Source: a virus (taxonomy: Duplodnaviria > Caudoviricetes). Taken from it: a stretch of 33,432 nucleotides of DNA. Both the position numbers and the translations under genes were made by a program. The stretch is from positions 1-33,432 of IMG/VR virus record IMGVR_UViG_3300025575_000034. One strand, 5' to 3'. A model generated the notes under the pieces. The model had not been told where the DNA came from. It ran no database searches and saw nothing but the letters and a program-made list of their open reading frames with translations. Below are positions 1 to 33,432 of the stretch, piece by piece. Position 1 is the first letter of the stretch; each line of letters starts with the position of its first letter.

Positions 1-208
1 TCAAAGAATCATGGGATTAGTCGAAGATGGAATAGTTGGTCCAATGACACTGAAAGCCGTAAATACCGCAAATCAAAAGGGATTATTTCAGGATATTAAA
101 AAAGCACGTGAAAAATTCTTTTGGGACATCGTAAAAAATAATCCTTCGCAAAGTAAGTTTATAAAAGGCTGGCTTAATAGGTTGGCGGATTTTAATTTTA
201 GCGAATGA
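1..208 (+). CDS. Endolysin, C-terminal part (GH108-type with peptidoglycan-binding domain), truncated by window edge
   Basis: DGIVGPMTL peptidoglycan-binding motif and C-terminal NPSQSKFIKGWLNR typical of GH108/PG_binding_3 lysins; lies upstream of holin- and spanin-like genes. Confidence 0.8.
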   Translation, partial: QRIMGLVEDGIVGPMTLKAVNTANQKGLFQDIKKAREKFFWDIVKNNPSQSKFIKGWLNRLADFNFSE

Positions 209-244
209 GTGACGAAATAAGGGAGTTGATTGAACGTTTAAGAA

Positions 245-508
245 TTGAAGATGATGAATGATTATAATAAAAGAGTATGGTTAAATGACGTAAAATCATC
301 ATCTACCAGTAGTGTGGTTGCATTTGATGGAGACGTACAATACTCAGATAAGATATATAGAGATACTTTTATTAAAATATCTGATTGCAAATACTCCATT
401 AAACTTCATAAAAAAGACGAAGATTCAATATCGGATTTTATAACCAAAATGAAATTATTAAAAACTGAAATAGAGCTATTTATTAACTATTTAGAACAAA
501 CAAAATGA
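245..508 (+). CDS. Hypothetical protein (87 aa) inside lysis module
   Basis: ORF overlapping the next ORF (ATGA coupling); no recognised motif. Confidence 0.6.
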   Translation: MKMMNDYNKRVWLNDVKSSSTSSVVAFDGDVQYSDKIYRDTFIKISDCKYSIKLHKKDEDSISDFITKMKLLKTEIELFINYLEQTK

Positions 509-909
509 TTAAAATATTAAGTATTAAAAAATTTAAAAAGGGTAATATTATAACAAGGGTTTGTCCGACTCAAGGCCATAAAGGCGATTGTTCCTTTACT
601 GGTGAAAAATTAAAGCTAATTAAATTAACAAATACAGATATAGTAATTGATAATTTATGTGATGCTGCCGGAGGAATTTATACACTTTCACGAACAGAAT
701 ATGAATATGGGTGGGTTTTATATCATTTAAGTGAAAACGAAAAGGATGATGAGATTATGCCATATTCAGACTACATGGGTCAATTAAGGGTTCAGTATGT
801 TTATTTAGAAATCGAACTGGATAGACTGAGAGGTCAGGATCAGTTCCATAAGTTTAGCGACTATTTAACTGTGTGCCGTTATTTGGGGAGTATAAATTGT
901 AGTGTTTAA
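505..909 (+). CDS. Hypothetical protein (134 aa)
   Basis: ORF with ATG start; no recognised motif. Confidence 0.6.
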   Translation: MIKILSIKKFKKGNIITRVCPTQGHKGDCSFTGEKLKLIKLTNTDIVIDNLCDAAGGIYTLSRTEYEYGWVLYHLSENEKDDEIMPYSDYMGQLRVQYVYLEIELDRLRGQDQFHKFSDYLTVCRYLGSINCSV

Positions 910-926
910 AAAATTAAAAATTGAAG

Positions 927-1313
927 ATGATGAAAGCTAACATAGGATTTTTACAAGAACGCCAACCGGACGGAACAGTTGCCGATAGTATGACAAGATT
1001 ATCTATGCCGTTCTTTTTTGTATTGCTTTGCTTGTACATGTACTTTTCAAACCAATCTTATGAAAATCACTTTAATAAGCTAGTAGAAATGGCATCAGCT
1101 AAACCGGCAGCGATAATAAGCGAACAGAGTTTTATTGCATTGAATCAGGGGCTAAAAAGATTTGACGAAACCATATTGTTAATACTCTCTTGCTTAGTTG
1201 TTGCCCCTAAGGTAGTGCAAAAAATATTTGAAGCTAAAACCGGAATAAAAGACAGTTCAGAAGTGACCGAAACGACAACAAAAACAGAAAAATCAATAAC
1301 ACAACCATCATGA
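927..1313 (+). CDS. Putative holin / membrane protein
   Basis: Two hydrophobic segments (PFFFVLLCLYMYF; ILLILSCLVVAP), charged C-terminus, position between endolysin and spanin-like gene. Confidence 0.55.
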   Translation: MMKANIGFLQERQPDGTVADSMTRLSMPFFFVLLCLYMYFSNQSYENHFNKLVEMASAKPAAIISEQSFIALNQGLKRFDETILLILSCLVVAPKVVQKIFEAKTGIKDSSEVTETTTKTEKSITQPS

Positions 1314-1786
1314 ATAAATATCTAAAGTATGCCATTTACGCGATATTCGCAGGAATGTTAATTGCTTTAATAATTTCCTGTAAGTCGGTTAAAGAAATCC
1401 CGATACAATACCGAGAGGTAATTAAAGAAAAACTAATACCGGTTATTAATCCTGCCGATAGCGCAAATTTAACGGCATTATTCGAATGTGATAGTACAAA
1501 CCATGTAATATTAAAACAGCTTAAAGAGGCTAAAACCGCACATGTTGAGAGTAGCTCAAATCTGAATAACGGCGTATTTACGTATAAAATCAAAACAGTT
1601 AGAGACACTATTTACATCCCATCAAAAGAAACAACGATTACAAAAGAGGTTCCGGTAAAAGTTGAGGTTCCGGTTAATTACGTGAATTGGTGGCAGAAAA
1701 TACTCATTTGGATTGGTGGCGTTGTGTTAGTTGGCACGATTGGATTTATTGCTTTTAAAATATTTAGATCGAAAATACCGATTTGA
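1310..1786 (+). CDS. Putative unimolecular spanin (lipoprotein with C-terminal TM helix)
   Basis: Signal peptide ending in lipobox LIISC plus C-terminal TM WWQKILIWIGGVVLVGTIGFIAF; last gene of lysis cassette. Confidence 0.65.
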   Translation: MNKYLKYAIYAIFAGMLIALIISCKSVKEIPIQYREVIKEKLIPVINPADSANLTALFECDSTNHVILKQLKEAKTAHVESSSNLNNGVFTYKIKTVRDTIYIPSKETTITKEVPVKVEVPVNYVNWWQKILIWIGGVVLVGTIGFIAFKIFRSKIPI

Positions 1787-1799
1787 TGAAATAAATATC

Positions 1800-1807
1800 T
1801 ATATTTG
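1800..1807 (+). promoter_or_regulatory. Bacteroidota-type -7 promoter element (TATATTTG) for candidate sRNA
   Basis: Exact TAnnTTTG match; no canonically spaced -33 element seen. Confidence 0.5.
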
Positions 1808-1810
1808 AAA

Positions 1811-1876
1811 ATCGTTTTTAGAAGTTTGGTTAGTTTGAAATTTGCGCCTGTGATCGCCCGATTACAGGCGTTTTTT
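1811..1876 (+). ncRNA. Candidate trans-acting sRNA with 5' seed AUCGUUUUUA
   Basis: Promoter element, ~33-nt U/G-rich unpaired stretch with no ORF, then intrinsic terminator; 5' end is the reverse complement of the TAAAAACGAT motif upstream of many start codons. Confidence 0.55.
1844..1876 (+). terminator. Rho-independent terminator
   Basis: GCGCCTGTGATC-gccc-GATTACAGGCGT 12-bp stem followed by a T-run. Confidence 0.85.
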
Positions 1877-1882
1877 CGTTTA

Positions 1883-1957
1883 AAACATGTTCTACAACAG
1901 TTTTCGTAAAATAAAAGTAAATATATTAGGTGTATATAAAACTTATACTTAAATTTG
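1883..1957 (+). promoter_or_regulatory. AACATGTT box/promoter, copy 1
   Basis: AAACATGTT-ctac-AACAGTTTT; TAAATTTG at 1950 (spacing 67, longer than other copies). Confidence 0.55.
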
Positions 1958-1982
1958 TACTACAAACTTTAAAACTGATAAA

Positions 1983-2393
1983 ATGGAAGGCATTATTAAA
2001 TACAGAGCGTGGAGAAAGCAAACTAATGAAATGTTTAATGTTCAATCAATCGCATGGGATAGTGACGGAGAAATGCGAATTACACTAAAGGAATATTCTG
2101 AAAGGAGTAGAAATACAACATACCCAGAAGATGAAGTTGAATTAATGCAATTCACTGGGCTAACTGATAAAAACGGCGTGAAAATATTTGAAGGGGACGT
2201 GTTAACATACACTGATGTTTACTCTAAGGTTTTATTGCCAGTATCTTTTTTTAATGGGAAATTCATGAAACAGGAAATAAGACCAGATAGTCACAAATGG
2301 CTACATACAAGTGACCACTGGTTTGATCTTTCTTTTGCACATGAAAGAAATGAAGTAATCGGAAATATTCACGAAAAAATAACTAAAAAATGA
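1983..2393 (+). CDS. yopX: YopX family protein
   Basis: IKYRAW...LMQFTGLTDKNGVKIFEGDV...EVIGNIHE signature. Confidence 0.9.
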   Translation: MEGIIKYRAWRKQTNEMFNVQSIAWDSDGEMRITLKEYSERSRNTTYPEDEVELMQFTGLTDKNGVKIFEGDVLTYTDVYSKVLLPVSFFNGKFMKQEIRPDSHKWLHTSDHWFDLSFAHERNEVIGNIHEKITKK

Positions 2394-2566
2394 GTTATTC
2401 AAAAATCAAACTCGACGGTACAGCATCCGAAAAAGCAGGACGCAAACCACTTCCAAAAGGTGAAAAGAAATTGAAATTCACCATGTACGAATACCCGAAA
2501 ATCATCACTTTAAACGGTGGGATGTATAAGATGAAAGAAACAATGCAAAACAGCTTAAAACGATGA
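2390..2566 (+). CDS. Small basic putative DNA-binding protein (58 aa, not in ORF track)
   Basis: MSYSKIKLDGTASEKAGRKPLPKGEKKLKFTMY...; AGRKP motif as in AT-hook/RHH-type phage proteins; coupled to yopX stop. Confidence 0.5.
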   Translation: MSYSKIKLDGTASEKAGRKPLPKGEKKLKFTMYEYPKIITLNGGMYKMKETMQNSLKR

Positions 2567-2721
2567 AATACCAAACCATTGAACGACTATTGAAAGTATT
2601 GGCAATTGTTTCTTTTATTGTATTTGCCTATTCATTCAGGAACTTAGGGAATAGCCCTATTACCGTAGTATCCGGTATTATAATGTGTATTACTTGCTCA
2701 TGGTTATATTTAACAGATTAA
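2563..2721 (+). CDS. Small two-TM membrane protein (52 aa, not in ORF track)
   Basis: MKYQTIERLLKVLAIVSFIVFAYSF...ITVVSGIIMCITCSWLYL; start lies within the TAAAACGATG motif. Confidence 0.5.
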   Translation: MKYQTIERLLKVLAIVSFIVFAYSFRNLGNSPITVVSGIIMCITCSWLYLTD

Positions 2722-2908
2722 AACTAAATAAAATGAAAACTTTCGGAATAATTATTTTTTGCATGATTGGTTTTCTCTGCATTTTGTGGGGAGTAAACAA
2801 CAAAGAAAAACGACGCATTAAAAAGCAAGTTCACGATAAAACCGTTTGGCAAATTAGAATGATGAATGAAAGAAAACATATGAGCAGTTTACTCTAAAAA
2901 ATGATCCA

Positions 2909-3169
2909 ATGATGAAAACTAAAAGTGGTTACGAAACAAACGGAGATTATATTAAATTCAAAAGTGGATTTACTGGTAGTTGGAATGTAGAAACAGAAAA
3001 CAAAATGGAGCATTTTAAAGCCGAATATGAGGCCGATATGCACATTATTACAAAAATTATTGGATGTGAAAAAGCATACCCAACCTGCAATCACTATAAG
3101 GCACAAGTAGGGGGATGCAATAATTGTGAATTTGGATTTAATAGTAATTGTTCAAATGGAGGTAAATAA
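2909..3169 (+). CDS. Hypothetical Cys-rich protein
   Basis: ORF with a C-terminal Cys cluster. Confidence 0.5.
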   Translation: MMKTKSGYETNGDYIKFKSGFTGSWNVETENKMEHFKAEYEADMHIITKIIGCEKAYPTCNHYKAQVGGCNNCEFGFNSNCSNGGK

Positions 3170-3923
3170 AATATACAACGAAAGCAATATTAAAACTATG
3201 GCTAAAATGCCAGATAACTTTATTGACTTAACTGTTACTTCGCCGCCTTACGATGGATTAAGAACCTATAATGGTTATTCATTTCCATTTGAGGATATTG
3301 CCAAAGAACTTTATAGGATTACAAAACAGGGTGGAGTAGTTGTGTGGGTTATTAGTGATGCAACTATTGAAGGGAGTGAAAGCGGAACAAGTTTTAAACA
3401 AGCATTATTTTTTAAGGAAATCGGCTTTAAACTGCACGATACAATGATATGGAGGAAACCTGATGCAAAGCCATTGACACACAATAGATACGAACAAAGT
3501 TTTGAATATATGTTTATATTTAGTAAGGGGAAGCCAAAATTTTTTAATGGGATAAAAGACAAACCCAATAGGTGGGTAGGAATGAATAATCATGGAACCT
3601 GTAGAGATGTAAACGGGACCATGAAAAGGAAAAGCGGACACAATAGTAAAGTTATTTCAGAGTTTGGATTACGACACAATACGTGGGATATATTAACTGT
3701 CAAGAATAATAAATTTAAACATCCTGCGCCATTCCCCGAACAATTAGCAAATGACCATATACTAACATGGAGTGATGAGGGCGATTTGGTTTATGATTGC
3801 TTTGCTGGAAGCGGAACGACATTAAAGATGGCAAAACAAAATAATAGGAATTACATTGGCAGCGAAATAAGTATTGAATATGTTGAAATGATAAACGAAA
3901 GACTTAGCGGAACATTGTTTTAA
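3156..3923 (+). CDS. Orphan DNA methyltransferase (N4C/N6A, beta class)
   Basis: TSPPY motif IV near N-terminus, HPAPFP, and DCFAGSGTT motif I near C-terminus; start moved to ATG 3156. Confidence 0.92.
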   Translation: MEVNKIYNESNIKTMAKMPDNFIDLTVTSPPYDGLRTYNGYSFPFEDIAKELYRITKQGGVVVWVISDATIEGSESGTSFKQALFFKEIGFKLHDTMIWRKPDAKPLTHNRYEQSFEYMFIFSKGKPKFFNGIKDKPNRWVGMNNHGTCRDVNGTMKRKSGHNSKVISEFGLRHNTWDILTVKNNKFKHPAPFPEQLANDHILTWSDEGDLVYDCFAGSGTTLKMAKQNNRNYIGSEISIEYVEMINERLSGTLF

Positions 3924-3949
3924 CCTTTTCGCGGTTTACTTTGAGATAA

Positions 3950-4024
3950 GATCGTGTAGCTTAATCGGAATAAGAGCGGTGAGTTTCTAAGCCACAGATT
4001 CAGGTTCGAATCCTGACACGAGAG
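3950..4024 (+). tRNA. Degenerate tRNA-Arg(TCT)-like gene
   Basis: D-stem GCTT/GAGC, loop TT-TCT-AA, T-arm TCAGG-TTCGAAT-CCTGA; two mismatches in acceptor stem and two in anticodon stem; CCA not encoded. Confidence 0.55.
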
Positions 4025-4180
4025 CTATTTGAGGTGTAGTTAACCTCCGATAATTATATGTCACTTGATCCGGTTTTCTCAGATGCCACCAAACATTAAC
4101 GGATCGCACTTTTGTTACATGCCTCCGGTCATACAGGAATTTGATCGGAGGCAGTCAGAAACTTTAAAAACGATATTGAG

Positions 4181-4525
4181 ATGAAACATAGAATTCACAA
4201 CGGAATTATAATAAGTAAAAAAGAACAGGAATTTATTAAATTTCTATTGACAGGATCAAATAGTTTTCAGGATGCTTATTTTGTTTATGATGCACGCAAG
4301 CGAACAATAAAAAGAAACATGCGAACTATTTCGACGTGGTTCAATAAAGTTCTGGAAGGATTAAAGAAAAAGAATCTTTGTGGCGAAATACCGTTTATTC
4401 TGATTCATCCAAAAGGTTTTATTTGGAGTAATCCAGGAATCAGGGCAAATCGAGATAATTATATTGCATTGACATTGCAAGAAGATTTTCAACTATCGGA
4501 TTATGAAATAAAGAAAATCATATAA
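4181..4525 (+). CDS. Hypothetical protein (114 aa)
   Basis: ORF preceded by TAAAAACGAT motif. Confidence 0.65.
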   Translation: MKHRIHNGIIISKKEQEFIKFLLTGSNSFQDAYFVYDARKRTIKRNMRTISTWFNKVLEGLKKKNLCGEIPFILIHPKGFIWSNPGIRANRDNYIALTLQEDFQLSDYEIKKII

Positions 4526-4578
4526 AACATGTTTAAAAACAGCTTTTGTAATATCAATTACTCTTTAGCTTATCTTTG
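4525..4578 (+). promoter_or_regulatory. AACATGTT box/promoter, copy 2
   Basis: AAACATGTT-taaa-AACAGCTTTTG; TATCTTTG 46 nt downstream. Confidence 0.75.
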
Positions 4579-4603
4579 AAGTACAATTTAAAAACGATAC
4601 GCA

Positions 4604-4774
4604 ATGGAAAAACAACCTTTAGATGAACTGTTGAAAACCTACAAAGTCAGGTTAAAAGTCATTTTGAATGAGATGGATTCTGATGATAATTCCAATGAAT
4701 GGAAAGAGATATTAAGAATCAAACTTGCATGTTACCGCACATTTATTAATGAATTAGAGGAGGTTTTATCATGA
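4604..4774 (+). CDS. Small helical protein (56 aa, not in ORF track), paralog of 19901..20059
   Basis: MEKQPLDELLKTYKVRL...CYRTFINELE; follows promoter and start-region motif. Confidence 0.6.
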   Translation: MEKQPLDELLKTYKVRLKVILNEMDSDDNSNEWKEILRIKLACYRTFINELEEVLS

Positions 4775-4959
4775 AATACTCACGCTATGATTACGACAGT
4801 CCAGACGGAATGTATGAACCAGATTACGAACCATCACAGGCAGACATTGACGCCGAAAAGTGCGATAATGACGAAGATTCAGAATAAATAAACAATTAAA
4901 AGATACGGAGTTGACGATTAATTTTGTATCTTTGATTACGCTTTAAAAACGATAAGACA

Positions 4960-5550
4960 ATGAAAATTACAACCGAAATGTACGAGGCATTAAAAATACC
5001 TCTTCCAGCGGAGGCAGTAAAGCCACACCCAACAAAAACCTATTTAAGCTCTATTAAGGCTATTTTTGTTACTGAAAGGCTTAATGATGTGTTTGGCTGC
5101 GGATCGTGGCAAATTAAGGCTGAAAAGATAGCTGACGGCGAAAAGGGAATGGTTGTCGTAAAAGTTATTTTAACTATTCCGGAATACGACGTTTACTATG
5201 AAAGTTTTGGCGGAAACGATAACGGAGGCGAAGGATCAAAAAACTTTGACTTGGGAGATGCCTATAAAGGCGCAACGACAGACGGAATTACAAAGATTGG
5301 TTCCTATCTTGGCATTGGTATTGACGTTTTCAAGGGATTAAAGAATACACCGGCTGCACCAAAAGAAGTAAAACGTAATCCAGACGAAGAAATTAAAGAA
5401 CAATTAAAAATAGCTATTTCTGAAATAAAGAAATCAACAACATTAGATGAAGTTAAAAAGTGTTGGTTGAAATGGAAGGCATTTCAGGAAAACGCTTTAT
5501 TTGCTACCGAAAAGGATATAATCAAAATTAAACTTACACCAAAAGAATAA
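4960..5550 (+). CDS. Rad52/Sak-like single-strand annealing protein
   Basis: LSSIKAIFVTERLNDVFGCGSW...AYKGATTDGITKIGSYLGIGIDVF matches the Rad52/22 pattern; own promoter TATCTTTG at 4927. Confidence 0.85.
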   Translation: MKITTEMYEALKIPLPAEAVKPHPTKTYLSSIKAIFVTERLNDVFGCGSWQIKAEKIADGEKGMVVVKVILTIPEYDVYYESFGGNDNGGEGSKNFDLGDAYKGATTDGITKIGSYLGIGIDVFKGLKNTPAAPKEVKRNPDEEIKEQLKIAISEIKKSTTLDEVKKCWLKWKAFQENALFATEKDIIKIKLTPKE

Positions 5551-5554
5551 TATT

Positions 5555-6022
5555 ATGAGTACACTGCAACTGTTTAAGAATTTCCCAACCACAAAAGAAG
5601 ATATTTCTGTTTGTGTGAAAAATGCAAAAGATGAAATTTTAAGCGGGGACTTCAACCCGCTTGAAATTGATCTTCACCTGAAAAAAATGGAAGAACTTGT
5701 AAAAGGAATCCGCGAAGATTCAGAAATCAAATCGGCTGTTTTTACCGAACTTGAAAAGTACACTGAAAAGACAGTTAAATTTAACGGGTGTGAAATCACA
5801 AAGAAAGGCTTAACGTCTTATAATTACGATATTTGCAATGATATTGAACTCCAACAAATGGAAGCCAAAGCGAAGATTTTAACCGAGCAAATTAAAGACC
5901 GTAAAATCATACTTCAAAAGATGAAGGAGGAACAAACAATTGTAACTCAGGACGGTGAAATATTAACCATTTATCCGGCAGAAAAACAAGTAAAAGATTC
6001 ATTTTCAATTAGGATATTGTAA
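5555..6022 (+). CDS. Hypothetical protein in recombination module
   Basis: 155-aa ORF between the annealing protein and SSB. Confidence 0.7.
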   Translation: MSTLQLFKNFPTTKEDISVCVKNAKDEILSGDFNPLEIDLHLKKMEELVKGIREDSEIKSAVFTELEKYTEKTVKFNGCEITKKGLTSYNYDICNDIELQQMEAKAKILTEQIKDRKIILQKMKEEQTIVTQDGEILTIYPAEKQVKDSFSIRIL

Positions 6023-6148
6023 GAATAATTTGTATATTTACAGTGCGATTCAGTTATGAAAACATTAAAAAATTCCCACGGCTTCAATATTGCCAAAGTG
6101 CAAACCGCACAACTGGATCGCCTTTATTGGGGTTGTGGGTGCTTTTTT

Positions 6149-6631
6149 ATGAAAGAAATTAAATTAAGTCAAGGTGAAGTATCATTCGTAGATGACGAAG
6201 ATTTCGAGAGAGTGAATGCGCTCAAGTGGTGCGCGTACAAAGGTGGAAACACATCTTATGCAGTAAGAAGCATTCTAATTAATGGAAAATGGAAGGCCCA
6301 GCGAATGCATAGATTTATCATGGGCGATAATACGTTAAAATTAGATATAGACCATATTGACCATGACGGACTGAACAACCAGAAAATTAATCTTAGGTTT
6401 TGTACGCATCAAGAAAACATGATGAATCAGAAGCCTCGAAAAAACTGTTCATCTGTTTATAAAGGGACATGTTGGAATAAGCGCGCAAAAAAATGGATGG
6501 CGCAAATACGAATAGATGGTAATAGTATTTACCTCGGTATATTTTATAATGAGATAGATGCAGCGAGAGCATACGATGAAGCCGCAAAAATACACTATAA
6601 AGAGTATTCAAAATTAAATTTTAACAACTAA
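6149..6631 (+). CDS. HNH-AP2 homing endonuclease
   Basis: MHRFIM...DIDHIDHDGLNNQKINLR (HNH_3) plus AP2 domain (YKGTCW...YLGIFYNEIDAARAYDEAA); start at 6149 by alignment with the paralog at 12525. Confidence 0.9.
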   Translation: MKEIKLSQGEVSFVDDEDFERVNALKWCAYKGGNTSYAVRSILINGKWKAQRMHRFIMGDNTLKLDIDHIDHDGLNNQKINLRFCTHQENMMNQKPRKNCSSVYKGTCWNKRAKKWMAQIRIDGNSIYLGIFYNEIDAARAYDEAAKIHYKEYSKLNFNN

Positions 6632-6642
6632 AAATTAAAAAA

Positions 6643-7008
6643 ATGAGCTTTAAAGTAACTGGGAAAGTGATTAAAATTTTACCGGAATTAAAAGGAACTT
6701 CGGCACGTGGCGAATGGGTTAAACGTGATTTTGTTATTGATGATGAAGACGGACAATATTCAAAAAATATTTGTTTCACTTTATTTAACGATAAATCAGA
6801 CTTTGCAAATCGTATTAAGGTTGGTTCGCAAGTCGAAGTATCATTTTCGATTGAGTCACGCGAATACAATGAGAAGTGGTTTAGTAACGTGAACGCGTTT
6901 AGAGTTGACGTAATAGGAAACCAAACCAATGCACCGGCGCCATTCGACTCACACACACCGATTGATAGTAATAATGATGACGACGACGGGTCTGGACTGC
7001 CATTTTGA
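6643..7008 (+). CDS. DUF3127-family single-stranded DNA-binding protein
   Basis: GTSARGEWVKRDFVI...VEVSFSIESREYNEKWF, acidic tail ending DDDDGSGLPF. Confidence 0.85.
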   Translation: MSFKVTGKVIKILPELKGTSARGEWVKRDFVIDDEDGQYSKNICFTLFNDKSDFANRIKVGSQVEVSFSIESREYNEKWFSNVNAFRVDVIGNQTNAPAPFDSHTPIDSNNDDDDGSGLPF

Positions 7009-7165
7009 CCATGAAACATCAAGACGAATCACAACCAGGCATCAACTGTAAGCTATCAAAACTCAACGGAAACGACAGCCAAAAAATAAAAGAATCCGGT
7101 ATAATATCGCCGGATTTATCTAAACTAAAAGCAATTAAAATTAATTCTAAAACAGTAATTTACAG

Positions 7166-7369
7166 ATGAGCCAATGTCAAGTAATAAAATGCAAGTGCGG
7201 AAAAGTATTTGCAATGTGTCGGGTTCCTGAATGTTATCAGGATTCAGATTGGATGAAAGACGTTAGAAAATACGTTAAAAAAGGATGCATTATCGAAGTC
7301 GGAGAATCGAAAGATTACAATTTTGAAAAGTGCATTTGCGAAAACAAAAGCGAACCAACACTATTTTAA
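7166..7369 (+). CDS. Small Cys-rich protein
   Basis: CKCG and CIC motifs; 67 aa. Confidence 0.55.
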   Translation: MSQCQVIKCKCGKVFAMCRVPECYQDSDWMKDVRKYVKKGCIIEVGESKDYNFEKCICENKSEPTLF

Positions 7370-7370
7370 G

Positions 7371-7808
7371 ATGAAATTTCATTGTAAAATACTCGATAAA
7401 AACGCACTTTCACACAAAACAGATGAAGATTTTAAAAACTGGTTAAAACTGAAAGACGGTGACTATTGTGAGATTGAAACATGGAAGGAACGAAACGTAA
7501 CCAACCACAGGCGGTTTTTTGCATTACTTAATCGTACTATTTATTTATTGCCAGAGGAACCGGAATTTGACAAGTTAAGAAACATTGATTATTTACGTAA
7601 AGAAATTCTAATTTTGATTGGCGAAGTTGACGTTCATATTTCAATGGATGGCACAATGTATATGCAACCAAAGTCAATTAGCTTTCGATCTATGGACGAT
7701 GTGGAGTTTAATAGGATTTACCACCTCTGCACTGGAAAGATCGTTAATACGTTCTTAAAATACATTTCTTTAGAAGATTTTGAAACTTATATTCTTAAAT
7801 TTATTTAA
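7371..7808 (+). CDS. DUF1367/NinB-like protein
   Basis: RNVTNHRRFFALL and PKSISFRSMDDVEF motifs. Confidence 0.7.
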   Translation: MKFHCKILDKNALSHKTDEDFKNWLKLKDGDYCEIETWKERNVTNHRRFFALLNRTIYLLPEEPEFDKLRNIDYLRKEILILIGEVDVHISMDGTMYMQPKSISFRSMDDVEFNRIYHLCTGKIVNTFLKYISLEDFETYILKFI

Positions 7809-8152
7809 CATGAATAAAAAGCAACGTATATTTTTCGGAATTTCGTTTTTGGCATTTGTATTTTCTTATTTTTATTATAAAGAATTCCGAATCGAAACAT
7901 GCCTTTACGTATCAACTCTTTTATTATTTTTGATTACTCATAAAATTTACGAAAAATAAACAAAATGAAAAAATTACTTTTATTCCTGTTTTTACTCTCG
8001 ATTTTAGCCTCGTGTGTGACGGTTAAAAGATCACATTCAAAAACTATGTACGCTAAAAGAGCGGCGTTTATTAAGTCACGCGGGGAGCCACGAAATGAAT
8101 TTTTTGATCGGAAATGTCCGAATGTGTTTAGATAATTACTATATTTACACCT

Positions 8153-8400
8153 AATAGTGTTCGTTGAAGTTATTAGTAAATTTCGTTTGGACCCGGGTTC
8201 GACTCCCGGCAGCTCCACAGTTTCTAAACGTTCATTAATTGTGAAAGTTAGGCAGTCATCAGCTTGCAATAATGGTGACTGTAAACCTTAAAAGGGGTTG
8301 ACCGGTATTGACAGCGAAGGAATAGAATAATGGAGAGCATTACAGCCAATAACAGGCAAAACAATTGAAATGAAGATGGCGGCTTAGAGCTGTACTGATT
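8153..8400 (+). ncRNA. ssrA: Circularly permuted (two-piece) tmRNA
   Basis: Acceptor piece (T-arm CCGGG-TTCGACT-CCCGG, CAGCTCC-A at 8210-8217) lies upstream of coding piece (GGGGTTG-ACCGGTATTGAC at 8294); G3:U70 pair; three inter-piece helices; tag ORF 8355-8387 GKTIEMKMAA*; outer ends approximate. Confidence 0.88.
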
Positions 8401-8576
8401 CAAAAATTCAGGTGACCGGATACTGACATTAAGTTGGGCGTGAAAATCGGTTAACGGCTACATCGTACGGCCTGAATTTATTTTTAAAATCGCTTTGAAT
8501 TGTCAAATTAATTGATTATAATTGCAGAATAAACCGGATGAAATAAACCGGTTTTAATTACCTTAAAAATTTAACA

Positions 8577-8723
8577 ATGTTGAAAGAAATAAGACAGGAC
8601 ATTTACACGCAGGCCGAATATGCAAAACTCATGGGTAAAACCAGATCATGGGTAAACCAAAAAATCAAAGCCGGTGAATTAAAAACCCTTACAATTAAGG
8701 GTGCAACGCTTGTAAAAGCATAA
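8577..8723 (+). CDS. Small HTH DNA-binding protein (48 aa, not in ORF track)
   Basis: YTQAEYAKLMGKTRSWVNQKIKAGEL, an excisionase/Cro-like HTH pattern. Confidence 0.75.
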   Translation: MLKEIRQDIYTQAEYAKLMGKTRSWVNQKIKAGELKTLTIKGATLVKA

Positions 8724-8758
8724 CTTTTTCGGCTATAAAAATTTAACAATGTGTAATT

Positions 8759-9604
8759 ATGGCAAGACCAAATAAACAAGGATTAGATTACTTTCCAATG
8801 GACGTCACAACAGATGATAAATTTGAACTTATCGAGGCGAAACATGGAATTACAGGTTTTGGGGTAATCATTAAATTGTATCAGAAAATATACAAAGATG
8901 GGTACTATATTAAGTGGAATGAAGAAATGTTATTAATATTTAAAAAGTCAATTAATGTAGACATTAATTCGATTAATGTAATCATTAATGATGCAATAAA
9001 GTACAATATTTTTGATGAAATGATGTTTAATAAGTATCAAATATTGACTTCATGCGGTATTCAGAAGCGTTTTTTAGCAGCATGCGATAGGCGAAAATCA
9101 TTAGATTTGTGCAAAAACCTCATTATTGCAGACACTAAAGACATTAATGTAAACATTAATTGGATAAATGATGACATTAGTACACAAAGTAAAGTAAAGG
9201 AAAGTAAACAGAAAGAAGATATAATTGAGTTTTACCCTTTTGCTGAATTTTGGGATGATTACGGCAAAAAAACAGATTCAAAAAAATGTCAATCAAAATG
9301 GAATAAAATATCTGATTCAGACCGTAAAAAAATTAAAGAGTATTTACCGGAATACAAAAAAGCAACTCCAGATATTCAATTCAGAAAAAACCCATCTACA
9401 TTTTTAAATAACGAATGTTGGAATGATACCATAGTTTTACAAAAAAATAACGCGGAACCAGAAAAATTAGGATATAACGAAACGTATGTAAACGGAAAAC
9501 GAATGTACAATCATTGCATTGAAATACCAAAAGGAACAAGGCCGTGTCCTAATAATTTACACCATTGGAACCAATCAAAAAAAGACTGGGTTTTCGGAAA
9601 CTAA
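8759..9604 (+). CDS. Replication initiator (DUF4373 / Lin1244-like N-terminal domain)
   Basis: MARPNKQGLDYFPMDV...LTSCGIQKRF, C-terminal FAEFWDDY...KNPSTFLN; internal iterons; directly upstream of primase-helicase. Confidence 0.85.
   Translation: MARPNKQGLDYFPMDVTTDDKFELIEAKHGITGFGVIIKLYQKIYKDGYYIKWNEEMLLIFKKSINVDINSINVIINDAIKYNIFDEMMFNKYQILTSCGIQKRFLAACDRRKSLDLCKNLIIADTKDINVNINWINDDISTQSKVKESKQKEDIIEFYPFAEFWDDYGKKTDSKKCQSKWNKISDSDRKKIKEYLPEYKKATPDIQFRKNPSTFLNNECWNDTIVLQKNNAEPEKLGYNETYVNGKRMYNHCIEIPKGTRPCPNNLHHWNQSKKDWVFGN
8951..9208. repeat. Iteron-like palindromes, probable replication origin
   Basis: 18-bp ATTAATGT-NN-ACATTAAT-type units at 8951, 8972, 9122 (degenerate), 9143, 9164 with 21-bp spacing, followed by an AAAGT-repeat purine tract. 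Confidence 0.75.
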
Positions 9605-9610
9605 AAAAAT

Positions 9611-11455
9611 ATGCTACTATTTAACACTACCAAAAAAGAAAAGATTGACGTTGCTATTGATCCGTCAAAAGGTCATTATTCGGGTCCGTGTCCATCATGT
9701 AACGAAGGGAGAAAAAACAAAGGGGCAAAGTCTTTTAGTTTTGACGTTCAAAAAGGAGTTGGAAAGTGTTTTAATTGTGACGATGCTTTTGTGATTTTCA
9801 AAGAAACGGAACGAGAATACCAGAAAGTTGAATATATCAAACCGGCTAAATTTGTAAATAATACAGAGTTGTCCGACGCAATGGTAAAGTATTTTGAAGG
9901 TCGTAAAATTTCAAAGAAAACGATTAATGAAATGCAGATTACCGAAAAAATGGAATGGATGCCGGACAAAGTATTTAAAAATAAAGACGGCGAAGATCGA
10001 ACAGCTTCGGGAATAAGAAACTGCATTTGTTTTAATTATTTCAAAAACGGAGAATTAATCAATACAAAATTTAGGGATTCAGTAAAAACATTTAAGCTCG
10101 TTTCCAATGCTGAATTAATACCGTATAATCTTGACGGCGTAAAAGATCAGACTGAATGTATTTGGTGCGAGGGTGAATTTGACCAATTAAGTTACTACGA
10201 AGTTGGGTATAAAAATTCAGTCAGTGTTCCAAACGGGGCCGCAATATCGAACAGTGGATTGATCTACATAGATAACGCGATTAATGAACTTGAAGGGATA
10301 AAAACGCATTATATTTCAAGTGACAATGATACACCAGGCAAAGCATTAAGAGACGAACTTATTCGCCGGTTTGGTTCTGAAAATTGCAAATTAATTGATC
10401 TGGCAGAATGTAAGGACGCAAACGAATTTTTAATTGAACATGGAAAATTTGCACTAAAAGAAAAAGTAACTTTAGCTAAGGATATTCCCTTATCCGGTAT
10501 TTATGATCTTGAAAGCGATTTAGAAGGTTTGTACGATCTTTGGAAAAACGGGATGCCTAAAGGGTTTGAATTAGGATACTCAAAGGTGAATGAGCTTGTA
10601 ACATGGGTAAGTGGTTCTTTAGCGATATGGACCGGAATACCATCGAGCGGTAAATCTGAAATGGTTGATGATGTTTGCGAACAATTGAATATTTTACACG
10701 GTTGGAAAGTTGGGTATTTTTCACCGGAAAACTGGCCTACTAAAATTCATGTTTCAAAAATAGTTAGCCGGATAAGTGGGAAAAGGTATGCGGAAAGTGC
10801 ATTGAATAAAAACGAATTAGATACTACATTAGACTATGTAAAGCATAATTACTACTTTATCAATCCTGACAATGAAGATTTAAGCATCGAAAGTATTTTA
10901 ACGCACGCCAAAGCGCTGATTAAGCGAAAAGGAATTAAGATACTTGTTATTGATCCGTGGAATAAATTGGACCATAAAATGGAAAACGGCGAATCTGAAA
11001 CAAAATACATTTCCAGAGTATTGGATATTTTGGATATATTTGCAAAGAAAAACGATATTTTAATCCATTTGGTTGCGCACCCTACGAAAATGAAAAAGGA
11101 TGCGGCCGGGCAACTTGAAGTTCCAAACCTTTATGATATTTCAGGGTCTGCACACTTTTACAATAAAGCATTTTACGGTTTTTCGGTTCATAGGATTGAT
11201 GATATTGTACTGTTTAATGTTCTGAAAGTGAAGTTTAAGCACTTAGGAGAATCGAGAGGCGGAACAGTTGAAATGCGTTACAATTTGAATAATGGCCGTT
11301 ATGTTGAGGCTACTGAATTAGTTGAAAATCAGGTATGGCACAATGAAAACCATTTACTAATTAAGCCATTGGCAAGTGAACCAGAACATAAAATGCAGCC
11401 GAATATTGATTTTTACGAAAAAGAAAACAATGATCCATTAGATAATCCATTTTAA
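9611..11455 (+). CDS. Bifunctional primase-helicase (T7 gp4/Twinkle-like)
   Basis: N-terminal CPSC...CFNC zinc finger, TOPRIM (CEGEFD, DND, KDANE), Walker A GIPSSGKS, Walker B LVIDPW, LVAHP, DISGS. Confidence 0.93.
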   Translation: MLLFNTTKKEKIDVAIDPSKGHYSGPCPSCNEGRKNKGAKSFSFDVQKGVGKCFNCDDAFVIFKETEREYQKVEYIKPAKFVNNTELSDAMVKYFEGRKISKKTINEMQITEKMEWMPDKVFKNKDGEDRTASGIRNCICFNYFKNGELINTKFRDSVKTFKLVSNAELIPYNLDGVKDQTECIWCEGEFDQLSYYEVGYKNSVSVPNGAAISNSGLIYIDNAINELEGIKTHYISSDNDTPGKALRDELIRRFGSENCKLIDLAECKDANEFLIEHGKFALKEKVTLAKDIPLSGIYDLESDLEGLYDLWKNGMPKGFELGYSKVNELVTWVSGSLAIWTGIPSSGKSEMVDDVCEQLNILHGWKVGYFSPENWPTKIHVSKIVSRISGKRYAESALNKNELDTTLDYVKHNYYFINPDNEDLSIESILTHAKALIKRKGIKILVIDPWNKLDHKMENGESETKYISRVLDILDIFAKKNDILIHLVAHPTKMKKDAAGQLEVPNLYDISGSAHFYNKAFYGFSVHRIDDIVLFNVLKVKFKHLGESRGGTVEMRYNLNNGRYVEATELVENQVWHNENHLLIKPLASEPEHKMQPNIDFYEKENNDPLDNPF

Positions 11456-11698
11456 ATTATGACAGAGCAAGAAGCAAAAAGTAGACTTTATTCAATGTGG
11501 GAAAACGGAGAGATTCCCGCAAGTTTTACCGAAGATCATTCAAATTATTGGAAAGCCGTAAAACAATTAATGGAATACGGATACATTGAACGTGAAACAC
11601 TTTACCCATGAAAGAACCGCAAGAAGTAAAAGACAAAAACAGGAAACTGTCAATTTTAATCGAACAATTAAGATTTTTAATATTTAAACAAAAGTCAA

Positions 11699-11917
11699 AT
11701 GAAAGCAAATCGAGTAGAATGTAATGAATGTTTAAATTTCACATGGCCGCACTTAGATGGAAACGGAATGATCAAAGAAAATGCTAAATGTAAATTAGGT
11801 AAACGTGTAATGTTCCGGATGCCTATTTTAAATAAATGGGGGTCGTCTGGTTTGCATTATGATGATGGCGGTTATTATCGGTATTGTAATGATTTTAAAG
11901 CTGTTGTAAATGAATAA
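11699..11917 (+). CDS. Small Cys-containing hypothetical protein
   Basis: CNEC motif; overlaps next ORF. Confidence 0.5.
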   Translation: MKANRVECNECLNFTWPHLDGNGMIKENAKCKLGKRVMFRMPILNKWGSSGLHYDDGGYYRYCNDFKAVVNE

Positions 11918-12200
11918 AATCTACATAAGCGGAAAGATTACCGGAGATGATAATTTCAAAGAGAAATTCAGTAACGCAAAAACACGGTGTATTATTCTTG
12001 GATTTGAATTAGATGAAATACTGAATCCTTGTGAATTACCAGAATGCCATACGTGGCAGGATTATATGATTATGGACATTAAAGAGCTTTTTGAATGTTC
12101 TCATATCTTCATGTTACGGGATTGGAAGGAATCCAAAGGCGCAAGAATAGAACATTCAATAGCATTAAATTGTGGATTAATAATATATTACGAAAAATGA
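11910..12200 (+). CDS. DUF4406-family protein
   Basis: KIYISGKITG...LNP...WQDYM...IFMLRDWKESKGARIEH. Confidence 0.85.
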   Translation: MNKIYISGKITGDDNFKEKFSNAKTRCIILGFELDEILNPCELPECHTWQDYMIMDIKELFECSHIFMLRDWKESKGARIEHSIALNCGLIIYYEK

Positions 12201-12524
12201 CCGACAATCTTAAAACCAAAATCGAAAACAGGGAAACAGAGATTCAAAGAGCTTACGATAATACAAGATTCAGGCTAATTGAATTAAATCAAATGCAAGT
12301 CGAAATCGTGCAAAAGATTAAAGATCAGGAGCGAATTATGGGAATACTAAAACGGCGAGCATCGCAACAGGGGATATTGCATATTTTATAAATATACGCA
12401 GTATTATTTAATAATTTTTTGTATATTTGTACTGCTTTCGGGGGAGAGCGTAAAGATATTTTAACAGCCGTCACATTGCGAGAACTCCCCCGTCTCAATT
12501 TGTGGCGGTTTTTAATTTTAAATC

Positions 12525-13007
12525 ATGAAGGAGATTCAATTAACGAGAGGACAGGTAGCTTTGATTGATGATGAAGATTTTGATAGAGCGAATGCGTTCA
12601 AGTGGTTTGCACTTAAGGGTAAAAATACTTTTTACGCAGCAAGAAGCGTTCCTGTTAATGGTAAACGGAATCTTCAGTATATGCACAAATTTATTATGGG
12701 TGACAATCCATTAAAATTAGACATTGATCATAGAGATGGTGACGGACTGAATGATCAGAAAGAAAATCTAAGGCTTTGTACTAGATCCGAAAATCAAATG
12801 AATAGAGGACCAAATAAGAATCACTCTTCTGTATATAAGGGGGTATGTTGGCATAAGAGCACCAAAAAATGGATAGTACACATACAAATAGACGGAAAAC
12901 TAATTTATCTCGGCCTATTTAATAATGATAAATATGCTGCAAAAGCATATGATCAGGCTGCAAAAAAATATTTTGGTGAATTTGCCTATTTAAATTTCCA
13001 CAATTAA
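12525..13007 (+). CDS. HNH-AP2 homing endonuclease (paralog of 6149..6631)
   Basis: MHKFIMGDNPLKLDIDHRDGDGLNDQKENLR plus AP2 domain. Confidence 0.9.
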   Translation: MKEIQLTRGQVALIDDEDFDRANAFKWFALKGKNTFYAARSVPVNGKRNLQYMHKFIMGDNPLKLDIDHRDGDGLNDQKENLRLCTRSENQMNRGPNKNHSSVYKGVCWHKSTKKWIVHIQIDGKLIYLGLFNNDKYAAKAYDQAAKKYFGEFAYLNFHN

Positions 13008-13012
13008 CCCCC

Positions 13013-13067
13013 AAACATGTTATTAAACATGTTTGGTCTATTTAACACTATTATTGATTTATATTTG
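13013..13067 (+). promoter_or_regulatory. AACATGTT box/promoter, copy 3
   Basis: AAACATGTT-atta-AACATGTTTGG; TATATTTG 47 nt downstream. Confidence 0.78.
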
Positions 13068-13438
13068 GTCCATAATTAAATACTAAAAACGATGACAACA
13101 TTTACAAGGGATTCAAAAACAAACGAAATTAAGTTTTACAGAAACAGCGAACGGGTATTTGATTTTACCATATCCGGCAATGTTGTAAGATTTGAAAATG
13201 GTGATTTTATTTTAATTTAAGATTAAAGACAATGAAAAAATTAAAAGTTTACGAAGTTGAAATGTCAGAACTTGAAAATATGATGTTTTCAAAATATGTC
13301 AGCAATAATAATATTGCGATGAATACGCTGGCAAAAGCCGAAAGGACCAAGCTAACTCAGGAGTGGATGGATAATAACATTACGTTAACGAAATCAATTT
13401 CATAAACAAATTAAAAACCTATTGGTAAATTTAAAATT

Positions 13439-14101
13439 ATGGCAATTTCAGAAAGTTGGTTTGGCGATAATATGGAGTATATGGCAAAGTTTCCGGATAA
13501 GTTCTCCGACCTTGGATGCGTAGACCCCGATTACGGACTCAATGACCTTTTAACTATTGGCGGTACATGGTCGGCAAAATATAAAAATAATGAAGGAATG
13601 CTTGGAGGGAAGCCGGATAAAGCGTATTTTGATGAGTTATTTAGAATCAGTAAAAATCAAGTTATATGGGGTGGTAATTACTTTAATCTTCCAGAAAATA
13701 GATGTTTTTTAATTTGGGATAAAGTAGCTCAGATGCCATCTCTTACAGATTGCGAATATGCGTGGACTTCATTTGATAATAATGCAAAGATATTTAGGCA
13801 TGTTCGAAACACATCAGAAAAAAGGATACATATTACACAAAAACCAATTGCGTTGTATAGGTGGATATTTGATAATTTTGCAAAAAAAGGAGACAAGATA
13901 ATTGATACAAATTTAGGTTCTGCAAGTAGCCGAATTGCGGCATTTGACTTAGACTTAGATTTTTATAGTTGTGAATTTAATAAAGATCATTACCAGAATG
14001 GAAATAACCGATTTGAAACTCACAGAACTAAATGTGAAGAACTAAAAGAGTTCGGATATGCGAAAACAGAATTATCAAAAATAAACCCTTTATTATTTTA
14101 A
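13439..14101 (+). CDS. DNA methyltransferase (beta class, atypical motifs)
   Basis: DPDY in place of DPPY, IWGGNYF, HITQKP, DTNLGSASS motif I variant. Confidence 0.85.
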   Translation: MAISESWFGDNMEYMAKFPDKFSDLGCVDPDYGLNDLLTIGGTWSAKYKNNEGMLGGKPDKAYFDELFRISKNQVIWGGNYFNLPENRCFLIWDKVAQMPSLTDCEYAWTSFDNNAKIFRHVRNTSEKRIHITQKPIALYRWIFDNFAKKGDKIIDTNLGSASSRIAAFDLDLDFYSCEFNKDHYQNGNNRFETHRTKCEELKEFGYAKTELSKINPLLF

Positions 14102-14102
14102 C

Positions 14103-14612
14103 ATGGAACTGCAGACGCATTTATGGGATATCGAAGTTGACCCTTCAGATATAGTTTTTACTCCTGATTTTGTAAGTAAGCAAATTATAAGCCTGCTTAA
14201 TCCGACGGGACTATGCTTAGACCCGTGTCGAGGCGATGGGGCATTTTTTAAATATCTTCCTGCAGGTTCTGATTATTGCGAAGTGAGAGAGGGAAAAGAT
14301 TTTTTCACCTATGATAAAAAAGTTGATTGGATTATAGGTAATCCGCCTTATAGTATTTTTGAAGAATTTTTAAAGAAGTCTTTTGAAATATCTCAAAATG
14401 TTAGTTTTTTGGTTCCTACGAATAAAATATTTCAGCGTCAAATTATTATGGATATGATTAATCGTTACGGAGGAATTAAAAGCATGGTAATTTATGGAAG
14501 CGGTCAACTCATTGATTTTCCTTTTGGTTTTTCTGTTGGTAATTTCCATTTTCAAAAAGGGTTTACTGGAGAAACAAAAATATTAATGGGAATGAAAACA
14601 ATTTTTAAATAA
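14103..14612 (+). CDS. Short N6-adenine DNA methyltransferase
   Basis: FTP, LDPCRGDGAF motif I, IIGNPPY motif IV in 169 aa. Confidence 0.85.
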   Translation: MELQTHLWDIEVDPSDIVFTPDFVSKQIISLLNPTGLCLDPCRGDGAFFKYLPAGSDYCEVREGKDFFTYDKKVDWIIGNPPYSIFEEFLKKSFEISQNVSFLVPTNKIFQRQIIMDMINRYGGIKSMVIYGSGQLIDFPFGFSVGNFHFQKGFTGETKILMGMKTIFK

Positions 14613-14835
14613 AACAAAGCAACATGAAAATAACATTCGATGAGATTTGCGACGCTGCCGATAATCCAGGTTCAATGTCATTCAAAGAATACAACCGAAT
14701 TCTGATGGGTGCGGTTAAAATGATAATGGAACTCGAAAAGCGATTAACTGCAAACGGAATAGGAACAGACGACATAATCAGCAACAGCGAAACGGAAACA
14801 AAGCAAAATTAATCAATAAGTAAAAATACAAGCAA

Positions 14836-15255
14836 ATGTATAAACCGAAAACGTACAGGGCAAAAACAGCATTAAAACAGCAAAGTGAAAAAGAACTTCA
14901 AAAAATGGTTTGCGACTATTTGAAAATCGCTTATCCTAAAATACTTTTTAATTCCGATATGGCAGGCGCCATGAAATTAACCATTGGCCAGGCGGTACAG
15001 ATTTCAAAACTACGAAGCAATAAAGGATTTCCAGATATTGCCATTTACGAACCGCGTGGAGAATATTGCGGAATGTTTTTAGAGATTAAAAAAGAGGGCG
15101 AAGTACTTTATAAGCGAAACGGCGAAGCGGTAACAGAACACGTTCAGGAACAAATTAACTGCATTAATCTGTTAAGGGCAAAGGGATATATTGCGGGTTT
15201 TGCAATTGGATTTGATCAGGCAAAGACGGTTATTGATGCATATATGATTCTTTAA
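14836..15255 (+). CDS. VRR-NUC family nuclease (possible Holliday junction resolvase)
   Basis: SEKELQ...GFPD...FLEIK...Q...GY PD-(D/E)xK pattern. Confidence 0.82.
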   Translation: MYKPKTYRAKTALKQQSEKELQKMVCDYLKIAYPKILFNSDMAGAMKLTIGQAVQISKLRSNKGFPDIAIYEPRGEYCGMFLEIKKEGEVLYKRNGEAVTEHVQEQINCINLLRAKGYIAGFAIGFDQAKTVIDAYMIL

Positions 15256-15256
15256 A

Positions 15257-15526
15257 ATGGAAAAGTATATCAAAATTTATATGGATTACTTTGGTTATCA
15301 AATCAAAGAAGATATTATTTGCGAAGTGAGAGCGGACGGAACCCCGGGCGTGAACATTCATCATATCAATGGCAGAATAGGCAAAAACAAACTTGACATT
15401 AACGGCTTAATCGCACTTAATTACGATCTTCACAATGCAATTCATACACAGTCACCACCATATACTAAATCCGAATTAGTGCAGATTCATGCTGAATTTA
15501 TGGCGAAGCATGGAAAACATGTTTAA
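15257..15526 (+). CDS. Small HNH-like protein
   Basis: ICEV...IHHI...LIAL...HNAIH, resembling an HNH domain with lost cysteines. Confidence 0.55.
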   Translation: MEKYIKIYMDYFGYQIKEDIICEVRADGTPGVNIHHINGRIGKNKLDINGLIALNYDLHNAIHTQSPPYTKSELVQIHAEFMAKHGKHV

Positions 15527-15568
15527 CAGCATGTTTGGTGAAATCGCTTATTTTTGGTTGTATATTTA
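15515..15568 (+). promoter_or_regulatory. AACATGTT box/promoter, copy 4
   Basis: AAACATGTT-taac-AGCATGTTTGG; TATATTTA 46 nt downstream. Confidence 0.72.
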
Positions 15569-15601
15569 CAGTGTCAAAAGGATACACTAAAAAACGATAA
15601 G

Positions 15602-17537
15602 ATGAAAACTTTAGAAATCACTTTAAAGAACGGTAAAATTTACATAGGTTCATCAAACGGTAAAATATATGGAGGTAAAGTATATTTAAACAGACCAGAG
15701 GGCGGTTTTATTAAAGTTACAGAAAATGGTGAATCATTTGAAAGTAGCCGTAAAGATATGATCATTGAAACATCAGAAATAAAATCAGCAAAAGTAATTT
15801 AACAACCAGCTGCACCGACAGTACAAACGGTTATTTTTAAACTTTAAAACGATAAGGAAATGAATAACGGCAGAATTAACGAACGAAATACAGGTGATTG
15901 GTCAATAGATAGCGAACCTAAAAAAAGAACAAAGATTTTCACTGCGTCTATTAAATTAACACAATCAGAAATAGACTTGATGAAATACATATTACGTCAG
16001 GTGGCAAAATGTGTTAAGTTATCCGAAATTGACGGCAAACAATTTTTTACCGACAATAGCGATTTTATTTGTCAATTCGAACGTGAAAGAATTGAGGATT
16101 TATGGAGCATTCAAAATAAATTAAGCAAATGACCGAACGAAAACAAACAGAACGCCAACTACTGATTAAGTTCGTTAAATTCCTGAATAAAGAAAGGGTT
16201 TGCGGATGTGTTCAGTTAATACCCGCCTCGATTGTAACATCATTTTACTGGGCCAAACTTGAAGCTGATTTAAGGAAAATAAATAAAAACGATTTAAACG
16301 AAGGATTAAAATTTTAACCGATGGAAACGAAAAGAATGACGCATCACATGTGCATGAGCATCGACGGATGTTTGCGAAATCACGAAGGACGCAAAATCAA
16401 AATATTCGACGATGAAAACGGTGATCAAACATCAGACAAAGAAGCAAGAGAATATCTTGCAGAATGTCAGGCAAAAGGATGGAAAGTAATTCCAATGGGC
16501 GAACCGTGCGAAGGATTTGATTATTTTGGACACGGATGCCCGGGGCATGAAGTAAAAGAAATAACATTAGCAGATCAAAATTAAACTCAAACAAAATGAG
16601 CAAAACAACATTTTTTGAACTTGATGGGAAACAATTTAAAGTCGAGCTGATTGAGGCAAAGAAATCAATGTCCACAAAAGAACAAATGGATTTTTACAAT
16701 TCAAAATGTAAATCTAAACCAGTTTTGGATTTTAATAATCGTCAATTTACAGGGTGGATTGAAACGTATAATTTAAAATTTGAATGGCAAAACTATCTAA
16801 TCAGCGAAGCCAGAAAGCGCGGTTTTATTTCCGGTTGCACGATCAAGACAGCTACCGACATGGACAAAATGAAATCCGGCAGATTGCAGTTAATTGGGCT
16901 GTCAAAACTTGCAACAGACGGCAGAAAGTCAATCATTATTTATGATAACGGCAAATGGTGTGCCGAAGCGATACCAGAAGTTAAAAAGCATTTTTGGACA
17001 AATAATAGCATGTTAAGTACGAAAAATTGGGAGAAATATAATTCTTTGACTGATGACGAAATGGAAAAGATTAAATGCGATCCGGAAAAGTACGACATTA
17101 AAGAGATTGAACATATCATAATTGATTTATCACTTAAGATTAATCACTCTAATTTATATGTCACTATTAGAAATGAAGAGGCAAAATTAATCCGTGAAAT
17201 ATTAAACGATTATTTGAAATAAAAAGCTATGTTTTTAGATGACCAACTTTATCAGATTACAAAAGCAACTCAAATAAGTTGCCCGAATGATTTTAATCAG
17301 ATGATAAATTCACTTTATCAAACGTGTGAGAATAAATGGAAACCTGAATTTGATATTTCAAGATCAGGAAAAGAGGCAAAAATATTACTTGACCGCACAT
17401 TTAACGCATGGGATAGTTTCATAAAGAAACTTGAAAAAGAAAATTATTACCTTGCCGATATGGTGAAAAAGTATTCTTACAAATATGCCTTTATGGCAAA
17501 TGAAAAACTAAAAGAAGCCTACGAAAAATTAGGATAA
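15602..17537 (+). other. Cluster of small hypothetical early genes (15602-15802, 15860-16132, 16129-16317, 16321-16584, 16596-17222, 17229-17537)
   Basis: Tightly packed co-directional ORFs downstream of promoter copy 4; no recognised families. Confidence 0.7.
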
Positions 17538-17721
17538 TTAACTGAAATTAAGTAACTTTAAAGCAAATTAAACAAATGGAAATTAACATCGAAGAGGCAA
17601 AATATATTTTATGCGCATTTGAAAACCAGGAAAATCAAGATGGGTTTTTAAATTCAGTAGAACAGAATATTTGCAATAGGATCAAAGAAGAATTTAACCT
17701 TTAAAATAAATTAAAAACGAG

Positions 17722-17931
17722 ATGAAATACAAAGAACAAATCTACGAATTAACTCAGGCTATCGAAAAGAAAGTAAAAGCCGACATTTAGGCGAAATTAG
17801 ACACGCAATGTGCAGAGGTATTACAACAGCATACCCGATTCTTTAAGTTTAAATGCTGGCTTGTCTGGGGTCATTTATATCGGGATGGTGTTTGCCTTCG
17901 TTGTGGCAAGTTAGAAACAATTAAAAAGTAA
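17722..17931 (+). pseudogene. 69-codon ORF interrupted by an in-frame TAG
   Basis: MKYKEQ...KADI*AKLDTQ...CWLVWGHLYRDGVCLRCGK; TAG at 17788-17790; start-region motif upstream. Confidence 0.55.
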
Positions 17932-17934
17932 GTT

Positions 17935-18126
17935 ATGGCATGGTTAGCAGTTGATATTGATGGGGAGGAATACAAATATTCAAAAAAACCCGAAAGGCAT
18001 TTTAATGGCATTGTTAAAATATGGTCAACAAAAGGACAAGGCGAAGCAATAAATTTAATTTCTGGATCGATTGAAAAGCTGACAGGTAAAAAATTAACAT
18101 GGAAAGACGAACCAATTAAAATTTAA
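17935..18126 (+). CDS. Small hypothetical protein, tandem paralog A
   Basis: MAWLAVD...GSIEKLTGKKLTWKDEP. Confidence 0.75.
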   Translation: MAWLAVDIDGEEYKYSKKPERHFNGIVKIWSTKGQGEAINLISGSIEKLTGKKLTWKDEPIKI

Positions 18127-18130
18127 AGTT

Positions 18131-18313
18131 ATGCCGTATCTGACTGTAAATAAACACGGAGTTGAGAAAATAACCCAATGGAACCCAATACGAAATAAAT
18201 TAGCCGGATGGTGGACAGCTATTGATAATGGTGTTACTTTGCCAAACGGAACCATTGAAAAAATAATTGGTAAAAAGTTAACGTGGCGCCACAATCCCGT
18301 ATTGATAAAATAA
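18131..18313 (+). CDS. Small hypothetical protein, tandem paralog B
   Basis: MPYLTVN...GTIEKIIGKKLTWRHNP. Confidence 0.75.
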   Translation: MPYLTVNKHGVEKITQWNPIRNKLAGWWTAIDNGVTLPNGTIEKIIGKKLTWRHNPVLIK

Positions 18314-18500
18314 CCATTAAAAACTAACAACATGGAAACCGAAAACTATTTGTATTTTATTGCATTTGTCCTACTTTGCGTATTTTGTGCATGGAAACTT
18401 TGTCGAATGATTCAGAACGGCAGATTTGATTTGAATGACACTTATTACGATCCGTGTGAAATTGACGCAACAAAATATGAAGATGATGAGGTTGAGCGCT

Positions 18501-18554
18501 AAACATGTTGTGCAACAGCTTTGGTTAGATCGGTTGATTTACGTTGTATATTTA
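18501..18554 (+). promoter_or_regulatory. AACATGTT box/promoter, copy 5
   Basis: AAACATGTT-gtgc-AACAGCTTTGG; TATATTTA 46 nt downstream. Confidence 0.72.
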
Positions 18555-18597
18555 CATCATGAAACAGCAAGGAAGCTGAATCACTAAAAACGACGCG

Positions 18598-21070
18598 ATG
18601 ATGAATACAAAAAAATTAGGACAAGAACCAGCTCTTCCGTATACATTTACGGAATATAGAAGCGGACAGCCATTTATAAAAGTTCAACAAGGTCTATCTA
18701 AGCGTCTTTTAATCGCAAAAGATATGATGCAGGTTGCGAATACTTTTTTTAATGACTGTTCAGTTAAATTCATATCGGAATATATTGGAATTACAGAAAG
18801 CGAATATACGTATGATCACTACAAAAAGGCAGTAGTTAAATATGCAATTGAATTGGCAGATGAACTCTTAAAACAGGAAGCATTTGACCTACATTAAAAA
18901 CGATAATATGATACAAGAAATTCAATTTTTAGGATGTGAACATTTGGATTACTCCGATAATTACAGCGCAAATAAAGAACCAATTTCGACAAGGTTTGGT
19001 ACTAAAATATGTTGGAATAGACCCGTAATTGATTCTACATATCCGAGCTTAGTTCAATTTTGCAAAAAACGTGGAAGGTTAAATAATCCTCAGTCATGTT
19101 TGTGCGAATCAAATAAAATGTGTTCTGACTTTAATGATTTTAATCATACAGTTGCATTTAATGCCGAATAACCATGGCCTACATTAAAGACCCATCAACA
19201 GGCGATACCCTTCATTTAAAACGTGAATCCGGCTTGTATCCGGTAAAAGTTGAAAAGCATCACAAAAACATGATAATGATGCAATACGACAGTTTCAATC
19301 GGCTATTTTGTGAGATTGGCGAAAGCGGAGAGTATTGGAAAGAATGCGATTTGTATTTAATCGGGGATAAAATCAACTTGAATTAATTGATTAAATCATT
19401 TATATTTAGTAATTTAGTATAAAATTAGAAACGATGAAAACAGCAGAAAAAATACTTGACGATTTAGATGAAACTTACTACGTTGAAGAAATTGCAATGG
19501 TTAGTTACTATACAGCAGTAAAGGCTATTGAACACGCACAAAAAGAGGCTCATTTGTCACTTCTACATGATTTAATTAAGATATTAATTGATGTAAGCAA
19601 ACAAATTCCGCCTGAATATTATGATGTTGTAAATAAACATCTTATCAATTTACAAAATACAGCCATAAAACTTACAGAATAATGAAACGAACCATAAAAG
19701 TATTAACAGAAATTTCCTGGTATTTCGAAGCGTTTAAATATACGTTTACATACACTATTTTAGCCTATTGGGCATTTTTAATATTTGCAAAATAAAAACG
19801 AAATGGAACTAACAACAGAAGAAAGAGCCACATTTAACTATTTGATTAGTATCGGCGATACAAAGGATCAAGCATTGGCGACAATATTAAAATCAAGAAA
19901 ATGAAAAAGTTAATCGAAGATTACAAAAAGAAGCTGAATAATTGTAACGAGTTCCTAAATGCGCAATTATCAGATAAAGGTAAGGTAGTAATAATAATAC
20001 GCGAAAGAGCAAATTGTTACCGCAAATTCATTTCAGAACTTGAAATATTGAATAAATGACAACAGAAAGACTAATCGACAAAGTAACCGTTACAAATTTA
20101 GATATTGCATTGAGAATGTGCAATATTCAGATTCACAAATCAATAGTTGATAAAATCATTGATTTAGTCGAATTAATTGAAGATAAAGGTGATGATATAA
20201 GTATTAAAGACATTTGCGAATTACAGGGAAGTTGGGAAAATGGAACATTAAAACATGAATAATGACACCGACAAAATCATTCATAGAAATTTCCCCATCG
20301 AAAGACAAAAAGTTCTGCCAAAACTGCAAACACTTTGATAAGTGGGGAGTTCATGCCGGAATTTGTTGTGTAGATAACAAAGGATATAATAAAATGGATT
20401 GGCAAACATGCAAAAAATTTGAAAAGAAATGACAACAGAAACAGCTATTCACATTCTGGAACTTTACAACAAGTGGCGAAGAGGCTTAGAAACGGAAATG
20501 TTAGACCCGAAACAGTTGGGATTGGCTATTGATTTGGCGATTGAGACATTAAAACAATCGAAACAAAGCAAAAAAGAAATTGCGGCATTAAAGAGTCAGG
20601 TTTATAATCTGAATGTTAGGTTAAGTGATATAAAAGACAATAGTTGTAAATTTTGAACCATGCAAATTTGCCCTGACTGCATAGAGCCATTAATACCAGA
20701 CTGCAAGAAACTTGCAATGTGTAATCATTGGATGATTTGCCCGAAATGCGGACACAGAGAACGACCGGATAAGGATGTAATTGATTGTCGGAAAGTAGGG
20801 TTGTTTATTGATCGGATCAGGAAAAGTAATAGGAATGAAAACCAATTTAATAAAGATTGAAAAATGAAGGAAATTAAGGATTTTATTGAAAGATTAAAGA
20901 CGGAACGAAATGAATTAAATCAAAAGCTTAAATTCGTACGAGAGCACAAATTTACAAAAGAGGAACAATTCTTATCTGATCAAGTGAGTGTAATTAACTC
21001 AATAATGTATGAATTAGAATTAGTTTGCGATGGTAAGCAAAAAGGGAACGATTCAAAATTTATGTTTTAA
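18598..21070 (+). other. Cluster of small hypothetical early genes (incl. 18598-18897, Cys-rich 18908-19171, 19174-19386, 19434-19682, 19901-20059, 20056-20262, 20429-20656, zinc-ribbon 20660-20860, 20864-21070)
   Basis: Tightly packed co-directional ORFs downstream of promoter copy 5; CPDC...CPKC in 20660-20860. Confidence 0.7.
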
Positions 21071-21116
21071 TTTTGATATTTGAAAAAATAAGAGTAAGTT
21101 TGATAAAAAGAATTAA

Positions 21117-21221
21117 GATTGTGTGGCGGAATTGGCAGACGCAAACGTAGAAGCGACGGGATGAATGTCAAATAGGCCCGTAACGTATGACAGATTTCAG
21201 GTTCGAATCCTGACACAATCA
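21117..21221 (+). ncRNA. tRNA-like RNA (105 nt) with non-canonical enlarged anticodon region
   Basis: Perfect acceptor stem GATTGTG/CACAATC, D-arm TGGCGGAATTGGCAGACGC, T-arm TCAGG-TTCGAAT-CCTGA; no normal 5-bp/7-nt anticodon arm; TAAGTTTG promoter element at 21095. Confidence 0.7.
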
Positions 21222-21334
21222 CGGGGAGCGCTGACCTGTCCACGGCTCCAATTTTTTAAATACTGTTTACGAGTTATTCGGTAAATAAAACGCGCGAATC
21301 AGTGGAGGGTGACAATTGGGGAGAGACCCAAACA

Positions 21335-21407
21335 GCCGGAATAACTCAGATGGTAGAGTGTCTGTTTTGTACTCAGAATGTCACGGGTTCGATTCCTGTT
21401 TCCGGCT
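21335..21407 (+). tRNA. tRNA-Thr(TGT)
   Basis: Acceptor GCCGGAA/TTCCGGC, D-stem ACTC/GAGT, loop TT-TGT-AC (one T-T mismatch closing the stem), T-arm ACGGG-TTCGATT-CCTGT. Confidence 0.88.
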
Positions 21408-21435
21408 CAAAAGTAATAGATTGAAAATAATCACT

Positions 21436-21494
21436 AAACATGTTATACAACATGTGATTATATTTGCAATCAGGCGTTTATTGATGTATCTTTG
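21436..21494 (+). promoter_or_regulatory. AACATGTT box/promoter, copy 6
   Basis: AAACATGTT-atac-AACATGTG; TATATTTG at 21459 and TATCTTTG at 21487. Confidence 0.65.
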
Positions 21495-21557
21495 GTATAA
21501 CAAAAGGGGAAAAGCCGACAACCCCACTACAAGGTAGGCAAACAAAAACTTTGCAAA

Positions 21558-21899
21558 ATGAAAATTTATAACACAACAACCGAAAAAGAAGTTAGCCTTA
21601 CAATCATTGATGTTAAAACAAGATGCGAATGGACAGCTGATTTAATTAGCGCCGGAAACTTAGATTACAATGAAGAGCTCGAAATGACAGAAATGAGCCA
21701 GGATGATTTCGAATGGTGGTCTGATCTTATTGAAAAGATGGAATCAAACGACGAGAGAATATCCGAGATTGAATCAGGTCTCGACGAAGAAGATTTAGAC
21801 TCTTTTCGCAACGGGATTGCCGATTGTTGCGGTAATGACTTAGATACAGACGCCGATAGGATTCAGTTGTATTTGGATGAATATGATAAAAATAATTAA
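21558..21899 (+). CDS. Highly acidic hypothetical protein (113 aa)
   Basis: Strong D/E excess; stand-alone unit between promoter copy 6 and a terminator. Confidence 0.75.
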   Translation: MKIYNTTTEKEVSLTIIDVKTRCEWTADLISAGNLDYNEELEMTEMSQDDFEWWSDLIEKMESNDERISEIESGLDEEDLDSFRNGIADCCGNDLDTDADRIQLYLDEYDKNN

Positions 21900-21933
21900 T
21901 ACTCGCAGTTTCCCGCAAAGTTCTGCGGGTTTT

Positions 21934-21960
21934 GCCGGGGACTTTAACCCGGCTTTTTTT
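21934..21960 (+). terminator. Rho-independent terminator
   Basis: GCCGGG-gactttaa-CCCGGC followed by T7. Confidence 0.85.
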
Positions 21961-21979
21961 AACTCTTAAATCAAATAAA

Positions 21980-22585
21980 ATGACTAATCAATTAGATATG
22001 TTTTCGGAGGCAAAAATCAAAATAGCCGAAACAAAGAAAAATTACCTTTCTAAGCTAATTTCAAAAAAACAGAAATTTGAATATAATCTTCAAAAGAAAA
22101 GGCCTAAATATATTTTGAAGGCCACTAACGATATGAAGTATATATCTGAGCTGATTGACTTACTCGAAGAAAATGAGCAAATACACCTCATGAGTAACGC
22201 TTTTGATTCACCTTCAATAATATACTCACTTAACAAAAGAGAAAAAATCAAGGAAATTATTTGTTCAACGTGGGCCATAACAGACCGAGGATTACAGGTA
22301 TTTCAGGAATTATCAGACGATGCCTCAGTTTATTTACTACTCGATAAAACTTACTCATATAAGTGGGTATTCGAATCAGGAGACATTAATTTTCTCAAAA
22401 ACATCAAAATGAAGTTCACAGAAAATCATTCTAAGGTAACCTTGATACAAACTGAGAAATTTTTTTATACATTTGTAGGGTCAATGAATTTGTCAAATAA
22501 TCCGCGGATCGAAAATATAATGATCAGCCGAGACGAGGAGTTATATCGATTTTATGAGCGATTTATCAAGCAAGAATTTGAATGA
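21980..22585 (+). CDS. Phospholipase D-like (HKD superfamily) domain protein
   Basis: NHSKVTLI...FVGSMNLS...N..IEN; single HxK...GSxN motif without the Asp. Confidence 0.7.
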   Translation: MTNQLDMFSEAKIKIAETKKNYLSKLISKKQKFEYNLQKKRPKYILKATNDMKYISELIDLLEENEQIHLMSNAFDSPSIIYSLNKREKIKEIICSTWAITDRGLQVFQELSDDASVYLLLDKTYSYKWVFESGDINFLKNIKMKFTENHSKVTLIQTEKFFYTFVGSMNLSNNPRIENIMISRDEELYRFYERFIKQEFE

Positions 22586-22769
22586 AGAAGACTTCGAACA
22601 GGCGATAGAATCACTTCGCTTGCTGATTAAGGGTATTCCCATCAAAGATGATGAGGGTACTCTTATTGGTTTTATCGAAAAACCGGATATGAACGCGATT
22701 AAATATGTATTGAGCAAGCAACGGACGGCAACGGACGGCAACGGACGGCAACGGACATGCTCCTATTAA
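22554..22769 (+). CDS. Small hypothetical protein upstream of terS
   Basis: 71-aa ORF whose 3' end is formed by the 10-bp tandem repeat. Confidence 0.55.
   Translation: MSDLSSKNLNEEDFEQAIESLRLLIKGIPIKDDEGTLIGFIEKPDMNAIKYVLSKQRTATDGNGRQRTCSY
22718..22756. repeat. Tandem repeat (GCAACGGACG) x3.9
   Basis: Perfect GC-rich 10-mer repeats in an AT-rich genome. Confidence 0.95.
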
Positions 22770-22804
22770 ACATAATAAAACAATCACTAAAGGAATTGCA
22801 CCAA

Positions 22805-23389
22805 ATGGCAGATGAGACTAAGCAATATACGTTAGAAGAGTTAAAGGTTAAACTAACTGAAAAAGAGCGCGTTTTCTGTCATCAATATATCATTGACTGG
22901 AACGGTGCAAGATCAGCAAGACAGGCCGGATACAGTGAAGATACAGCCAAGGAGATAGCTTCACAAAACTTAACTAAAAGCCATATTCAACAATACATTG
23001 CTTTCATCAAAAATAACCTTGAAGAAGAATCAGGAATATCGAAATTAAGAAACCTTCAAGAGCTTGCAAAGATTGCTTATTCGAACATTGCCGGACTGCA
23101 CGATGATTGGATTGAATTAACCAATTGGAACGAAATTAAAGAGGCTAATCCGGCCTTATTGTCAGCCATTGAAAGCATTGATACTAAAACCGAATACCGG
23201 ACCTACAAAACAGACGGGGATAGCGAAGAAAACGCAGAAATTAAGTTTGTTAAAATAAAACTTTTTGCAAAAACTACCGCTATTGATATGATTAATAAAA
23301 TGCTTGGATATAACGAGGCCGAAAAAATACAACTCAAACAGGCTATTGAATATGTAAACGTGTCATTACAATTTCCTAACGAAAAATAA
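22805..23389 (+). CDS. terS: Terminase small subunit
   Basis: LTEKERVFCHQYIIDWNGARSARQAGYSEDTAKEIASQNLTK, the Terminase_2 HTH signature; alternative start at 22757. Confidence 0.92.
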   Translation: MADETKQYTLEELKVKLTEKERVFCHQYIIDWNGARSARQAGYSEDTAKEIASQNLTKSHIQQYIAFIKNNLEEESGISKLRNLQELAKIAYSNIAGLHDDWIELTNWNEIKEANPALLSAIESIDTKTEYRTYKTDGDSEENAEIKFVKIKLFAKTTAIDMINKMLGYNEAEKIQLKQAIEYVNVSLQFPNEK

Positions 23390-23392
23390 ATA

Positions 23393-23902
23393 ATGGAAAC
23401 TGAAATTTGGAAAGATATATCCGGATATAAAGACTGTTATCAAGTTAGTGATTTTGGTAGGGTAAAATCACTGAGTAGATTTCAATCAACTACCGAAAGG
23501 ATATTAAAGGGCGAATCTGATAATCGTGGATATATTCGAGTTAGATTAAGCACTCATAATGAAACAAAAAAATATCAAGTTCATCGATTAGTTTCGCTTG
23601 CGTTTATTCCAAATCCAGAGAATAAACTACAAATAAATCACATATCCGGCATTACATCAGATAATCATTACAAAAACTTAGAATGGTGTACGCAATCAGA
23701 AAACATGATTCATGCTTTTAAGATTGGATTACAATCAATAAAAGGAGAAAAAAATCATCAATCAAAACTCACTGAAAAACAATTAATAGAAATAAGAGAC
23801 TTATTAAAAAACGGAACATTTCACAAAGATATTGCAATAAAATTCAATGTTTCAAGGCGATGCATAACAGATATAAACCTAAACAAAACATGGGCTAAAT
23901 GA
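23393..23902 (+). CDS. NUMOD4-HNH homing endonuclease with C-terminal HTH
   Basis: EIWKDISGY...YQVSDFGRVKS (NUMOD4), VHRLV...INH...NLEWCT.SEN..HA (HNH_3); inserted between terS and terL. Confidence 0.92.
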   Translation: METEIWKDISGYKDCYQVSDFGRVKSLSRFQSTTERILKGESDNRGYIRVRLSTHNETKKYQVHRLVSLAFIPNPENKLQINHISGITSDNHYKNLEWCTQSENMIHAFKIGLQSIKGEKNHQSKLTEKQLIEIRDLLKNGTFHKDIAIKFNVSRRCITDINLNKTWAK

Positions 23903-25089
23903 TTAAAAGAATCTCCACATATTACAAAATAAAGGCAATTAAAGCCAAAATAAAAGTAATACAAGGGGGCATGGGAGCGGGTAAAAATGTTTCAATAGCT
24001 CAGATACTTATTGAGAAAGCATTTGAAAAGAAGCGGATAATAACAGTAGTATCAGACACTTACGATAACTTAAAGGATGGTTCAATACAGGACTTTAAAA
24101 ACCAATTTGACGGGGCTGGATTGGAATGGGAGCGATCATTTAACAAAACAGATCACGATTTAAAAATAGGCCAATCGATAGTCCAATTTAGATATGTAAA
24201 CGACAATAAAAAACAGGCCGGAAAATCAAAGAGGCGTAACATTCTATATATTAACGAGGCTAATAAAATTGGGTGGGATGTTGCATTAACATATATAGGC
24301 CGTACACATGAGGAGGTTTACATAGATTACAATCCAGATTTCGAATTTTGGGCACATACGGAGATACCTAAATTAAAAGACAGTAACGGCAATTCAATAA
24401 GCCAGCAAATAGTAGTAACATATTTAGATAATGAATGTTGCCCTGATTCCGAGGTTAATATTATTGAATCACGACGGGATAACATTGAATGGTTTAGGGT
24501 TTATGGACTTGGTCAGACCGGGTATTACTCAGAACGCAGAATCTATAAGTTCAATTTTTGCAAAGAAATCCCAGCAACCGCAAAACGAATACCTTCAGGT
24601 ATGGACTTTGGTGTTAGTCCTGACCCTACAATTAAGATAGACCTTTGGAAGAAAGACAACTGCATTTATATTGACGAGGTATTTTGTATGAATAATTTAA
24701 TGCCGGAAAAGATTACAGGGGCCGAACGTATGGCAATAGTTGATCAGTTGCAGTTTGTCAACCACCTCAAAGGTCAGTTAATCATAGCAGACAGCGCCGG
24801 GCGTGTTGAGATTAACGATCTTAGAAAGTACGGGTACGAAGTTAAGGGAGTTAAAAAGAATCCAGGATCTGTAATAACTGGTATAAATAAGACCCGGGGA
24901 TATGATCTATTTATTACTGAGCGATCAGTCAATATGAAAAAAGGTTTTGAAACATGGTTTTGGAAGATCGACATTAACGGCAAAATAATTCCAGAGCCGG
25001 ATGGGCATGAACCAGATGGATTAGCAGCACTAAGGTACGTGATTATGGAGCATGATCGGTTCGCTGATTTTGCCGTAACGACAAATTAA
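23899..25089 (+). CDS. terL: Terminase large subunit (PBSX/SPP1-like)
   Basis: QGGMGAGK Walker A, LYINEA Walker B, DYNP, TYLDN, GMDFG...DP nuclease, ADSA, ALRY. Confidence 0.93.
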   Translation: MIKRISTYYKIKAIKAKIKVIQGGMGAGKNVSIAQILIEKAFEKKRIITVVSDTYDNLKDGSIQDFKNQFDGAGLEWERSFNKTDHDLKIGQSIVQFRYVNDNKKQAGKSKRRNILYINEANKIGWDVALTYIGRTHEEVYIDYNPDFEFWAHTEIPKLKDSNGNSISQQIVVTYLDNECCPDSEVNIIESRRDNIEWFRVYGLGQTGYYSERRIYKFNFCKEIPATAKRIPSGMDFGVSPDPTIKIDLWKKDNCIYIDEVFCMNNLMPEKITGAERMAIVDQLQFVNHLKGQLIIADSAGRVEINDLRKYGYEVKGVKKNPGSVITGINKTRGYDLFITERSVNMKKGFETWFWKIDINGKIIPEPDGHEPDGLAALRYVIMEHDRFADFAVTTN

Positions 25090-25207
25090 TTATCAATTAT
25101 GATTATCACATGTAAAAATAGCGAAAATATAAACGACTGATAATTAAATTAAAAATGCGAATGCTTCACCGGATAGATAAAAATATTCATTTATTTATTA
25201 TGTAATT

Positions 25208-25603
25208 ATGGGTAAAATACAAATGTTTGATCCGTTAATTTATCCTATGAAAATATGGGTAGCAATTGGAATTAATATAAATGAAATTAAGGATAATTTC
25301 AAGGACGTAAAAACTGGAGATGAGATAGATACATCATTTATATTTAGCAGTGAGGCTGTAACCTATTACGTGCAAAAAAAACAAGACCCGACATATTATG
25401 GAGTATTGATTGCTTCAACTGCAAAACATTATTTCACTGCAAAATTAATAACACATGAAAGTATTCATGGAGCCGAATATATATGGGAACATATTAGCGA
25501 AAAAATTATAGGATCAGAGGCTAATGCTTATTTAGCTGGCTGGATCGCTGATTGTATTCATAAGACACTAAAGAATAAAACTGTTGGTAAACATGTTGTG
25601 TAG
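25208..25603 (+). CDS. Hypothetical protein with HExxH motif
   Basis: ITHESIH...EANAYL zincin-like pattern. Confidence 0.6.
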   Translation: MGKIQMFDPLIYPMKIWVAIGININEIKDNFKDVKTGDEIDTSFIFSSEAVTYYVQKKQDPTYYGVLIASTAKHYFTAKLITHESIHGAEYIWEHISEKIIGSEANAYLAGWIADCIHKTLKNKTVGKHVV

Positions 25604-25642
25604 CATGTTTTGTCGAATGATCGTTTTTTGATAGTATATTTG
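25589..25642 (+). promoter_or_regulatory. AACATGTT box/promoter, copy 7
   Basis: AAACATGTT-gtgt-AGCATGTTTTG with an extra upstream half-site AAACTGTT; TATATTTG 46 nt downstream. Confidence 0.75.
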
Positions 25643-26059
25643 AGGACAATTTAATACTTAAAGTTATGACAGATCTATTTTGGAATACCGGAGAATTTTT
25701 ATCACCTGCTTTATTAATCGTTTGTGTTGTTGCCTTCTTTGCGACTGCTATATTAGTGGTGATTTTGACCGACAAGAATCCTGGTAAATGTAAATGAATT
25801 GGGATTTACACTTAAAAATGATTAGTTATGGCAACAAAATTAGACTTGGCCGACGCACAGTTAATTGGGTGGCGTCATGGTTTTCATGGATTTTCTATAA
25901 TATCCTTAGTTGAAAGTATGGGATTAACAAAATCCGAATGGAAGAAATTAAAATCAGACTATTCAATGTATTTAAGCGATGATGAAGTAAAATAAATTGA
26001 CGAGCATTTTAATTTAATTTAACCTCTCTCCTATACGGGGAACAAAAACAACTGAAATT

Positions 26060-26374
26060 ATGAAATTTACAGAAGTTTATGATTTAAATAAAGATCAGCA
26101 AAAGGCATTTAACTCACTAAAAAGGGTTGCAAATAAATGCGTCAAATTAAAGATCGGATTTGTGAATTTATATGGACACATAACTGCATTTGACAAAAAC
26201 ATGATCGCAGGATTCGATGTCGATGCCGATTATGAGTTATCATGTAAGGAGTATGGATATCCATCAAATTACATTGATAATTTAGGAGGAGACAGCTATG
26301 CAGATGATCAAAGCCTACATTCTTTTAAGCTTACTCCAAAAGGAAAGAAAGTATTTAATTCAGAGTTGTCTTAA
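26060..26374 (+). CDS. Hypothetical protein (104 aa) in terL-portal insert
   Basis: ATG ORF flanked by repeated intergenic motif. Confidence 0.7.
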   Translation: MKFTEVYDLNKDQQKAFNSLKRVANKCVKLKIGFVNLYGHITAFDKNMIAGFDVDADYELSCKEYGYPSNYIDNLGGDSYADDQSLHSFKLTPKGKKVFNSELS

Positions 26375-26409
26375 TCTTCTATCTCGTACGGCAATAAAAC
26401 TAAAATAAG

Positions 26410-26622
26410 ATGATAATAGATAAAATAAAGAAGATAATGATTGCATACCGCGACTTTTACGGAGGTGATCTGTTAGATGTCAGCGAGGTAAATAAGACAA
26501 CAACCAAAGAGGAGCTTTCTGATATAATTGAACGTCACAGAGATCACATGGAGTCTATGTTGTCAGATGCGAATAGTCATTTAGATCGACTTAAACGAGA
26601 AACTGGATTAAACGAAATTTAG
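26410..26622 (+). CDS. Hypothetical protein (70 aa) in terL-portal insert
   Basis: ATG ORF flanked by repeated intergenic motif. Confidence 0.65.
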   Translation: MIIDKIKKIMIAYRDFYGGDLLDVSEVNKTTTKEELSDIIERHRDHMESMLSDANSHLDRLKRETGLNEI

Positions 26623-26720
26623 CTCTGCCTATACAGTGGGGACAAAACAAATTTGAATTAACCCTTAAATACAATTCGCCTATGACAAATTAGACTACAT
26701 TCGAAAGTGAATAATAAACG

Positions 26721-26744
26721 ACCCGGATTGCGATCTGGGTTTTT
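26721..26744 (+). terminator. Rho-independent terminator closing the inserted block
   Basis: ACCCGGAT-tgcg-ATCTGGGT followed by a T-run. Confidence 0.75.
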
Positions 26745-26854
26745 GTGTAATTATTTAAAAAAACTGTTATTAAAAATTCATTTTTATTTTTTTATGTGAA
26801 AAATTATTATATTTGTGACGCAAAAGATTGCATAACACGACAAACCCATAAGGA

Positions 26855-28609
26855 GTGAGTACAGAATTTATTAAAGCGTGCATTAATTCGAGCTCAATAA
26901 GTAAGGCTGTGATTCAGGAGAAACAACTGAATTATTTACTCAACTCCAAAATTCAAGAGGATCGCTTCGACACTGAATATCTTCAGCAGTGGGCAAACAG
27001 GAAATACCAGACAGACGACTATTTTTTAAACTGGGTAAAATCAATCTTCAAAACTGAAAACTTTCTTACGTTTTTCAAATACCTAAGATTCCCACTACCA
27101 TCAACAAAGATCATTCATAATCGCATTGAGCCTCAATTAATGAGGGTTTTTAATGCCGAGGATTCGGACTTTAAGTATGATATCAAGGGAAAAGATTATT
27201 CTGATTTTGCCGAAGATTTAGAAGTGAAGCGCTTTAACTCTGAAATATTTGAACGGCTACTTTACAAACACAATAGCCTGATAGTTTCCGATCTTGACCC
27301 GATGATCCCAAATACGCCATATCGATATTTTATTGACATTGCAGACGTGAAGTCAATAGAAGAGATGGGCGGTAAAATTCAGAGGATAGCATTTAAAGGA
27401 TGCGTTACCGAAATTGAAGAACCGGGCGACGAGAATAAGGTTGAACATGACATGGGTATTATTTACATCGACTGCAATACGTACGCTTTTTACGACGATA
27501 AGATGGAACTGGTTCGAGAGCAAGCGCACGACTTAGGCCATTGTCCGGTTCATTTTATTTCACCTAAAAAATTCAATGGCGACTGCATTATAAGGGAGTC
27601 GATTTTTACGTATATAAGGGAAGAGATTGAAGAGTATAACTTCATCAAAACCCTTCAGAAAATGACCGAGCCGAACGGCGCTATCCCGGTAGTATCAAAG
27701 ATTCAGTCATCTAAACCATCTGATGGTAATTCTGGGCCGCAAGGAGAGCCTGAACTTAATGGATTAATGGGATCGCAAAGGAATTCAATCTCAAATCAAA
27801 ACAATAGTTTAGGAACAGGCGATTTGCAGCCTGGTACTATTCATGAGATACCTATTGCCGCGATTAGATCAGATGATGGATCAATAAATATGGATGCAGT
27901 TAAGAATTACCTTAACTTCCATTACATCCCGATTGAATCGCTCAACTATTTAAATAATAGAATAGCAGAACTTGAGATGTCAATTATATCAACAATAGTT
28001 GGTGATTTCTCAGTGGCAAGCAGCAAAGAATCAGCAAAGAATGCAGACCAGATAGCCAAGTCTGTATCTGTACTTGAAAATACATTGATGTCATTTGCTG
28101 AAGGATTAAATAGGATCAGAAAATTATCAGATCGCGACATGTTGGCGCTTAAATATGGACCTGATCAGATTAACGAAATATTTATTCACTACGGAACTGA
28201 TTTTTTTATTGATTCGCAGGTTCAGCTTTTAGATGCACTGGCAAAGGCTCCAAATACTTTGGAGCGTAAAAATATAATTGTCAGGATCAGTCAGAACCGG
28301 TATAAGAATAACTCCGATCAAATGGCAAGGCAGAAACTTCTTTATGATCTTATGCCTTTTGTTTCAGATGCTGATTTTACGCTTGCAATAGCCCAGGGAA
28401 TAGTTAGTCAGATCAATAAGGAATACCAACTCAGGTTTAACTATTGGATTGATCAATTCGAAGCGTATTACGGCAATGTAGTCCAGTTTTACAAAGACAT
28501 GGAAACAACAAAGGCTGAAAAGCTGGTACTTATAAATAATTTGATAATAGATTTAATTTCAAAACAACAATTAATAATCAAAACAAATGAACAGAGTAAT
28601 TTGGCTTAA
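26855..28609 (+). CDS. Probable portal protein
   Basis: 584 aa, first large gene after terL, HDLGHCPVHF motif reminiscent of SPP1-like portals; TATATTTG promoter element at 26808. Confidence 0.7.
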   Translation: MSTEFIKACINSSSISKAVIQEKQLNYLLNSKIQEDRFDTEYLQQWANRKYQTDDYFLNWVKSIFKTENFLTFFKYLRFPLPSTKIIHNRIEPQLMRVFNAEDSDFKYDIKGKDYSDFAEDLEVKRFNSEIFERLLYKHNSLIVSDLDPMIPNTPYRYFIDIADVKSIEEMGGKIQRIAFKGCVTEIEEPGDENKVEHDMGIIYIDCNTYAFYDDKMELVREQAHDLGHCPVHFISPKKFNGDCIIRESIFTYIREEIEEYNFIKTLQKMTEPNGAIPVVSKIQSSKPSDGNSGPQGEPELNGLMGSQRNSISNQNNSLGTGDLQPGTIHEIPIAAIRSDDGSINMDAVKNYLNFHYIPIESLNYLNNRIAELEMSIISTIVGDFSVASSKESAKNADQIAKSVSVLENTLMSFAEGLNRIRKLSDRDMLALKYGPDQINEIFIHYGTDFFIDSQVQLLDALAKAPNTLERKNIIVRISQNRYKNNSDQMARQKLLYDLMPFVSDADFTLAIAQGIVSQINKEYQLRFNYWIDQFEAYYGNVVQFYKDMETTKAEKLVLINNLIIDLISKQQLIIKTNEQSNLA

Positions 28610-29120
28610 AACAGCGAGGGTATATGCTACGGACAGCGATATGACCGCGAAGGTGGAAAGAACCACGGTAAAACTCGAAGATGGTGACAACTTCAACAAA
28701 TTCATCAAATATATTCCATTGAAGGGATATAAAAAAGATGAGCAGCCGATCATTGATAAAGTGATGGAGAAAAAGAACGGCCAATGGGTTGAAGTTGACA
28801 AGCAAAAATGGGTAGACCAGCTAAATGAGGTATTGCAATTGAAACCTATTTCTGACGAAAAGATTGATTTTAAATTATTGGCCGAAAGACAGGCAAATGA
28901 ACTGAAAGAATCAAAAGCAAGTTTCAAGGCACTCGAAGAAAGATTGAAGGCACTGGAATCTTCAAAAGATCAGGCCAAGGCTCCGGTATTTAAAAACCAA
29001 GAAGGCGAAACTATCACCGGGCAAGATGAGGTTCCTACGTCACTCGAAAGAAGTAAGGAAATTGTAACAGCAAACGAAGAACATAAAGTAAAACAAACAA
29101 AAACAAAAAAATCAAAATAA
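28587..29120 (+). CDS. Hypothetical head-module protein
   Basis: Coiled-coil-like C-terminal half; lies between portal and scaffold. Confidence 0.6.
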   Translation: MNRVIWLKTARVYATDSDMTAKVERTTVKLEDGDNFNKFIKYIPLKGYKKDEQPIIDKVMEKKNGQWVEVDKQKWVDQLNEVLQLKPISDEKIDFKLLAERQANELKESKASFKALEERLKALESSKDQAKAPVFKNQEGETITGQDEVPTSLERSKEIVTANEEHKVKQTKTKKSK

Positions 29121-29131
29121 CATAAAAGATT

Positions 29132-30031
29132 ATGGAATTTACAGCAGAACAAATTACAGAAATGGGACTTTCTGAAGAACAGGCCGGAAAGTTAAAGACA
29201 GTTACGTCGGCATTTGAGGCTGATTTAAAGCAGTCATGGGACGGGAAGGCTAATGAAAACGCTGAAAAGATCATACAGGGTGCAGCTGATAAGGTGCAGT
29301 TAATTACAGGCATCCAAAGAGAGGGAGGCCAAAAATTAGGTGATTACCTATCCTTTGCGAGTGAGAATTATTTCAAAGGCCAAAAATCTGCATTACAACA
29401 AAAAGAGCAGGAACTTGAAAGGAAGATTAAAGAAGGCGGAGGCGACGCGACACTGAAATCACAACTTGAAAAAGTAAACGGGGAACTCGACCTATTGAAA
29501 CAAAAAGAGGCTAAGTTTTCTGATTATGAAACAAACGACTATAAAGGAAAATATGAGGCGGTAACTACTCAAATGACAGCAATGGAATTGAAAGTAGCCT
29601 TTGCAAATGTTAAGCCTGCTTTTCCTGATACGGTTAATCAGTATGAGGCTAAAGCAAAATGGAAAGAGTTCCAGGATGCGCTTTTAACCACTCACAACAT
29701 AAAACTGAATGAAGATGGTGAGCCTATTGCCATTGACAAGGCAAACGAATACAAGATTACAAAATTGTCGGATCTTGTGCAAAATGATAAATCTATTTCT
29801 GAATTGATCAAAGGACGCCAAGCTACCGGCTTAGGATCACAAGGAAAACAAAATATTAAAGTCGAGGGTGTACCCTTTGAGATTCCTGACAATGCAACAC
29901 CAGAAGAACGCAACAAGGCAATAAAAGAATATTTGACCGGAACATTGGCGTTGGCTGTAACATCTAAAGAATATGCAATAAAGTACGCTGAATTTAATAC
30001 AAAACTCCTGGAAAAGACTCCAAAAAAATAA
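29132..30031 (+). CDS. Probable capsid scaffolding protein
   Basis: Charged, coiled-coil-like protein directly upstream of the capsid candidate. Confidence 0.65.
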   Translation: MEFTAEQITEMGLSEEQAGKLKTVTSAFEADLKQSWDGKANENAEKIIQGAADKVQLITGIQREGGQKLGDYLSFASENYFKGQKSALQQKEQELERKIKEGGGDATLKSQLEKVNGELDLLKQKEAKFSDYETNDYKGKYEAVTTQMTAMELKVAFANVKPAFPDTVNQYEAKAKWKEFQDALLTTHNIKLNEDGEPIAIDKANEYKITKLSDLVQNDKSISELIKGRQATGLGSQGKQNIKVEGVPFEIPDNATPEERNKAIKEYLTGTLALAVTSKEYAIKYAEFNTKLLEKTPKK

Positions 30032-30049
30032 AGCAAATAATTTTACAAA

Positions 30050-31129
30050 ATGGCATTTTTAACAAACACTGTTCTTAATGATTTTCAAGCACTGGAAGCC
30101 CAAAACGAAAAGTTAGAAGGTAACTACGGAATGCTTGACATGGTCAGGGATAGTACCGCAAAAGTGGACTATGTCCCGCCTTCAGTTGTTACGGCTCTCA
30201 ACACTATCTCTAATTCGAGATTGGCAAAACTGCCAGTGATGAAAGATCAAACTGTAACCGTTACTACAACTCCGGGATTTTCAAACATTCCCGTAAACAT
30301 TGGCGAAAGTGATACTTATTACTTTACCGCCTTTGACATCTTCTCTGGGTTCAGGCTTTACCCTGCATCGTTTGAAAACAATCAGATCGACGCTGCATGG
30401 TGGAGAGATCAGATTACCCGCAACGTATTAAAAGCAATGGCTGTCGCAAAAGACGATATCATTGAAACCATCCTCGAGTCGCGCAAAACTCAGAAACTGG
30501 CGTTTGGTCCACAGGTTTCTCAGGGCGATGGTACTTTCACTTTTGATGAGGGTGCTGATACTTTAAGTATCAACAAAGCAGCTCAAAAGGATACGATGTT
30601 TGTGTATCTTAAAGAATTGATGCGCGCTAACCAATTGAGTGGTGATTATCGTATCGTAACATCTCCGGGTGGTTTGCTTGTTTCTGAAACTGAAGCCTTT
30701 AAATATCAGACACAACAGTCTAAAGATTTGATTTGGGCACAGTCTGCTATTCCTGCCGATCATAGGTATGTTTCTAATCAGCTTTCTCCAGGTTCTGATA
30801 ACTTCACAGGATTCTTAATGCGCGATGGTGCAATGGGTATCTATGAAAACTGGCCTTGGGATTTCCGTAATGGAACCACGGTAGCTAACAAAAAATGGTC
30901 AATCACCGACGTTGAAATGCCTTACATAAAATCACGTCCGAACTTGTTCATCAACACCGAGGCAACCGAAGCAACCTCGATTATCAGCCCTACAACTGAT
31001 TCAAATTTAATCATGACTCACTTCGAGGAAATGGCTATATGGGATCGTTTCTATGTTGTTTATCGTTACAATTCTGATCTTGCAAACAGGGTTAACGATG
31101 TTGTAAAAATCAAAGGTTTAACATCTTAA
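30050..31129 (+). CDS. Probable major capsid protein
   Basis: 359 aa, position after scaffold, capsid-like size and composition; no diagnostic motif recognised. Confidence 0.7.
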   Translation: MAFLTNTVLNDFQALEAQNEKLEGNYGMLDMVRDSTAKVDYVPPSVVTALNTISNSRLAKLPVMKDQTVTVTTTPGFSNIPVNIGESDTYYFTAFDIFSGFRLYPASFENNQIDAAWWRDQITRNVLKAMAVAKDDIIETILESRKTQKLAFGPQVSQGDGTFTFDEGADTLSINKAAQKDTMFVYLKELMRANQLSGDYRIVTSPGGLLVSETEAFKYQTQQSKDLIWAQSAIPADHRYVSNQLSPGSDNFTGFLMRDGAMGIYENWPWDFRNGTTVANKKWSITDVEMPYIKSRPNLFINTEATEATSIISPTTDSNLIMTHFEEMAIWDRFYVVYRYNSDLANRVNDVVKIKGLTS

Positions 31130-31138
31130 TTTAAAGTC

Positions 31139-31597
31139 ATGAGTAATTATAATAAAGCTCTCGCAGATTCTACGACAGTAGAAATGCCTAATGGTAAACT
31201 TGCTTATGCTCCTTCGCTCAATGGCAACCCTACTGTATTGACGGATAATTACACGATCACAGCGGCCGATAACGGGAAAACCTTTTTGATTGCCACCGAT
31301 GCGAAAGTAATTACTTTGCCCGCAACTATTGCAGGATTCGAGGTGAAAATTGTCAATTTTGGTGCGGCTGGGAATAATATCGTAACTGTATCCCCCGTTG
31401 CTGCTGATGGAATATCGGGAGTATTTACCCTTGCCGCATCCGTTGTTGTTGATGCTGGTGTAGTGAATAAAGACATCATCAACACGAAGGCAAGCGCCAC
31501 ATGTGGAGATTATGTCCGGTTATTTGGATCTGGCGTTACCGGAACTAAGGCATGGATCGTTGTTGGTTCTGCTGGTATTTGGGCGGCCGAAGGTTAA
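31139..31597 (+). CDS. Probable capsid decoration protein
   Basis: A/G/V/T-rich beta protein (YTITAADNGKTF...VITLPA) directly after the capsid gene. Confidence 0.55.
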   Translation: MSNYNKALADSTTVEMPNGKLAYAPSLNGNPTVLTDNYTITAADNGKTFLIATDAKVITLPATIAGFEVKIVNFGAAGNNIVTVSPVAADGISGVFTLAASVVVDAGVVNKDIINTKASATCGDYVRLFGSGVTGTKAWIVVGSAGIWAAEG

Positions 31598-31610
31598 TAA
31601 ATAACGAATT

Positions 31611-32759
31611 ATGGCAGCTTTAGCTTTTGCAGAAGACTTCACATCTGATATTTTATTAGACTCCGATTTATTGGGAACTCCCGATTCTGGATTATTCTGG
31701 AATCGTGGAGTACACCCGATAGTAACGTTAGATAATTTACTGGCAATGCTTCCAAGTTTGGCGGCTACATTCACAGCCTATTCCGATTCTTTGACTTATT
31801 CAAAGTTTGAGACAAGTCGGAAACGTTCGGACGTGGTATTGTATAACAGTAAAATCTATCGCTCACTTTTGGATTCAAATATAAATCATACGCCAGGCGC
31901 GATAGGATCATCGATTTATTGGTTAGAGACAACGCTTCCGTCATTGAAAGTAAAGTCTTTTATCTGGTCAGTTGAAGATAACGTTACATCTGCACTTGCT
32001 CTTAATCGTCGCCTTGTTGAAAGTCAGTATATCTACAACTTAGGATCGAAGATAACTCAACTCTCGAATGATTGGTCCGGATGGGCATTTGAGCCGAAAG
32101 GTTCAGATTACATTAAAATCCGGATCAATCAAATGAGTTTACAGGCAGATACAACAGATCCTGTTGATGTTTTTGTGATCAATCAGGGCGTATTGAAGGC
32201 AACAATTGTCTTGAATCCTTCGGACGGTTCGCTGGCATTCGAAACGGCTCCGTATATCATTTCTGGGAAAGGCGTATTTTATTTTGTGTTTGCCTCTCAG
32301 GCCGTTCTTTGTGAAGGTTCATATAATGATCCTTTGAGGTACGAAGGCTTTATTTGCTATCCCGTTAATGGAATCGGACCTATTGCTAAAGATGCTGCTT
32401 ATTCTGCTGGCTCAAGTGCAAATGGTTTAAATTTTAATGTTTCTGCATATCTTGATTCATCTGTTTATCTCGAAAATAACAAAGTTGATTTTGCGAAGTT
32501 TTATCAGGCTCAGTTCGAACTTGACTTTTTGAAATTGGCTACAACGAACGGGAATACAGAATCAAACAGGGAGCAAAGGAACTTGAATAATGACCGCACA
32601 TTGTCACTACTTGCTACTGAGTCATTAAACAATGAACTCAATACGGTTGCACGAAATTACATGCAACAAAAGAAAACTGCTATCGACGCGATCAATAAGA
32701 CCTTTGATAAATATCTCTATGTTCCAGTTGGATGGGATGTAACACATTCGGTAATATGA
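31611..32759 (+). CDS. Virion structural protein (possible head-tail adaptor with small carbohydrate-binding-like insert)
   Basis: Position; DVVLYNSKIYRSL...NINHTPG...YW resembles CBM5/12-like modules. Confidence 0.5.
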   Translation: MAALAFAEDFTSDILLDSDLLGTPDSGLFWNRGVHPIVTLDNLLAMLPSLAATFTAYSDSLTYSKFETSRKRSDVVLYNSKIYRSLLDSNINHTPGAIGSSIYWLETTLPSLKVKSFIWSVEDNVTSALALNRRLVESQYIYNLGSKITQLSNDWSGWAFEPKGSDYIKIRINQMSLQADTTDPVDVFVINQGVLKATIVLNPSDGSLAFETAPYIISGKGVFYFVFASQAVLCEGSYNDPLRYEGFICYPVNGIGPIAKDAAYSAGSSANGLNFNVSAYLDSSVYLENNKVDFAKFYQAQFELDFLKLATTNGNTESNREQRNLNNDRTLSLLATESLNNELNTVARNYMQQKKTAIDAINKTFDKYLYVPVGWDVTHSVI

Positions 32760-33265
32760 GCAAAGGAATCGACATAGCGATTAATGATTTACTGGCAGAC
32801 TTTAATTCATATCTGTGGACTTCAAATGTTCGTAGTTTTTATGGCCGGGTATTCAGAAATGAGCGCTTTGGTAAATTAGCTCCTGAGGTTTGGATTACAC
32901 CAGATAGTTATGTTGAGGTTCTGAAAGACACGTCAAAAGATGCTCAATGTTTTTTCGATGTTCAACCGAACATTCCAATGAAAGCCGATATTTGTACCGC
33001 TGATGTTTGGTTGTGTTTTATGGTTAATCTCGCAAAACTTTACCCGACATTAACCAGATCAGAGGCAACAGAACAGGTACACGAAGATGTGTTAGAATTG
33101 ATACTTTCAAGCCAATTTACAGTTGACGGTAACGGTTTGATTCCGGGATTTACAGGGTTTAAAGATTACGATTGGGGCGAAGACGGCGCGCAAACAAAGG
33201 CTGATATGTCGCCACATTATTTATTTAGATTTAATTTACAAACAATTTATACAAATTTGATATGA
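32756..33265 (+). CDS. Possible neck/tail-completion protein
   Basis: Position and size; coupled to both neighbours by ATGA-type overlaps. Confidence 0.45.
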   Translation: MSKGIDIAINDLLADFNSYLWTSNVRSFYGRVFRNERFGKLAPEVWITPDSYVEVLKDTSKDAQCFFDVQPNIPMKADICTADVWLCFMVNLAKLYPTLTRSEATEQVHEDVLELILSSQFTVDGNGLIPGFTGFKDYDWGEDGAQTKADMSPHYLFRFNLQTIYTNLI

Positions 33266-33432
33266 AAACATTGAAACGTTCAGGAAACGGATTAAGCAAG
33301 CAGTTTTTGCCTGATGTCGAGGGGATGATCGTACTTGACCCCGGAACCACAACCACGCTTGCACTTGCAAAAACAGCGGCAGGATGGGGAGCACATATTA
33401 ACCCAGATACATCTGCGGCTATTGCTGGAACA
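33262..33432 (+). CDS. N-terminus of a structural protein (possibly major tail protein), truncated by window edge
   Basis: Open frame MKTLKRSGNGLSKQFLPDVEGMIVLDPG... running to the end of the window. Confidence 0.45.
   Translation, partial: MKTLKRSGNGLSKQFLPDVEGMIVLDPGTTTTLALAKTAAGWGAHINPDTSAAIAGT

Follow-up and report, generated by a model that had tools for sequence, protein, structure and literature searches.

Sequence comparison indicates that positions 1800-1876 of the phage DNA studied here hold a real, conserved element composed of a promoter, a seed and a terminator. The prediction that this element specifies a small RNA (sRNA) acting in trans, by pairing with a tag shared among early-gene leaders, is well supported by a rank test, shuffled controls, conservation of the seed under changing context, and the co-occurrence of seed and tag across phages. 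The anatomy of the unit, its complementarity to the tag, the statistical excess of that complementarity, its conservation and the placing of tags at early-gene starts are plain observations. We put it at somewhat better than an even chance that the unit encodes a FopS/GibS-like small RNA directed at early leaders of the phage itself, where its likely effect is to dampen or stop early translation.

The window, which is a whole virus record of 33,432 bases, is a fragment of an uncultured tailed phage. It begins at the end of a lysis block (endolysin at 11-208), continues through an early region from 1983 to ~22,600 that contains methyltransferases, recombination and replication genes and many small ORFs, and then enters terminase, portal and capsid genes. 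A Bacteroidota host is indicated by the TAnnTTTG promoters and by leaders that are A-rich and lack Shine-Dalgarno (SD) sequences. The last gene of the lysis block (1310-1786, plus strand, 158 aa) has no PHROG or Pfam match, and its position after the endolysin and a holin-like gene suggests a spanin-like product. In relatives it is swapped for a largely non-homologous gene of 218-219 aa.

The unit opens with TATATTTG (1800-1807, plus strand), a sigmaABfr-type -7 promoter element matching TAHHTTTG, the consensus given in the available part of PMC6847099, of which only 23 copies occur in the 33 kb of plus strand. The seed ATCGTTTTTA (1811-1820, plus strand) forms the predicted 5' end of the RNA and is predicted to be single-stranded, its first ten bases having a mean predicted unpaired probability of 0.92. 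It is followed by a U/G-rich linker (1821-1843, plus strand), variable but for a recurrent TTAG word, which contains GTTAGTTT at 1829-1836 and may extend the pairing. An intrinsic terminator closes the unit (1844-1876, plus strand), with a 12-pair hairpin at 1844-1871 and a U-tract reaching 1876; this U-tract lies on the plus strand only, and the 3' end is common to the lysis block. The segment 1811-1880 folds in its terminator part only (z = -4.0, none of 200 shuffles being as stable). No -33 TTTG was found at consensus spacing from the window unit, and its promoter lacks the AAACATGTT box that marks early promoters (see below).

A preliminary description of this DNA had named the -7 element at 1800 and the strong terminator, and both are borne out. 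It placed the transcript start near 1811, which needs a small shift, as the published spacing of 4-5 nt favours a predicted +1 that is probably 1812-1813 rather than 1811. A 9-mer beginning at 1812 has its mirror image at six starts, and with it the variants at 17712, 18585 and 19793, which differ in the last base, would be tolerated. The description also saw no ORF, which is literally incorrect because a TTG-started frame of 34 codons (1805-1909) spans the unit, but holds in substance since the same frame is only 5-9 codons long in five relatives. Rfam gave nothing at gathering score for the 1800-1876 locus. The best weak match, the trpB motif (36.7 bits against a cut-off of 59), was rejected, as it covers mainly the terminator and the motif requires an upstream hairpin spanning a stop codon. 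A search of the annotated phage collection returned short YopX-type matches only, none of them to the unit.

The tag TAAAAACGAT is the exact complement of the seed, as had been described for the 5' bases of the transcript and the early-leader motif. It occurs in six exact copies on the plus strand and one on the minus strand, the latter being the seed itself. Five of the six plus-strand copies lie -2 to 6 nt from an ATG, and the sixth (16284) is 27 nt upstream of one. Start windows were taken as -22 to +3 of ORFs of at least 40 aa, with start calls made in this analysis; among the 73 so defined, 5 contain the exact tag and 11 a tag within one mismatch, the latter divided between 10 of 52 early starts and 1 of 21 late or other starts.

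All tag sites are on the plus strand. The exact tags are found at 4165-4174 (6 nt before ATG 4181, 114 aa), 4589-4598 (5 nt before ATG 4604), 4944-4953 (6 nt before ATG 4960, which begins a Rad52/22-like protein with a weak Pfam match, E 8.7e-5), 13084-13093 (overlapping ATG 13092) and 18895-18904 (3 nt before ATG 18908), those at 4589 and 13084 belonging to the first gene after a boxed promoter. Tags with one mismatch occur at 2555-2564 (overlapping ATG 2563), 15589-15598 (before ATG 15602, again the first gene after a boxed promoter), 15844-15853 (before ATG 15860) and 18585-18594 (before ATG 18598, behind a boxed promoter), where the mismatch is in the last base and pairing would be complete if the RNA starts at 1812. 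Further such tags precede a 33-aa ORF at 19803 (19793-19802) and a candidate 22-aa ORF at 17722 (17712-17721). The G:U-compatible variant TAGAAACGAT at 19426-19435, overlapping ATG 19434, and the pairing at the first site that reaches 4159 with one bulge are both as previously described. The figure of about 13 target genes given in that account is reached only with one mismatch allowed, by adding the 33-aa and 22-aa ORFs to the 11 of 73 starts; exact tags mark five.

When start-window tag sites from several genomes are pooled, 43 of 43 lie -2 to 7 nt from the ATG. The distance from tag to promoter ranges over 9-29 nt, so that leader length varies while the tag stays near the ATG. The genes behind the tags are non-homologous, and include the Rad52-like gene in the window, those for an AAA_24 protein and a SNF2-methylase in relative G001, and a PD-(D/E)XK-like gene in G002. 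Predicted duplexes over 26 nt are weak, with energies of -8.5 to -16.9 kcal/mol that leave out the cost of opening, and a number of tag sites are predicted to be half-occluded; because the duplexes are modest, a chaperone such as RbpB, which FopS/GibS RNAs bind, may be needed.

This complementarity is far in excess of chance. The preliminary description had proposed weighing the pairing against shuffled controls, and shuffled start regions gave expectations of 0.03 exact and 0.64 near tags against the 5 and 11 observed, with a maximum of 3 in 100 shuffles. Duplex energies as good as those of the real seed were obtained with shuffled seeds in 0 of 300 and 1 of 150 trials. Among the 33,422 10-mers of the plus strand, only that at 1811 mirrors five start regions, and when both strands are scored with masking of the start regions, a count of five is attained at 3 of 58,310 positions. 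The corresponding counts are 1 of 46,766 10-mers in G004 and 2 of 48,474 (the same word) in G001. A compositional bias pairing U-rich tracts with A-rich leaders is an unlikely cause here, given the CG in the core of the seed, the rank result and the joint occurrence of seed and tag. A second pairing segment suggested in the preliminary description (AAACTAAC before 18332) is not supported, being a single site in 73 starts; AACTAA is as common in the start regions of phages lacking the unit (8/92, 6/83 and 11/80).

Two DNA runs covering the 1800-1876 region show mosaic relatives. The related phages G001-G004 (46-52 kb, 93-100% complete) have homologues of 19-30 window proteins, and in each of them, as in fragment L313, a TAHHTTTG element, a gap of 3-4 nt, an identical seed, a U/G-rich linker and a terminator stand directly behind the last lysis gene. 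There is one promoter-seed-terminator unit per genome in G000-G004. The promoter, the 3-4 nt gap and the identical seed are present in all seven tabulated records (six distinct sequences), in line with the seed conservation that had been proposed as a check. Around this constant seed the upstream gene, the spacer, the middle bases of the promoter and the hairpin all change in relatives; in the -7 element TA and TTTG are fixed, and the middle bases and flanks differ. One relative has a G-U to A-U change at 1852 in the terminator stem, and others use a different hairpin with one compensatory pair. As the genomes are mosaic and their leaders shared by descent, family members are not independent samples. 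An unrelated group (G005/G040-G043, with one weak shared protein) has the same promoter, seed and terminator, located before terminase genes and not behind lysis genes. In one member of this group, G042, the seed unit stands back to back with an opposite-strand promoter, U-rich tract and hairpin (9249 and 9274).

Beyond the core, the sequence next to the seed appears to vary together with the leaders. In the G005 group the seed is followed by GUU, and both exact-tag leaders of G042 carry AAC, giving perfect matches of 13 nt. In G002 and G004 the seed is followed by AAGU and leaders carry ACTT, giving matches of up to 14 nt. This co-variation of the extension is suggestive, with few sites overall, the G005-group part coming from two sites in one group. 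The core seed is invariant wherever it was found, and no lineage was found with a changed core and a matching changed tag. No clear signal for own targets came from the candidates with a variant seed (L305, G198, G199 and G017, the sequences of L305 and G198 being short fragments), and an own-target test of a segment of G200 gave p = 0.36. The L305 candidate (2565-2650) is a syntenic unit behind lysis genes whose 5' end differs and contains an anti-AUG, which brings it nearer to the FopS design; no matching leaders were found within its 10-kb fragment. In G199 (L328, 3733-3800), a promoter-less U/G-rich tract and terminator with a weak own-leader match come right after the last lysis gene, and are followed by the same box and an early promoter.

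Across phages, the tag and the unit tend to occur together. Start windows are enriched in it in G000-G004, L313 and G042 (0/100 shuffles each) and in G005 (3/100), and are not enriched in G017, G020, G022, G029, G044, G034-G036 and G046, in which a promoter-terminator screen found no such unit. The correspondence is imperfect. G047 (5 near tags) and G024 (3) are enriched although no unit was detected there; G003 has the seed with 0 exact 10-mer tags and 8 near matches (energy test p = 0.07); and the fragments G041 and G043 have the unit with 0 tags in the sequence covered. In 41 host-like genomes, all from the taxonomic order of an Ancylomarina genome, there were 201 tag+ATG matches (~1.3 per Mb, 0-12 each), against 114 for a reversed control. 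The window, with 4 tag+ATG sites in 33 kb, is ~90-fold denser, and because the density in host-like genomes is so much lower, the tag is not a generic Bacteroidota leader.

No chromosomal copy of the unit with promoter, seed and terminator was found among 52 genome matches, and of 21 promoter+seed matches in 151 genomes two had a distant hairpin at 82 nt and none was compact. A viral promoter+seed scan covering 53 of 64 parts gave at least 76 distinct matches, and among the matches listed seven had a hairpin within 90 nt: three family members, one from the G005 group, one G047 gene-start mirror and two weak cases. A further viral scan gave 8 unrelated matches. A search for the box together with the tag returned 12 loci, made up of family records, two fragments lacking the lysis end (G204 and G206) and three chance matches in coding DNA. 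In A/T-rich genomes such as these, an ordinary gene start read from the opposite strand can look like a promoter, seed and hairpin, and the candidate units of G029 and G047 were rejected as such mirrors. A candidate second code in G044 (5/71 leaders) was also set aside as probably a mirror, since its antisense opens a short ORF between same-strand genes.

The unit has sequence features of a trans-encoded sRNA, being non-coding and having a conserved seed complementary to several start regions beyond chance. FopS (Rfam RF04319) and GibS are sRNAs of Bacteroides thetaiotaomicron (PMC11697453; PMC7366714), and the available text of PMC11697453 reports that FopS blocks translation by pairing at start regions and that a FopS-like sequence is present in one Caudovirales phage. 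As far as these sources extend, both RNAs share with the unit, at the level of sequence, a sigmaABfr promoter, a single-stranded U-rich 5' seed and a terminator hairpin, and both pair with SD-less initiation regions of several mRNAs, as is predicted for the unit. The 5' consensus of FopS (GUGUUUUUCAUAGUAUUAG...), in the same partial text, holds an anti-AUG, and its pairing runs over the start codon into coding sequence, whereas the unit seed, which has a GUUUUU run in common with it, has no CAU and would pair with bases that lie upstream of the AUG or just reach it. The unit is single-copy and FopS multicopy (12-15 per genome), and the predicted targets of the unit are the phage's own early genes, unlike those of FopS and GibS. 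The RF04319 model had no window match at gathering score, was absent from the 11 weak matches for 1770-1900, and had none at E <= 10 at the homologous loci of G001, G002, G003 and G005. The unit is therefore not a FopS member, failing on model score, seed and copy number. The statement in the preliminary description that no described system matches thus needs qualifying: architecture and mode match FopS/GibS, and the seed and own-gene targets set the unit apart.

Other phage regulators offer partial parallels. The CI RNA of phage P4 is a small trans-acting RNA whose action is based on pairing, and T4 RegA is a protein repressor that controls the translation of many early messages together by acting at their start regions. 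The unit would resemble RegA in its control of early-message start regions, its candidate regulator being an RNA with a complementary seed. P1 c4, a processed 77-nt RNA, represses an antirepressor operon in a temperate phage, and is likewise a small phage RNA acting in trans on phage genes by pairing, according to the available portion of PMC8546580. The unit differs from c4 and P4 CI in that a single tag is common to about a dozen dispersed leaders, and nothing points to an immunity circuit. Rfam gave no match that would place it with either RNA; no tyrosine integrase or resolvase was found in any of 5 records (at least 90% complete in 4 cases); and HTH_3 gave a single match, below threshold, among the 5 records, 50 of the 69 G001 proteins having been scanned additionally. 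The phage regulatory RNAs sar, OOP, aQ, STnc6030, sas, PreS and VpdS affect development or superinfection (PMC12197685). Those covered in the available part of that review are either antisense to one phage gene or Hfq-bound and acting largely on host targets, and none is described there as using a shared tag on dispersed own early leaders. A search of the open-access literature found no description of this RNA or its tag.

The early region also has features that suggest control by proteins. Boxes of the form AAACATGTT-N4/5-ARCA lie upstream of early-type promoters on the plus strand at 1883 (1883-1900), 4525, 13013, 15515, 18501, 21436 and 25589. The box is present in all five family genomes, mostly 45-47 nt upstream of the -7 element, and 5 of the 7 window boxes lie 46-51 nt before such an element. 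Many tagged genes are the first gene after a boxed early promoter, and by an eye count over five genomes, in which the sites are homologous and not independent, 19 of 28 boxed promoters have a tag within one mismatch in their first leader. Boxes similar to AAACATGTT precede promoters in other Bacteroidota-type phage records. The preliminary description missed this protein-regulator side, which comprises the conserved box and a Cox-like HTH gene (8577-8723) that immediately precedes the replication initiator and has weak matches in PHROG (E 8.7e-4) and Pfam (E 1.2e-4, below cut-off). A 58-aa basic protein (2390-2566) is a further candidate DNA-binding regulator, and either gene may encode the factor that binds the box. 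It shows 91-98% identity in all four relatives despite the mosaicism; no family was found for it, and an atlas search gave unnamed clusters only.

In the mechanism we propose, the host housekeeping sigma factor and RNA polymerase would make an RNA of ~65 nt from the 1800 promoter, and a late extra supply could arise as the 3' end of the lysis message, which uses the same terminator. The exposed 5' end would pair with TAAAAACGAT in the leaders of some 10-12 early genes of the phage itself. Adenines at -3, -6, -12 and -13 promote initiation in Bacteroidota (in the available text of PMC6847099), and pairing would cover the A-rich stretch from ~-16 to -3 on which the ribosomes of these bacteria presumably rely. 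Translation of the first genes of early operons would then be lowered together, so that early expression would be braked or shut off after a delay in a phage that apparently does not integrate. The earlier proposal that one sRNA controls the early regulon is thus well supported as regards predicted trans pairing with a shared tag. Its suggestion of lysogeny maintenance finds no backing, with no integrase or resolvase in 5/5 records and a single sub-threshold HTH_3 match, and delayed damping or shut-off is likelier for that reason.

The same observations could be read in other ways. The tag may be a site for a protein or the ribosome (a translational enhancer, or an operator bound by a RegA-like phage protein) that spread with the promoter-leader module, its inverted copy being a relic leader before the lysis terminator with no functional RNA. 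The clustering of tags in the repeated box-promoter-leader module (19/28 boxed promoters, by eye) and the tagged G047, which has no unit, agree with such a site, and a relic would be consistent with the 16 nt that the minus strand of the G001 unit shares with the 4589 leader of the window and with the real gene starts that mirror promoter and seed in G047 and G029. A relic should decay, yet two unrelated phage groups have an identical seed amid changing neighbours, with a constant spacing to TAHHTTTG. Judged from the letters, the gene-start-mirror hazard does not apply to the window unit, which has no conserved ATG or ORF downstream on the minus strand and a U-tract facing the plus strand, and we regard this alternative as unlikely. 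It is also rather unlikely that the pairing is as we propose but the lysis message alone supplies the RNA, as its 3' tail in processed or unprocessed form, so that it acts late and the -7 match is incidental. In the window's family the unit is always behind the last lysis gene, on the same strand and with a shared terminator; in G199 a comparable U/G tract and hairpin stand immediately behind the stop codon, with no promoter; FopS-14 is derived from a 3'UTR (available text of PMC11697453); and the window has no -33 TTTG at consensus spacing. This last point loses force as the -33 motif is weak in Flavobacterium (PMC6847099, in the part available), and an incidental match sits poorly with TAHHTTTG being kept at 3-4 nt in all six distinct sequences while its middle bases vary, and with the G005-group unit not being behind lysis genes.

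The RNA may instead be made with its main job directed against other genomes. It would then act on host messages, or on related phages entering the cell, with superinfection exclusion or a carrier state as the result. Superinfection-excluding RNAs are known from phages (STnc6030 and sas; available part of PMC12197685), the seed is common to the mosaic relatives and an unrelated group, and host-like genomes have 0-12 tag+ATG sites each. We consider this improbable, given that tag density is ~90-fold higher in the phage's own leaders than in host-like genomes and that no integrase or resolvase indicates a resident state. Most improbable of all would be that the word is an operator in the DNA close to promoters, with an inverted copy at the +1 of the 1800 promoter. 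Many copies do lie 9-29 nt downstream of a -7 element, but the strand bias is strict (6 of 7 exact copies on the coding strand), spacing follows the ATG and not the promoter, the sites at 2555, 4165, 15844 and 18895 have no nearby promoter, and a separate palindromic box already marks these promoters.

An sRNA acting on the phage's own early leaders could also be part of something broader. It is a tentative and rather doubtful proposal that Bacteroidota phages have an RNA address system, in which strong early promoters stamp a tag on their leaders and one sRNA switches the set off as an early-to-late timer, while also silencing co-infecting phages; the silencing of their early genes would be possible under such a system because unrelated phage lineages share the same seed. 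To our knowledge, early shut-down is poorly understood in phages that lack an integrase or CI-type repressor and whose hosts lack Shine-Dalgarno sequences or Hfq. If confirmed, the unit would specify a FopS-like RNA carried by a phage, with a defined regulon made up of the leaders of several of that phage's genes, and could provide a compact translational off-switch for Bacteroidota genetics.

Several other features are present in the window. The early region contains a permuted (two-piece) tmRNA gene at 8128-8478 (Rfam RF04321, 62.8 bits; ARAGORN tag GKTIEMKMAA), and relatives have DNA similar to it. Genes for tRNA-Arg(TCT) and tRNA-Thr(TGT) are located at 3950-4025 and 21335-21408, and after a promoter at 21095 there is a third tRNA-like sequence (~21118-21220), which has a long arm and was not called by Rfam or by ARAGORN. 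At 12422-12510 a promoter and a structured leader stand directly 5' of an HNH endonuclease gene, and G001 has a similar unit. A short tandem repeat with a 9-base unit (22725-22758) occupies the end of the ORF preceding the terminase small subunit.
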